A stretch of DNA of 64,000 bases from Candidatus Aenigmatarchaeota archaeon (GTDB lineage Archaea; Aenigmatarchaeota; Aenigmatarchaeia; QMZP01). Location: NCBI GenBank assembly GCA_043824495.1, contig JBDRSV010000005.1, positions 89,078-153,077 of the forward strand. The letters run 5' to 3'. A program made the translations under genes and the position numbers. This document shows positions 1-64,000 of this stretch, one piece after another. Each line of letters begins with the position of its first letter. The stretch's first letter is position 1. The notes beneath the pieces are model-generated. The model saw nothing but the letters and a program-made list of their open reading frames with translations, had not been told where the DNA came from and ran no database searches.

Positions 1-2019
1 TCCAGCATCATTATCTATACATACAGTAGGACTGTATTCATTTATTCCACTAGCTAGATTATTATTCTGGTTATAGACGAAACTAATAACATTTAATGTT
101 GAACTTTTTGATAGTGTGATTGAGTTAAGATGTTTGGTTGCCTCTTTACTACCTCCATCACTATTATAATCTATCTCATATTCTGATAACAAATAATTAG
201 CTGGTGTTGCAACACCATCACCTACAAAAGTAAATGTTGCAGTGTGACCACTGGATGTTGTTACTGTATTTGGATATGCAATCTCTCTATATATAACTCT
301 ACTATCAGGACCAGTTCCATCAAAATCATAATGATAATCAACTACATCATAATTAATTGCTATCCAACTGCCTGCATTGTTTCCATCTGTTGGATCAAGT
401 ACATTCCCTGCACTATCCCTGTAGCCAGGAGAGAGAATTGCTGTTAATTTCCATTCCATAGCTCCTTTAGGAGAAGCTGGTAATCTTGATACATCTCCAT
501 TGTCATAGGCATCTACATAGGACTCTTTTACTGGTTGATTGTAAACAAATTTTGTTCCATCTGCTGTGATTAGGACAAATCCATCATAATCATATCCATA
601 CTGGACTGTTTTTGTTGTTCCCAATATGTTTAATCTGTATGGTGTATTAGCACTTTTTGGTTCGAATTCTGGATTCTCTACTGTTCCAAAATTAAAGAAT
701 TTATCTCCCCCGCTTGGGAATGTAACATACATTGCATCTCCTACAACATCAGCTCTTGTATGAGAATATGTGGTTGGTTCAATTGTATCTTCTCTACAAT
801 CATTTGGACAAGCAGATGTTGAACCCATCAGATCATTAGCACCATCATAACTCTCTCCAAATTCACATCTCCCATTATTATTACAGGAGCCAACCGCTAC
901 TGCAGCACAATCGCTTGGAGCACAATAATAATTCTCTCCTCCACCTACTGTTGTCTGACATGTTCCATCAGAAGTGCTTGGAGTTTGACTCCAACAATCT
1001 AAATTACAATTAAACCATGTTTCACCAATGTCACATACTCCATTACCACAACCTTGTGTACAAGTTGAATCAATAAAACAAGGTGCGGATTGAGAACATT
1101 TAGTAAGATCGACATTTCCAGATGCACAGTATATTGCCTCACAATCATTCCCATCATAACATTCACTGGAAAAACAAACTTCTTCATTATTGACACCATA
1201 TGTACTTACACTACAAGATCCCCAATAATCTGGTGTCCAGCAACTTCCGGCCTGGTCTTTGCATGGATATTCACCATCATCTTCATCACCGGGACCACCA
1301 AAATAACAATCAGTATCATCTTGTAGTTGTGGACAAACTTGATCTTGGCCAACAGTTATTTTTGGCCAACACCATCCATAATTAGTATTAGGATTAAAAC
1401 AAGGGCGATCTATATTAGGGCAAGCATCTGAATCATCAGACGTGCCCCCTGTACACTGTTCTGCTTCACAATTGTGATTCCAATTGGTACAATCTAAACC
1501 GCCTGGATTTATGTTTGGCGGATCGCATGCAGGAACACCGCCTTGTAACCCACCTGGATGTGTTTGATATTCACCACATTCACAAATATTATCACTTGCA
1601 GATGTTGTTCCAGTACAATCTTTTGGACATGTATTATGAGTTTCAGGACCGTTACAAATCTGATCTCCACAAGATGTTGAACCTCCTTTTGCTGTGTCGT
1701 GGTAATCTACCAAATTCATTGGGATTCTTCTTATTGAGCCTAGATCTAAGTTCCACCCTAAACCTATAATAGAATGAAGCTGATCCACTTTGATACCTGA
1801 TTCATAATGAGCAACTATTGGTAATGATAAACCGCCAGTAGAAGGAACATCCATCAAAGGAAGATCAAGATTCAAATCACCTGTAAAAGATGATCCGCCT
1901 CTTTCATAAGGAGTGATTTTAGTGGGTTGGGGAGGAGTTACTGTAGAAGCAGCCGGACTCACTAATAGAAACATACACAAAAAAACTACAATTATAATTG
2001 TCGTAATTTTATTTAACAT
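1..2019 (-). CDS. Large secreted RHS/YD-type protein, N-terminal part (runs off window), with Cys-rich insert
   Basis: Not in ORF track; ATG at 2019, in frame at spot checks and at base 1. Signal peptide MLNKITTIIIVVFLCMFLLVSPAAS, then TGDLNLDLPLMDVP..GGLSLPIVAHYESGIKVDQ..IGLGWNLDLGSIRR, typical of RHS/YD protein N-termini; Cys-rich stretch about 850-1600. Confidence 0.75.
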   Translation of the reverse strand, partial: MLNKITTIIIVVFLCMFLLVSPAASTVTPPQPTKITPYERGGSSFTGDLNLDLPLMDVPSTGGLSLPIVAHYESGIKVDQLHSIIGLGWNLDLGSIRRIPMNLVDYHDTAKGGSTSCGDQICNGPETHNTCPKDCTGTTSASDNICECGEYQTHPGGLQGGVPACDPPNINPGGLDCTNWNHNCEAEQCTGGTSDDSDACPNIDRPCFNPNTNYGWCWPKITVGQDQVCPQLQDDTDCYFGGPGDEDDGEYPCKDQAGSCWTPDYWGSCSVSTYGVNNEEVCFSSECYDGNDCEAIYCASGNVDLTKCSQSAPCFIDSTCTQGCGNGVCDIGETWFNCNLDCWSQTPSTSDGTCQTTVGGGENYYCAPSDCAAVAVGSCNNNGRCEFGESYDGANDLMGSTSACPNDCREDTIEPTTYSHTRADVVGDAMYVTFPSGGDKFFNFGTVENPEFEPKSANTPYRLNILGTTKTVQYGYDYDGFVLITADGTKFVYNQPVKESYVDAYDNGDVSRLPASPKGAMEWKLTAILSPGYRDSAGNVLDPTDGNNAGSWIAINYDVVDYHYDFDGTGPDSRVIYREIAYPNTVTTSSGHTATFTFVGDGVATPANYLLSEYEIDYNSDGGSKEATKHLNSITLSKSSTLNVISFVYNQNNNLASGINEYSPTVCIDNDAG

Positions 2020-2218
2020 CAGTAACCTCTAAGCCATATATAATCACTCACCGTAAGCTTTATATTCGTTTAGTATTCACTGATCACGATATCTTTATTG
2101 AATTGTCAATTTCCTCTCATTTTTCCAGAAAACCAGTATACAAGAAGGAAGGAGAGAAATAGTTATTTAAATCTTTCCCCCAACTTTTAAAAAGCAATAA
2201 CAGCATCAGGAGAATCGT

Positions 2219-3487
2219 TTGACCAGATCTCTTACATTAAATTTTGGGGATAGGAAAAAATTGTTAGCTGTAATTATAATTGCTTTTTTTGTTCTTTTCG
2301 TTTCCTTCAGTTCAGGATACGCAAGAGATTCCAACTTGATAAAATCAGTTGAAAAAATAAAACCTGTAAAACCAATAGATTCAAGGTTACAACTAGAAAC
2401 TACTACGTCAACAGCAGTTAATATACCTGGTTTTGAAAAAACTAATACTGTTTTTTTCTATACGGGTATCAAGAAAATAGCAGAAAAAACTAATGGTGTA
2501 TTAAGCTATGCTCACGATGATAACGTAGGGAATCTAATTTTGAAAACTGACTCTTTAGGAAATGAGCAACCAGGTTCAAGAGTTTCATACGATGCGTTTG
2601 GTTCAGCTGACTCAGATGACGCTAGTTACACTGGACATCTACTTGACAATGGAATCGGGATGTATTACATGAAATCAAGGTATTATGATCCTGATATTGG
2701 ACGATTTATTAGTGCTGATTCTGTACCAGGTGACATAACAGATCCACAGTCATTAAATAGATATATTTACGTCACCAATAGACCAACAATTAACATAGAT
2801 CCAAATGGAAAGCAACAATTCCCTAGTAATATTATAATTACTGGAGCAGACTCAGTTGAACAAGTTATGATTAGGGGCTCTTTGTATAGTGTACCCGATA
2901 GCTTCTTTAGCCCAACATCTCCTACACCTGATACTATATATTTACATGTATCAGACTCGCTGGGTGGTGGTGCAACATTTACCACAGCTGGAAGCTACGG
3001 TCAGTTTACAGATAGTGCTAGTATTCTACGTGATTTTTTGTTTAATGAAATAATTGATACTAGTGTAGTAATTCCACTTAGCGTGCCTTATGTCATAGAT
3101 ACAACTAAAGAAGTAGGTGCAGAAGGCGAAAGATTTTTAGTGCATGAATTGTATGCCCATTTTGGAGATAAGCCTTCAACTGACACTCTTCACACAGAAG
3201 TTAAATCTGCAATGGCATACATAGATGCTAATAATTTTATCTCTTCAGATTCATTGGCAAGAGATTCTTTAAGACAAGCAATATTAGTAATCTATGACGA
3301 TTTACATACTGATGAAGCTAAAGCATATGATAAAGAACGCAACTTCGCAATTTATCAATTTAACCAAGGAAGAATAGATTCTACTACTTTATCTAGGGTA
3401 TTACGAGAAACGGCATTTGATAGTGCAGCTACTGTTAACAGAGCAGATAGTCTAGGAAATTATTGGTTCAATCAAATTCCATATTAG
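2219..3487 (+). CDS. Short RHS-core protein with C-terminal HExxxH domain
   Basis: N-terminal hydrophobic segment; RHS core YDAFG..YTGHLLD..GMYYMKSRYYDPDIGRFISAD..LNRYIYVTNRPTINIDPNG; C-terminal domain with HELYAH. Confidence 0.85.
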   Translation: MTRSLTLNFGDRKKLLAVIIIAFFVLFVSFSSGYARDSNLIKSVEKIKPVKPIDSRLQLETTTSTAVNIPGFEKTNTVFFYTGIKKIAEKTNGVLSYAHDDNVGNLILKTDSLGNEQPGSRVSYDAFGSADSDDASYTGHLLDNGIGMYYMKSRYYDPDIGRFISADSVPGDITDPQSLNRYIYVTNRPTINIDPNGKQQFPSNIIITGADSVEQVMIRGSLYSVPDSFFSPTSPTPDTIYLHVSDSLGGGATFTTAGSYGQFTDSASILRDFLFNEIIDTSVVIPLSVPYVIDTTKEVGAEGERFLVHELYAHFGDKPSTDTLHTEVKSAMAYIDANNFISSDSLARDSLRQAILVIYDDLHTDEAKAYDKERNFAIYQFNQGRIDSTTLSRVLRETAFDSAATVNRADSLGNYWFNQIPY

Positions 3488-3489
3488 AA

Positions 3490-3978
3490 CTATAGACTTT
3501 CGTCGTCGTCATCGAGACTCATTTTAAATATGCCAATTAAATATTCATCTACTGCAACTATGATTCTATTACCATCAACATCAACTCTTTCTACGTATCC
3601 TCCAGATAGCTCTGGTGGGTAAAAAAGAGTGTATGTAGCAGTAGGATCTGATAAGAAGCTTGTTAAAGAGTCAATTGTTTTTGTTGGGTCAATATTAGGT
3701 TGTTTTATTACTTTACCATCCTGTGTCACTAAAGAATCTATAATATTTATGTTTGTTCTTGAATAAAGATCATTTGCGCGTTTTGCATAAAGGTTTAAAT
3801 CTTCTGTAACAGCACCTGGATCAAGAGGAGCAGAATTGGTAGTCTTACCGTATTGGGAATTTATGCTATCATTTGTATTTGGGTCTGAATTTACATCTTG
3901 ACATGCAGGCGTAACTACCAGAGCTCCAGCTATTGTAGTTGCAATTAGTTTATCAATCATCCTATTTCTATATCTCAT
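3490..3978 (-). CDS. Putative lipoprotein, candidate immunity/partner of the RHS protein
   Basis: Hydrophobic signal ending VVTPAC; convergent with RHS gene, stop codons 2 bp apart. Confidence 0.55.
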   Translation of the reverse strand: MRYRNRMIDKLIATTIAGALVVTPACQDVNSDPNTNDSINSQYGKTTNSAPLDPGAVTEDLNLYAKRANDLYSRTNINIIDSLVTQDGKVIKQPNIDPTKTIDSLTSFLSDPTATYTLFYPPELSGGYVERVDVDGNRIIVAVDEYLIGIFKMSLDDDDESL

Positions 3979-4093
3979 AATAAAATCTTAAAGGGGAGGG
4001 TTTAAATAGATTTTTTACGCTTTATACTGTGGTCTTTCCTTATGAAATCATATACTCTGAGAATAAATGTTCAATTGAACTAATACAATAGAT

Positions 4094-4777
4094 TCAATTA
4101 AGTTGACAAGCCGGTTGTATAATTGCTGAGTCACATACTTCATTGGTTTCTTTTTGTTCTCCGTTTTTTGTGTAAGTTAGTTTACAACAAACACTGACAG
4201 TATTGGTTTGTATTGGGTTTACTGGTATATAATTTCCAGTTATATCAGTTTCACTACAACTTCTGACTACAACTTTTTGATAGACATTTCCATTAGTAGT
4301 TGCTGTACAATATAATTCCCCATAACCTTCTGGGATATCACAGTTGAAATAAAGGTTTTGGACTTCTGTATCACAGCTGAATAAGTTAGGGTTGCTCATG
4401 CAGTTTCTGCATCCTATTTGGTGATCCAAAATCCACTTAAATCTATCTGTATCTATTCTAACAGAATTAGCTTCTAGAATAACCAATTCAGATGGGGCTA
4501 TCACATTGTCATTTGTCATTGGTTCAATGGCATCGCAGACCCCATTAGAGTTATCGTCTAGACAACAGCTAATACCATCAGCTATGTACGGTGGGTTGCA
4601 TATAGTTGGTTTCTCTGTTTGTGTATCAGTTGGTTGTCCAGAAAAAATAATAATTATAACAACTATTAGAACCAATAAAGAGATGAAGTAGTAATGTCTG
4701 TTTGCTTGTTTCTTAGTTACCCTAGGTTTTGAAACTTTCTTTGTGATCTTTCTTTTTGTTTTCTTAGCTTTCGCCAT
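4094..4777 (-). CDS. Membrane-anchored Cys-containing surface protein
   Basis: Basic N-terminus, one TM, ICNPPYI..SCCLDDNSNGVCD motif common in DPANN surface proteins. Confidence 0.65.
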   Translation of the reverse strand: MAKAKKTKRKITKKVSKPRVTKKQANRHYYFISLLVLIVVIIIIFSGQPTDTQTEKPTICNPPYIADGISCCLDDNSNGVCDAIEPMTNDNVIAPSELVILEANSVRIDTDRFKWILDHQIGCRNCMSNPNLFSCDTEVQNLYFNCDIPEGYGELYCTATTNGNVYQKVVVRSCSETDITGNYIPVNPIQTNTVSVCCKLTYTKNGEQKETNEVCDSAIIQPACQLN

Positions 4778-4836
4778 TAATTAAAAATTGGTTGCGCCTG
4801 CTTAAATCTTTTAAATCTTATTGCTAATTATTATTT

Positions 4837-5361
4837 ATGCACAGAAATCCAAGAAAGGGTGCTGTAGGCATAATAATAATAGTGATTCTTCTAATAGGTG
4901 CAGCAGTTGTCGTCTACACGTTACCCGATGATACATTTAATGACCCTAATACTAATCCTAATCCTGAACAGTTCTATTACGAGGACTGTGGTTACATAGG
5001 TTCATCTCCTTGCGTGGATGATATTGGTCCATATTGTATTGAAGGAAATCTTGATTATAATGGAGAAAAGTGCGTAACAGCTGATTATAACAACAACCAA
5101 GAATACAATGACCCATATTATGATAATCCAAATAATGGTAATACAGGTTCTAATGGATATGATTCTGGTCAGAACACAGGCTCCAACACAGGAGCTGAAA
5201 ATTGTGGCTATCTGAATGAACCATGCTGTGAGGGAGAGTTCACAATAGACGAGTTCGGCATGCCAAGAGTTCCTCAATGGTGCTATGATGACCTTGAGTG
5301 TAGAGCAGAGATCTGTGTAGAAGGTCCTGGATACACATCTACCCCAAGACCAAATTATTAG
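4837..5361 (+). CDS. Cys-rich surface protein with class III-like signal
   Basis: RKG followed by hydrophobic stretch; two CGY..PC repeats. Confidence 0.6.
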   Translation: MHRNPRKGAVGIIIIVILLIGAAVVVYTLPDDTFNDPNTNPNPEQFYYEDCGYIGSSPCVDDIGPYCIEGNLDYNGEKCVTADYNNNQEYNDPYYDNPNNGNTGSNGYDSGQNTGSNTGAENCGYLNEPCCEGEFTIDEFGMPRVPQWCYDDLECRAEICVEGPGYTSTPRPNY

Positions 5362-5399
5362 GGGAAACACTTATATCGGGATCAAACCAACTATTTAAT

Positions 5400-5666
5400 A
5401 TGCTGGAAATATTCCTAGCAGGTTTCCTTGGTGGTGTAATAAGAGGACTTGTTGGAATATCCAAAGAAATTCGTTCTTCTCCAACTAAAAAGAAAAAACT
5501 CAGATTGGATTATTTTGTTGTAACTCTATTAGCTTCTGGAGGATTGGGTTTATTGGTTGGTGTTTTCATAGCAGATGATATACGTTTCGCTTTACTTGCT
5601 GGATATGCAGGAACAGATTTCTTAGAGAACCTATACAAGATTAAGATGAAGAAAAGGAATTGGTGA
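5400..5666 (+). CDS. Small membrane protein
   Basis: Hydrophobic Gly-rich helices, basic C-terminus. Confidence 0.6.
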   Translation: MLEIFLAGFLGGVIRGLVGISKEIRSSPTKKKKLRLDYFVVTLLASGGLGLLVGVFIADDIRFALLAGYAGTDFLENLYKIKMKKRNW

Positions 5667-5667
5667 T

Positions 5668-6162
5668 ATGAGACTAAGCTTACTCATATTAATTGTTTCA
5701 CTTCTTATTTTACCTTCTGTAAATGCCCATATAGAACAGTTATCTTCTACAATAGAAGGTGATTGCAGAGAATATAATGTAACTGTTGTTCCACATGGTT
5801 TTACTGAAAATTGTTACGATGTAAAAATAGATGTGACTAGCACGAGAGGTAGGGTTGGGGAGATATTTGATTCTAGAGAAGGATGGAAATCCTCTTTCTT
5901 TTATGTAAGTAATGATTTGTGTATATCAGATTCTGAAGTGTTTGAGAAGACGTATCAAGTAAGAGCAGATGACTCAGAAATACTGAATTTCAAAACAACA
6001 ATTAGATTTGGAGAGAAATTGTGGTCAACTGAGTATTATGAGATAACACAGGGTTGCCCTGAATTAGTTGAAGGAGACGATAAAGAATTCTGGATATCCA
6101 CAGGAATTGTTTTGATTGTTTTACTGGCGTCAATAGTTTATTATGTGAAATTAAGTGAATAG
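5668..6162 (+). CDS. Secreted protein with C-terminal membrane anchor
   Basis: Signal peptide plus C-terminal TM. Confidence 0.6.
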   Translation: MRLSLLILIVSLLILPSVNAHIEQLSSTIEGDCREYNVTVVPHGFTENCYDVKIDVTSTRGRVGEIFDSREGWKSSFFYVSNDLCISDSEVFEKTYQVRADDSEILNFKTTIRFGEKLWSTEYYEITQGCPELVEGDDKEFWISTGIVLIVLLASIVYYVKLSE

Positions 6163-6216
6163 AGTATGTTGAGTAATAAAAAAATAGTGAATTATCTGTA
6201 GAGCAGTATAAGGATT

Positions 6217-6423
6217 ATGATGAAAAATAAAAAATCAGTGAAGTTCGCATGGCTTATAATTGGTATAGCAATGATATTCTTAGGTGGAATTTTAACCGGA
6301 ATGATTTATTATCATTTCTCTGTTCTAGGGTCTAAACTAGGAAGTCCATTGGAACAATATTTTATAAGCTTAGGAATGACATTGATAGGATTAGTATTCG
6401 TTGCGCATAGTGTTGATAATTAG
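6217..6423 (+). CDS. Small two-TM membrane protein
   Basis: Two hydrophobic helices. Confidence 0.5.
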   Translation: MMKNKKSVKFAWLIIGIAMIFLGGILTGMIYYHFSVLGSKLGSPLEQYFISLGMTLIGLVFVAHSVDN

Positions 6424-7266
6424 TTATTCACCAAAATCTTCGTTCATTGTTTCTGGATTCCAACATACACGGAAGTTCTCGTCCATAGAATTTAGTTTTT
6501 TCATATCTTCTTCTGATATTTCAAAATCGAAGACGTTTGAGTTCTCTTGTATTCTTTCTTCATGGGTTGATTTTGGTAATACAATGATCTCTTTTTGTAG
6601 TGCCCATCTAACAAGGATTTGAGCGGGAGTTTTAGAATACTTTGAAGAAATCTCAATGAGTAATGGATCATTTAGTTTTTTGCCTCTTGTGAGAGGGCTA
6701 TATGCTTCAATATAAATTTCTTTTGAACGGCAGAACTTTAAAAGAGTTTTTTGATTCAGGTATGGACTAAATTCAACTTGATTTACTGCAGGTATTATTG
6801 ATGAATTTTCTATTAATTCTTCAAGATGTTTAATAGTGAAATTACTTACACCAATTGCTTTGCATCTACCTGATTTTAGAATTTCTTCTAGAGCTCTCCA
6901 TGAATCAAGTTTTAGTTTTTGGACAGGCCAGTGAATTAAATATAAATCAATATAATCAAGACCAAGGTTCTCAAAACTTTTATCAAAAGCTTTCAAAGCC
7001 TTTTCATAACCGTGATCATCATTTTTTAATTTTGTTGTAACAAATATCTTTTCTCTTGAGATTCCACTCTCTCTTATAGCTTCGCCTACACTTTGTTCAT
7101 TTCCATAATAAGCAGCAGTATCTATATGAATATAACCAGCTTTCAAAGCCCATAAAACAGATTGTTTGGTTTCATCACCTTGAGGAATCTGATATGTTCC
7201 AAAACCAAGTTGTGGTATTTCTACCCCGTTATTCAACTTAATTTTTGATGTTATTTCTAGAGTCAT
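6424..7266 (-). CDS. Aldo/keto reductase
   Basis: GFGTYQ, IDTAAYYGNE, IFVTTKL, DLYLIHWP, IGVSNF, PAVNQVE. Confidence 0.95.
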   Translation of the reverse strand: MTLEITSKIKLNNGVEIPQLGFGTYQIPQGDETKQSVLWALKAGYIHIDTAAYYGNEQSVGEAIRESGISREKIFVTTKLKNDDHGYEKALKAFDKSFENLGLDYIDLYLIHWPVQKLKLDSWRALEEILKSGRCKAIGVSNFTIKHLEELIENSSIIPAVNQVEFSPYLNQKTLLKFCRSKEIYIEAYSPLTRGKKLNDPLLIEISSKYSKTPAQILVRWALQKEIIVLPKSTHEERIQENSNVFDFEISEEDMKKLNSMDENFRVCWNPETMNEDFGE

Positions 7267-7390
7267 AATTGAATTATAACACTATGAAATAAAAAGTTTT
7301 AAGACCCTGAAACAATCAATAAACATGGTTGAAACTCCTTAAATATTCTCAGGTACGAAGAAAAATTGGAAGTCTGTAATCAAATTTTTA

Positions 7391-8023
7391 GTGTTCTCTT
7401 TTATTTTCTTATTCTTGGAGTTTGCCTATCAATTTTATTTCCTAATACCAGGACAAATGCAATTGGCTATGATCAGAAGTTTTGCATTTTCAGGAGCAAC
7501 ATTCTTTGCTTTGGCTTTGTTGTTAAGCGTTGTATTCAAGTTCAAATCCAGATTAGCTAAGCACTGGCCTACGAGAAGAAATTTGGGTGTACTAGGTTTC
7601 CTTTTCATAGTTATTCATGTTTTTAGTGTGATACAAACAAATTTCCAAGGAGATGTTTCAGGAACTTTCTATAATCTAAATCCCTTAGTAAATCCTCTAA
7701 TATTTGGTTGGTTAGCTTATCCAATATTCTTTTTACTATTCATTACATCAAGTGATTGGGCTGTAGCTAAGCTAAGGACAAAGTGGAAAGTTGTCCAGAG
7801 ATTGATGTACTTCGGTTACCTGGGAGCTGTTCTACACTTCCTAACAATCAATCCATCAGCTCTTTGGAACATCGCTGGTTATTTGTTGATATTTGTAACT
7901 ATACTGGCTATGGCTGGTGGATTATTCTGGTTCATTAAATTAGTTGCGTCAGGAAGATCATCTAGAAGGGGAATCATAATCATACTGTTATGGATTCTTG
8001 GATTATATCTAATCTTCTTTTGA
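7391..8023 (+). CDS. Ferric reductase-like transmembrane protein (MsrQ/YedZ family)
   Basis: RRNLGVLGF..IH, LFITSSD, WKVVQRLMY..AVLHF. Confidence 0.8.
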   Translation: MFSFIFLFLEFAYQFYFLIPGQMQLAMIRSFAFSGATFFALALLLSVVFKFKSRLAKHWPTRRNLGVLGFLFIVIHVFSVIQTNFQGDVSGTFYNLNPLVNPLIFGWLAYPIFFLLFITSSDWAVAKLRTKWKVVQRLMYFGYLGAVLHFLTINPSALWNIAGYLLIFVTILAMAGGLFWFIKLVASGRSSRRGIIIILLWILGLYLIFF

Positions 8024-8056
8024 TGAGTTTTTATTTCCTAGATCCAATTACTTTCT

Positions 8057-8752
8057 ATGTTCGAACAAGTCAAGAGAGACTTAGAAAAATTATCAAATCC
8101 AGACAAAGCCGGTCTTTATCAAAAATTCTTCAAAATTGGCAAAGGACAATATGAAGAAGGTGATGTATTCATTGGATTATCTGTTCCAGAACAGAGAAGC
8201 ATAGCAAAAAAATATATAGATATTTCTTTTGATGATGTGAAGAAACTAATTAAAAGTGAGATTCATGAACATCGTTTGACAGGATTCTTGATTCTTGTTC
8301 AAAAATTCGAGAAAGCAAACAAAGCAGAGAAAAGAGAGATAGTGCACTTCTATTTAACTCATACTAAGCATGTGAACAACTGGGATCTAGTTGATCTATC
8401 TGCAAGTAGAATTCTAGGCACTTACTTACTCGACAAAGATAGAAGAGTGTTGTATGGTCTAGCAAAATCAGATAACTTATGGGAGAGAAGAATCTCCATA
8501 GTCTCTACATATGCTTTCATAATAAATCACCAGTTTGATGACACTATTAAGATTTCTAGACTCCTTCTTCGCGATAGTCATGATCTAATACACAAAGCTG
8601 TTGGTTGGATGCTTAGAGAAGTTGGAAAGAAGGATCTAGCTAAAGAAGAAGAATTCTTAAAAAAGCATTATAAAGAGATGCCTAGAACTATGCTTAGATA
8701 TGCAATAGAAAAATTCCCAGAAAGAAAAAGAAAACACTATATGAGAAAGTAA
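8057..8752 (+). CDS. DNA alkylation repair protein (AlkD-like)
   Basis: FIGLSVP, VNNWDLVD, NLWERR, DLIHKAVGWMLREVGK, MPRTMLRYAIEK. Confidence 0.9.
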   Translation: MFEQVKRDLEKLSNPDKAGLYQKFFKIGKGQYEEGDVFIGLSVPEQRSIAKKYIDISFDDVKKLIKSEIHEHRLTGFLILVQKFEKANKAEKREIVHFYLTHTKHVNNWDLVDLSASRILGTYLLDKDRRVLYGLAKSDNLWERRISIVSTYAFIINHQFDDTIKISRLLLRDSHDLIHKAVGWMLREVGKKDLAKEEEFLKKHYKEMPRTMLRYAIEKFPERKRKHYMRK

Positions 8753-9325
8753 TCAGTATGGTGTACCTTTGTCTCTCTCGTTCTTGAATGCGTTTAGATA
8801 CCAATCAAACTCATCTAAGAATTTGCCTACTCTTCTGTCATATGCCTCATTTGTAGCTTTTCCGTTCTCATCAAAAGAGTCTTGAACTGCTGATATTGGG
8901 AAAGCTGAGGGTATAGAAGGCATTCCTAATTCAGCTAATATGTCTCTTAGATGAACAGCTACTCTTATTCCACCAAAAGGTCCTGCTGAATATGTTACTA
9001 TAGCAGAAGGTTTGAAATGATATTCCTTTTGGAAATGATCTAGCATATTCTTCAGTGCTGGAGGAGTTGCATGATTGTATTCTCCACTGACTACAACAAA
9101 ACCATCAGCTTCTGAGAGCATTTGAGCTATTTTCTCCATTTCTTTAGGGGCTTTTCCCTTCTCATACTCCTTGTACATCTTGTCCAGAAATGGGAGTTTG
9201 TGCTCCATGGCATCGACTAAATATGATTCGTGGCCTCTTTCTTTGAGCTTATTCACCATAAATTTAGCTGCCTTTATTCCTTGTCTTTCAGATCTTGTAG
9301 ATCCGTATAAAACTGCAATTTTCAT
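8753..9325 (-). CDS. NADPH-dependent FMN reductase
   Basis: LYGSTRSER, ADGFVVVSGEYNH..PPALKNMLD, YSAGPFGG; start moved to ATG after GGTGA. Confidence 0.92.
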   Translation of the reverse strand: MKIAVLYGSTRSERQGIKAAKFMVNKLKERGHESYLVDAMEHKLPFLDKMYKEYEKGKAPKEMEKIAQMLSEADGFVVVSGEYNHATPPALKNMLDHFQKEYHFKPSAIVTYSAGPFGGIRVAVHLRDILAELGMPSIPSAFPISAVQDSFDENGKATNEAYDRRVGKFLDEFDWYLNAFKNERDKGTPY

Positions 9326-9392
9326 AATTATCACCTGTTTCAATGCTATTTGTTAGTGATATAAAGACGTGGCTTTATAATTAAAAACAGTT

Positions 9393-10562
9393 TTAATCAT
9401 TCTCTTTATTATTCAGATCTATATTCTCTATACCCAGGAAATCTGATATGATCTTATTATTCATTTGGTTTGGTTTCCCTTTAGGAATAATTTGTAGATG
9501 AGGATATGCTATTTCTACTGTTGGTTCTCTCTTAACGAAATCGAGAAATTCCGAGTTTATCATAGTTTTCGTTGTTCTTAGCATGTCATATGGAGCCATG
9601 AAAAAAGTAGTTAATACTATAGAAGAGTCTGCCATTTCAACATGTATTTTTGGCTTGAGCTGATCAGGTATCTCTTCAAATGTCCCTTTAATATCTTCTT
9701 TTTCTTTCTCGAGGATTTCTATTTGTTCTTTTATTTTTTCTCCACGTTCCTTATTTCTGGATATTTCAATTCTCTTGGATAATTTCTCTATGTTGCTATC
9801 TATGAAAGATATTCTCTTTGTCAACCTGCTTTTAAACATATGAACGTTCTTTTTTGTTGTATTGTTTACTATAGACTCAAATGCTTTCTTGGCCTTTCTC
9901 CAGTCACTTTCATATGTTATTGAAATATTGAGCTCTGTCTTCAAAAAATTATTATCTTTGGTAAAATTTTCAACAGGCTGAACAAGAACCAGTTCATTTG
10001 GAATCGATACAAGTTTACCGCTGTGTTCATCTGTGCCTGTAAGAAGACTTTTAAGAATAGTATGCATTGCCTTTATCTCAACGACGTCTCCAGCAATATC
10101 TCCGATTTTTATTCTGTCGCCTACATCAAAACTTTTATGTGCGTTTATGCTAGCCCATCCTACAAGATTGAGTATCGGTTTCTGTAGAGCGAATGTTACA
10201 CCAAAACCTATTAAACCAAGAGATGTCAATAGAGCCCCCACATCACCAAAAATAATGTGGGCGCTGAGGGCAAAGAATACAATCCACAATCCGTATCTAA
10301 TGTATGTTGTTATACCAATAGATTTCTGCTGAGAATCTTCAGGTTTTGTTTTTGTTATTATCTTTAGAGATGATGTAACAAGTTTCACCAGAACAAACAT
10401 GAATATTATAGCTAAGACTTTAGGTGCTGATGCTATGACAGATGGTTCAAGAGCAGTAGATAGCCCACAATCTCCATAAACACACATCCCAGAAAGAAAT
10501 ACACCTATTGCCAACAGTACAACAATTCTTGTGAAGCTATTAGCATTAAGAAGTTTAGACAT
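9393..10562 (-). CDS. mscS: Small-conductance mechanosensitive channel (MscS family)
   Basis: LGLIGFGVTFALQ, FDVGDRIKIG..GDV, LVSIPN, VEIAYPH; coiled-coil insertion. Confidence 0.85.
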   Translation of the reverse strand: MSKLLNANSFTRIVVLLAIGVFLSGMCVYGDCGLSTALEPSVIASAPKVLAIIFMFVLVKLVTSSLKIITKTKPEDSQQKSIGITTYIRYGLWIVFFALSAHIIFGDVGALLTSLGLIGFGVTFALQKPILNLVGWASINAHKSFDVGDRIKIGDIAGDVVEIKAMHTILKSLLTGTDEHSGKLVSIPNELVLVQPVENFTKDNNFLKTELNISITYESDWRKAKKAFESIVNNTTKKNVHMFKSRLTKRISFIDSNIEKLSKRIEISRNKERGEKIKEQIEILEKEKEDIKGTFEEIPDQLKPKIHVEMADSSIVLTTFFMAPYDMLRTTKTMINSEFLDFVKREPTVEIAYPHLQIIPKGKPNQMNNKIISDFLGIENIDLNNKEND

Positions 10563-10678
10563 AATTATAATATATCTCAGGTTAAATAAATCCTTGAAAT
10601 ATGGCTGCATGGTTTTTATTTCGGTGAAATCCGAACAAAAACGAAAGACTTACTATATAGTAGATCCAATAATAATCT

Positions 10679-11716
10679 ATGAAGAAATTAATTGCTGTTT
10701 TAGTTCCTTTAATAATAATCATGTTAGTTACAATAACTTCTGGATGCACAAATATGGAGTTACCTTTACATGACACAGTTACTGACTTTCAAAGCTGTTT
10801 AGACGCTGGAAACCCTGCCATGGAAAGTCATCCAAGACAGTGTATGCATGAGGGAGTAACTTATATTGAACAACTTGGACCAGAACAATTTATCAATCTA
10901 ATGCAAGCTGAAGTGGTATCTACAAACGGACAACCAATAGAAGGATTCGAACCTATCATGTTTTTGCAAACATTTCCTGGATTAATGAAAAGTGACTTTG
11001 CGAATGTAGAAGCTCAACAAGGAGTGTATGTATTTGCAAACAATGAAGTTAATTTTGAAGCTGCTTCAGATGCAGGTCTCCTACATTCAGCAGGACAGTC
11101 AATTACAGATCAAGGAATGCTAACACTATTGAATAATGTGGCTAATCGAATGTATGTGAAAGCGGAAACAAATGAAGAAATAGCTACGATAGTTGAATTA
11201 TTGTTATGGGGAATTGACGAGCAAGCTGGTATAGCTAATCCTGCAGCAGTTTTCTGTGAAGAACAAGGCGGTTTCACTGTAGATGTAATAGAACCAGCAG
11301 GATCTCATGGATATTGCTCTCTACCTGATGGAAGAATATGTGATCAATGGCCTTTCTTCAATTCCGGTGGGGATGAGTGTATAGAACTTGTTGAAGAACT
11401 CCCTGAACCCGTTGAAGTTTCAGAAGAAGATAGTATGAGAATAGGATTCTTGAAAGTTCTGAGCTCTCCTACATACACATTTGATGGATCTAATCTAGAA
11501 CATACAGGAACAGAACAATTACAATGCTCTTATTGCTGGGCTTTCACTTACACATTTGAATCTAGTCATTCTGGATACGGGGACAGAACAGATGAAGTGC
11601 TAGCACAAGTAATTACTCCTCATGAAGCAGTTGTGATAGTTACCCAAGGTAAAGTCACAGGTGCAGATCTAGACGGTCAGTGGAATATGATTCGTCAAGA
11701 AAGAATAACAAGATAA
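10679..11716 (+). CDS. Lipoprotein-like surface protein with DUF333-type motif
   Basis: ITSGC signal; GIANPAAVFCEEQGG..GYCSLPDGRICDQW. Confidence 0.7.
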   Translation: MKKLIAVLVPLIIIMLVTITSGCTNMELPLHDTVTDFQSCLDAGNPAMESHPRQCMHEGVTYIEQLGPEQFINLMQAEVVSTNGQPIEGFEPIMFLQTFPGLMKSDFANVEAQQGVYVFANNEVNFEAASDAGLLHSAGQSITDQGMLTLLNNVANRMYVKAETNEEIATIVELLLWGIDEQAGIANPAAVFCEEQGGFTVDVIEPAGSHGYCSLPDGRICDQWPFFNSGGDECIELVEELPEPVEVSEEDSMRIGFLKVLSSPTYTFDGSNLEHTGTEQLQCSYCWAFTYTFESSHSGYGDRTDEVLAQVITPHEAVVIVTQGKVTGADLDGQWNMIRQERITR

Positions 11717-11743
11717 ATAAAAAATTAGAGAGGAATTGCCTCT

Positions 11744-11977
11744 CTATTTATTTTCTTTTGGTGAAAGTAGCTTTGCTAATATGATTGTTACGATAACAAC
11801 AACTATAGTTACTACAAGTGCGGCTATTGTTAATCCAATTTCACCGTTTGCGTCTTCATAAAGCGGCTTCAGCCATGCTGTTATTGCATCTTTCCATACG
11901 AGAGCTGCAACAAAACCTAGAGCTGCTGTTATTAAGACTAGTGTTTGTTTTTTAATTTCTTCTAGAACAGGTTTCAT
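11744..11977 (-). CDS. DUF5654-like small membrane protein
   Basis: LITAALGFVAALVWKDAI pattern. Confidence 0.7.
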   Translation of the reverse strand: MKPVLEEIKKQTLVLITAALGFVAALVWKDAITAWLKPLYEDANGEIGLTIAALVVTIVVVIVTIILAKLLSPKENK

Positions 11978-12057
11978 TTAATCCCTCCTTGTTAGGGTAT
12001 TGGTTTTTGGTGATATAAATCTAATAGTATTTAAGTTTCCGCGTAGAATATTAAAAT

Positions 12058-12720
12058 ATGCCTACTATTGATTACTTACTTGATCCAGGTGAGAAAGTAA
12101 TCTGGAGAGGAAAACCTAAATTCTGGCCTTTTGTATGGCCTTCTCTAATAATAATACCATTTGGTGTAATTTTCATGGCAATTCCTATAGCCATGGCATT
12201 TCTAGCTGGATTTGGTGTATATCTTTTTATCATCCCACACTTCTGGATAGGGGTGATAATGGTTGTTGGAGCTCCTTTATATTCAATGCTTGTGCATAAA
12301 CACGTAGAATATGCAATAACAGATAAGAGAGTGATGGTACAGAAAGGATTGATAGGAAGAGATTTCAATACAATAGATTATGAAAAAATACAAGATGTAA
12401 GTGTGAATGTTGGAATTATTGATAAAATTTTCAACTGTGGAACAATTATTTCCACATCAGCTGGATATTTAAGGAATTATCAAGGAGGTGCTCATGGAAA
12501 CACATTTTCAGTCCCAGGGAATCTATTCAAATCAATACCAGAGCCATATGAAGTTTACAAGCTTCTGAAGAAAGTTGTATTAGACGTGAAAACAGATATA
12601 AATTATCCTAATAAATACAGGCCTGATACAAACCCAGGATACGGGACAAAATACAGGGGAAAAGAATCACGGCGTTCTAGAGATGACATGTCAGCACCAA
12701 GACGTCCAAGACGCTATTAA
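12058..12720 (+). CDS. Membrane protein with bacterial PH domain
   Basis: LLDPGEKVIWRGKP, two TMs, YAITDKRV, IQDVSV..IDKIFNCGTI. Confidence 0.8.
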   Translation: MPTIDYLLDPGEKVIWRGKPKFWPFVWPSLIIIPFGVIFMAIPIAMAFLAGFGVYLFIIPHFWIGVIMVVGAPLYSMLVHKHVEYAITDKRVMVQKGLIGRDFNTIDYEKIQDVSVNVGIIDKIFNCGTIISTSAGYLRNYQGGAHGNTFSVPGNLFKSIPEPYEVYKLLKKVVLDVKTDINYPNKYRPDTNPGYGTKYRGKESRRSRDDMSAPRRPRRY

Positions 12721-12758
12721 ACTTCTTGATTCTTATAAACCCAAAGCAAGAGATTAAT

Positions 12759-13505
12759 ATGGCTGTAGCAAAAAACTTCTGGAAGATTGTAGATAAAGTG
12801 ATAAATAGCGCAGATGTGATACTAGAAATTGTAGATGCTTCTCATCCAGATGAAACAAGAAATAAAGAAATAGAAGAAAAAGTAAAGAAAAGAGATAAAA
12901 TTCTGATTACAGTTGTAAATAAAATTGATTTAACAAAAAAAGCCAAATTCAAAGGTTTAATAAGACCTATTCTAATCTCAACTAAATCTCATATAGGAAT
13001 TGGAAGATTGAGAAGTAAAATAATGGCGGAAGCTGCTAGAGCTGGAGTTAAAAGTCCTTTAGTGGGAGTGGTTGGCTATCCAAATGTAGGTAAAAGTTCT
13101 GTGATTAATTCTTTGAAAGGAAGAAGATCAGCTAGAACTTCTAGTAGTTCTGGATTCACTAAAGGTTTACAAAATATAAGAGGTGGAGCAAATCTAATGC
13201 TTATAGATTCTCCTGGTGTGATACCATACGGAGAACATGATGATATAAAACACATAAAAGCTCAAATAAAGAATCCAGAGAGCATCAAAGATCCTATTGG
13301 AGTTGTCTTACAAATAATAAAAGAAAATCCAGGGAAATTACAAAAACACTATGGAGTGAGCAATAGTAGAGCCGAAGATAAAGAGGAGATAATAGAAAGA
13401 ATAGCTCAAAAGAAACATATTCTCAAAAAGGGCGGAGTACCAGACACAGATAGGATGGCCCTATTCATTCTAAAAGACGTATACAAAGGCAAGATCAAGA
13501 TTTAG
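12759..13505 (+). CDS. Circularly permuted GTPase (RbgA/YlqF family)
   Basis: NKID precedes GYPNVGKSS and DSPG. Confidence 0.92.
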   Translation: MAVAKNFWKIVDKVINSADVILEIVDASHPDETRNKEIEEKVKKRDKILITVVNKIDLTKKAKFKGLIRPILISTKSHIGIGRLRSKIMAEAARAGVKSPLVGVVGYPNVGKSSVINSLKGRRSARTSSSSGFTKGLQNIRGGANLMLIDSPGVIPYGEHDDIKHIKAQIKNPESIKDPIGVVLQIIKENPGKLQKHYGVSNSRAEDKEEIIERIAQKKHILKKGGVPDTDRMALFILKDVYKGKIKI

Positions 13506-13546
13506 TTAAACATGGGATATTTAAACAGAATTTCTAATATAGAAAG

Positions 13547-13894
13547 ATGGAAATTAGAGGAATTGTGGTTTCTGGTGCTAGAGAAGGAGAAATCTACGTG
13601 CCTAGATACAATAAAATTTTCTTAGAGAAACTTGGATTTGAAGCTTTTCCCGGAACCCTAAATATAAGAGTAGAAGAGAAACCTGTTCTAGAGAATGAAA
13701 TTAAAATAATTCCAGATAAAGGATTCAAACTTAAATGTTTCAATATTAGTATACATGATAACAAAGGCGCTATTATAGTGCCTGAAGAAACCAAACACAG
13801 CGAAAACATTCTAGAAATTGTCTCTCCCATAAATTTGAGAGAGAAACTAAATCTAAAAGACGGAGATGAAGTTATATGCCAAAAATTGGATTAG
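13547..13894 (+). CDS. ribK: CTP-dependent riboflavin kinase
   Basis: GIVVSGAREG, LGFEAFPGTLN, ILEIVSPINLREKLNLKDGD. Confidence 0.9.
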   Translation: MEIRGIVVSGAREGEIYVPRYNKIFLEKLGFEAFPGTLNIRVEEKPVLENEIKIIPDKGFKLKCFNISIHDNKGAIIVPEETKHSENILEIVSPINLREKLNLKDGDEVICQKLD

Positions 13895-14346
13895 CAGATA
13901 CTATGTTTGCAAAGGTTGACATGGCCTCGTTTGCAATTAAAACAATAGAAGAAAATGTAGAGAAAATTGATATTGAGAGATACACAGTTCCAGGTTTCAA
14001 GGATTTGCCTGTTGCATGTAAAATTTTGTTTGAGAAATATAATTGTGATATTGTTCTAGCATTTGGTTGGGTAGGTGGAGAACCTGTTGATGAAGTATGC
14101 GCCCATGAAGCTAACCAGGGAATAATTCAGGTCCAACTAATAACAACAAAACATATTCTTAGTTGCTTTGTTCATACAAGTGAGTCAAGAGACGATGAGA
14201 AAAAGCTCTACGAGATAGCAAAGGATAGAGCAATTAAACACACAGAGAACGCAATAGCTCTACTTAAAGGAAAGACAGAACTCACGAAATATGCCGGTCA
14301 TGGAAAGAGACAAGGATATGATGACGAGGGTTCTATAGAAGGATAA
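13876..14346 (+). CDS. ribC: Archaeal riboflavin synthase
   Basis: KIGLADTMFAKVDM, RYTVPGFKDLPVACK, HILSCFVH, RAIKH. Confidence 0.9.
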   Translation: MPKIGLADTMFAKVDMASFAIKTIEENVEKIDIERYTVPGFKDLPVACKILFEKYNCDIVLAFGWVGGEPVDEVCAHEANQGIIQVQLITTKHILSCFVHTSESRDDEKKLYEIAKDRAIKHTENAIALLKGKTELTKYAGHGKRQGYDDEGSIEG

Positions 14347-14349
14347 ATC

Positions 14350-15306
14350 ATGACACAAATACCCATAGAAAAAGAAGTAGAAGTAATAACAGAAGATGTC
14401 AAAAGTCCTACTATCAAAGACGAAGAAACAGACTATATGGTGCAGCTAAAAATAGCTCAAGCATATTATAAATTCAAAGGATATGAAGTCTTGTTAGGAC
14501 ATGATTTTGAAGAGAATTTAATTACTTTTGTATCACCTGAAGATTCAACTGATAGAATGCTTCTTGATGAATATACAAAAATCAAGTTATGGAAAAAGAA
14601 GAAAACACCAGAGATTGTGGAGTATTCACAGAGAATAATTGATGTTATAGGAGAAGAAAAAACAAAACAAATACTATTCATCTGTAGGTTATGCAGCTTC
14701 TTGGGAGGACCAGGATTCCCCGAAATCATTCTAATCAAAGACAATAAAATGGAACTGAGATTCATCAAAATAGATGATCTGTTAAAAGAGCAGAAATTCT
14801 TCAGTTTCTTTGTAAAGGACCTACTTCAAGTATGTGATATCAAAGTTAGTGAAGTGATACCAAACACTCTAATAAGAGAAGAAAAGAAAGCTTCCTGTAC
14901 AATAAAAGAGTTGCTAGAAGAAGGTAAATCAGGCGACAGAGCCGACATGTATCTCAAAGAATTAGACGAGCTTATAAAAAAAGAAGATAATGAAGATGAG
15001 AAAAAATACCTACAAGATCAGAGATATAATATTCCATTTTTTATGTTTGTCAAATGGTCTAATGATGGAAAAGTTGATTCAAAAGATATAGAAGAGCATT
15101 TCAAAAAAATAAATGAAATTGCAGAAAATAAAAGAAAAGATTTCATAAGATTTCATTCAGAAATAATAAAGGACGAAGAGTATATGAATTTGGGACCGAT
15201 GAGAGACAATAATACAATGAAAAAGAAAAAAGAGTATATTGAAAAGAAATTCAATCTAGGAGATACCAGAGCAAAGAATTTCTTGAAATTCATAACTTCG
15301 TTGTGA
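14350..15306 (+). CDS. Hypothetical protein with degenerate VRR-NUC/PD-(D/E)XK-like segment
   Basis: GFPEIILIKDNKMELRFIKIDDLLKEQ weakly resembles GxPDL..FxEVK..DxL..Q. Confidence 0.4.
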   Translation: MTQIPIEKEVEVITEDVKSPTIKDEETDYMVQLKIAQAYYKFKGYEVLLGHDFEENLITFVSPEDSTDRMLLDEYTKIKLWKKKKTPEIVEYSQRIIDVIGEEKTKQILFICRLCSFLGGPGFPEIILIKDNKMELRFIKIDDLLKEQKFFSFFVKDLLQVCDIKVSEVIPNTLIREEKKASCTIKELLEEGKSGDRADMYLKELDELIKKEDNEDEKKYLQDQRYNIPFFMFVKWSNDGKVDSKDIEEHFKKINEIAENKRKDFIRFHSEIIKDEEYMNLGPMRDNNTMKKKKEYIEKKFNLGDTRAKNFLKFITSL

Positions 15307-16019
15307 TGTATATGATACCTATTATTACTAAAGAACAGATGACAAAAATTGATGAATTGGCTGTGAAACATTTCGGCATAGAAATAATGCAGATGATGGA
15401 AATTGCTGGAAAAAACACAGCTGAAATGGCTAGAAAGATGCTCAAGAGAGTAAAAGGAAAAGAAATTGTTTGTCTTGCGGGAAAAGGAAATAATGGTGGA
15501 GATGCTTTAGTAGCTGCTAAATACTTAACCAATTGGGGTGCAAAAGTAACTGTGATAAATGTGAATCATCCAGATGAGATGAATCAATTAACCAAAGAAC
15601 AAAATGGAATTCTAAGATCAATGCATGTCAGCTTGCTTTACACAACAAATGTTATGGCTTTTGAGAAAATATTCAAAACAACTGATCTAATCATAGACGG
15701 CTTGTTAGGTTACAGTGTGAATGGAAATCCAAGAGGATTCTACGGAAAAGTAATAGAAATGGCTAATCATGTAAACAAGAAAATTTTGTCCATAGACATT
15801 CCTTCTGGTTTAGATCCAAACACGGGAGAAGCTTATGAACCTTGTATAAAAGCTAGCGTCACGCTATGCCTCACACTGCCTAAGAAAGGTTGTGTGGAAA
15901 ACAAGAAATTTGCAGGCGATATCTACGTAGCTGACATGGGAATACCGAATGAAGTTTATGAACTCATGGGATTACATGTGGGTCCAATATTCCAAGAAAA
16001 GGATATAATTAAACTGTAG
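15303..16019 (+). CDS. nnrE: NAD(P)H-hydrate epimerase
   Basis: LAGKGNNGGDALVAAKYL, LIIDGLLG, LSIDIPSG, IYVADMGIP. Confidence 0.93.
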   Translation: MMYMIPIITKEQMTKIDELAVKHFGIEIMQMMEIAGKNTAEMARKMLKRVKGKEIVCLAGKGNNGGDALVAAKYLTNWGAKVTVINVNHPDEMNQLTKEQNGILRSMHVSLLYTTNVMAFEKIFKTTDLIIDGLLGYSVNGNPRGFYGKVIEMANHVNKKILSIDIPSGLDPNTGEAYEPCIKASVTLCLTLPKKGCVENKKFAGDIYVADMGIPNEVYELMGLHVGPIFQEKDIIKL

Positions 16020-16651
16020 AAAAATCTGGTATTAAATCCCCTGAAGATTCGACTCCATAATTTTTTTTTAATATTTTTCTCATTTTTTTTCCGTGCTTCA
16101 CTTAAGTGAGCTCTGTAAGTACTTGGATGAAGTTCCATTATTTTAGCAGCTGTGTACCCATCATGACCCTCTACGTAAGAAAGTATAACTGTCGTCCTTT
16201 GCAATGTTGTCAATTGATCTAATGCCTGATCAAGAATACTCCCAGCTCTCGATATTGCATGAATTAATTCAGGATTGCCACTGAAATCCGCCACGTCAAT
16301 TAATACTTCTTCTCCGTTACTACATCTTATATAAGGATCATTTCCTATTGTTCTTCTTGTTACCGAATTGTTCTTTCTTAGCTGGTCTATGGCTGGGTTA
16401 ACTACTACTCTATGAAACCAGCCCGAAAAACTTCTAGAGGGATCATATCCACCAGATATAGCAGCATCATAAAGATGAGTTAAACCATTTGCAACAGCGT
16501 CTTCTATATCAAAAGATACGAGACCAATTCTACTTCCAATACCTGCCATGTATGGTCTAACAGATCTCTCAAAATCTAACCAATCTGAGTTAATCCCTGT
16601 GCTAGCAAATGTTAAGTATAATTCTCTTTGGTGTTTAAGGTCTGTAGCCAT
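15956..16651 (-). CDS. Divergent ECF (sigma-70 group 4) sigma factor
   Basis: Region 2 EDAVANG..YDPSRSFSGWFHRVVVNPAIDQLRK; region 4 LDQLTTLQRTTVILSYVEG..AAKIMELHPSTYRAHLSEARKK; TTTAAATA box about 30 bp upstream. Confidence 0.75.
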   Translation of the reverse strand: MATDLKHQRELYLTFASTGINSDWLDFERSVRPYMAGIGSRIGLVSFDIEDAVANGLTHLYDAAISGGYDPSRSFSGWFHRVVVNPAIDQLRKNNSVTRRTIGNDPYIRCSNGEEVLIDVADFSGNPELIHAISRAGSILDQALDQLTTLQRTTVILSYVEGHDGYTAAKIMELHPSTYRAHLSEARKKNEKNIKKKLWSRIFRGFNTRFFYSLIISFSWNIGPTCNPMSS

Positions 16652-16745
16652 AGTGGTCTTTTACGTTAATAGTATTTAAATGACTACTAAAAGATCACAT
16701 AAACAAACAAAAATAGCATAGGTCCTTCAAGCTTATTGCCTGTGT

Positions 16746-17381
16746 TTAAATCCATGTCTTCCTCTGAACAAAATCTGCACGGGATCGCATTTCTGTTTCA
16801 TATTTCTTAAGACCTCTTTTCATTAGTTCTCTAGCTCTAAATATTCTAGCCTTTACTGTTCCAATTGGATCACCAAGTATATCTGCTATATCTTCATAAG
16901 AAAACCCTTCAACATCACGTAATACAGTTACTCGTTTGTGAGTGGGTTTCATACTAGCGATAGTTGTTTCTAACTCGTATCTTAATTTAGATCTTAAGAA
17001 ATCTGCTCCAGGGTCATTTGAAGTATCCGGTATCTGAAAACCCACATTTCCATCTGCTGTTGGAATTGGTTTGTCTATTTGGAAAGCATGATCTTCTATT
17101 CTCTTTTTTCTTAAATAATCTATAGCTATATTTGATGCTACTTTGTACATCCATGTACCGAAACTGGTTGTATTACCATCATCAAGCTCGGCTTTATAAT
17201 CTGATTCTCTTCCAGTGACTCTCCACGCTCTCATGTATACGTCTTGAACAAGCTCTTCTACTACGCTTGGATTTCTAATAACCTTGAAAATGGAACGATA
17301 AATTTTTTGCCTGCCCTTCCTACCAAAATCTATTAAAAGTTGTTCTTTTCCTTCAGGAGTACCGTCGTAATCTATATCCAT
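16746..17381 (-). CDS. ECF RNA polymerase sigma factor (RpoE/SigW-like)
   Basis: EELVQDVYMRAW, SFGTWMYKVASNIAIDYLRKK, VLRDVEGFSYEDIADILGDPIGTVKARIFRARE. Confidence 0.93.
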   Translation of the reverse strand: MDIDYDGTPEGKEQLLIDFGRKGRQKIYRSIFKVIRNPSVVEELVQDVYMRAWRVTGRESDYKAELDDGNTTSFGTWMYKVASNIAIDYLRKKRIEDHAFQIDKPIPTADGNVGFQIPDTSNDPGADFLRSKLRYELETTIASMKPTHKRVTVLRDVEGFSYEDIADILGDPIGTVKARIFRARELMKRGLKKYETEMRSRADFVQRKTWI

Positions 17382-17415
17382 GCAACGTACTTACTACTAA
17401 GAATTAAATACTTCT

Positions 17416-17727
17416 CTACATAAACAAACAAGCGTAGTCTAGGTCTTTTAGTGCGTCCATTAGATTCATTGGATCAGCTGGACCATATGCACTGCTTTCT
17501 CCGTGGAATTTGAGTGTCTTCTCCTCTTTGTTGACTGTACAGTAGCCTCCACTTACTTGGAGATCGCCTTTGCTAAGTTTAGATTTCTCAATGAATTTAT
17601 CCAGAATATCATTATGATATCCGTCCTTAGAACCAAATCTTACGTATAGCTGTCCTTCTACATATACCAAAATAAATTTATATTCACCGTTTTCTTCAGG
17701 GAGAATTACTTTATCCATCTTCTTCAA
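17416..17727 (-). CDS. Janus/Ocnus (PHPT1-like) phosphohistidine phosphatase homolog
   Basis: GEYKFILVYV..VRFG..YHNDILDK..GGYC..KTLKFHGESSAYGPAD parallels PHPT1 GVFKYVLIRV..VRG..YHADIYDK..GGGRI..KKIHVYGYSMAYGPA. Confidence 0.7.
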   Translation of the reverse strand: MKKMDKVILPEENGEYKFILVYVEGQLYVRFGSKDGYHNDILDKFIEKSKLSKGDLQVSGGYCTVNKEEKTLKFHGESSAYGPADPMNLMDALKDLDYACLFM

Positions 17728-18034
17728 CTAATTCAAATCCTCTATAATCAACAGAAGCTACTATGGGATAGTCTGACATGGTGTCTATTATCTGACTACT
17801 GGTATTGTCTACGTCATCTCTGAAAGATCTACGATTGATAGTGACATTATAACTGTGTAATGAAGCTGGTGCCCGCATCAAAGTAAAGCCTACTCTTTCA
17901 TTCCCGTAGTTTTCAGTAAGAGCTTTTCTCAGTGGTATTCTTGCACCAAGAGGAACTACTACAATGTCTGGATTAATAATTATCTTTAATCTGAATTTGT
18001 ATAAGTTACTTTCTGGTCCACCTGTATCTCCCAT
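17711..18034 (-). CDS. Hypothetical protein
   Basis: 107-aa ORF after GGTGA, overlapping the next gene. Confidence 0.55.
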   Translation of the reverse strand: MGDTGGPESNLYKFRLKIIINPDIVVVPLGARIPLRKALTENYGNERVGFTLMRAPASLHSYNVTINRRSFRDDVDNTSSQIIDTMSDYPIVASVDYRGFELVEEDG

Positions 18035-18123
18035 AATATCACCTTGTATAGTCTTGATTGAAAAATATAAATATCTCTAGTCAGTTAAAAAATGAGAAAA
18101 AGGATAAAGGGGTGAAGACCCGT

Positions 18124-19392
18124 CTAAGCCTTCACCAAATCTATGATTATTCCAGCTGCTACTGTCTTACCCATGTCTCTTATAGCAAACTTTGCTAATT
18201 GTGGGAAGTCAGCCTGCTTTTCAACTGATACTGGTTGTGTTGGAACAACTCTGATAACAGCTGCGTCACCAGATCTCAATGTGTCTGGATTCTCTGCGAT
18301 TGTTTCTCCAGTTTTAGGGTCTATTTTCTTTATAATTTCTACGATTTTACATGCAACATGTGCTGTATGCATGTGGAATACAGGTGTGTATCCTTTTGTG
18401 ACCACAGTTGGGTGCTCCAAGACAATTATTTGTCCTGTGAATTCTTTTGCGATTGTTGGAGGGTTTGTTGTATGTCCTACTACGTCACCCTTCTTGATGT
18501 CTTTCTTTCCTGCACCTCTGACATTGAATCCGATGTTATCACCAGGTCCTGCTTTAGCAAGCTGCTTGTGATGCATTTCAATTGATTTAATTTCAGCTAG
18601 CGTTCCGCTTGGGTTAAATATAACCTTATCTCCTGGTTTCATCACTCCTGTCTCAATTCTACCTACTGGAACTGCACCAACACCTGTGATGTTGTACACA
18701 TCCTGAATAGGCATTCTTAGTGGCTTATCTACTGGTTTTTCTGGAGCCACGATTGTTGCGTCAAGAGTTGCTACTAAAGTATCACCTTTGTACCAAGCCA
18801 TCTTGTCAGATTTTTTGACTACGTTGTCTCCTATCCATGCTGAAACTGGCACGAAAGGAATCTTGCTTACGTCATAACCGACACTTTGTAGAAGCTTTGT
18901 TACTTCTTCTTTTACTTTGTTGAATTTAGCTTCTTCGTATCCTATAGCATCCATCTTGTTAATAGCAACTACGATTTGCTTAATTCCAAGAACCTTTGAT
19001 AGGTATACGTGTTCTTTTGTTTGCTCTTGAATGCTGTCTTTTACAGATACAATCAAGATAGCCGCATCTGCTTGTGATGCGCCAGTAATCATATTCTTAA
19101 TAAAGTCCTTGTGACCAGGCACATCGATAATTGTATAATAATTCTTGTTTGTTTCGAATCCCTTATACATAAGATCTATTGTAAGACCTCTTTCTCTTTC
19201 TTCCTTTAGATTATCCATCACGAAAGCGAATTCGAATGTCTCTTTTTTCAATTCTTTTGCCTTTTCTTTTAATTTTCTTAATTCTTGTTCTGTGAGTACT
19301 CCAGAATCAAAGAACAATCTACCAATAAGTGTAGATTTTCCGTGGTCTACGTGACCTGAAGTTATCAAGTTTATATGTGGTTTTTCAGCCAT
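18124..19392 (-). CDS. tuf: Translation elongation factor EF-1alpha
   Basis: [40 protein letters not shown]. Confidence 0.98.
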
Positions 19393-19541
19393 ATCCTAAT
19401 CCTCCGAGTTTTATCATCTTAAATGAGCATGAGCTCAAGATGTTTATCTATGTAATTATTGATTTAAATACTTTACACTGTGTATTATGCTATATAACCA
19501 GTCTTTATAAAGGTTATGTATGTCTCTATCAATCGGTTTTA

Positions 19542-20525
19542 TCATTTATCAAGCTCTTTTTTGAACTGTTCTACAATTTCAACTTCTGTTGGGTCTATAC
19601 CGTATTCAAGAGCTAAATAATAAGAAACCCATGCTCCTAAGTTTAATCCCCATAGGAGTCTTTCGAGTAAATTATCACCTTCCAATTTGATATCAGTCAC
19701 TCCAACGTTCTTTGATTCAACCACTTTCTTGAAGATGTCAAACCTCTTTTTGTTTCTTGGGTGATCTTCAGAATCTCTGATAAGAATAACATGATAATTT
19801 CCAATTAAGTTTACGTAGCTGTTTATCTCATTATGATTTGATTCAGGGAATACATTATAGAAAGCTGATGTTTTAGAATTCTCGTTTATATCTATTTTCC
19901 ATTTCTCAGCTACGCAGAATATTTCTTCAGATGAGTAAATGAGAGGTGTTTTATCTTTTAGTTCATTTGATATTTCTTTAGCTCTCTCTCTTATTTTTTT
20001 ATTTTTTAGTTTCTCTGCTACTTTCTTGAGATTAGAATCCTGATTTTCAATCATATTTAGTTTACTTATGATTTTGAGTAATGGGACAAACAAATATGGT
20101 GTGGACATTCTTGGTGGTAATCCAGAAGGTACTTTGATGTGAAATGTGTTATTCTCTTTTGCTAATTCCTCTAACTTTCCACCACATGAGATAGTGACTA
20201 TTTTTGCGTGTCTCTTAAGACCCTCTTTATAAGAATCAATGGCTTCTTCAGTATTTCCTGAATAAGATATTGAGAATAATAAAGTGCTTTCGTTTACTAT
20301 TCTAGGTAGAGTGTACTTCTTATTTACAAATACTTGGGTTTCTGAATCTCCCATAAAAGATTTAAGTAAATCTCCTGGGAAAGCACTACCACCCATACCA
20401 GAAATAACTACATTGTTTACATTTCCTATAATCTCAATCTCGTTTCCAAGATTCATAGCGTCTTTTATCATATCTGGAACTCTATCTAAAAGTAGTCCCA
20501 TATTTGATTTATCTACTTCATTCAT
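19542..20525 (-). CDS. Bifunctional phosphoglucose/phosphomannose isomerase
   Basis: GMGGS, SYSGNTEE, ENSK, PESNHNEI. Confidence 0.92.
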   Translation of the reverse strand: MNEVDKSNMGLLLDRVPDMIKDAMNLGNEIEIIGNVNNVVISGMGGSAFPGDLLKSFMGDSETQVFVNKKYTLPRIVNESTLLFSISYSGNTEEAIDSYKEGLKRHAKIVTISCGGKLEELAKENNTFHIKVPSGLPPRMSTPYLFVPLLKIISKLNMIENQDSNLKKVAEKLKNKKIRERAKEISNELKDKTPLIYSSEEIFCVAEKWKIDINENSKTSAFYNVFPESNHNEINSYVNLIGNYHVILIRDSEDHPRNKKRFDIFKKVVESKNVGVTDIKLEGDNLLERLLWGLNLGAWVSYYLALEYGIDPTEVEIVEQFKKELDK

Positions 20526-20540
20526 TAAGTCACCAAGTAA

Positions 20541-21254
20541 TTATTGTCCAAGTCTTCTTTCTCTTTTACTATAATTATTTATTGCTTGGAAAAATTGTTT
20601 CTTTGTTAAATCAGGCCATAGAGTGTCTATAAATGCAAATTCTGAATAAGCAGTTTGCCATAACAAAAATCCACTTAGCCTCTGTTCACTTGTTCTTATG
20701 ATTAAATCAGGATCAGCATAACCATTTGTGTACAAATTTCTCTTTATTACAGATTCATTTATTTCACTTGCTTTCAATTTGCCTTTCTCAACTTCTTTGG
20801 CAATATTTCTGCATGCATCTAGAATTTCTTGTCTGCCACCATAAGCAACAGCCACATTGATTACATAATCAGGATAATTTTCTGTTTGTTTCATCAAAGT
20901 CTTCATTTCTTTTTGCAAGTCTTTTGGTAATACTTCTAGCTTACCAAAGAATGTCATTTTGACTTTGTCTTTGTGTATGAAATGGTTTTTATTTTTTATT
21001 GCGTCCTTTATCTCTTTTCTGGCTAAACTTAGTAAATAATTAACTTCTCTTTTTGGCCTCTTATCAAAATTCTCAATAGAAAGAGCATATACAGTCATGA
21101 TTTTGATATCTAATTCTTTGCACCAATTGAAAACTTTTTTGATTTGTTCCAATCCCCACTCGTGTCCTTTCCATGGTCTTTTGAGTAATCTTTTCGCAAA
21201 TCTTCTATTTCCATCTGGTATAAGTGCAACGTGTTGAGGGACATTCTTATTAAT
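20541..21254 (-). CDS. uppS: cis-isoprenyl diphosphate synthase
   Basis: VPQHVALIPDGNRR lies upstream of the ORF-track start; YALSIENF, YGGRQEI, PDLIIRTSEQRLSGFLLWQ; proposed ATT start at 21254 after GGTGA. Confidence 0.9.
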   Translation of the reverse strand: MNKNVPQHVALIPDGNRRFAKRLLKRPWKGHEWGLEQIKKVFNWCKELDIKIMTVYALSIENFDKRPKREVNYLLSLARKEIKDAIKNKNHFIHKDKVKMTFFGKLEVLPKDLQKEMKTLMKQTENYPDYVINVAVAYGGRQEILDACRNIAKEVEKGKLKASEINESVIKRNLYTNGYADPDLIIRTSEQRLSGFLLWQTAYSEFAFIDTLWPDLTKKQFFQAINNYSKRERRLGQ

Positions 21255-21367
21255 AAGATCACCTACTCTAGGATTGCTTGAGATGTTTAAAAACCTTTAC
21301 CCAAATCCTTCTTTATCTTGTGTCGTTCCTTATAAAATATTTATCGATCTGAGACGTATTATTAAAC

Positions 21368-22204
21368 ATGTTTAGAGCTTATGGCATCATAGGTTTATTA
21401 ATGCTAGCTTTTGCTCAATTAAATTTCATATTCCAAATACATCCATATGCTCAATGGTATTTTCCAATAATATGGTTTGGTTATATTTTGTTTGTAGATG
21501 CTTTAGTTTACAGAATGTATGGAAAATCTTTGATTTACAATAGACCTAAAATGTTTATTGTTCTCCTCATATTGTCTGCTGTAATTTGGTGGATGTTTGA
21601 AGGAATTGGATTTATACTACAGAACTGGTATTACACTGGACTTGAAGGATTCGGAACAAGATTTGAGAAATTTTTATTTGGAACGCTGTCTTTTTCAACT
21701 GTGATACCTGCTGTTTTCGAGACTTATCACTTGCTCAGATCAGTTCATTTATTTGATCATACTCATCTAAAGAAAAAACATAAAATATCAAAAACTTTGT
21801 TACATACTTTGACAGTACTAGGAATACTCTTCCTAATATTGCCTTTAGCTGCTCCAATGTATTTCTATCCAATTATATGGATTGCATTCTTTTTCCTACT
21901 TGATCCATTCAATTACCTACATGGGAGACCAAGTATAATTGGTCATCTAAAGGATAGGAATTTGGTTATTCCAGTTTCTCTTTTCGTAGCAGGAGTTATT
22001 TGTGGTTTCTTATGGGAATTCTGGAATTTCTGGGCAATTCCTCAGTGGCATTATAATATTCCATTTGTAGATTTCTTCAGAATATTTGAAATGCCCGCTC
22101 TAGGTTATCTTGGTTATGGGCCTTTCGCATGGGAATTATTTGCAATGTATCATTTCATAATTGGTTTGAAAAAACACAAGAAAGGATTCAAATTAATGAA
22201 ATAA
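21368..22204 (+). CDS. Multi-pass membrane protein, function unknown
   Basis: About 8 TMs; GFLWEFWNFWA, FEMPALGYLGY. Confidence 0.75.
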   Translation: MFRAYGIIGLLMLAFAQLNFIFQIHPYAQWYFPIIWFGYILFVDALVYRMYGKSLIYNRPKMFIVLLILSAVIWWMFEGIGFILQNWYYTGLEGFGTRFEKFLFGTLSFSTVIPAVFETYHLLRSVHLFDHTHLKKKHKISKTLLHTLTVLGILFLILPLAAPMYFYPIIWIAFFFLLDPFNYLHGRPSIIGHLKDRNLVIPVSLFVAGVICGFLWEFWNFWAIPQWHYNIPFVDFFRIFEMPALGYLGYGPFAWELFAMYHFIIGLKKHKKGFKLMK

Positions 22205-22288
22205 TGCGGGAGGCAGGATTCGAACCTGCGAAGGCACTAAGCCACACGGTCCTTAGCCGTGCTCCTTTGACCGCTCGGAAACTCCCGC
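22205..22288 (-). tRNA. tRNA-Leu, anticodon AAG
   Basis: GCGGGAG/CTCCCGC+A acceptor, anticodon arm CACGG-CTAAGGA-CCGTG, long variable arm, GCAGG-TTCGAAT-CCTGC. Confidence 0.92.
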
Positions 22289-22604
22289 TTTGATGTGAAT
22301 TATTTCTCAATAGAATATATTAATGCAATTACAGTGATAACCATTTTAAACTTTTCTGTTACTATTTAATCATAACAGTTTATGTTCTACCAATTCACAA
22401 AAAACATTCGCGGATCATATCAAAAGATTTGAATCCACATCATTCCTCATGGACACTTGCAACATCTTTAGCATGATTTCGTGCTCAAAGATTTGGTTAG
22501 TGGTATTTCTATTTCTTGAAAAGATTCGTGACTAATTTTCAGAAGAGACGTGTGTCTTTCTGATGTCTTTTGTGTCTAGAGATGAATCACACTTGGGGGG
22601 TCCC

Positions 22605-23030
22605 ATGAATTTTGAAGACGTGAATTTCGTGAGCAAGATTGGATTCGTATGTCTGCTCGTGGCGCTTGTTCAGGTTACGATGCTGAATCCGAATCATGTA
22701 GAAGCTTTGAGCTTCTTGATTATAGGAGTAATTCTTCTCCTATCGATGTTACCTTGGCACATCAAGAACGGCTTCTTACATGCCGTGTTCTTCTGGGCAT
22801 CTGAAATCAATTTCAGGAATGTCGCGGTGGTTCTCCTAGTTCTTGGAGGATCCATGTTAGGGATGGGATTCCTGCCGTCACCGAATCTCCCACCAGGCAC
22901 TACTGAATGGCAAGCAACTGTGTTCAGAAATGTTGGTGGTGCGCTTGTGATAGTGCTTGGTGTCATTCCCGCAATCCTGCTGGGAGTTGTTCGAGGAATC
23001 GATCGAATGTGCGGCGTCAAATCTGAGTGA
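22605..23030 (+). CDS. Four-TM membrane protein (island 1)
   Basis: Four hydrophobic helices; start moved to ATG after G-rich RBS. Confidence 0.65.
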   Translation: MNFEDVNFVSKIGFVCLLVALVQVTMLNPNHVEALSFLIIGVILLLSMLPWHIKNGFLHAVFFWASEINFRNVAVVLLVLGGSMLGMGFLPSPNLPPGTTEWQATVFRNVGGALVIVLGVIPAILLGVVRGIDRMCGVKSE

Positions 23031-23045
23031 TGATTAGAGACTTAT

Positions 23046-23118
23046 GGCGCCGTGGCTGAGTGGTTAAGGCACATGGTTCGGGACCATGTTTTCAGGGGTT
23101 CGAATCCCTTCGGCGCCA
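23046..23118 (+). tRNA. tRNA-Pro, anticodon CGG
   Basis: GGCGCCG/CGGCGCC+A, CATGG-TTCGGGA-CCATG, AGGGG-TTCGAAT-CCCTT; no encoded CCA. Confidence 0.88.
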
Positions 23119-23139
23119 CGAAGTTGTGAAAAGATCTTC

Positions 23140-23217
23140 GTAAGCGGATAGCATACGACGGCAGTGCACGGGCTCGATAACCCGAATGGTCGGAGGTTCA
23201 AGTCCTCCTCGCTTACT
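23140..23217 (+). ncRNA. tRNA-like RNA resembling initiator tRNA-Met with 8-nt anticodon loop
   Basis: GTAAGCG(G)A/TCGCTTAC acceptor with bulge, CGGG-CTCGATAA-CCCG, GGAGG-TTCAAGT-CCTCC. Confidence 0.7.
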
Positions 23218-23220
23218 GGA

Positions 23221-23285
23221 GAGGAAGATCCTGGTGAGTTATCTGTGAGGGAATTACTCTTTGCCTTCGGGACAGGATCTTCTTT
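23221..23285 (+). terminator. Long stem-loop after tRNA pair
   Basis: GAGGAAGATCCTG/CAGGATCTTCTTT arms with an internal C(TTCG)G hairpin. Confidence 0.55.
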
Positions 23286-23313
23286 AATGTTTGAATATGA
23301 AAGGCGGACATCC

Positions 23314-23574
23314 ATGAAAAATCATCGTACATTAAAGAGGTTGAGTGTGTGTATAATTGCATTCCTTCTACTCGCACCTCAAGTTCTTGCTACAACTGGT
23401 GGGGGAGCTGAAAGTGCATGGGATCCCTGGGATCACGGAGATACGCTGATACTGATAGGGCTTATCATAGCCATTGGTGGAATTTGGTTTACCCCGAAGA
23501 AATGGGGTGTGGGATTGCCGATTACTGGACTTGTTGTCGGTATAATTTTAGTGGTATTGGGTCTTGCAATCTAA
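23314..23574 (+). CDS. Small membrane protein with signal peptide (island 1)
   Basis: Signal-like N-terminus plus two TMs. Confidence 0.65.
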   Translation: MKNHRTLKRLSVCIIAFLLLAPQVLATTGGGAESAWDPWDHGDTLILIGLIIAIGGIWFTPKKWGVGLPITGLVVGIILVVLGLAI

Positions 23575-23596
23575 CCTCGACCATGGGAGAGTCGTA

Positions 23597-23785
23597 ATGT
23601 GTATTGATACACCGAACGGCGGCAAAGATGATCTCGGTTTCTGGGAAAGCCTCCCACTCTTGCCTCTGGTCCTCTTCGCGATATTGTGGGGAAATTTCAG
23701 GAGGAGGTGGTATTTCTGGATTCCTGGATTAGGGGTGATCGCATTTGCGATCTGGTGGTTTCTGCTAAGGGGGAGACATGTCTAA
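23597..23785 (+). CDS. Small Trp-rich two-TM peptide (island 1), paralog A
   Basis: GGGAG RBS; FWESLPLLPLVLFAILWGNFRRRWYFWIPG. Confidence 0.6.
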   Translation: MCIDTPNGGKDDLGFWESLPLLPLVLFAILWGNFRRRWYFWIPGLGVIAFAIWWFLLRGRHV

Positions 23786-23948
23786 ACGTAACGAGAATCC
23801 TCCCTTTGAAACACTCAGGTTCGTTTTCGTTGTTCTTTTCCTGGCTATAGAAGGCCACCTAAGGAAGTGGTGGCCTCTCTGGATATTTGGAGGGTTCGTT
23901 TTGACATTGGTCACTTGGAGATTGCGGAGGAGGAAGCGCCGTGCCTAA
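23778..23948 (+). CDS. Small Trp-rich two-TM peptide (island 1), paralog B, 56 aa
   Basis: Not in ORF track; GGGGAG RBS; MSKRNENPPFETLRFVFVVLFLAIEGHLRKWWPLWIFGGFVLTLVTWRLRRRKRRA. Confidence 0.65.
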   Translation: MSKRNENPPFETLRFVFVVLFLAIEGHLRKWWPLWIFGGFVLTLVTWRLRRRKRRA

Positions 23949-24027
23949 GCAAACTGTGACGATAACCATAAACCTCGAAGAATCAGATTAAGGGTAAAGT
24001 GGGTGGGAGAAAACATGGAGGTGTGGG

Positions 24028-24330
24028 ATGAATCCGTTCTTGATTGTAGTTGGTTTCCTGTTGGTAATTGTCGCGGGAATCTGCGCACGCAGAAAAGACG
24101 ACCATTTTTGCATTTACGTCTACGTGATGAGCCTTGCTGGAGTTGCGATTGCTGTTACCGGCATGGTCATTATGGAGATGCAATCTCCTGGTACAATTGA
24201 AGTCAGCATGAATTTCATAGGTCCTTTCCTATTCCCAAGTACAATCTCAATCCGCCACTTCTGGGTTGATTCCTGGAGACGACGGCAGCAAAGTATGAGC
24301 AGGGTACGATGGTTAAAAAGGAAAGAATGA
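24028..24330 (+). CDS. Small membrane protein (island 1)
   Basis: GGAGGT RBS; 2-3 TMs, basic tail. Confidence 0.6.
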   Translation: MNPFLIVVGFLLVIVAGICARRKDDHFCIYVYVMSLAGVAIAVTGMVIMEMQSPGTIEVSMNFIGPFLFPSTISIRHFWVDSWRRRQQSMSRVRWLKRKE

Positions 24331-24381
24331 CAGAGGCTAAGTTTCAGGCTTCTGTTTATATTGTCTAATTAAAGGGATATA
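24330..24381 (+). repeat. Island border copy 1: hairpin plus TTATATTGTCTAATTAAAGGGATATA (24356-24381)
   Basis: ACAGAGGC/GCTTCTGT stem abutting the 26-mer. Confidence 0.92.
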
Positions 24382-24431
24382 GAAGAGCAAGAAAAAAATC
24401 TGAAGAATCATAAAAACAAAAAAGAAGGGAT

Positions 24432-24860
24432 TTATTCTCCGATTAAATCTTCTTCTACTTTGCCTAAATCCCTTTCAAGTCTACCGATATCTTTCTTCAT
24501 TGCGTCTAAGTGTGCAAGAATTCTATTCTTTTCCTTTCCAAAGTTCTCAAGATCTTCGTAAATTCTTGTTCCTTCCTTGAACTCATTCAAGTTCATGACT
24601 ACATAAGGGAACTTGTTCATCTCTTTTGCAACATTAGTGCACATTCTCTCGAGCCACTTATTCATTGCAACCTTGACTTCCTTTCTGATCATTTTTTCTT
24701 TATCTAATCTCTTCTTCATGACCCTTACAATTGCCGCTGTAGGAAACGCAAGCTTCTCTTTTGCATCAAGATCTTCATCATCTTCTTCGACTTCTAGTAC
24801 TTTTGCTTCTATTTCTTCAGTTTCTTCTTTTACTTCTGCCTTTATTTCTTCCTTTGTCAT
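24432..24860 (-). CDS. Histone-fold protein (NFYB/HAP3-like) with acidic N-tail and coiled-coil C-terminus
   Basis: LAFPTAAIVRVMKKRL..MIRKEVKVAMNKWLE..VAKEMN. Confidence 0.7.
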   Translation of the reverse strand: MTKEEIKAEVKEETEEIEAKVLEVEEDDEDLDAKEKLAFPTAAIVRVMKKRLDKEKMIRKEVKVAMNKWLERMCTNVAKEMNKFPYVVMNLNEFKEGTRIYEDLENFGKEKNRILAHLDAMKKDIGRLERDLGKVEEDLIGE

Positions 24861-24944
24861 AATAACTCTCCTTTAAATTGGTTTTATAATCTTAGTATAG
24901 TTTTTTAAGTTAAATATTTAACGGTTGGAGTGTAATAGAGTGTT

Positions 24945-26147
24945 ATGATACCGTTGGATTACGAAACACTGAATATAGTTTCTATTGTTGCCTTCATAGT
25001 TATAGTCGCTTTACTTGTGTTAAAGGACAGGAAAAAATTCCAAAGAGACGCAGTGCTTCTTGTTAGAAGAACACAGAGAGGAAAGGAATTGATAATAAGA
25101 CTAGGAAGAAGTCATCCTACATTCTTTAGACGCCTAGGAAACATAGGAGTAGTTATAGGTTTCATAGCTTCCATTATTACAATTATACTGCTAATACAAA
25201 ATCTAGCCATGATAGCAACATCAACAGCTGATATACCAGGAGCAGCTTTAGTTTTACCTACTATATCAACTCAAGCAAGTATAGGTCCTGGATATTTTGC
25301 AGTGCCGTTCTGGTATTGGATAATATCAATTGCATTACTGATTTTAGTTCATGAAGGGTTCCATGGTGTATTTTTCGCGCGTGAGAAGTTGCGTATCAAG
25401 TCCATGGGAGTTGGATTACTTGTAATTCTACCTCTAGCTTTCGTAGAAGAAGATAGAAAAGAATTCGAAAAATTAAAGCCAATGCAGAGATTGAGAATCT
25501 TAGCAGCTGGGTCCTTTGCTAATTTCATGTTGGCTGGTTTGGCTTTCTTGGTTCTTAGCGTTGCTTTCGCTGGAGCATTTGTTTCGTCTGGCGTTTCTTA
25601 CAGTGGTTTAATTGAAGGATACCCGGCACATGACATGAACTTAACAGGTGTGATAGTTCAAATAGATCATTTTGAAATAAGAACATCAGCTGATCTAAGC
25701 GCAGCTTTAGAACAGCTAGGCGTTGGACAGACAATTGATATTTACACAGAAGTCAGAAACAGTTATGGCATAGAAGAAAAGACATATTCACTTACTACAG
25801 TGCAGTCGCCTTTTGTTGACACACCTGGGGTTAACCCAGATAAAGGATTCATAGGAATAATTGGAATTGGAGAAACGGAATCTATCGCTCCTGGATTAGA
25901 AGATTACGAGGCTGCAATTTTCTTCACTAGAGGTCTGGTAATATTCATATTCTTGCTAAACTTGTTCGTAGGTATGTTCAATGTATTGCCTCTTCCTATA
26001 TTGGATGGAGGACAGATGTGGAACATCTTGTTCAAGAAGATTGCCCCTAAGGGATACAAATTAATCACAAAAACAGTTTACTGGATTATATTCCTTCTAA
26101 TAGTAGCATTGTTTGTATTGCCAATATTGAAGCCATTCCTACTTTAA
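24945..26147 (+). CDS. Site-2 protease (M50) with PDZ-like insert
   Basis: LVHEGFHG, LAAGSFANF, FNVLPLPILDGG. Confidence 0.93.
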   Translation: MIPLDYETLNIVSIVAFIVIVALLVLKDRKKFQRDAVLLVRRTQRGKELIIRLGRSHPTFFRRLGNIGVVIGFIASIITIILLIQNLAMIATSTADIPGAALVLPTISTQASIGPGYFAVPFWYWIISIALLILVHEGFHGVFFAREKLRIKSMGVGLLVILPLAFVEEDRKEFEKLKPMQRLRILAAGSFANFMLAGLAFLVLSVAFAGAFVSSGVSYSGLIEGYPAHDMNLTGVIVQIDHFEIRTSADLSAALEQLGVGQTIDIYTEVRNSYGIEEKTYSLTTVQSPFVDTPGVNPDKGFIGIIGIGETESIAPGLEDYEAAIFFTRGLVIFIFLLNLFVGMFNVLPLPILDGGQMWNILFKKIAPKGYKLITKTVYWIIFLLIVALFVLPILKPFLL

Positions 26148-26165
26148 TAGGTAAAAATACCAAAT

Positions 26166-27293
26166 ATGATTATGCGAAAGAGGAGGGGTATTACACCCAT
26201 TATAGCTATAATTATTCTATTACTGATCACAGTTGCTTTAGGCGGAACAGCATGGACATACATGTCTGGTATGGTTGATATATACACACAGAATTCAATA
26301 GAAATATCACAATCCAATGCATTTTGTAATAATAATGTAGTTAATGTTCTAGTAAGAAATATGGGAACAGCTCCCGTACAGCTAACAACAACCCCTGTCC
26401 CATTCCAAGAATATGCTCCAGATGATAATACAGTATTACTTTATCATTTCAATGAGAATGCAGGAACAAGTACTGTAGATTCTTCAACAAGTGGAAATGA
26501 CGGAATTCTTGAAGGCACAACATTACCTGCGTGGTCTCCTGGTGTCTTTGGTAGCTCACTTCGATTTCCAGGTCACCCTACCCAAAGTGATGTTCGTAAT
26601 GGTAGCTTTGCTGATGGTGCAACAAATGTGCCTTCAGGGGATAACCCAATAACTTATGAGGCTTGGGTGTTTTTGTATGAATATCAAACGGACATAATTT
26701 CTATACCTGGAGCTACTGTTGTAGGATATGATTATTTTCAGCCAACAGCATTAACAATAGAAAATGATAAGCTTCTTTTTGTCACATATGATGGTGGTTT
26801 AAATTTAATTAATTATTCGCATTCAAGACCACTAGAATTAGAAAAGTGGTATCATGTAGCTGGGAGTTATGTTCCTGGAGCAACACCTGTAGTTAGGTTG
26901 TACGTGAACGGAGAAATGGAAGAGTTTACTGCAATTAACATCCCTATTGCTCCAAATTATCATATAGTATCTGTTGGAAGTTTACTTGCTACTGGATCAC
27001 CAGTTTATACTATTAATGCAACCATAGATGAAGTCAGAATATCCAATATAACAAGAACATTCTCAGGTTCTGAGTTTGTTGCGGCATGCGATTATTTAGG
27101 TTCTGCATTTGATTGTGGTGGGTTGAAAATAGAAAGAGTAAAAGGAACTCATGTTTATCCATTCCCATATCTTGATAGCAATGTATTGGACACTGGAGAT
27201 TCTGTCAGGATAAGAGATAATTGTCAAGGTAAGTGCGAATACGTAGTTACATCTGGTGGAGTAGCAAAGGAAATTAATTTGGATTGTTTCTAG
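26166..27293 (+). CDS. Archaeal type IV pilin-like protein with LamG domain
   Basis: RRG-ITPIIAIIILLLITV class III signal; LLYHFNE, ITYEAWV, KWYHVAGSY, IDEVRISN. Confidence 0.85.
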   Translation: MIMRKRRGITPIIAIIILLLITVALGGTAWTYMSGMVDIYTQNSIEISQSNAFCNNNVVNVLVRNMGTAPVQLTTTPVPFQEYAPDDNTVLLYHFNENAGTSTVDSSTSGNDGILEGTTLPAWSPGVFGSSLRFPGHPTQSDVRNGSFADGATNVPSGDNPITYEAWVFLYEYQTDIISIPGATVVGYDYFQPTALTIENDKLLFVTYDGGLNLINYSHSRPLELEKWYHVAGSYVPGATPVVRLYVNGEMEEFTAINIPIAPNYHIVSVGSLLATGSPVYTINATIDEVRISNITRTFSGSEFVAACDYLGSAFDCGGLKIERVKGTHVYPFPYLDSNVLDTGDSVRIRDNCQGKCEYVVTSGGVAKEINLDCF

Positions 27294-27410
27294 ACTAGGC
27301 GTGCTGAAGTGAGAGTTAAACTCGGACTTTTATAGAAACCTTTTTAAATACCCTAGATACTATATTAATTCAACCCGGCCGTTAGTGTCGAATAGAACTG
27401 GGAGTTAGTT

Positions 27411-28016
27411 ATGGCAAATTTCAAAATCGTGATATCAGATCCAAAGAGCAAAAAAGCTTATCAGAAAGAAGTAGATCAAACACAATCTGGTTTTGTAGGA
27501 AAGAAAATTGGCGAAAAAATATCTGGAAATTTTGTTGGACTTACTGGATATACTCTTGAAATAAGAGGTGGTTCTGACTCAGAAGGTTTTCCAATGAGAA
27601 CTGATGTAGAAGGAACAGCAAGAAAGAAAATTTTGATTGCTTTACCACCTGGTTTTCACCCAAAAATAAAGGGAGTTAGAAAGAGAAAATCAATAAGAGG
27701 AAACACAATCTCTACAGGAATTTCCCAAATAAATGTGAAAGTTGTTGAAAAAGGACCAAAGAGTATAGAAGAACTTCTCGGAGTAAAAGCTGAAAAGAAG
27801 GAAGAAAAAAAGAAAGAAGAAACACCTTCAGAAAAGCCAGCTGAGAAGAAAGAAGAGAAGCCAGTAGAAAAGCCTGCAGAAAAGAAAGAAGAAGTAAAGC
27901 CAACATCAACAGAAGAAAAGAAACCAGAAACACAAGAAAAAGCTGAATCAAAAATGGGCGTAAAATCACTTGAAGAAGTAGAAGAAAAAGCTGAAAAGAA
28001 AGAAGAAAAGAAGTGA
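27411..28016 (+). CDS. rps6e: 30S ribosomal protein S6e with K/E-rich C-terminal extension
   Basis: FKIVISDP, LEIRGGSDSEGFPMR, RKRKSIRGN, QINVKV. Confidence 0.95.
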   Translation: MANFKIVISDPKSKKAYQKEVDQTQSGFVGKKIGEKISGNFVGLTGYTLEIRGGSDSEGFPMRTDVEGTARKKILIALPPGFHPKIKGVRKRKSIRGNTISTGISQINVKVVEKGPKSIEELLGVKAEKKEEKKKEETPSEKPAEKKEEKPVEKPAEKKEEVKPTSTEEKKPETQEKAESKMGVKSLEEVEEKAEKKEEKK

Positions 28017-28070
28017 TTTTAAAATCTTCTATAAAAAACGTTTGTTGTAGATCTATCTATATTTCTTAAT

Positions 28071-29138
28071 TCATAATCTAGCTACTGCAGAAGATGGGAC
28101 ACTCGGGATCGTTATAGTTTCAATAGAAGTGGCATTTAGTCTATCGTCTCCGAGTTCAGTGGCTAGCCGATTTAGTTGAGATGATAAATCTCCAATTGTT
28201 TTGTATCTGATAGCATCAATAGTTTGAACAAGTTCTGCCATGGGGTATTGTAAGGTATTTACTGGATCTCGTTTTACTCTATATTCGGATATATCTACTC
28301 TTTCTGGTTCCCTTTTTTGTTTAAGTTCTTCTCTAAGTGATGCTATTTGTCTTAACTCTTCTCTAAGTTCAGTTATTCTTGCTGCATCATCTGAAGGAGC
28401 TGAAACTGCTGGTGTAATAATTTCTGTGGGCTTTACTACAGGTTTTGCTATAGTTTTTTGAATTGTAGGTTGTGGTACTACTATAGGTGTGGGTTTTCTT
28501 AATTTTCGTTTTCCAGGATCATACCCATGATGTATCACAAGTTCAGTGTTTTTACCGGATCTATTAATAGTAACGTATCGGTATCTAATTCTTGACATGA
28601 GTTCACGTGTGTCGTCTGTTGGTGTAATTTTAACTAATTTAGGATGTCTAATTATACCCAACTCGCTATCCAGTTCTTTCATTATATATGCTCTGGTACT
28701 CATTCTCCTATAATCACTCGTGCTGGTAAGCTGAGTTCTTGATTCACGTGGATTAATATCTGCTGTAGCTCCTATAGGTGTCTCAATACGATCGTCATAA
28801 TCACCAATTTTTGGCCCAGTATATCCTTCACGACGTTGCATATAATTACGATGTGTTGGGACAGATCTCATCATACTCCTTAAATGCAGCAACATTTCAT
28901 ATCTACTCAGCGGCACTACGTTCTCTCCAGGTAAAGGATTGCAATCTAAAAATTTCTGTATGTGTTCATCAACATCAACTAGACTAGCTTCCACCGCTTC
29001 TGCTGATAATTCCCATAATTTAGGATAACGGTCAGAACTTGATCCTCTGTCTATAGCTGTAACCTGGATAGTGCTATCTGGTAAGAATTTAATTGAATAA
29101 TCATGCATTGGAAGGGTATTTATAGGTGCTCTTTTCAT
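28071..29138 (-). CDS. Hypothetical protein (orphan, Pro/Thr linker and coiled coil)
   Basis: 355-aa ORF with AGGA upstream; no recognised motif. Confidence 0.6.
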   Translation of the reverse strand: MKRAPINTLPMHDYSIKFLPDSTIQVTAIDRGSSSDRYPKLWELSAEAVEASLVDVDEHIQKFLDCNPLPGENVVPLSRYEMLLHLRSMMRSVPTHRNYMQRREGYTGPKIGDYDDRIETPIGATADINPRESRTQLTSTSDYRRMSTRAYIMKELDSELGIIRHPKLVKITPTDDTRELMSRIRYRYVTINRSGKNTELVIHHGYDPGKRKLRKPTPIVVPQPTIQKTIAKPVVKPTEIITPAVSAPSDDAARITELREELRQIASLREELKQKREPERVDISEYRVKRDPVNTLQYPMAELVQTIDAIRYKTIGDLSSQLNRLATELGDDRLNATSIETITIPSVPSSAVARL

Positions 29139-29294
29139 GTTTTTCCTTATCTTATATTATTAGGTAATAACATTTTTATTAGTTTTTGAAAAATTATTTT
29201 TTTAGATTTATCAAAATTAGATTAAGTCAACTAAATTTTATAAAAGTAATTAGTTCTCTATGCAATATAATATATACTTTACGAAACTAAAAAA

Positions 29295-29438
29295 TTATTC
29301 CCAGCAGAGACTCCACCAGCTACATTTATGTCCTTTGAATTTAGAAATACAGCACGATTTGCAGATTCTTGCGAGGCGTGGATTATGTGTCTCACATTTT
29401 TTTAGAGTTTTATCTTCAGTACAATCATGACAAGCCAT
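29295..29438 (-). CDS. 47-aa Cys/His-rich peptide (possible zinc finger)
   Basis: Not in ORF track; MACHDCTEDKTLKKCETHNPRLARICKSCCISKFKGHKCSWWSLCWE; AAGGA and TTATAAA upstream. Confidence 0.55.
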   Translation of the reverse strand: MACHDCTEDKTLKKCETHNPRLARICKSCCISKFKGHKCSWWSLCWE

Positions 29439-29902
29439 ATAATCGTTCCTTTAGCATGTATTACTCAACCTCGTTTATAAGGAACTCCTAAAGAATAATT
29501 TTTATAAAAATATTTTTTTATTTGTCTCATGCTGGTTTTTGTCTAAATATTTTGAAAAATAGAGGTTTGTTAAGGTATTTATTTTTAACTATTATCAAAT
29601 AGTTATAACATTTCATTGAATCATACTCTCTACCAAATAAATAAAATTTACATATAACTCCAATTCAAGCACAGCTTGTTTTTGGTAACATCCTCATGGA
29701 GTCATGTGTGATATACACTTGCTAAATTGTCTCATATAAGCGAGAAAAAGCATGATGTACAGTGGTAGAGGAACGAACGTTGAAGTCTTTTTCTGAGCAC
29801 CGCTTTTAAGTCTTGGGTAGTCTTAAAATCAAGACTTTTGTTATAAACAGCTGACTTTCGAAATCTAACATAGTTTGTAAACAGGAAGCGAGGGTCTGAG
29901 TC

Positions 29903-31822
29903 ATGAGCGTTTTAGAACAGCTCCTCTTACTCATGCCAAGGGGGGAAGGGGTCTTAGAAGCAAACGCACTGGATGCTCTTTTAAACTGTCCTAAAGCATG
30001 GGCAATTTTTACCAGTGCTAAGAAGGCAGGAAGCCTTGGGGGTGAACAGCTAACTGAAATTGTAGTTGCAGTCGCGGAAAAACATAGGATTTCACCCGGT
30101 GTTCTGGAAGGAGCTTTGGATGATCTTCTTGGAATCCGTGCCTGTCTACTACACACATCAAAGCATCCGACTCTAGGGTATGTATTACCAACGGATGCTG
30201 CACTAGTAGAAGATGCTGGAGAGACAACTGGATCACTGGTTGGTGTAGATGGGTCCGACGACGAAACATTACCTATCGACTTGTTTGATGGAGTGTATAA
30301 GACTCTCCTCGCCCAGTTCGATTCGGCAGGACATCTGAAGCAATGGCTCGATGGAATCTTCAAACGAGGAGAGCACGACTATGGAAGAGTGGTCACGGTT
30401 ATGCTTGATGAGTACGGGGTCCAACTCATGGAAGCCATCAAGCAACTCGGTCACACTCTTTCAACTCGTCATGATCATTCCCTGGAGGACAATGATCCCT
30501 TGTGGGCCGGTGCTGTGGAATATTGGCTCACGAGCGATAAATATCTCGAGGGTGTTCCGCTTCCTGACGATGAAGCAGGACAGCTCAAACCTACTGTTGG
30601 ATTCAAGGGGAGTAAGATCAGACAGTTCTGCGCTCTTGATCGGTTCCCAACCAATTCTGCGGCCAAGGAGGAGTTCCTCAGACTCTTGGCCGCGTGTGGG
30701 GGAAGCCTTGAGAAGTTACGTAAGCAGCTACCCTCAGAAGTTCCTGAAGTCTTCTCTGGTGTTCCAGCATGGACAACTGTGGATGGTATGAAGAGGGGAT
30801 TCGAGAACAAGAGTGACTTCCCAGATGACGGCTCAAACGGCGGTATCGGCGGCGCAGGTAACAATCCTGGTGGAGCAGATCCTGGCGGCGATCCGGATTA
30901 CGATGCGATGTATACATCCTTCTTGACATGCTTTGCATCAGCATCTCACGCCAAGAAATCGGTGATGGATCTCCTACGGGACGAATGCGGTGGCGATGAC
31001 TTTGCAAGACTCGCTACCATACTCTACGAACGATTTACAAATTCAAGAAAGAAACCGTTCGGAGATAGTCTTCTACCACCAGATGTCATGCAGGACTGGG
31101 TGGAGAACAAGGAGAAGCTCGCCGGCGTTGAAGATCTCGATGACGACGGAGCTGGCGACAAGAAGAACGGTGGTGATTCTGCTGATGAACTCTCGGATGA
31201 GGATGTGTTCCCACCTCACGATCCTGAGACATTCGACCGTGACGAACTTACTTATCCCGAGAAAGCTATGTGGAGATTCATATGCCACTGTGGCGGACCT
31301 AAGAGAGCGCATCATATTCTCTTTGACTTAGTTTCCGAACATGGTGGAAATTGGGACTCTGTTTTGAAAGCTCTCAGGGAGTCTAGACCGAGTGTCTTCA
31401 GGGCGCTACGTAACCAAGGAAGCACAATTACTGGACAACATCTTATAGTCTGGGATCAGAAAATACAGAATAATAATCCAGATGAGATGCCACCAGAGTA
31501 CCACAATCTATCCGACATACATCAGCTACTGTCTACAGTGACTGTGAATAAGTTGGATGATATTCTCAATACAGAAGACATCGATGGTGTTCAGTTCTTG
31601 AGAAAACTCACTGACGAAATCACATCAATTGAAGTTCAACTGGAGGACGATTTTCAGAACGTTTCAGATGCCTTCGATTTCCTCGAAGGTCCTGAGGAAG
31701 ATGGTGCCGAAAAACAACCAGATGAAGCTGCTGCGGAGAAACTTGGTGTAAAACTTCGGATGTATCTGGAATGTAAGAAGATTATCATCAGTGAATCAAA
31801 ACCATTGGATCATGTTGTATAA
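29903..31822 (+). CDS. Hypothetical 639-aa protein with repeated helical module (island 2)
   Basis: Recurring xxCGG..L..L....P.VF units separated by acidic/Gly linkers. Confidence 0.75.
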   Translation: MSVLEQLLLLMPRGEGVLEANALDALLNCPKAWAIFTSAKKAGSLGGEQLTEIVVAVAEKHRISPGVLEGALDDLLGIRACLLHTSKHPTLGYVLPTDAALVEDAGETTGSLVGVDGSDDETLPIDLFDGVYKTLLAQFDSAGHLKQWLDGIFKRGEHDYGRVVTVMLDEYGVQLMEAIKQLGHTLSTRHDHSLEDNDPLWAGAVEYWLTSDKYLEGVPLPDDEAGQLKPTVGFKGSKIRQFCALDRFPTNSAAKEEFLRLLAACGGSLEKLRKQLPSEVPEVFSGVPAWTTVDGMKRGFENKSDFPDDGSNGGIGGAGNNPGGADPGGDPDYDAMYTSFLTCFASASHAKKSVMDLLRDECGGDDFARLATILYERFTNSRKKPFGDSLLPPDVMQDWVENKEKLAGVEDLDDDGAGDKKNGGDSADELSDEDVFPPHDPETFDRDELTYPEKAMWRFICHCGGPKRAHHILFDLVSEHGGNWDSVLKALRESRPSVFRALRNQGSTITGQHLIVWDQKIQNNNPDEMPPEYHNLSDIHQLLSTVTVNKLDDILNTEDIDGVQFLRKLTDEITSIEVQLEDDFQNVSDAFDFLEGPEEDGAEKQPDEAAAEKLGVKLRMYLECKKIIISESKPLDHVV

Positions 31823-31867
31823 CATTCACAGTCTTTCTTCAAAGGAAGACAAGAAGAGGAGGAGAGC

Positions 31868-32623
31868 ATGCCTACGATGCTCGAATTTTCAACCGTCGCG
31901 CATGTGATTAGTGCCCTTGTGACAAGTCCGCATGTGTCACCCATGGGAGCTGATCAAACACTCGAATGTGCATTTGAACTCGACAACGAAGGAGAAGTCT
32001 ACACATTTCTCAAAACTCTGCAAGGTCTGCAGGACGGTGACATCACCGAAGAATCACTCGGTGACGGTGCCGTCGAAACACTGATGAGCATCACCACTCA
32101 GGGTACCTGCGAAAAATGCGGAGATTGCGAGTGTACGATTGGCCTGGAGCCGAATAACCTCATGGCCATGGTCCGGCTCATCCGGGGCTTCTGCCAGCGG
32201 CACAATATCAAGTTCAACGGTCGCGAGGTTCCGCGCTGGTCAGGCACCGAGATTTCGGAAGAGATGCCGGCAGCAACTGCCGTAGACATGACCGATGACA
32301 CGCCGACCGACGGCGGCATTCCGGAAACACCACCGGAGGAATTCACGTCGCTCTTCAGATTCCGTTCCGACAGTCCCCTGGGACCCTATAACACCGCACT
32401 CGAAAACGAAGGCGGAGTTGTGTGGTGGCTCTACAAGCTTTCCAGGACGCCCGGATGGACCGAGCTGGATTGGATGGACGTCGCGAAGAAGCTGAAGGAG
32501 AAGACCGCTCTCACAACATTGAGTCTCAAGGACCTGGCCGTCGCACTGGAAAAGAAGTGGTCCATCGGCAACTCGTCGGCGAAAGTGAAACTCGCAAGCA
32601 CCCGCTTCGAGTGGAATGCATAG
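31868..32623 (+). CDS. Hypothetical protein (island 2)
   Basis: GAGGAGGAG RBS; CEKCGDCEC cluster; C-terminal EGGVVWWL..WMDVAKKL module. Confidence 0.7.
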   Translation: MPTMLEFSTVAHVISALVTSPHVSPMGADQTLECAFELDNEGEVYTFLKTLQGLQDGDITEESLGDGAVETLMSITTQGTCEKCGDCECTIGLEPNNLMAMVRLIRGFCQRHNIKFNGREVPRWSGTEISEEMPAATAVDMTDDTPTDGGIPETPPEEFTSLFRFRSDSPLGPYNTALENEGGVVWWLYKLSRTPGWTELDWMDVAKKLKEKTALTTLSLKDLAVALEKKWSIGNSSAKVKLASTRFEWNA

Positions 32624-32678
32624 TCGACGCCTGAAGTACTAGACAACTTGCGCTGACAAAGATGGTTGTTCGTTCACT

Positions 32679-32708
32679 CAGAGGCGGGTGTATATCCGCC
32701 CGCCTCTG
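32679..32708 (+). terminator. GC-rich intergenic hairpin
   Basis: CAGAGGCGGG/CCCGCCTCTG 10-bp stem; the loop contains TATATCC. Confidence 0.6.
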
Positions 32709-32735
32709 CATATTACTAACCCTTAAGGAGGGTAT

Positions 32736-33413
32736 ATGAGAGCTATAGAAAAATTGCTTGCCCTTCTTGCGGGCTTGTACACAAACAGAACTGAAGGCGC
32801 CGGAGATTTTTTTTTGGACAATCTCTGGATCGGTGAGCTTCTCACTAAAGCCAAAAAATCTGGAGAACTGATCCCTGATGATCTGAAGGAAATCTTTTTG
32901 AGGGCTTCGAAGGAGAGAGGTATAGCTCCTGAAGTTCTTGAAGAAGCGTTCGCAGATCTTATTGGGATCCTACAGTGTTTACTTCATCTTTCTGAACACG
33001 AGACATACGGATTTGTCTTGGAGACTCTCGAAGAAGAGCCTCTTTTTCTTCTTGTTCCTGCGACTCTGACAGATGATGAAAGAAAAGAAGAGCCGGTTTT
33101 TATTGCTGTTCCTCTGCCTCCAGCATCGAAGACCAAAAAGAAGCGACCAAAACCACAGACAGAAGCAGAAGTAAAGGCAGTCTTCGTTGAAATACATGAG
33201 ATTGATGGTTCTGGTGGAGTTGAAAGAGCTTTACGTGCCATGACAAGGACCATATCAATCTCCAACGACGGAAATAGTGGTAAGATCAGTTGGTCGAAGG
33301 TTGTTACTCTGCTCATGAAATTTTATCCTGACATCTTCTGGCAAGAACCTAGCGAAGAATTTATCAAAGCAATGATAGTCGACTTCTTGGATAGGTGGAA
33401 AGAACTGGTATAG
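32736..33413 (+). CDS. Hypothetical protein, paralog of the 29903 N-terminus (island 2)
   Basis: AAGGAGG RBS; AKKSG..GIAPEVLEEAFADLIGILQCLLHLSEHETYGFVL versus AKKAG..RISPGVLEGALDDLLGIRACLLHTSKHPTLGYVL. Confidence 0.75.
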   Translation: MRAIEKLLALLAGLYTNRTEGAGDFFLDNLWIGELLTKAKKSGELIPDDLKEIFLRASKERGIAPEVLEEAFADLIGILQCLLHLSEHETYGFVLETLEEEPLFLLVPATLTDDERKEEPVFIAVPLPPASKTKKKRPKPQTEAEVKAVFVEIHEIDGSGGVERALRAMTRTISISNDGNSGKISWSKVVTLLMKFYPDIFWQEPSEEFIKAMIVDFLDRWKELV

Positions 33414-33467
33414 GCAATCGGGGGGAAAGTTCTCGATTGCTTTATAATGTCTAATTAAAGGGATATA
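33414..33467 (+). repeat. Island border copy 2: hairpin plus TTATAATGTCTAATTAAAGGGATATA (33442-33467)
   Basis: GCAATCG/CGATTGC stem; 25/26 to copy 1. Confidence 0.92.
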
Positions 33468-33510
33468 AAGGACCAGAAAACCATTTAAGTTTTCTCTACA
33501 TATATGTACT

Positions 33511-34134
33511 ATGGCAATGGAGAGAGTTACCACAAGAAAAACAAGAATTGCTGATATTACAGCAGGTCAGTGGGTTAAGAAAGAGGGATTTGAGCCTAGT
33601 TTCATAATAACAAAAGAAGGTCATAAGATATCAAGAGCTAGGATACTTGCAACTATAGTTTCTAAATTTACAGCAGAAGATGGAAACTTTGGTTCTATTA
33701 CTTTGGATGATACTACTGATACCATTAGGGCAAAGACGTTCAAGACTGTCAAGCCTCTGGAGGGCTTAGATATAGGCACATTAGTTGATGTTATAGGAAA
33801 GATAAAGGAATACAATGGCGAAATCTACGTCATACCTGAGATTATCAGGAAGATAGATGACCCCAACTTCCTGACACTGAGAATTCTAGAAACCAAATCA
33901 AATAGATCTGAATCTACAGAAGAAAAAGAAGAATCAGTTGTTGATCCAGAAGAAAAGAACGATCTAAGAATGGACATTATTAAGATAATAGAAAATTCTA
34001 AAGATGGGGCTACATTCAAAGATATAATAAAGAATGTGAAAGCAGAAGAGTCTCAAATAGAATCTGTAATAAATGAGCTTCTCTCAGAAGGTGTTTGTTA
34101 CGAACCTACACCAGGTAAGATAAAGAAGATTTAA
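33511..34134 (+). CDS. RPA32-like OB-fold ssDNA-binding protein with C-terminal winged helix
   Basis: SRARILATIV, ITLDDTTDTIRAKTF, VDVIGKIKEYNGEIYVIPE, LLSEGVCYEPTPG. Confidence 0.88.
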   Translation: MAMERVTTRKTRIADITAGQWVKKEGFEPSFIITKEGHKISRARILATIVSKFTAEDGNFGSITLDDTTDTIRAKTFKTVKPLEGLDIGTLVDVIGKIKEYNGEIYVIPEIIRKIDDPNFLTLRILETKSNRSESTEEKEESVVDPEEKNDLRMDIIKIIENSKDGATFKDIIKNVKAEESQIESVINELLSEGVCYEPTPGKIKKI

Positions 34135-34145
34135 TTTTAAATTGA

Positions 34146-37100
34146 TTAAATTGGAAACAAGTTACCTTCACATATCCAACCGCCACCAAAGTAACCTGAA
34201 TCAGCTTGATATTGGAATTCATAGAACCAACATTCTTGACCACCATAGTGTCCCAGAACAGGTCCGCCAGTTATATCTACTCTTCTGCTTGTACTGGCGA
34301 ATGAATTAGCAGAATCTCCTTGTGGTGGGTTTTTGAATAGAGGTGCTGTTGAAGTTGTTTTTGCTTTATTCTTTAATGGATCATCAGCGTTAAATCTTGT
34401 TGATTCTACTTGTGCATATGAATAAACCTTAATTGATTGGGTTGATGTATTATACCAACTTCCATCATCTACTATTAATTTCAATGTGTATTGATTTGGT
34501 CCGGGATTTGTTTCTCCTGATAATCCAGTGTAATCAGGTTCGCCATATGCATGAGATATTGTATGTATTTGTCCACTTGATAGTCCACTACTTCTACTTA
34601 CAGTATCAGCGCTGTTATCTCCCCAAACAACTCTGTACCATATATTCTTGCTTTCAGGATCTTTTATTCTAGCTTTCCATGTTGCAGATACAAGGTTAGT
34701 TCTAGGATTAACAACTTCTCCATTAAGAGGACTTTCTACCCATTCAATTGTAGGTGGGGTAATACTTGCTGGATTGTATAAATCCTTCTCATCTTTTTGT
34801 CCTTTAGTGTCTTCTATAACTAGATGAGGATTCCAGTTTCCTACTTCCTGATAAGTATGACTTGGTATCCAAATTACATCAGCTTGTCCTTGAGTGTATA
34901 TTGTGTTTGCTGTTCCATCATTCCAACTTACTGTGAATTTCAAAGGACCAGGTGCTCCACCTGTAGCTTTTACATACCATTCAGTTGGCTTTTCATCTAT
35001 TACTCTATGAACCCTGAAGTCTATGATCCTCAATTGTTCATAAAGAGAATTTATCCCAAGTCTCTTTTCTGCTGTTTCTCCTAATTCATTTGTTGCTGTA
35101 AGCGTGATTTCTTTTATACCATCAGTATCATAGGTGTGTTCTACTGCCTTCTCTAAGTGGCAGAAAGTATCATCAGCTATTGTTTCTGATTGGGTGCCTG
35201 CTTCCCATGTAATTTTGTATGTGATAGTACCTCCATCATATGAGAGACATTCTGGAACATTTGTTTGAATAGACCATGTATATGGTTTACCTACGTAAAC
35301 ACTCGTAGGATTTAGTAAACTTTCTGGATGTATAGCTAAAGGTGGTTGTTTAGGTGCTGTTTCCAGTGCTAAAGGACTCTCATGAACCCATCCATCTATA
35401 CCGTCGTCAAAGTTGACATTCCACAACCATCCTGGTGATAATGTGGTTATACTTCTTGGGAAGTATAATGGATCTCCTGTTATTACACCTCTATCATTTC
35501 TTACATGACTACCAACTTTAACTGGATCTGATCCGTCTGATGGAATACTGTTGAATACACCAGCAGTATCGCTATCGATTGTAATTCTAACATCTTTAGC
35601 GAACGATGCATCCCACTTAGGGAGAATTGTGAATTTATTGCTTTCCCCTTTGTATGTTGAACTAGATGATGTTATTTTAATCTGGTTTCCACCGCCAGAA
35701 ACTAGCCAATTGAAATTGCCTCCACCATAACTTGGATGACCTTCGCTTAATAAATTGCTACTAGTTACTACATTATCAGAATTTTTACTAATCAAGCGGA
35801 TCCAAATCTTGTCAACTTCTGTAGGGGCTGTCCACTGAATTGAGAAAAGATCTCCTATATATAATACTTCGCCTCCTTCAGGTTTTATGACTTGTATATC
35901 TGCCGATGGTTCAGGATCGTCTGGCTGGTTTGGCATTGTCAGAGTAACTTGTGTGTGTCTACCTAAACTAACAGATTCTTTACCGTCTGTGACTGTTAAC
36001 ACGACATTGCGATCATTTATACTCTCTGGGCTGTAGAAACCATACTCATGTTGGACTGTTTTAGGTACATTACTCTGAACAAAATAAAATACTTCAGGAT
36101 CTTTACTTGGTTCATCCCAATCTATTGATGCTGTTAAATCTTCGTTATCTTCATCGCTTACAATAAAGGTCCATGTACCTTTACCAGAATCTATGTAGGC
36201 ATCTACAGTTGCAGGGCCGGTGAAACTAACTATCTTAGGTGCATTGTTTGCATTTGGGTCTGGTATATTACATGTAGGAGCAGATGTTCTACCGTAAAAG
36301 TAATCAATTAGGATGTATAGATCATCAAATGTTATGGCATCGTCTCCATTCAAATCACCAACAGCTTTATCTATGACTCCTGTGTTCTCGATTAGTTTTG
36401 ATGTCAAAAATCCTATATCAATCATATCAATTTTTGTGTTCTTGTTTATGTTACCACATGTAAATTGATCTACATTTTTTGTTGTTGAACCACATGATAA
36501 TGTTTGACATATACCACCTGTGCATGTTGGAGCAGCGCCGCCATTGACGCTGATTATCAAAGGCTTTAGATCAAATGGTGTTACAAAACCATCACCATCT
36601 GCATCTCCATTACCTTCTAATGTTCCAGCAGAAAATAAATAATTATTCAAGTCTCTGAGATCTTTCACATTTACTTGGCCATCACCATTTGCATCACCAC
36701 AGCTTACAACTATAGGTGGTTCGCATGTTGGTGCGTTTCCACTACCATAAACATAATCAATTAAAACAGCTAAATCCAGAGCATCTATTACATTGTCATC
36801 GTTTAGATCACCATTAGCAGTGTCTGGTGTAGCCTGATTCTGGAAATGTGTAGTCGTGTCAGAGAATGCTGCTGCAGGAGGACCTGTCCCTGGAATTTCA
36901 AGGCTACCACCAAAGAATACTGCATTACCTAATACAAAAACATCAAGATTGTCTATATCTAAATCTGCGTCCATGTTACCACATGCATTCTTTTCAGCTG
37001 TGTGATTCTTTTCACATTCACCATTTTCACATATTTCAGTACCTTCGGTACATGTTGGTGCATACCCTTCAGTATATGTATTGTAAATAAGGACACTAAG

Positions 37101-38315
37101 ATCCAGTAATGTGACTTCCCCATCTCCATCCAAATCAATTATTGCACCTCCTGATGCTTCATCCTTGAAAATAATTCCAGCCAACATATCTACATCGTCT
37201 TTGTCTCTCTTGTTATCTTCATTTACATCACCACAACTAACTGTTGGATCTGCTGGTTCATCACCACAATATATAGGATAATCATCAGGATTTCCTAGAT
37301 GACCAGAAAGAAGATTTCCGTCGTCGTTGTTAAGTAAACTATCTCCATTAATATCAGTGATATCTGTTGGAGGCTGGTTTAGACGAATTAGTTGCCATAA
37401 ACTTGTTATGTCGCTTACATCTATATTTCCATTACCATTCAAATCACCACACATTGCTTCTGAACAAGCAGAATTTGTGGTGCAAGCATCATCATCACAA
37501 TCAACTAAAGAATCACAATCATTATCTTTATCGTCGTTACAAACTTCTGCAACGGGTTTAACTGTATTTTCTGTGTCTTCACACTCTCCCCATTCACCAT
37601 CAACACAGAATTTGATTCCTGGTTTACATAGTCCTACATTGGATCCACATGGCGAGTTGGCACCCTCGGAGCATAAGAACCCCTCGTCTACTTCTCCATC
37701 ACAATCATTATCTTCTCCGTCATTGTAAATAGGATCAGATAATTCATCTTCTGTTTCAGGTCCTACATAACCTGTACAATCGCTCCATACACCATCTTCA
37801 CATAATTGTTCTCCAAATTCGCAGACTCCTTCTTCAGTTGGACCGCATGGGATTGGAGCAGAACCTTCTGTACACTCAGATCCAGGAAGTTCTGTTACTG
37901 AGACACTAGCATCTATTATAAATGGTCTGCATAAAACATCACTCTTAACTAGTGTATGTAATGGTACTTTCTTAACTGTCCATGCGACAAGATTTTCAGT
38001 AGCTCCTTCAGCTTTTACTACAAACTTATATGCTGAATCAACGTCTATACTAGAATTTTCACAATCATTTCTTATCTTATCTAATATGCCGTTTGCTAGA
38101 TTTAATTGATTATAAATTGTGAGATTAATAATAGAATTTGGATAAGTATTAATGTAAAGCCTGAACTCAGGGCTTGCTTCTTTTAATGAATCTATAACAA
38201 GATCCCCTACTTGTGAAATCGGTATTTCAGAACTAGGTGAATCACTGGTACATCCAGAAACAAGTATTACGAATATAGGAAGTATTATTATCAATTTTGC
38301 TAGCCCAGTGCTCAT
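34146..38315 (-). CDS. Large surface protein: lipoprotein-like signal, Cys-rich repeats, five type I dockerin domains, PKD-like domains
   Basis: LVSGC; DNDCDG repeats; five paired EF-hand-like CG[DN]xNxD..D / DxNGD..D modules, four ending APTC; WDE/WND/WGD PKD-like units. Confidence 0.85.
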   Translation of the reverse strand: MSTGLAKLIIILPIFVILVSGCTSDSPSSEIPISQVGDLVIDSLKEASPEFRLYINTYPNSIINLTIYNQLNLANGILDKIRNDCENSSIDVDSAYKFVVKAEGATENLVAWTVKKVPLHTLVKSDVLCRPFIIDASVSVTELPGSECTEGSAPIPCGPTEEGVCEFGEQLCEDGVWSDCTGYVGPETEDELSDPIYNDGEDNDCDGEVDEGFLCSEGANSPCGSNVGLCKPGIKFCVDGEWGECEDTENTVKPVAEVCNDDKDNDCDSLVDCDDDACTTNSACSEAMCGDLNGNGNIDVSDITSLWQLIRLNQPPTDITDINGDSLLNNDDGNLLSGHLGNPDDYPIYCGDEPADPTVSCGDVNEDNKRDKDDVDMLAGIIFKDEASGGAIIDLDGDGEVTLLDLSVLIYNTYTEGYAPTCTEGTEICENGECEKNHTAEKNACGNMDADLDIDNLDVFVLGNAVFFGGSLEIPGTGPPAAAFSDTTTHFQNQATPDTANGDLNDDNVIDALDLAVLIDYVYGSGNAPTCEPPIVVSCGDANGDGQVNVKDLRDLNNYLFSAGTLEGNGDADGDGFVTPFDLKPLIISVNGGAAPTCTGGICQTLSCGSTTKNVDQFTCGNINKNTKIDMIDIGFLTSKLIENTGVIDKAVGDLNGDDAITFDDLYILIDYFYGRTSAPTCNIPDPNANNAPKIVSFTGPATVDAYIDSGKGTWTFIVSDEDNEDLTASIDWDEPSKDPEVFYFVQSNVPKTVQHEYGFYSPESINDRNVVLTVTDGKESVSLGRHTQVTLTMPNQPDDPEPSADIQVIKPEGGEVLYIGDLFSIQWTAPTEVDKIWIRLISKNSDNVVTSSNLLSEGHPSYGGGNFNWLVSGGGNQIKITSSSSTYKGESNKFTILPKWDASFAKDVRITIDSDTAGVFNSIPSDGSDPVKVGSHVRNDRGVITGDPLYFPRSITTLSPGWLWNVNFDDGIDGWVHESPLALETAPKQPPLAIHPESLLNPTSVYVGKPYTWSIQTNVPECLSYDGGTITYKITWEAGTQSETIADDTFCHLEKAVEHTYDTDGIKEITLTATNELGETAEKRLGINSLYEQLRIIDFRVHRVIDEKPTEWYVKATGGAPGPLKFTVSWNDGTANTIYTQGQADVIWIPSHTYQEVGNWNPHLVIEDTKGQKDEKDLYNPASITPPTIEWVESPLNGEVVNPRTNLVSATWKARIKDPESKNIWYRVVWGDNSADTVSRSSGLSSGQIHTISHAYGEPDYTGLSGETNPGPNQYTLKLIVDDGSWYNTSTQSIKVYSYAQVESTRFNADDPLKNKAKTTSTAPLFKNPPQGDSANSFASTSRRVDITGGPVLGHYGGQECWFYEFQYQADSGYFGGGWICEGNLFPI

Positions 38316-38363
38316 ATAATAATATAGTATTTAACAATATTTATAGTTGTTTTTAATTTAATA

Positions 38364-38723
38364 TTAAACTTCTAATGTTTTTTCTTTAACACAAAGAAAA
38401 CTACTTATAGAAGGATCAATCCAGCCAACTAAATAATCTTTTGTTTCTTCGGCTTTTACTGTGACCCTATACAATTTTTTAACTTCTATGTTTGGATTAT
38501 TACAGTCGGTTCTAACATCTTCTATTAAGTCTGACATTTGTTCTTCTGTGAATAGTTTCAAAGAAATTTCAGCTGTCGGGTGATCTGTTAAATAACTATT
38601 AATTTCTGTGTTCAAAGTAAGTAAGTCTTGAGGATTTAGATCTAAATCTTCTATGTTTGTGCATCCAGAAATTAAGATAATTAGTAAAGGTAGTAGAATG
38701 ATAGATTTTATCAACTTTGTCAT
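38364..38723 (-). CDS. Small lipoprotein, paralog of the dockerin protein N-terminal domain
   Basis: LISGC; VRTDCNNPNIEVKKLYRVTVKAE..LVGW versus IRNDCENSSIDVDSAYKFVVKAE..LVAW. Confidence 0.7.
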   Translation of the reverse strand: MTKLIKSIILLPLLIILISGCTNIEDLDLNPQDLLTLNTEINSYLTDHPTAEISLKLFTEEQMSDLIEDVRTDCNNPNIEVKKLYRVTVKAEETKDYLVGWIDPSISSFLCVKEKTLEV

Positions 38724-39291
38724 ATTATTATATACACGCTGAATATATTAGTCTTTTTTGGACAATTTGGGGGTACCATTAAGTATTTAAATTATAGTAT
38801 TATTATGTAACTATCTAATAGTGACAATACAATATATCACCTATCATTTTCCACGTTCAACAAATTCAAATTTCCTAATTCGGTTTTCAGAATTGAATTA
38901 GAGAATCTTAATAGATGCACAGGTTTAACCTTCCTCAAAAGCGGACCAAAAATTCGCTAAATCCTCGAATTTTGGGGATTTCAGAGGTAATGGTTTAGAT
39001 AGCTGTCGCTCTAACTATTTCTGAATTTGAGCGTGACTTATGTTGGTTTTCAGCTTGTCTGGAGACTGACTTTTCCCGTAAACTCTGACTTTTGTCAGAA
39101 CTGTCTAGAACTTCATGCAACACCCCTTCGTTCTAAGTCCCAATTTTCACGTCTTGTGGTAAAGCACAAATTATTTCTTCGTGTTGTAATGAGACCGTAA
39201 GGGCTCCCAATTCTTGCGGTCTTAATTTGAGAAAAAATAAATGAATGATAATCTCCAAACAATGTCTCGTTGAGACAGGAGGATGTAACCG

Positions 39292-41202
39292 ATGTTGAAG
39301 AAATTCGCAGTGTTGATTGCGGGCATCATTTTCTTGATGACCTGCCAGGTAGCTTTTGCTGTCAGTCTTCGGACAGCTTTTGCTGCCGCTACTCCGGATT
39401 CGTCTGGAGCAGACAGCCTCTATGTTATCCAGAAGGGTGACTGGTGGTTGAAGAACAAGATGGTACCGTCCAGGTATGATATTGACGCCACTCTTTATTG
39501 TGGCACAGCAAACGACATCGTCGCGATGCTAGTGACGATCAACAACCTCAATCACCCTGACACGCTGGTTCCGGGTGATACAGTTAACTTCCCCATTGAC
39601 CGGGAAGCACTGAAGAAGTATTCGAAGCTCGCATCGGTGCGAGTCAAAGCTCGTTTCGGCTGGACTGCTGACACCACGACCACCAAGGTCACTGCGAAGA
39701 CTACGAGTCCAGTCCGGGAAGGTTTCATTCAGTATACCGTCAAGAAAGGCGACGTTCTCACCGATCCAATCATCCCGACAATTCACGGTGTGGATTGGAA
39801 GAAAAGCAAGACGGAACTTCGAGTTGCGCTTTGGCTCGCTAACATCGTCGTATCTTCAAACGATAACCTAACGCATTGTGACAGTCTGAAAGCCGGTATC
39901 ACCATCGATGTCATTTTGCTCGAAACAATCAGGACGCGAAAGGATGTCCCTGACTTTGTCAATGCCTATTTCGGATGGGACACGGTTGGTACGGCCACTC
40001 AACTTCCTGTTGGAATTGCTGCTCCCACGAGCCCTAAACTCAAGGTCGATGCGGGCAACAAGCCTCACAAAGACTCTGTGGCTACCGGTGCCAAGAAGTC
40101 CGAGGGCACCGAGAAAGCGAAGGGTACCGACGACAATGTCGGCACGGGGTCTCCGACAAAGAAGGCAGATACAAAGGCCAAGCCCGGAGGCCAGGGAGAT
40201 GGTAGGAAAACAGGCGCTATTCAAGAGAAGGATACTGATGTGGGTGGCAGTGTCAATCTCGATCTTAGCCTGCTGAAGAGTTCTCATGACACTTCAAGAG
40301 TTGTCATAAGGAAACCTGCGCCTGCAGATGCTGTGAAGAGGAGTGTTCCTCCGCTGGCGAGCGTTCCACAGATTCTCGCGCAACCGACGACTGACAAAAG
40401 TCAGAAACCCAAATCGGGGAAAACTTCGGAGTCTCAAGCGGGTGTCAAGACTGCTAAATCTCCAACGAAAGATGTGAGGATAGTCCAGGCTGACACCACC
40501 TTCCGCCACAAAGTTGACAAGGCTTTCTACAAGGTGATGGGCTCTAACGTAGGAAGCTTTCTCAACATTTTCGAAGCCGGTGATGAGTGTGATCCATCGT
40601 CTCGGATAGCCGAGAAATTCATGGTGACTGCTGGGGTGTACGGATTATCATGTGGTACTCCCGGATGTCACACTGAAGAGAAAGAAAAAGAGTGGAGAGA
40701 CAATATCCTACATGATCGTACTTTTCCTCCTTTTCTTTGCGACTCTGCTTCGATTCTAATTATAAACTTCATTCGGGATGAAGAGCAGAAGGCCAAGAAA
40801 CCCGAGTCGTCCAAGCATGACAGTAAGCCGGTGCTGACGAAGACTTCGGGTAAGAGAGAGATTCCCTTAAATCTCTGGTTCATGCCAACTCACATGAAAG
40901 CAATTCTTGACACGGGCTGGACTCATCTCCTTGTTTCATACAAGGCGGGAGATGAGAAAAATACCAACTCTCTTGTCTTTAGGAGAGTGGTTGAGGCAGC
41001 GATTGCTTCCAATAGTTCATGTGGGAGTTCATGGTCAGGTTGCCACAGTATTAAAGAGAATCAGTCGTGGGGAAGTGTTCTCGGAACCTCGGCATGTCCT
41101 GACACTGCATGTTCCATCGGCGCCGGCTGGATCGCTTCTTTTGTTGCGACCGAACAACGAAAAGAAGCTAACAAAAAACCAGAATCCAGTACGGATCGCT
41201 GA
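39292..41202 (+). CDS. Secreted protein with two LysM-like domains, low-complexity linker and two Cys modules
   Basis: AGGAGG RBS; signal peptide; YVIQKGD..NNLNHPDTLVPGD and YTVKKGD..NLTHCDSLKAG; SCGTPGCH and SCGSSWSGCH. Confidence 0.7.
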   Translation: MLKKFAVLIAGIIFLMTCQVAFAVSLRTAFAAATPDSSGADSLYVIQKGDWWLKNKMVPSRYDIDATLYCGTANDIVAMLVTINNLNHPDTLVPGDTVNFPIDREALKKYSKLASVRVKARFGWTADTTTTKVTAKTTSPVREGFIQYTVKKGDVLTDPIIPTIHGVDWKKSKTELRVALWLANIVVSSNDNLTHCDSLKAGITIDVILLETIRTRKDVPDFVNAYFGWDTVGTATQLPVGIAAPTSPKLKVDAGNKPHKDSVATGAKKSEGTEKAKGTDDNVGTGSPTKKADTKAKPGGQGDGRKTGAIQEKDTDVGGSVNLDLSLLKSSHDTSRVVIRKPAPADAVKRSVPPLASVPQILAQPTTDKSQKPKSGKTSESQAGVKTAKSPTKDVRIVQADTTFRHKVDKAFYKVMGSNVGSFLNIFEAGDECDPSSRIAEKFMVTAGVYGLSCGTPGCHTEEKEKEWRDNILHDRTFPPFLCDSASILIINFIRDEEQKAKKPESSKHDSKPVLTKTSGKREIPLNLWFMPTHMKAILDTGWTHLLVSYKAGDEKNTNSLVFRRVVEAAIASNSSCGSSWSGCHSIKENQSWGSVLGTSACPDTACSIGAGWIASFVATEQRKEANKKPESSTDR

Positions 41203-41222
41203 TCGTGGAAAGGAGGGCGGTC

Positions 41223-42143
41223 ATGAAATATCATGACTTGACTGGTCTGCCGCCACCTACCTCAGCAGCGTGGCGACTGGCGAAGCATATATGGCCATTG
41301 ATTTTCCTGGCCTGCTTTGCACAAAATGTGCAGGCATCGGCTGACAGCACTGAACAGAACACCACAGAGTTCAGTGGGTTTGTTACACTCGCCTTTGATC
41401 AGGGTGATGGCTTCTATGCGCAACACGGGAATCTGATGTGGACCGGAAAAAAGGGAACTGTCTCTTGGAAGGTCTGGGTTGATGTTCCGAAAGACTCGAT
41501 TCTTCAAGAGCTTCTTGTCACACTTAAGGTGACAGACTTCCTTTCAGTTGTCGCGGGCCAACAGGCTCGAACTCTGATCTACATCTACCCTCCGCCTGAA
41601 GCCAGTCGGACAATAAAAGTAGCCTTTGACATGAACACAGATACCCTGATCTATGATTTCTATGACCAGGGAATTGTCGCGTTCTTTTCTCATGCCCACT
41701 TTCAGGTTCAGACAGGAATTCTGATGGGCGCTGGACGGTCAAAGGACAACAATGATGACGTGGACTTCTCGTTCCGTTCAGCATTCAGTAGTGGACCTGT
41801 GAAGATGTCGTGGGCCTGGCAGGGTGGGCGCCAACCCTTTGGGTACAGGGCTGAATCATCTGCAGACCTTGTGTTCAATTTTGATCTACTCCTTCACCAC
41901 GAGTTGTATTCTGCGTGGCACAGGAGACACGATCTCAATGACGAGGGTTGGTATGCTGGGTGGATGGTTACTCCTCATCCTGCCATCCAGTGTTTGGTCC
42001 ATTACACCAAACACAATGAACACAAGGAGGGGACTCTTGGGGTGAATATATTTCCCTGGGACGGAACGAAAGCACAAGTGCACTGGGTAGCAGTCAGTAA
42101 TCGCGACCCACAACTATTGATAAGATTCCAGCAGATGTTCTAG
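41223..42143 (+). CDS. Porin-like outer-membrane beta-barrel protein
   Basis: AAGGAGG RBS; signal; EFSGFVTLAF start, alternating aromatic strands, C-terminal LLIRFQQMF with terminal Phe. Confidence 0.6.
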   Translation: MKYHDLTGLPPPTSAAWRLAKHIWPLIFLACFAQNVQASADSTEQNTTEFSGFVTLAFDQGDGFYAQHGNLMWTGKKGTVSWKVWVDVPKDSILQELLVTLKVTDFLSVVAGQQARTLIYIYPPPEASRTIKVAFDMNTDTLIYDFYDQGIVAFFSHAHFQVQTGILMGAGRSKDNNDDVDFSFRSAFSSGPVKMSWAWQGGRQPFGYRAESSADLVFNFDLLLHHELYSAWHRRHDLNDEGWYAGWMVTPHPAIQCLVHYTKHNEHKEGTLGVNIFPWDGTKAQVHWVAVSNRDPQLLIRFQQMF

Positions 42144-42175
42144 CTCTCTGCTTGGATTCTATACCTGGAGGGCAT

Positions 42176-43534
42176 ATGAAACTTAACAGAAAAAACTGGG
42201 CGCTGTTCTGCATGATCTTCGCGATCATCTTTGCATTGAGCAGTGCAGCAATGGGCCAGAGTCAGGTGACGGATACCGCTTCAAACTCACCGCCGGCGAA
42301 TCACGAACAGTATCACAATGCCTGGCTGGGCTACGTCGGGTATGGTGTCGGTGCTGGCAAACTTCGAGGTGATATTGGATTCGGAGCTTCTTTCAGTGCA
42401 TTGGAGCTTCTCGGATTTTGTGATTTCACCTCAACTGTCAGGGCCGAAATCCACGACGGGACAGTTGGTCTTGCCGCCCTCAAGAATTTCGGGAGCGGTA
42501 AAATCGGGTTCCGAGTGGGACCAATGGCCGCCTACGACTTCCGTCATATGAAAGACAACGGTCCTATTGGTGGTTTGTCTCTGTCTGCGACACGACCTTT
42601 CGGGGAGCAATCACATCCCGGAAGAGTCGTGTTCGAACTCCAGATCCTGTACGGGCCTGATGGCCTGGAAGGTCGGGGATTTCTCAAGCTGACCGCATTC
42701 TTCGGTAAGCGATCGTCCGGTAAGAAGAAAACAGCTCCGGCTGGTCCCGTGTTTAGATTGTCTGCATTTGAACTGGGCCAACCGGACACACTGGGTCTCA
42801 ACATCGCGGGTCTAATGAACCGGCCAGACACAGTGGATCGGACAGCTGAAAGGCTTTCGATCGTCTTCTACTTTACAACAGATGATGGGTCAGATACCCT
42901 GATCAGCAAGATACCTGAGCCAGCTCCCGATGATTTGACAGTCGGCGAAATCGGGATGGATCCGGTAACCGCAGAGCTCTGGGACAATTCGGACGTCACT
43001 TTCGATGAGCCGGAAAGTCGTGCATACAATTCCGACGATGTGGCCGTCTTACTCAATCTCGGTGAAAGCACAATAATCGAGAATTGGAGTGCGTATGGAT
43101 TCTGGGGTAAAGGATATGAAACTCGTATCCACGAATTCAATCCCAACAATCCTCCGGCTCCTCCAAGATACTTCATACCGTATGACGTCAAGTTCGGGAT
43201 GCTCGTGATTCCGAATGACTCGGTGATTACCGCGAGTGCGGACGAAATTCACTGGATCCATGACGGTATTCTCCGTTATTGTCAAAGGTCTGCTCTGTCT
43301 ACAAACCCATTCACTACGTGGTGGGCTAAAGAAATCATTGAGAGACGGGAATATTCGAATCTCAATGAGTTGATCCGGAAAATTGTGGTCATCGACAATG
43401 ACTACATGATCCGGCGAGCGATCTCTGACATTCGTGGGACCATGAAGTATTCCGGTGACAGCACGAAAATCGGTAACAGTACCGAGGGGGCGTACTACCT
43501 CACAAAGTATTACCTGGAGTATCTGAAACGGTGA
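42176..43534 (+). CDS. Secreted hypothetical protein, N-terminal beta-rich domain
   Basis: GGAGG RBS; signal ending AMG; Gly/aromatic strands. Confidence 0.65.
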   Translation: MKLNRKNWALFCMIFAIIFALSSAAMGQSQVTDTASNSPPANHEQYHNAWLGYVGYGVGAGKLRGDIGFGASFSALELLGFCDFTSTVRAEIHDGTVGLAALKNFGSGKIGFRVGPMAAYDFRHMKDNGPIGGLSLSATRPFGEQSHPGRVVFELQILYGPDGLEGRGFLKLTAFFGKRSSGKKKTAPAGPVFRLSAFELGQPDTLGLNIAGLMNRPDTVDRTAERLSIVFYFTTDDGSDTLISKIPEPAPDDLTVGEIGMDPVTAELWDNSDVTFDEPESRAYNSDDVAVLLNLGESTIIENWSAYGFWGKGYETRIHEFNPNNPPAPPRYFIPYDVKFGMLVIPNDSVITASADEIHWIHDGILRYCQRSALSTNPFTTWWAKEIIERREYSNLNELIRKIVVIDNDYMIRRAISDIRGTMKYSGDSTKIGNSTEGAYYLTKYYLEYLKR

Positions 43535-43552
43535 ACCTGTACCAACCTGGCG

Positions 43553-43594
43553 GGAAGGCCGCTCCGAAATGGACTCTGGGCGGCCTTCCATTTC
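43553..43594 (+). terminator. Intrinsic-terminator-like hairpin
   Basis: GGAAGGCCGCTC/GGGCGGCCTTCC then ATTTC. Confidence 0.6.
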
Positions 43595-43652
43595 AATTTG
43601 GATGCTAAGCGTAGTGAACATGGGGTTGAATCTGAACCCCGAAGGAGATCAC

Positions 43653-43961
43653 ATGTGGATTAGGTGTCGCATGAGGAACGAAGATACGCCTCTCTTCGAT
43701 GAACTAGTTGAGGGTAATGTCGTTACAATTGGTCGTGGTGAAGACAGAGATGTTACTTTGGACGAAAGGACCAAGAACAGTGTGTCCAAAGTTCATGCGA
43801 CCGTGACATTCTGTGATGGTGTCCTCTTTATCGAGGATGATGGTTCCACGAACGGAACCCTCACACCAGCATCGAGAAACAGGATCACGACAAAAACCGA
43901 GATCGCATATGGCCACGAGGTTATGCTCGGTAACGACGTGATTCTTGTTGTCAGCCCGTAG
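43653..43961 (+). CDS. Stand-alone FHA domain protein
   Basis: VTIGRG..VSKVHA..FIEDDGSTNGT..GHEVMLG. Confidence 0.9.
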   Translation: MWIRCRMRNEDTPLFDELVEGNVVTIGRGEDRDVTLDERTKNSVSKVHATVTFCDGVLFIEDDGSTNGTLTPASRNRITTKTEIAYGHEVMLGNDVILVVSP

Positions 43962-44002
43962 ACGGCTAATCTCATATTCAACGGCATGAAGGAGGTGATA
44001 AC

Positions 44003-44401
44003 ATGCCGAATGTCTGTCTTATCGGATACGAGAAGGTGGACGAAGATAGGCTGCGTGCACTGATTGCAGCTATGTTCGCTGACCAACCGTTCGTGAAGGG
44101 TATGGTTATTCCAAATGGTGACGATCGTTCCCGTGTTCAAGTTCTGAACGCGGCTGGTAATGAAGAACTCCCGTTCATTCGCTTCTACTGCAGCGATCTC
44201 GCCGAGGCGGCAATAATACTTGCTCGATTGGTAGAGCAAACTGGACAGCCTATCGAGTTTGTCCCAATTCCGCCTGACGATTCTCCAGTACCCGGGTTCA
44301 CCGAGGGCGATGATCGTGCCATTGTGTACAAGGCTAAATCGCAGCCGATAGCGATCGCTACGGCCAGTTCGGATAGGTCATGTCAACCGGACGACGGATA
44401 G
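44003..44401 (+). CDS. Hypothetical protein (island 3)
   Basis: AAGGAGGTG RBS; no recognised motif. Confidence 0.6.
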   Translation: MPNVCLIGYEKVDEDRLRALIAAMFADQPFVKGMVIPNGDDRSRVQVLNAAGNEELPFIRFYCSDLAEAAIILARLVEQTGQPIEFVPIPPDDSPVPGFTEGDDRAIVYKAKSQPIAIATASSDRSCQPDDG

Positions 44402-44487
44402 TCAATTGTTGTCTCGTTGGTTTGGAAGTTCATGGACGCATCAGAGTTGTCGCGTCTATTCTCGCAAATGTTTTACAGGAGGGCGAA

Positions 44488-44970
44488 ATGCGTAAATTAA
44501 TCAGGTTCAGAAGGGATACGCGCGGCTTCACATTGATCGAGCTGATGATTGTGGTCGTCATCATTGGCGGCATCACGGCCGCGCTGGCGATCCCGTGGTT
44601 CATGGCTTCCACAACGAAGTCGAAACAGTCTGAGGCGAAACAAATCCTGAAGCAGGTCTATGTCATGGAACGCGCCTACCGGCAGGAATTTGATACGTAC
44701 TGGGGTGGGTTCGAGCCAAACATGACACATTTCGATACCGGCGGCGGTCCGTATGAAGTTATTGCGGACGCAGAACACCCGGACAACTTCGCTCGCATAG
44801 GCGTTCAAGTTGGCCCGACGGCCCGCTACAAGTACAGGATTTCGGTTCCCAACCCGAATCAATTCACGTGCACGGCTACGGCAAATCTGGATGATGACCC
44901 AACGATTGATACCTGGAGAATCGATCACCTCGGGAATTTGGTCTGCGTCACGGACGACGCGGCCTATTAG
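44488..44970 (+). CDS. Bacterial type IVa pilin
   Basis: RG-FTLIELMIVVVIIGGITAALAIP, KSKQSEAKQILKQVY, ATANLDDDPTIDTWRID. Confidence 0.92.
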   Translation: MRKLIRFRRDTRGFTLIELMIVVVIIGGITAALAIPWFMASTTKSKQSEAKQILKQVYVMERAYRQEFDTYWGGFEPNMTHFDTGGGPYEVIADAEHPDNFARIGVQVGPTARYKYRISVPNPNQFTCTATANLDDDPTIDTWRIDHLGNLVCVTDDAAY

Positions 44971-45068
44971 TTACGATGTGATCACCTGCGTTTTGTTCTG
45001 AATGTTGACTGGTGCGGTATGTTTGATCACCGCGCCTTTTGCAGTGTCTCCCAACAAGAGGTAGCGAA

Positions 45069-46196
45069 ATGAAGAACAACAGAACCCCTTTCGAGAATGG
45101 CGTGTTGTTGACCATCTTGTTTCTTTCAGTGGTGTGGTTCGGCACTGGCATCACGGGATGTAGCGATTCCAGCAATCCGATGAACTCGACTGACGATCCG
45201 GTCGTGGAAATCCAACCGGAATTTGAACCGTTGTTCGCGCTCGATCCGGACAGTGCGTCAGACGCGGACATCGTTGCCGCGATTTCGGCTGTGAATTCCA
45301 ATTTCAATGCGGCCGGAAAGGGCCAATACTCGCTTCCGTTGTCCGCTTCTATTCTGGACGCGACCGATAGCTCGGCGAATGATCCCGAAGGTCCTACCGG
45401 CGGTGGCGGAGGAGCCGGAGGCTCCGATAGCACGGAAACCGGTGGTGGTCCTGGTGATCTAATGCCACCACTATGCTGGCCTCCGCAAACGTTGCCAAAT
45501 GACCTGTTGCCAGAGTGGTGTCGCATTGGACCAGTTCGCGTGGACATGACCATCGTATGTTACTGGGATCTTGGTGGGGAGCCGTGGACGCATGATTTCT
45601 ACACCAAGAAAATGGACGATGTCCTGGGCAAGTATCCTGGTCGGGTGAACTTGACCGTTGTTCACGGAGCACTCGATCGATTCGATATACTCGCTTCCCA
45701 AGCCGCTGAAACCGCAGCACTCTTCGGGAAATATGAACAGTACGTGGCAGAACTTATTGCCAACCACGACGCGATCGCCAACGGCGAGTTTGAAAAGAAA
45801 GAATATGTCAAGCTCGCCCGCAAGGTCGGTATCAAAGGTCGCTACGGTCGCTGGTTCAAACAACTGATCAGTTCTCGTCTCATTCGGGCCGAGGTCCAGA
45901 GCGACATGCGACACGTGTTTGATTACCTCGGAATTGGCGGAATCCCATCATTTCGGTTTACACTCGAAGGATATTGTATCGGCGAGATCGGCGGTTCTCA
46001 GTCACCAGAAACGTTCTTTGATATCATGGATCCATACCTCGATATTCTCGAGCCCAGTATTCCGGGCGGTGGAGGTGGTTCGGGAAGTGGAGGATCCGGT
46101 GGTGGAACAACTGGTGGCGGACCGAAAATAGGTCCTCCATCACCAGCCGCTCATGGCACGATCGAAACTCGGAACTGGACGCCTGTTATCCGATAA
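45069..46196 (+). CDS. Lipoprotein with DsbA/thioredoxin-like domain lacking CxxC
   Basis: ITGC lipobox; YPGRVNLTVVH, AAETAALFGKY, LARKVGI, LGIGGIPSF. Confidence 0.6.
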   Translation: MKNNRTPFENGVLLTILFLSVVWFGTGITGCSDSSNPMNSTDDPVVEIQPEFEPLFALDPDSASDADIVAAISAVNSNFNAAGKGQYSLPLSASILDATDSSANDPEGPTGGGGGAGGSDSTETGGGPGDLMPPLCWPPQTLPNDLLPEWCRIGPVRVDMTIVCYWDLGGEPWTHDFYTKKMDDVLGKYPGRVNLTVVHGALDRFDILASQAAETAALFGKYEQYVAELIANHDAIANGEFEKKEYVKLARKVGIKGRYGRWFKQLISSRLIRAEVQSDMRHVFDYLGIGGIPSFRFTLEGYCIGEIGGSQSPETFFDIMDPYLDILEPSIPGGGGGSGSGGSGGGTTGGGPKIGPPSPAAHGTIETRNWTPVIR

Positions 46197-46260
46197 CTGC
46201 GCCCCCGCCCTCCGGCGCAGTTAACACAGCAGCGGGTTCGGTCTCATAGACCGGCCCGCT
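46195..46260 (+). terminator. Tandem intergenic hairpins
   Basis: AACTGCGCC/GGCGCAGTT and AGCGGGTTCGGTCT-CAT-AGACCGGCCCGCT. Confidence 0.6.
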
Positions 46261-46280
46261 TGCAATTGGAAGGAGACTAC

Positions 46281-47108
46281 ATGCTCAAGAATTGCAATTT
46301 GTTGTTGATGCTCGTCCTCATTGTAGCGGTCATGACCGGTTGCAGTGATGACAACTATCCGACGTGTACCGAGCCATCAATCGATCCGATGACCGAAGAG
46401 GGCGTGGATGCTCTTCTCGATGTGGAAGAGACTTTGACGCCTGAAGAGTTGGACGACATCCTGATTCAGAACGGAATTGATCTGGCTCAAATGGATCCGA
46501 TTGAGATCGAAGTGATTCCCACTCCAATGGACTCGATCATTGAAATCGAATTCACTTACGATGAGCATGGCGCGATTCGGCCGGTAAAATGTAGGAACGG
46601 TATGGCCTATGTCGGGAATCTGGACGATATGACTCCAGACGAACTGGCCAAGTTCTTGCAGTTACGGGAGGATTACGGTCATCGCCGAATCCCGTTCGTG
46701 AACAATTACCAACCTGGTGGGCTGGAAGAATGTCTCGCGCGTGCTCTTGTTGTTTGTGAAGGACGAGGGAAATTCTCGGAATTTGCCAAATTCTTCGTTC
46801 ATTCACAGCCCGGAAAACCGTGGACTTGTGACATGGTTATCACGGTAGCATCCCAAATCACCGGGATGACTGAGTGGCTTGTGGAACGAAAGATGGATAG
46901 CCCCCGAACCGAACTCCGGCTACTTCGGGATCGTCTTCTTGCCAGAATCTGGGGTGCAAACGATTCCGGTTGGCAGGCCGGTTACGTCTTTTTCTCCATG
47001 TCGGGCCGACCGGCTTGGAGATGTTTCAAGTGGACTGCTCCAATTGCGCCGATGGAGGTGCTTGAGGGGTGGCTTACCAGTTGTTTCTTGTGTGAATATC
47101 CTAATTGA
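46281..47108 (+). CDS. Lipoprotein, possible degenerate DsbA-like paralog
   Basis: AAGGAG RBS; MTGCSDD lipobox; ARALVVCEGRGKFSEF, RLLRDRLLARIWG. Confidence 0.5.
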   Translation: MLKNCNLLLMLVLIVAVMTGCSDDNYPTCTEPSIDPMTEEGVDALLDVEETLTPEELDDILIQNGIDLAQMDPIEIEVIPTPMDSIIEIEFTYDEHGAIRPVKCRNGMAYVGNLDDMTPDELAKFLQLREDYGHRRIPFVNNYQPGGLEECLARALVVCEGRGKFSEFAKFFVHSQPGKPWTCDMVITVASQITGMTEWLVERKMDSPRTELRLLRDRLLARIWGANDSGWQAGYVFFSMSGRPAWRCFKWTAPIAPMEVLEGWLTSCFLCEYPN

Positions 47109-47166
47109 CAATACTGTCGCCGCCTCGGCTTCAACTGCCGGGGCGGCAAATCATTGGAGGGTTGCC

Positions 47167-48054
47167 ATGAGCACCAACAAAGCATATGGATTGATGCTGG
47201 TGGCAGTTCTTCTCTGGTCACCAGTGCCAATATGGATTCGGGAGGTTGAGAATTTTGTGTCTCTCCCTTCCATCACATTCTGGAGATCTGCTTTCGGATT
47301 GTTAGCACTTCTCCCGTTTTATCTGATCATGGTTCACAAGCAAGGCATGATGTCCTTTTCAGTGAAGAGAGCTGCATGGCTTGTAATTCTTGGTGTGTCC
47401 AGTGCTTTGGCACAGCATCTTTTTGTGTTAGCCCTGGAAAAGAATCTGATCGCTGATTCATCATTCATTCAGCAGGCACATCCGATTTGGACAGTGATCG
47501 GTGCACACTTCTTGCTGAAAGAACGTTCTCCGAAGAAGTTCTTCTTTCCCTTAATCTTATCTCTGAGCGGTGTTGGTATCATCGCTTATGAGGGTGGGGG
47601 ATTCTCAGCAACAATTCTCGGGCATGGGTTTGCTTTTTTCTCAGGAGTTTCGATTTCAGTTGCAGCCCTTGCTATTCGTTCTCTCCATTTAGATAAAGTG
47701 AAGACTCTGGAAATAACTTTCTGGGGAATCTTCCTGCGAATGATTGTCATGTTTTTTCTGTCCGGTGCTCATTCGCTGGTATCAATTGGGGGACGAGAGT
47801 TGGGTATTCTTGGAGTAATGGGAATTGTTTCTACAGTGACGCCTCTATATCTCTACGCTAAAGCAATGCAAATAGTAGAGGCGCAGAAACTCTCATTATT
47901 TTTAACACTGATGGTAATCACGTTTCCACTCACTGGTCTTCTCTACGGAGAGATCCCAAGTGGACTGACAATATTAGGCGGTTTACTGGTAGGGGTGGCC
48001 ATTCTCATTATGAGAATAATGGAACCTCCTACTACAGAAATAAACACAACCTGA
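47167..48054 (+). CDS. EamA/DMT family transporter
   Basis: Ten TMs; LLWSPVPIWIR, ITFWRSAFG, HPIWTVIGAHFLLKER, LLYGEIPS. Confidence 0.9.
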   Translation: MSTNKAYGLMLVAVLLWSPVPIWIREVENFVSLPSITFWRSAFGLLALLPFYLIMVHKQGMMSFSVKRAAWLVILGVSSALAQHLFVLALEKNLIADSSFIQQAHPIWTVIGAHFLLKERSPKKFFFPLILSLSGVGIIAYEGGGFSATILGHGFAFFSGVSISVAALAIRSLHLDKVKTLEITFWGIFLRMIVMFFLSGAHSLVSIGGRELGILGVMGIVSTVTPLYLYAKAMQIVEAQKLSLFLTLMVITFPLTGLLYGEIPSGLTILGGLLVGVAILIMRIMEPPTTEINTT

Positions 48055-48080
48055 ATTCTCTATCGGAAGGAGTGATTGCA

Positions 48081-48227
48081 ATGAAAACGCCCGTAAGGGT
48101 AAAAAAGAAGGGATCCCTGACAATTGTTGGGACCTGTTGTGGAATCGTGACTCTAGTGTTGGCCGCGCTTTCAGTTTTGGTCTTATTTAGAGTATTCGAT
48201 GGTTTTCCATACAGAGGATCCCGATAG
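48081..48227 (+). CDS. 48-aa single-TM peptide (island 3)
   Basis: Not in ORF track; AAGGAGTG RBS; MKTPVRVKKKGSLTIVGTCCGIVTLVLAALSVLVLFRVFDGFPYRGSR. Confidence 0.6.
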   Translation: MKTPVRVKKKGSLTIVGTCCGIVTLVLAALSVLVLFRVFDGFPYRGSR

Positions 48228-48235
48228 GCAAAAGT

Positions 48236-48308
48236 ACAACCGAGGTGGTATGGCAGAGTGGCGAGAACTCCTCTCTCGGTTGTTATATTGACTAGTTTAA
48301 GGGATATA
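48236..48308 (+). repeat. Island border copy 3: hairpin plus TTATATTGACTAGTTTAAGGGATATA (48283-48308)
   Basis: CAACCGAG/CTCGGTTG arms abutting the 26-mer; 23/26 to copy 1. Confidence 0.88.
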
Positions 48309-48575
48309 AATAGAATTCTCGGATTTAAAAAACTTTTAATTAAATAGAAAATATCATTTTCCTCAATCTACACAAATCTTAGTTTACATTGATCATCTAA
48401 TAACAATTTGATCAATTAACTCCAATGAGTCCACATGTAAACACGTAAACAGTTCGTGTTTTCTAGCTTACCTGCTGGACTCTTGTTTTTCTAATTCACT
48501 AGTAAACTAAGATGGATTGAGATGTCTTTAGTAGACTTTAGTTAATTGGAGATACTCAACGTCACAGGAGGAGTC

Positions 48576-57187: not shown

Positions 57188-59170
57188 ATGGTCAAAGCAA
57201 AACCTAAAAAAGTTGTAAATAAAGTCATAGCTAAACCTAAGACTGCAAAACTAGTCAAACATGCAAAAGTACATAAGCCGGTGACACATGAAACTACACA
57301 CAGTGATCATGTGAAGTCAGCTCATAAACCAGTGAAGAGACATGATGATATTAATTTAATTCCCCAATCAGCAATCAAGGGCCTTTGTGATATCTATTTC
57401 AATGGAAATCATATTGGAATTTCAAAAGATCCACACTCATTTATAGAAAAAGTCAAACACAAGAGAAGAATGGGACTGATTTCAGAACAAACAAATGTTG
57501 CTTATTATTATACCCATAATGAGGTTAGAATCACAACTGAAAGCGGAAGACTCAGAAGACCTCTTATTTTAGTTGAAGGTGGAAAATCTAAACTAACGCC
57601 AGCATTGAAAGAAAAATTAAAAGAGGAAAAAATAGACTGGGAATACCTTATGAAACATGGTATTGTTGAATACGTGGATGCGAAAGAAGAAGAAAATACA
57701 TACATTGCATTAGAGGAAGAAGACATAACAAAAGATCATACTCATGTAGAAGTTGATCCAATGAGTTTACTTGGTTTATCTGCTTCATTGATTCCTTATC
57801 CTGAGTATAACAGAGGAGACAGAATTAATTATGGTGCTAAGATGATTGGACAAGCTATTGGTTTAATGGCTAATAACTATCTAGTTCGGTCTGATACAAA
57901 ATTCAATGTTCTTGCATATCCACAAGGTCCAATGGTTACAACAGGTGCAGATAAACTTCTAGATAATTATTCTGAAGGACAAAATATTGTGATTGCAATT
58001 ATGTGTTATGATGGTTACAATCTTAATGATGCTGTTGTGATGAACAAATCCTCAGTGGAAAGAGGATTGTTTAGATCATTCTATTTCAGAACATACGAAA
58101 CAATCAAGAAGAGATATTGGGGTGGACAAGAAGACGAAATCATGATACCTGAACCTGGAATAAAGGGTTACAGAGGAGAAGACGCATACAATGATTTAGG
58201 ACCAGATGGAATAATCAACCCGGAAACACCTGTAGATTCTGGTTCTGTTTTAGTAGGTAAAGTTTCACCTCTAAGATTCCTTTCAGCTGAAGAGTTTATC
58301 AGTGAAACAGATAACAAGAGAGAAACATCTATAGCTGTTAGACATGGAGAGAAGGGAATTGTTGATACAATCATGATTACAGAGACAGTTGATGCTAATC
58401 AATTACTAAAAATTAAGATTAGAGATCAGAGAATTCCACAAGTTGGAGACAAGTTTGCTTCAAGACATGGACAAAAAGGTGTTATGGGATTGCTTGTTCC
58501 TCAAGAAGACATGCCATTCACAACAAGTGGTATTTGTCCTGATATAATATTCAATCCTCATGCAATTCCATCAAGAATGACACTGGGTCATTTGTTAGAG
58601 ATATTAGCAGGCAAAGCGGGAGCTTTTGCAGGAAGAAAAATAGACGCATCCGCTTTCAATCATGAAAAAGAAGAAGATATTAGAAAATTATTGAAAAGTA
58701 TGGGATTCAGAGATGATGGAAAAGAAGTAATGTATGATGGTAGAACAGGAAGAAAATATGATGTTCAAATATTTACTGGTATTTCATATTATTTGAAACT
58801 TGATCATATGGTTGTGGATAAGATACATTCCAGATCAAGAGGACCTGTAACATTGTTAACTAAACAACCAACAGAGGGAAGATCAAAGAGAGGTGGATTA
58901 AGAATAGGAGAAATGGAGCAACAGTGCTTGGTTGGACATGGCGCAGCTATGACTCTCAGAGAAAGATTTAGTTCAGATGATACAAAGATACCAATTTGTA
59001 ATAAATGTGGATTGTTTGCTACATACGACATTACTAAAAACAGGGCTTACTGCACAGTTTGTAAAGACAGTGAAATATCATGGGTGCAAACATCATATGC
59101 TTTCAAGATTACTCTAGATGAACTAAAATCAATGGGTATATACCCAAAGATTAAGACGGAGGAATTATAA
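57188..59170 (+). CDS. rpoB1: RNA polymerase subunit B' (Rpo2C) with K/H-rich N-terminal extension
   Basis: GYNLNDA, GDKFASRHGQKG, HAIPSRMT, GGLRIGEME, C-terminal Zn ribbon. Confidence 0.97.
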   Translation: MVKAKPKKVVNKVIAKPKTAKLVKHAKVHKPVTHETTHSDHVKSAHKPVKRHDDINLIPQSAIKGLCDIYFNGNHIGISKDPHSFIEKVKHKRRMGLISEQTNVAYYYTHNEVRITTESGRLRRPLILVEGGKSKLTPALKEKLKEEKIDWEYLMKHGIVEYVDAKEEENTYIALEEEDITKDHTHVEVDPMSLLGLSASLIPYPEYNRGDRINYGAKMIGQAIGLMANNYLVRSDTKFNVLAYPQGPMVTTGADKLLDNYSEGQNIVIAIMCYDGYNLNDAVVMNKSSVERGLFRSFYFRTYETIKKRYWGGQEDEIMIPEPGIKGYRGEDAYNDLGPDGIINPETPVDSGSVLVGKVSPLRFLSAEEFISETDNKRETSIAVRHGEKGIVDTIMITETVDANQLLKIKIRDQRIPQVGDKFASRHGQKGVMGLLVPQEDMPFTTSGICPDIIFNPHAIPSRMTLGHLLEILAGKAGAFAGRKIDASAFNHEKEEDIRKLLKSMGFRDDGKEVMYDGRTGRKYDVQIFTGISYYLKLDHMVVDKIHSRSRGPVTLLTKQPTEGRSKRGGLRIGEMEQQCLVGHGAAMTLRERFSSDDTKIPICNKCGLFATYDITKNRAYCTVCKDSEISWVQTSYAFKITLDELKSMGIYPKIKTEEL

Positions 59171-61680
59171 TGACTTCAAAAATATCTGAAATGCACTTCA
59201 GTTTGCTTTCACCAGACCTAATCAAAGCTCTAGCTAGAGTTAGAGTTGTCACATCAGATTTGTATGATGCAGATGGTTATCCAGTAGAAGGTGGAGTTAT
59301 GGACCCACGTCTTGGTGTTATAGATCCAGGACTACATTGCAGAACTTGTGGTGGTGGAATTGGTGATTGTGGTGGTCATTTTGGGTATTTAGAGTTTGCT
59401 AAACCAATAGTTAATGTTTTATACACAAAAACAGTATACAGTCTATTGAAAATTACTTGTAGAAAGTGTTCAAGAGTTATGATGAAGGATGAACCATTAA
59501 AGAAACTTTTGACTACACCACCATTGAAATGCATACATTGTAATGCTAAACAAAAGAAAATCAGCTTTGTTAAACCATACAATTATTATGAAGACAAAGA
59601 TGAAATATCTCCTCAGGTGATAAGAGAAAGGTTTGAAAACATTCCTAATGCTGATCTTAAAAAAATCGGTGTAAATGGAGGAAGACCAGAATGGTTAATA
59701 TTAACATTATTCCCAATACCACCTGTAACAATTAGACCATCAATCACACTAGAGGGTGGAGAAAGATCAGAAGACGATTTGACGCATAAATTAGTTGATA
59801 TTGTTAGAATTAATCAAAGCTTGAAAGAGAATATAGACATAGGTGCTCCTGAGTTTATTTTAGCTGATTTGTGGGAATTAGTACAATATCATACATCAAC
59901 TTATTTTGATAATGAATTGACAGGAACACCTCTTGCAAGACATAGATCTGGTAGAGCTTTAAAGGGTCTTGTACAGAGATTGAAATCAAAAGAAGGGAGA
60001 ATTAGAGGCAATTTGCTTGGTAAGAGGGTAAACTTCTCTGCAAGAACTGTAATTTCTCCTGATCCAAGAATATCAATAAATGAAGTTGGAGTTCCTAAAT
60101 CAATTGCAGAAGAATTAACAATTAGCATGTTTGTTACGAAGAATAACATGAAAGAAATCAAAGAATTGTTTAAGAACGATAAGATAAATTATGTTATTAG
60201 ACCTGATGAAAGAAGAATCAAAATTACAGGTGAAAACAAGAAAATGGTTTTAGACAATCTAGTAGAAGATTGGATAGTTGAAAGACAGTTAGAAGATAAT
60301 GATATTGTTCTTTTCAATAGACAACCATCTCTTCATAAAGTGTCTATAATGGCTCACAGAGTTAAAATAATGGATGAAAATACATTCAGAATGAATCCTA
60401 GTGTGTGTCCACCATATAATGCAGATTTCGATGGGGACGAGATGAATCTTCATGCTTTACAGACAGAAGAAGCTAGAACAGAAGCTGAATTATTGATGGA
60501 AGTTCAGCATAATATTATATCACCAAAATTCGGAGGACCTTTAATAGGGCTTGATTTGGATCAAATATCAGGTTCATATTTACTTACAAGAAAAGAAACT
60601 AAAATGAGTAAAGAAGATGCTGTTCAGTTACTCGCTGACGCTGCAATTGATATTGAATTACCAAACCAGAAAGAATTCACAGGTAAAGAAATTTTCAGCG
60701 TGCTATTACCAAAAGAATTAACCATGGAATTTGAAAGTAATTTTGCCAGTGGATTGGAAGGAACAAGAGAACAAAAGAAAAAACATGATGGAGTTGTTGT
60801 AATTAATAATGGTGTTCTTGAACAAGGTGTAATTGATTCTAAAGCTGTTGGAGCAATGAAAGGTAAGATCATACAAAAATTGCATAAAGTTGTATCAGAA
60901 GATGCTGTTAAGAATTTCATTGACCAATCTGGAAGATTAGGAATTTCTTATCTCATGAGAAGAGGATTTTCCGTGGGAATATCTGATATGGATTTGGATA
61001 CACAAACACAGAAAGCCACTAAAGTAGAAATACAAAAATCAATTGATGATGCCAATGGTCTTATTGAACAATTTAACCATGGTGGACTAAATATTCTTCC
61101 TGGTATGACACCAGAAGAATCACTTGAAGCACAAATCATGAATGTTTTGGCAAATGGTGTAAGTAGAGTGAGTGATATAGTTGGTAAGAGTCTAGATGAT
61201 AATAGCCTAGACGGTAATAATAAGGATATTCTTCATATGACAAAATCTGGTTCAAAAGGTTCTATTATTAACACAACACAGATGGCTGCGGTAGTAGGAC
61301 AAGAAACCATCTTAGGTAAGAGAATAAAGAGGGGTTATCAAGATAGAACTCTTCCACATATTAGACCAGGTGATTTATCTCCAATGTCTCATGGTTTTGT
61401 AGCTAGAGGATTCAAACAAGGTTTGACTCCATTTGAGTTGTTCTGGAACATCATGAATGGTAGAGAAGGACTGATGGATAAATCACTTAGAACAAGGAAG
61501 TCTGGTTACATGCAGAGACGTTTAGTGAATGCTTTACAAGACTTGAAAGTCTGTGATGATTTAACAGTTAGAAACTCAAACGGTAAAATAGTTCAGTTCA
61601 AGGCAGGAGAAGATGGTCTTGACACATCTAAATCCGACTGGGGTAAATTCGATTGGAAGGAAAATATAAAGAAAAAATGA
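59170..61680 (+). CDS. rpoA1: RNA polymerase subunit A' (Rpo1N)
   Basis: CRTC, GHFG, LLGKRVNFSARTVI, NRQPSLH, YNADFDGDEMN. Confidence 0.98.
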   Translation: MTSKISEMHFSLLSPDLIKALARVRVVTSDLYDADGYPVEGGVMDPRLGVIDPGLHCRTCGGGIGDCGGHFGYLEFAKPIVNVLYTKTVYSLLKITCRKCSRVMMKDEPLKKLLTTPPLKCIHCNAKQKKISFVKPYNYYEDKDEISPQVIRERFENIPNADLKKIGVNGGRPEWLILTLFPIPPVTIRPSITLEGGERSEDDLTHKLVDIVRINQSLKENIDIGAPEFILADLWELVQYHTSTYFDNELTGTPLARHRSGRALKGLVQRLKSKEGRIRGNLLGKRVNFSARTVISPDPRISINEVGVPKSIAEELTISMFVTKNNMKEIKELFKNDKINYVIRPDERRIKITGENKKMVLDNLVEDWIVERQLEDNDIVLFNRQPSLHKVSIMAHRVKIMDENTFRMNPSVCPPYNADFDGDEMNLHALQTEEARTEAELLMEVQHNIISPKFGGPLIGLDLDQISGSYLLTRKETKMSKEDAVQLLADAAIDIELPNQKEFTGKEIFSVLLPKELTMEFESNFASGLEGTREQKKKHDGVVVINNGVLEQGVIDSKAVGAMKGKIIQKLHKVVSEDAVKNFIDQSGRLGISYLMRRGFSVGISDMDLDTQTQKATKVEIQKSIDDANGLIEQFNHGGLNILPGMTPEESLEAQIMNVLANGVSRVSDIVGKSLDDNSLDGNNKDILHMTKSGSKGSIINTTQMAAVVGQETILGKRIKRGYQDRTLPHIRPGDLSPMSHGFVARGFKQGLTPFELFWNIMNGREGLMDKSLRTRKSGYMQRRLVNALQDLKVCDDLTVRNSNGKIVQFKAGEDGLDTSKSDWGKFDWKENIKKK

Positions 61681-62846
61681 TAATTATGGAAAGCTTACCA
61701 ATTAAGATACAAAAAGAATTAATGGCATTCATAGAAAAGAAAAAGCTAGATAAAAAACAGCAGGAAAAGCTAATAGAAAATGTCAAGGAATTGTATGACA
61801 AATCTACATATGATCCTGAAGAGCCTATTGGTGTCATCGCTGCTCAATCTTTATCAGAACCAGCAACACAGATGACGATGAGAACATACCATTTCGCAGG
61901 TACAGCTGGTATTCAGGTTACTCTTGGTTTACCAAGAATGCTTGAGTTATTCGATGCAAGAAAAGAACCAAGAACACCTGCTATGACTATTTACATTAAG
62001 AAAGAATATCAAGACATCGAAAAAATAAAGAAAATAGCTGAAACTATCAGAGAAGTCAAGGTTAAGGATGTAGCCTTGTCTACAGTCGTGGATCTAACAG
62101 ACCTATGGATTAAATGTAAGGTTGATACAAAGAGAATAGGCGAACTTGGTTTGGATTTAACTAAATTACCTAAATTGATCAAGCTGAGAAATACAAACAT
62201 TGCAATAGAAGGTAATGAATTAACTGTTCAAGCTAAAAAACAAGATGTCAAGAACTTGCATAAACTCAAATACTCATTCTTAGATTCTCATCTTGGTGGT
62301 ATCAAGGGTATATCACAAGTTGTTGTTACAAAAGAAAATGAATGGATCATCAATACATTGGGATCCAATTTAAAGAAAGTGTTTGAAGTTGAAGGTGTTG
62401 ATGCTTCAAGAACATTCTCAAACAACATTTTCGAAACTTATGACGTCCTTGGAGTAGAAGCTGCAAGAAATGCTATAATTAGCCAGGTTCAGTTTACAAT
62501 GGAAGAACAGGGACTTGGAATAGATATGAGATATGTTATGCTTTTGGCAGATTTGATGACTTCACAAGGAATGATTAAAGCTATTGGAAGATATGGTATA
62601 TCAGGTCAGAAATCCTCTGTTTTAGTGAGAGCTTCCTTCGAGGAAACAAAGAAGCACTTCACTGCTGCTTCTGTACGAGGAGAGACTGACATGCTAAGAG
62701 GACCAATAGAGAACATAATGATGAATCAGATTGTGCCTATGGGCACTGGTTCATTCAATTTAATAGGAAAGATTCCTGAAGGCAAATCCAAAGTAAAGAA
62801 GAAAACTGCAACAAAGAAAGCGACAAAGAAAACAAAAAAGAAATGA
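61677..62846 (+). CDS. rpoA2: RNA polymerase subunit A'' (Rpo1C)
   Basis: AAQSLSEPATQMTMRTYH, TLGLPR, GVEAAR, RASFE. Confidence 0.97.
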   Translation: MIIMESLPIKIQKELMAFIEKKKLDKKQQEKLIENVKELYDKSTYDPEEPIGVIAAQSLSEPATQMTMRTYHFAGTAGIQVTLGLPRMLELFDARKEPRTPAMTIYIKKEYQDIEKIKKIAETIREVKVKDVALSTVVDLTDLWIKCKVDTKRIGELGLDLTKLPKLIKLRNTNIAIEGNELTVQAKKQDVKNLHKLKYSFLDSHLGGIKGISQVVVTKENEWIINTLGSNLKKVFEVEGVDASRTFSNNIFETYDVLGVEAARNAIISQVQFTMEEQGLGIDMRYVMLLADLMTSQGMIKAIGRYGISGQKSSVLVRASFEETKKHFTAASVRGETDMLRGPIENIMMNQIVPMGTGSFNLIGKIPEGKSKVKKKTATKKATKKTKKK

Positions 62847-62882
62847 TACGAGTAATTTTTATCTAGTTAAAACAAATAATAA

Positions 62883-63173
62883 TTGATGAGTTTGAAAAAA
62901 TTCTTGAAACCTACACCGAGTAAGATCATTATTCTTATTATATTGGGAATTTTCTTGTCATTCATGCCAGGCGTTGTTGAGACCATGTATGCCGGGTTCC
63001 CATTGGGATTCGTTCCTCCAAGTATAGAATGCATAATGAACGCAGGAACTGCAGATATTGCTGCTCCATGCATACAACCAGAATTCTTGTGGTATAATTT
63101 CATAATTGATATTATTATTTGGTATATCATATCTGCAGTGATAGTAGCCATATATCACAGAATCAAGAAGTAA
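62883..63173 (+). CDS. Small membrane protein
   Basis: LKKFLKPTPSKII plus two TMs. Confidence 0.65.
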   Translation: MMSLKKFLKPTPSKIIILIILGIFLSFMPGVVETMYAGFPLGFVPPSIECIMNAGTADIAAPCIQPEFLWYNFIIDIIIWYIISAVIVAIYHRIKK

Positions 63174-63200
63174 TTTCAATCTTTCTGTCTTATTCTACAT

Positions 63201-63578
63201 ATGACAGATGATGATATGTCTCATCCATGGTATACTCCAGAGAGAGATGGATCTTTAGCTAGATATATGGAAGAACATGATGGTAGAGTTACTTCTCGTT
63301 TATTTCATGGATTAAAACAGTATCAACTACTTTGGGATACAGGTTATTTAGAACCACAAATAAGTAGTATTAGATTAATGTGGAGTCACGCTCGATCAGA
63401 TGAGCATTATATGGTTATATCAGAAAATGAATTAGAAGGTATTGAAGCTGCATATCATGGTGGAAAACCAGGAATTCATCGCCCAAAAGATATCTTAATT
63501 GCTGACGCTCCTCCATGGGAAGCTCTTGATCTTCATCCACATCCCACAGCAAGAAAAGAATTACCAGAAGGAACATAA
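63201..63578 (+). CDS. Hypothetical protein
   Basis: 125-aa ORF, no recognised motif. Confidence 0.55.
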   Translation: MTDDDMSHPWYTPERDGSLARYMEEHDGRVTSRLFHGLKQYQLLWDTGYLEPQISSIRLMWSHARSDEHYMVISENELEGIEAAYHGGKPGIHRPKDILIADAPPWEALDLHPHPTARKELPEGT

Positions 63579-63643
63579 GCTTAGTCGAAGACATTACTAT
63601 CAACATTAGACTTTTAAACCTTTTTCCACAATAAAACTAAGAT

Positions 63644-64000
63644 ATGAAAATTCTTTTAATTGCTCTTGTTGGAGTTTTACTATTAAGCACATCTGTTGTT
63701 AATGCACAAAGTGATCAATCAGGACTACCTGACTGGTTACAGAACATAATAGACTCAATATCATCATTTTTTCAAAGATTGTTCTCAGGATCAGGACCAT
63801 TGCGTAATCCTCAGGTAAATATGATCAATAATACTACAGTCATAACAGTAGAAGTTGGTCCTTATCCAGGATTTTATGGTTGTGAATTTGTGCAATTACC
63901 GTGGCCAGGAGTGAACACGAAACATGTTTCTTGTCCATACGAGACACCTGGGGCTGCAATAAACAACGCTCCTGATGCATTCTGTAAAACTGCAATGGGA
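63644..64000 (+). CDS. Secreted protein, partial (runs off window)
   Basis: MKILLIALVGVLLLSTSVVNAQ signal; open to the window end. Confidence 0.65.
   Translation, partial: MKILLIALVGVLLLSTSVVNAQSDQSGLPDWLQNIIDSISSFFQRLFSGSGPLRNPQVNMINNTTVITVEVGPYPGFYGCEFVQLPWPGVNTKHVSCPYETPGAAINNAPDAFCKTAMG

Follow-up and report, generated by a model that had tools for sequence, protein, structure and literature searches.

A conserved chromosomal slot carries an array of bacterial-type ECF sigma factor genes in an aenigmatarchaeon and its relatives

Sigma factors define transcription initiation in bacteria, and we know of no accepted role for them in archaea. DPANN archaea nonetheless keep sigma genes, and two of these (sig1 and sig2) lie in tandem in the 64,000-nucleotide stretch of contig JBDRSV010000005.1 from a Candidatus Aenigmatarchaeota archaeon that was analyzed here (the window), raising the question of whether they are genuine residents of this chromosome and what their products might do in it. 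Sigma-70 family genes without anti-sigma factors have already been published for DPANN archaea (fam00359; Castelle et al. 2021, PMC8204110); that study, with its emphasis on Woesearchaeota, places sigma-70-class genes in DPANN chromosomes, validated by archaeal neighbors and with the archaeal TBP system present, leaves their function unknown, and does not give locus anatomy. The locus described here (Table 1) resembles fam00359 (PMC8204110) in its bacterial sigma-70 genes, archaeal neighbors, presence of TBP, and absence of anti-sigma factors, and differs in being a syntenic, hypervariable array of one to three copies beside a PHPT1-like gene, with a promoter for each copy and a measurable loss of bacterial constraints. 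The slot and its sigma array are new here as locus anatomy and provide a compact test case, in which the slot is fixed, the copies are very different, and the PHPT1-like neighbor is constant.

Table 1. Features of the sigma gene slot and its surroundings (window coordinates)
Feature	Coordinates	Strand	Basis
yjeF_N (NAD(P)HX epimerase domain), convergent, closes the slot	15303..16019	+	Pfam YjeF_N E 9e-46; synteny
sig1, orphan ECF-like sigma gene, 231 aa	15956..16651	-	Pfam and NCBIfam, AF2, Foldseek
TATA box of sig1, TTTAAATA	16673..16680	-	Starts 29 nt upstream of ATG; read from sequence
34-nt direct repeat, copy 2: non-coding relic of PHPT1-like 3' end, between sig2 and sig1	16696..16729	-	Sequence comparison
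sig2, RpoE/AlgU/SigW-like ECF sigma gene, 211 aa	16746..17381	-	Pfam and NCBIfam, PDB matches, AF2
TATA box of sig2, TATTTAAT	17403..17410	-	Starts 29 nt upstream of ATG; read from sequence
34-nt direct repeat, copy 1: last codons and stop of PHPT1-like gene	17417..17450	-	Sequence comparison
PHPT1/Janus-family (phosphohistidine-phosphatase-like) gene, upstream neighbor of array	17416..17727	-	Pfam Ocnus E 2.5e-10
107-aa ORF, probably divergent aEF-1beta	17711..18034	-	Structural neighbor in Atlas
Archaeal EF-1alpha, anchors locus in archaeal chromosome	18124..19392	-	Pfam

Both sig1 and sig2 are intact genes of the ECF group of the sigma-70 family and are bacterial in ancestry. The preliminary description had read them as two sigma-70 group 4 proteins with regions 2 and 4, and an HMM search bears this out: against Pfam gathering scores of 24 bits (Sigma70_r2) and 25.7 bits (Sigma70_r4_2), sig1 reaches 26.4 and 38.9 bits and sig2 37.5 and 45.2 bits, and both exceed the cutoff of 42.9 bits for the NCBIfam sigma70-ECF model TIGR02937 (52.3 bits for sig1, 70.9 bits for sig2). 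AlphaFold2 models two helical domains and a 25- to 30-residue linker in each protein (pLDDT 81 for sig1 and 83.5 for sig2), and Pfam matches to region 1.1 and sigma3 (r1/r3) are absent from both, giving the two-domain ECF layout. Full-length sig2 aligns with PDB entries 1or7, 6in7, and 5wuq at E values of about 1e-15, and its recognition helix (GTVKARIFRARE) reads as sigmaE-like, nearly that of sigmaE itself (GTVRSRIFRARE). By its sequence sig1 is an orphan, with a closest relative among 1.84 billion representatives at an E value of 3e-9 and 29% identity; it consists of sigma2, sigma4, and a 35-aa low-confidence tail, the last 64 nt of which overlap the convergent yjeF_N gene. The solved structures nearest to its model (Foldseek) are sigma factors throughout, with ECFs on top (Mycobacterium tuberculosis SigE, E. 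coli sigmaE, AlgU, and SigW). Neither protein has the receiver domain of a PhyR-type anti-anti-sigma factor in Pfam or NCBIfam searches, and a PhyR_sigma-like match over region 4 of sig1 scores 17 bits, below its cutoff of 27. The pair thus shares the sigma2-linker-sigma4 organization of the bacterial RpoE/AlgU/SigW ECFs (1or7, 6in7, 5wuq, and 6jbq), whose structures the sig1 model matches as well; it differs from them in having no bacterial core RNA polymerase (RNAP), anti-sigma partner, or autoregulated ECF-type promoter, with archaeal TATA boxes instead, and in the lack of the region 2.2 Gln from sig1.

Bacterial-type genes in an archaeal assembly, with a repeat between the two copies, could reflect contamination, misbinning, or misassembly, through sigma genes that come from the contig of a bacterium or through a false tandem join of haplotypes from two strains. 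We consider this so improbable that it can be set aside. EF-1alpha and yjeF_N flank the sigma genes on a 153-kb contig, the same arrangement occurs in three other assemblies, and an independent 38-kb Logan contig from the probable source run covers positions 15300 to 19400 with zero differences; the repeat has just 14 exact bases in common, too few to mislead an assembler. The EF-1alpha anchor itself has full-length orthologues (69 to 85% identical) in 20 of 25 relatives searched. The GC content of sig1 (0.365) and sig2 (0.362) is near the genome median of 0.356, as is their GC3 (0.250 and 0.231, median 0.268), in keeping with the backbone-like composition claimed for them earlier. Archaeal neighbors, by which misbinning of DPANN sigma-70 genes is judged, are joined here by syntenic relatives and host-like GC3.

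The best matches to sig2 are ECFs named Zixibacteria and Acidobacteriota (46 to 49% identity), and a tree places it as the sister group of an RpoE-like clade of the Zixibacteria type (SH-aLRT 88), from which it has diverged evenly, with 53% identity in sigma2, 56% in the linker, and 50% in sigma4. In the Zixibacteria-type operon (P0002) the sigma gene closest to sig2, aligned over 81% of sig2, is followed by two genes, one for a DUF4097 protein of 362 aa that is probably an anti-sigma factor or sensor and one for a 457-aa protein, both absent from the archaeon; compared with this homologue, sig2 carries 9 inserted residues after region 2.2 and is extended by 19 aa at its C terminus, and its N terminus has diverged. 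A co-encoded anti-sigma factor is typical of ECFs, though not universal. The absence of an adjacent anti-sigma gene noted earlier holds up in that no anti-sigma domain is detected by Pfam in the neighbors (PHPT1-like, probable aEF-1beta, EF-1alpha, and YjeF_N), and zf-HC2 and DUF4097 are also missing from the whole 80%-complete assembly.

We reject an origin of sig1 by simple tandem duplication of sig2. Synonymous sites between the two genes have reached saturation (of 44 codons, 15 are identical and 18.1 were expected to be), whereas the PHPT1-like relic between them is 79 to 81% identical to its source (27 of 34 positions overall, and 81% over 31 nt); in addition, scattered bacterial ECFs give sig1 better scores than sig2 does. 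The 14-nt core of the repeat is confined to these two sites in the genome. We infer that two anciently diverged sigma genes may have been joined recently by recombination, leaving the 34-nt relic of the PHPT1-like 3' end between them; the relic suggests that strongly diverged sigma alleles may segregate in a single species. The saturated synonymous sites together with a fully host-like GC3 indicate that the genes are old, and to judge from their sequences sig1 and sig2 are long resident in this DPANN chromosome and not fresh contaminants. As for their ultimate source, the tree does not group the seven slot copies into one clade, an AU test does not reject such a grouping (p = 0.24), and the tree is compatible with either a single origin or repeated imports.

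The slot, in which a PHPT1-like gene is followed by one to three sigma genes and closed by a convergent yjeF_N, is common to four related sequences (this genome, G001, L061, and L064), a different picture from the single recent, nonexpressed transfer that the preliminary description had considered. Sigma copy numbers among the four, in ascending order, are 1, at least 1, 2 (this genome), and 3, and the PHPT1-like gene adjoins the sigma genes in all three relatives. The flanking genes are 70 to 77% identical to those of L061 and 36 to 55% identical to those of L064 and G001 (77%, 55%, and 52% for yjeF_N), and identity among all slot sigma copies is just 21 to 34%. The yjeF_N codons are saturated between this genome and L061, so that a codon-identity test of orthology between genomes is uninformative. 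Open reading frames are intact in every slot copy but one, a frameshifted copy in L064. The fast divergence and the frameshifted copy are also compatible with near-neutral decay. It is plausible that sig1 and sig2 belong to a birth-and-death array that is lineage-specific and fills one slot in a small set of related archaea. Linkage of PHPT1-like and sigma genes as a general rule is ruled out, since no more than 3 of the phylum's 301 genomes have the PHPT1-like family and the gene has no adjacent sigma gene in G027 and L065; the association is a single arrangement inherited within a small clade. Sigma70_r2 itself is present in 46 of the 301 genomes.

The sigma genes have the promoters expected of archaeal genes. 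The preliminary description placed a TATA-like box about 30 bp before each ATG, and a weight matrix trained on the genes of this genome without the two sigma genes agrees, putting the best match of both at the modal position of -31, the usual leaderless distance in this genome, where TATA-like octamers concentrate 27 to 32 nt upstream of the ATG. Among all genes, the sig1 score ranks at the 79th percentile and that of sig2 at the 94th, and the share of background positions scoring equally high is just 0.5% and 0.2%, respectively. All seven slot sigma copies, including those of the relatives, have a TATA box at promoter distance. The sig1 and sig2 genes would presumably be transcribed by the archaeal machinery as leaderless or short-leader mRNAs, and their proteins would act within the archaeal cell. 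The locus was found in no RNA run, and two metatranscriptome runs of the same study are uninformative either way, yielding only 31-letter pieces on an A-rich, low-complexity stretch (16060 to 16091) and short EF-1alpha pieces. The locus presents its sigma genes as old, expressed-looking, and partly constrained residents.

Bacterial alpha-CTD was not found in the genome, and the archaeal RNAP alone is in view. The assembly contains two full TBP genes and one half-length match. A search for TFB found no match in this assembly, which is 80% complete, but succeeded in 29 of 30 relatives, whose TBP/TFB system is an ordinary one; the whole TFB neighborhood of G001 is also missing here, pointing to an assembly gap, and the idea that sigma factors compensate for a loss of TFB is unsupported. 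Sigma-type promoters are likewise not apparent. Motifs of the sigmaE type (GGAAC-N15-18-TCNNA) number 7 in the window, with 8.8 expected, and a genome-wide excess over mononucleotide shuffles vanishes in a spacing check, which shows no preference for 15 to 18 nt. A second motif, GAAAC-N16-CGTA, read upstream of the Zixibacteria-type homologue, is not enriched in the genome. The island promoters that had been suggested as a target find no backing, as the sole sigmaE-like match before an island (29770 to 29796) is not common to the other island leaders and is a chance-level event.

The proteins retain some of the constraints of their bacterial counterparts. When the seven slot copies were scored at 27 columns conserved in 157 bacterial ECFs, they kept 59 to 67% of them, compared with a bacterial median of 85% and a 5th percentile of 67%. 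W77 and R91 are kept in all seven copies, N84 in six, and Q46 in three; the fold residues and the Trp/Asn/Arg signature of regions 2.3-2.4 are broadly kept across the array, as is the basic sigma4 recognition helix in most copies. This pattern suggests partial constraint, with the fold kept and conservation elsewhere relaxed. The region 2.2 Gln, which we take from sigma70 genetics to contact core RNAP through the beta' clamp helices, is kept in 90% of the bacterial ECFs sampled and lost in four of the seven slot copies. In place of the bacterial D-x-x-Q-E/D, region 2.2 reads D-A-V-A-N in sig1, with the Gln lost, and E-L-V-Q-D in sig2, with the Gln kept, so that the two proteins offer a concrete contrast between a putative core-docking residue kept and lost. 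We note that the region 2.2 Gln and the linker of sig2 are kept as well as its folded domains, as expected if sig2 still threads into an RNAP.

The reading we favor, with about as much confidence as doubt, is that these are long-resident, weakly constrained, sigma-derived proteins that the archaeon produces for use in its own cell, where they would probably be accessory regulators that bind DNA. They would most likely no longer be bacterial initiation factors and would probably be dispensable regulators that recognize specific DNA sequences, perhaps with some remaining contact to the conserved RNAP clamp, and with the neighboring PHPT1-like phosphatase as a candidate regulator of their activity. 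This agrees with one of the two proposals of the preliminary description, repurposed DNA-binding proteins, insofar as the genes have long been resident and share the composition and promoters of the host, and the fold and sigma4 helix are kept while the rest is relaxed. Full-length ECF sigma factors are usually poor DNA binders without RNAP, however, and a stand-alone regulatory role is thus not a given. The proteins could otherwise be near-neutral baggage, functionless in the archaeon, with bacterial ECFs being repeatedly imported, gaining promoters of the host type by chance, the genome being AT-rich, and then drifting and being lost. This reading is rather unlikely, but in its favor all slot copies are at or below the bacterial 5th percentile of conservation, one is frameshifted, copy number varies from 1 to 3, 255 of the 301 genomes have no Sigma70_r2 match, sig1 has no relatives above 29% identity, and the genome imports bacterial genes, including a third, GC-rich sigma gene of the FliA type. 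Yet at this composition about 7% of random codons would be stops, and frames of 211 and 231 codons are therefore not open by chance; the synonymous saturation and host-like GC3 mark the genes as old, a TATA box stands at promoter distance in seven of seven copies, the slot persists among relatives in which even YjeF_N has diverged as far as noted above, the fold residues are kept, and the AlphaFold2 models are confident.

Two readings give the proteins a polymerase to work with. As genuine initiation or specificity factors for the archaeal RNAP, they would place sigma2 on the Rpo1 clamp coiled-coil and sigma4 on a promoter-proximal element, beside or replacing TFB or TFE at some promoters. The clamp coiled-coil is present in all multisubunit RNAPs, the archaeal RNAP is the only one in view in the genome, and sig2 keeps the region 2.2 Gln, the signature of regions 2.3-2.4, the linker, and the -35 helix; a bipartite sigma-type promoter signal was not found in the genome, however, the Gln is lost in most copies, the relatives have ordinary TBP/TFB, and such hypervariable sequences speak against a fixed protein-protein interface to a polymerase that is itself conserved, all of which makes this role improbable. 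A hybrid system, in which the proteins of a rapidly diversifying array would dock on the archaeal clamp coiled-coil as interchangeable specificity factors beside TBP/TFB, possibly switched by the PHPT1-like protein, is very improbable. The other polymerase is that of a bacterial partner, toward which the proteins would be effectors or mimics, their diversification reflecting an arms race with the host. The Zixibacteria names of the nearest relatives of sig2, its nearly sigmaE-like -35 helix, its retained Gln and linker, and an array that is hypervariable and multicopy, as is typical of conflict genes, are consistent with such a role. The N termini of sig1 and sig2, read by eye, are polar, however, with no signal-peptide-like stretch or known export tag, the slot has no secretion genes, the Gln is lost in sig1 and most other copies, nothing points to a bacterial host for this archaeon, and the one sigmaE-like match before an island is at chance level; the second proposal of the preliminary description, exported effectors that would redirect the RNAP of a bacterial host, possibly to island promoters, thus fares poorly, and we regard an effector role as very unlikely. 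Were the proteins plain regulators, as we favor, or drifting imports, the matter would be a minor one, but if they touch the archaeal polymerase, they would bear on the relation between the two initiation systems.

The PHPT1-like neighbor invites comparison with the Vibrio EcfP/PknT pair, reportedly a phospho-regulated ECF without the canonical region 2.2 contacts and a Ser/Thr kinase that activates its binding to bacterial core RNAP. The archaeal locus shares with it a degenerate region 2.2, the lack of an anti-sigma factor, and an adjacent phospho-signaling gene, and differs in that the neighbor is phosphohistidine-phosphatase-like, with no kinase seen and no bacterial core. The likely start of the PHPT1-like gene is the ATG at 17718, and the His of its Y-H-N/S-D motif is invariant among homologues (n = 4). 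The gene is translationally coupled to the 107-aa ORF, which is not conserved at the slot, other genes occupying this position in G001, L061, and L064; the best Atlas structural neighbor of its product is the archaeal EF-1beta family (TM 0.65/0.75).

The main new result is that the two ECF-type sigma-70 genes, sig1 and sig2, occupy a conserved slot, in which a PHPT1-like gene is followed by one to three sigma genes and a convergent yjeF_N. In G001, a genome of the same genus, EF-1alpha, a HAD hydrolase, and a PHPT1-like gene (36 to 37% identical) precede a sigma gene truncated by the contig end, and yjeF_N is at a different contig end. Among metagenome contigs, L061 has a PHPT1-like gene (70%), a single sigma gene (196 aa), and a convergent yjeF_N (77%), and L064 has a PHPT1-like gene (40%), three tandem sigma genes, and a convergent yjeF_N (55%). 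The third L064 sigma gene is frameshifted between sigma2 and sigma4 and is either a decaying gene or an assembly error. Pairwise identity among the seven sigma copies is only 21 to 34%, and for each copy ordinary bacterial ECFs outscore every other slot copy. We note that the PHPT1-like gene, a homologue of the eukaryote-type PHPT1/Janus phosphohistidine phosphatase, always lies directly upstream of the sigma array within this small clade, and its product retains the His of the Y-H-N/S-D motif; a match to this family was found in just 3 of 301 genomes from the phylum and in 0 of 14 control genomes.

Features of the sigma slot and of other loci discussed (window positions unless another sequence is named)
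Feature	Coordinates	Strand	Remark
EF-1alpha	18124-19392	minus	first of the minus-strand series ending in sig1
107-aa ORF	17711-18034	minus	directly after EF-1alpha, before PHPT1-like gene; stop overlaps start of the latter
PHPT1/Janus-family (PHPT1-like) gene	17416-17727	minus	between 107-aa ORF and sig2
sig2	16746-17381	minus	211 aa; Sigma70_r2, Sigma70_r4_2, TIGR02937
sig1	15956-16651	minus	231 aa; Sigma70_r2, Sigma70_r4_2, TIGR02937
3' part of sig1	15956-16100	minus	coding sequence crosses A8 and A9 tracts, then continues for 35 residues
yjeF_N	15303-16019	plus	convergent with sig1, overlapping its final 64 nt
GGAAC-N17-TCTGA	29770-29796	plus	107 nt upstream of the first ORF of a GC-rich island
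First ORF of GC-rich island	29903-31822		
Third sigma gene of L064	5351-6003		frameshifted
FliA/WhiG-type sigma gene	G000:C5:21477-22307 (L005 1366-2196)		same contig as the window, outside it

Both sigma genes belong to the archaeon. The source assembly, G000, is 1.01 Mb and 80% complete, the window deriving from its 153-kb contig, and an independent 38-kb Logan contig matches 15300-19400 exactly. The GC and GC3 of sig1 and sig2 equal the genome medians, which bears out the backbone-like composition given in the preliminary description. In contrast, a FliA/WhiG-type sigma gene (TIGR02479, 234 bits) looks like a recent import: it has a GC of 0.50, forms a one-gene GC-rich island, and carries a bacterial-style ribosome-binding site, GGGGGTGA.

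The assignment of both products as sigma-70 proteins with regions 2 and 4 holds, with Pfam gathering scores exceeded for both domains and the threshold of TIGR02937, the NCBIfam ECF superfamily model, also passed. AlphaFold2 gives confident two-domain models (pLDDT 81 for sig1 and 83.5 for sig2), and a structure search with the sig1 model returned sigma-factor structures, headed by ECF ones. E. coli sigmaE, AlgU, and SigW align with sig2 over the full length (E about 1e-15), the recognition helix being GTVKARIFRARE in sig2 and GTVRSRIFRARE in E. coli sigmaE. The C-terminal 35 residues of sig1, which follow the A tracts, are modelled with low confidence, and the real C-terminus may differ from the predicted one, because homopolymer slippage at the tracts would bring an earlier stop. 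The 107-aa ORF matches no Pfam or NCBIfam family; its predicted structure has archaeal EF-1beta as closest Atlas structural neighbour (TM 0.65/0.75), and it probably codes for a divergent aEF-1beta.

TATA-like octamers cluster 27 to 32 nt upstream of the ATG of 810 long ORFs in G000, a signature of leaderless transcription. With a 10-nt weight matrix trained with the sigma genes left out and scanned over 100 nt upstream of each gene, the top match for both sig1 and sig2 is exactly at the modal position, -31, scoring at the 79th and 94th percentiles of all genes, respectively. The TATA-like boxes noted earlier before each gene are therefore well beyond chance, and all seven slot copies have one at promoter distance. 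A motif search revealed no sigmaE-type promoters. GGAAC-N17-TCTGA before the first ORF of the GC-rich island matches the E. coli sigmaE promoter consensus and may be a native bacterial promoter of the island; consensus matches in the window are at chance level, and the motif is absent from the other island leaders.

The favoured reading, at about even odds, is that the products are sigma-derived accessory DNA-binding regulators, made and used inside the archaeon. Across 27 alignment columns, each with conservation of 70% or more among 157 bacterial ECFs, the seven copies keep 59 to 67%, compared to a bacterial median of 85% and a 5th percentile of 67%. Regions 2.3-2.4 retain Trp and Arg in 7/7 copies and Asn in 6/7, and the sigma4 helix retains Thr and one Arg in 5/6 and a second Arg in 4/6. 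The region-2.2 Gln, a core-docking residue in sigma70 genetics, is retained by 90% of these bacterial ECFs and by only three of seven copies, including sig2 but not sig1. A less likely reading is that the genes are drifting, functionless imports. Divergence of sig2 from its bacterial clade is even (identity of 53% in sigma2, 56% in the linker, and 50% in sigma4), and, because random codons at G000 base composition would include about 7% stops, we infer that frames of >200 codons remaining open in old, fully ameliorated genes reflect selection against disruption.

It is improbable that the products serve the archaeal RNAP as genuine specificity factors. G000 has two full TBP genes and one half-length match, and neither the family model (PF00382) nor the G001 protein as query found TFB in it. 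The most likely cause is a gap in the assembly, since G000 also lacks the genes that flank TFB in G001, and TFB is present in 29 of 30 relatives. Effectors directed against a bacterial partner, as proposed earlier, are very unlikely. Neither a bacterial RNAP alpha-CTD nor anti-sigma domains were found in G000 (80% complete), the latter agreeing with the reported absence of an adjacent anti-sigma.

Among 5.8 billion proteins, the closest relatives of sig2 are bacterial ECFs of roughly 190 aa (46 to 49% identity), those with names being from Zixibacteria or Acidobacteriota. Downstream of the sigma gene these bacteria have genes for two further proteins, one with DUF4097 and one of 457 aa, neither of which was found in G000. 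By sequence comparison sig1 is an orphan, with a best match at E 3e-9 and 29% identity (exhaustive HMMER, 1.84 billion representatives); its best named match is a Clostridia ECF, the remaining matches are also ECFs, and it is 26% identical to sig2. The maximum-likelihood tree gives no overall resolution, but it places a Zixibacteria-type clade as sister to sig2 (SH-aLRT 88). One shared origin for all seven slot copies is compatible with the AU test (p = 0.24); thus, one fast-diverging old import and repeated replacement both fit.

A 34-nt direct repeat (27/34 positions identical) precedes both sig2 and sig1, one copy being the end of the PHPT1-like gene and the other lying between the two sigma genes as a non-coding relic; the repeat's core does not recur in G000. 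Where their amino acids agree, sig1 and sig2 use the same codon at 15/44 sites (18.1 expected), no excess over chance, and their split therefore long predates the relic. Recent illegitimate or unequal recombination would have brought together two already divergent sigma genes, possibly slot alleles from related strains. For L064, in-register DNA repeats between copies and codon sharing at p of about 0.02 to 0.03 (uncorrected for multiple tests) are weak hints of in-place duplication.

DPANN sigma-70 genes without anti-sigma factors are already known, their mechanism left open (Castelle et al. 2021, PMC8204110). New here are the syntenic, hypervariable array, its constant PHPT1-like neighbour, the TATA promoter before each copy, the quantified relaxation of constraint, and the recombination relic. 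Within the phylum, 46 of 301 genomes carry Sigma70_r2, including in RpoD-like genes, some tandem. Such genes, with regions 1.2, 2, (3), and 4, are present at L030 (G015:C76), L022 (G228:C17), L013 (G011:C20), and L020 (G027:C1), some in tandem as two or three copies and some within frames of 500 to 840 aa, which suggests fusions.

Follow-up and report, generated by a model that had tools for sequence, protein, structure and literature searches.

A conserved box beside cassette-end hairpins in an Aenigmatarchaeota genome, a candidate operator of a transposase-derived zinc-ribbon/HTH protein

We report that a 27-nt box closing GC-rich foreign cassettes in an Aenigmatarchaeota genome is probably, in our moderately confident judgment, first of all the recognition site or operator of a resident zinc-ribbon/HTH protein, situated beside an ordinary terminator, and not primarily a promoter. 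The operator role is proposed from position and homology. What the analysis shows directly is the anatomy of the box, its pattern of conservation, the strand bias of the adjoining hairpins, the placement of a partial box before the gene for the protein, and the co-occurrence of box and gene among genomes. An earlier note on this DNA had read the border as an archaeal promoter firing antisense into each island; the underlying observation was confirmed, and the antisense-promoter interpretation is partly supported. Antisense firing, as predicted from sequence, is possible at some cassette ends and is not the conserved function of the box.

Anatomy, setting, and distribution of the box

The box consists of TTTATAT and a 20-nt core (TGTCTAATTAAAGGGATATA), is fused to a hairpin, and occurs in four copies in the window, i.e., the whole 64,000-nt stretch of DNA that was analyzed. 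The window is AT rich (∼34% GC overall) and holds four islands of ∼50% GC, every one of which is closed on the + strand by a box. All four copies lie on the + strand: copy 1 at 24355 to 24381; copy 2, the studied copy, at 33441 to 33469; copy 3, located between islands 3 and 4, at 48282 to 48310; and copy 4, which closes island 4, at 51723 to 51749. The core matches without mismatch at 24362, 33448, and 51730 and with 3 mismatches at 48289, in the diverged copy 3, giving 4 observed matches in the window versus a chance expectation of 0.01. Read on the minus strand, the window copies give TATATCCCTTTAATTAGACA followed by (A/T/G)TA(T/C)AA, just as the earlier note had transcribed the motif.

Genome-wide (1.01-Mb assembly), 19 box copies were retrieved at ≤3 mismatches. 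All of them lie at the 3′ edge of a GC island, with ∼50% GC on the 5′ side and ∼35% GC on the 3′ side, and each is preceded by a stem-loop whose sequence varies from copy to copy. The degenerate core was found in 31 of the 91 genomes of the order (counting this genome, G000) and in 27 of the 46 other genomes of the GTDB family, and a control with the reversed pattern gave almost no matches. The named relatives are Candidatus Aenigmatarchaeota MAGs. No description of the box or of the cassette system was found in a literature search. One copy, at G000:C5:49422-49441, ends 47 nt upstream of tRNA-Ser(GGA) (C5:49489), with the TATA of the tRNA itself (CTTAAATA) in between.

Conservation within the box is strongest at TGTC and AGGGATA, while the TATA-like ends and position 11 are variable. 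It ends after position 20, beyond which the flank is unconstrained both in the own-genome table and in the family table. In the latter, the search pattern itself determined part of columns 1 to 18, a bias that touches neither its free columns nor the own-genome table. Flank columns 21 to 28 carry only 0.06 to 0.36 bits, in agreement with the earlier remark that the position of a BRE is not conserved between copies.

Island 4 (48546 to 51578) encodes an acyl-CoA dehydrogenase and a 3-hydroxyacyl-CoA dehydrogenase; in island 3, one gene encodes an EamA transporter and another a protein that carries a type IV pilin N-methylation motif. The ORFs scanned in island 2 (three) and at the start of island 3 (the first three) gave no Pfam match, and an Rfam scan of the window returned two tRNAs and nothing else. 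Island 1 contains, at 23140 to 23217 and directly after tRNA-Pro(CGG), a tRNA-like gene called by ARAGORN with a 4-base anticodon (cgat), for which the Rfam tRNA model is silent at its gathering score. The left borders were called crudely; comparison of all 19 by short-word blastn found two related pairs only, sharing 35 to 100 nt at 88 to 97% identity (islands ending at G000:C24:47398, C24:106296, and C5:1298), and the other 16 crude borders shared nothing by this search.

Integrons with attC sites, including the archaeal integrons that have been reported, are arrays of foreign genes in one orientation, with units closed by a structured, variable element. The cassettes described here resemble them in being arrays of foreign genes of the same orientation in which each unit ends in a variable structured element. 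They differ in that the constant part is a linear 27-nt box beside a hairpin, whereas the folded attC site has paired R and L boxes.

Hairpins at the cassette ends

The hairpin that precedes the box is best read as the cassette's own predicted intrinsic-type terminator. The hairpin closing island 1 (24329 to 24356, + strand) overlaps the stop codon of the ORF at 24028 to 24330, folds at −13.3 kcal/mol as + strand RNA (z −3.9) versus −5.9 as minus-strand RNA, and ranks first in a simple terminator scan of positions 22000 to 34000. The hairpin closing island 2 (about 33412 to 33442, + strand) begins at the stop codon of the ORF at 32736 to 33413 and folds at −16.2 kcal/mol as + strand RNA (z −5.2); its minus-strand fold is weaker (−8.1) because G-U pairs turn into C-A mismatches. 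At the copies with cores at 48289 and 51730, the sense folds (−9.5 and −8.1 kcal/mol, respectively) again exceed the antisense folds (−5.8 and −4.1), so that at every copy in the window the sense RNA has the more stable fold of the two strands; these two hairpins are no better than shuffled sequence (z −0.56 and −0.78).

Strand bias was also assessed over all copies with the 44 nt beside the box, using segments from cassette interiors as the control. In this genome the sense advantage is 3.96 kcal/mol beside the box versus 0.46 in the interiors (p = 2e-4), and for the 104 copies of the family it is 2.01 versus 0.49 kcal/mol (p = 6e-5). An earlier 59-nt version of the test had looked significant; the interior control showed that part of its bias was base composition, and it was discarded in favor of the 44-nt test. 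After the stem, T is conserved at 79 to 91% at positions −7 to −5, which are columns outside those fixed by the search pattern. The folding bias toward the sense strand and the T-tract together point to the hairpin as the sense-strand terminator of the cassette. They argue against the proposal that it forms the structured 5′ end of an antisense RNA. Like known intrinsic terminators, the predicted cassette terminator has a stem-loop, which varies in sequence and forms G-U pairs in the sense RNA, and leads into a T-rich run; it differs in that this run is short, with TTT followed by A or G and then by TAT, and merges into the conserved box.

Promoter-like elements and the zinc-ribbon/HTH gene

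A promoter rule for this genome was derived from 669 backbone ORFs (≥150 amino acids and ≤42% GC). TATA-like hexamers peak at −30 to −26 relative to the ATG, with 32 to 47 per position versus about 6 elsewhere, from which most backbone mRNAs appear to be leaderless. The EM-refined matrix has the core TT(T/A)A(A/T)A (TTWAWA) and a weak, A-rich BRE, and it scores ≥6 bits at 0.13% of random positions. Because the TATA boxes are near-palindromic, ordinary promoters often match the matrix on both strands. The gene rps6e, which the earlier note had offered as an example of promoter spacing, is genuine (27411 to 28016; Ribosomal_S6e, 8e-41), but it does not serve as such an example: its ATG follows the TTTAAATACCC box at a distance of 68 nt, making rps6e a gene with a leader and an exception to the leaderless rule.

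Ordinary promoters of the predicted leaderless kind lie just outside two of the boxes, both on the + strand. Beside copy 2, the promoter of an RPA-like backbone gene (33484 to 33513) has TTTAAG 27 nt before the ATG at 33511, and the gene encodes OB-fold/RPA_C domains; beside copy 4, that of a Rad50-like gene (51759 to 51788) has a TATA of 8.7 bits 27 nt before the ATG at 51786, and the gene encodes Rad50/SMC domains. Directly after copy 3, candidate sense promoters of island 4 score 6.0 to 9.2 bits at 48324 to 48345 (including 48335) on the + strand, and comparable + strand matches precede island 1 (22344), island 2 (29501 and 29578), and island 3 (38786).

The studied copy itself carries three TATA-like elements: TTTATAA on the + strand (6.1 bits), an internal TTTAAT on the minus strand (first T at 33459, 6.3 bits), and an outer TTTATATCC on the minus strand (first T at 33469, 7.0 bits). 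The spacing of ∼29 to 30 nt given in the earlier note holds for this copy, in which the first T at 33469 and the 26 to 30 nt typical of the genome predict a start at 33439 to 33443, the base of the hairpin. In copy 1 the internal element is present (first T at 24373, 6.3 bits) and the outer one is incomplete, reading CTATATCC; in copy 4 the internal element again scores 6.3 bits and the outer one <6 bits; and in copy 3 the outer element is complete (minus-strand match at 48310, 10.7 bits).

The outer register, (TT)TATATCC, starts with a T that lies two bases beyond the box. Of the 19 copies in this genome, 2 have it complete, both in the window (33469 and 48310; 1 of the 18 scored copies plus the diverged 48289 copy), as do 12% of the 86 copies scored in other genomes. 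AA at positions 21 and 22, which this register needs, is no commoner than at other flank positions. The outer elements at 33469 and 48310 are credible promoters because the zinc-ribbon/HTH gene, described below, uses the same register as its promoter. Among 18 own copies, 13 (72%) retain the internal element (median, 6.3 bits, against a background of 0.0013 per position for ≥6 bits). Its core is intact in 42% of copies elsewhere in the family, where 13% reach ≥6 bits, and it is destroyed in the common TTAGAGGG variant. A start in the internal register would fall about 17 nt beyond GACA and about 10 nt inside the stem, so the resulting RNA could not form the hairpin. In either register, TGTC and AGGGATA coincide with the would-be promoter spacer. 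With conservation at its peak in the spacer and none past position 20, a protein site fits the box better than a TBP/TFB site does.

The candidate for such a protein is encoded by a small zinc-ribbon/HTH gene, present once in this genome (P0001; G000:C24:108305-108691; 129 amino acids). The protein aligns with the N-terminal part (residues 19 to 191) of an IS6-type (DDE_Tnp_IS240) transposase encoded by another genome in the family (tblastn, 1.7e-10) and with positions 2 to 52 of the NCBIfam IS6 transposase model (5e-5, under the curated cutoff), and it weakly matches InsA/IS1-type zinc ribbons. Its zinc ribbon is of the CxxC...CxxC type with invariant C38, C41, C64, and C67 and is followed by the HTH, with no catalytic domain. 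A search of the genome contigs with the single P0001 sequence gave no match, although an alignment-based search did find relatives, and solved structures included no informative relative. The IS6 catalytic/DDE domain (PF13610) was not found in this genome, which is 80% complete. P0001 is thus akin to the zinc-finger N-termini of IS6/IS26-type transposases while having no catalytic domain, and the box differs from their ends in forming no inverted pairs. The box as a terminal repeat of IS6 elements was considered and rejected: at the ends of four IS6 transposase loci in the family there was no box (≤4 mismatches), nor were there matching inverted repeats.

Intact orthologues of 95 to 129 amino acids, mostly single copy, are present in 22 of 47 family genomes, G000 included. 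Of the 28 family genomes that have the box, 21 carry the gene, compared with 1 of the 19 that lack the box (Fisher's exact test, 2.7e-6, a value that ignores phylogeny). In 14 of the 22 genomes, a partial box in minus orientation lies ≤70 nt upstream of the gene (≤3 mismatches), compared with a background among backbone ORFs of 12/669 at ≤3 mismatches and 0/669 at ≤2. In 8 genomes, the start codon is preceded at −29 or −30 by the box-internal TTTAAAT (TTAAAT in one case), and an outer TTTATA stands at −28 or −29 in 3 more, including this one, for a total of 11 genomes with a TATA at −28 to −30. In this genome the element is TTTATACC at −29 (9.8 bits), the register in which the earlier note had placed its promoter. 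Where the upstream box is the TCTAA (G) variant, a separate TATA-like element (TTTAAAG or TTTTAAG) is found at −27 to −29, which suggests that the variant is not itself a TATA. By its placement, the partial box is the putative promoter of the zinc-ribbon/HTH gene, and only there can the box be shown to have the position of a promoter. The geometry proposed in the earlier note is real at this one locus, where the DNA entered from the box is the regulator gene and not an island. A full box with a cassette end follows the gene convergently in at least 10 genomes. In a relative with a single contig of 1.05 Mb (G037), which has 4 boxes, the gene persists only as a weak, stop-broken remnant (L169; G037:C1:992468-992581, minus strand; E value, 0.0076; one TGA and one TAA).

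Candidate functions of the box and their meaning

The evidence above can be combined into the following model. A GC-rich foreign cassette would be transcribed on its sense strand and would end in its own hairpin and U-tract, fused to the ∼27-nt box. A protein of ∼100 amino acids that shares homology with the DNA-binding N-termini of zinc-finger IS6-type transposases would recognize the box, which by coincidence contains TATA elements facing the cassette interior. A single locus in each genome would use a partial box in that orientation as the leaderless promoter of the gene for this protein. By occupying the TATA of its own gene, the protein would be its own repressor, in the manner of IS1 InsA at the promoter in the IS1 left end. 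The same protein would also sit on the solo boxes at cassette ends, directly behind the terminator. There the TATAs, intact only in some copies, would normally be covered by the protein, so that inward antisense transcription would be at most a by-product, conditional on the absence of the protein. We infer binding of the box, repression, and any role in cassette capture, and whether a cassette-end copy fires is likewise a matter of inference. Speaking against the operator view are the relative G037, which keeps 4 boxes with a broken gene, and the internal TATA, kept in 13 of 18 own copies. A site that served binding alone would not need so many intact TATAs, and their number allows for genuine antisense promoter activity in this genome.

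Two insertion sequences offer precedents. IS1 InsA is a small zinc-finger and HTH protein whose recognition sequence overlaps the promoter of its own gene inside the IS1 left inverted repeat. P0001 is likewise a small zinc-finger and HTH protein that matches the N-terminal DNA-binding part of a transposase, and its predicted recognition sequence overlaps the promoter of its own gene and recurs as element ends. Unlike IS1, however, the promoter here is archaeal, TATA type, and leaderless rather than sigma-70; P0001 is nearer to IS6-type than to IS1 N-termini; the boxes are solo, in one orientation, and at the ends of foreign cassettes rather than inverted pairs around a transposase; and a search of this 80%-complete genome gave no DDE domain. 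In IS10, the promoter pOUT lies in the transposon end, and the antisense RNA has been demonstrated to regulate the transposase mRNA. The box is comparable in placing a promoter-like element within a terminal recognition sequence, facing the adjacent DNA and with antisense potential; it differs in that the element is intact in part of the copies only and that any antisense product is hypothetical.

Three rival readings were weighed. In the version of the earlier note, every border box is active, starting transcription at the hairpin base and yielding an island-long antisense RNA for silencing, copying, or export. The correct spacing from 33469, the outer scores of the two complete window copies, which are comparable to that of the gene promoter, and the zinc-ribbon/HTH gene, where the box is placed as a promoter in the same orientation, all speak for this version, as do the archaeal TATA-like elements on the minus strand of the box. 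Its extension to each border is not supported, given the scarcity of complete outer elements here and elsewhere, the lack of enrichment of the required flank bases, and the missing conserved BRE. In addition, the hairpins are sense biased with a 3′ T-tract, two of the four in the window are insignificant, and the commoner internal element would give an RNA with no hairpin. As for a copying template, the one reverse transcriptase found, a lone enzyme on another contig (C10:73179-73823), is group-II/DGR-like and has no box within the surrounding 3.6 kb. Taken as a whole, this version seems to us very unlikely. A regulated variant, in which inward promoters embedded in the box work at many ends, are switched by the zinc-ribbon/HTH protein, and tune or silence cassettes through antisense RNA, draws on the frequency of the internal TATA in this genome, on the 8 genomes in which this element is positioned to drive the regulator gene, and on the co-occurrence of box and regulator. 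We nevertheless regard it as unlikely: family-wide, the internal core is in the minority of copies and few of these score well, near-palindromic TATAs give matches on both strands at ordinary promoters, and no antisense product or conserved feature of the antisense strand is in evidence.

A further option turns the box around, with the + strand TTTATAT serving as the TATA of the backbone gene downstream of each cassette. In its favor, 9 of the 18 own copies have TTWAWA at −7 on the + strand, from which transcription is predicted to begin at the box's outer edge. One copy outside the window, G000:C5:22630-22649, whose last base is G, is followed 1 nt past the box by a 250-amino-acid backbone ORF starting 28 to 29 nt from the + strand TTTATAT, and this ORF may have taken over the outward TATA for leaderless transcription. 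This + strand TATA is present in just 10% of copies in other genomes, however, and the co-oriented neighbors in the window have TATAs of their own past the box (33484 and 51759). Downstream neighbors of the 104 copies are convergent in 53 cases and co-oriented in 47, which means that the box is not a general outward promoter. On the grounds of neighbor orientation and of the low frequency elsewhere, outward promotion was rejected as a general role, and we consider it the most improbable of these explanations. For a minority of copies, in the window notably those with an intact TATA at 33448 and 48289, antisense firing is plausible, and it is not needed to explain the conservation of the box, for which recognition by the zinc-ribbon/HTH protein is the account we prefer.

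These results set a limit on the antisense-RNA idea, in that antisense RNA is not what kept the box conserved. It is a stronger claim, and one that strikes us as quite improbable, that the inward TATAs are switchable promoters and that one InsA-like, domesticated protein controls both its own gene and the antisense promoters at cassette ends; if this were true, antisense RNA would act as a genome-wide dimmer for foreign (bacterial) genes in a DPANN archaeon. The partial box that appears to double as the promoter of the regulator gene is new and provides a concrete link from box to protein that can be tested at the bench. Of all the features of this system, which houses bacterial genes in Aenigmatarchaeota genomes and has apparently not been described before, the box alone is constant.
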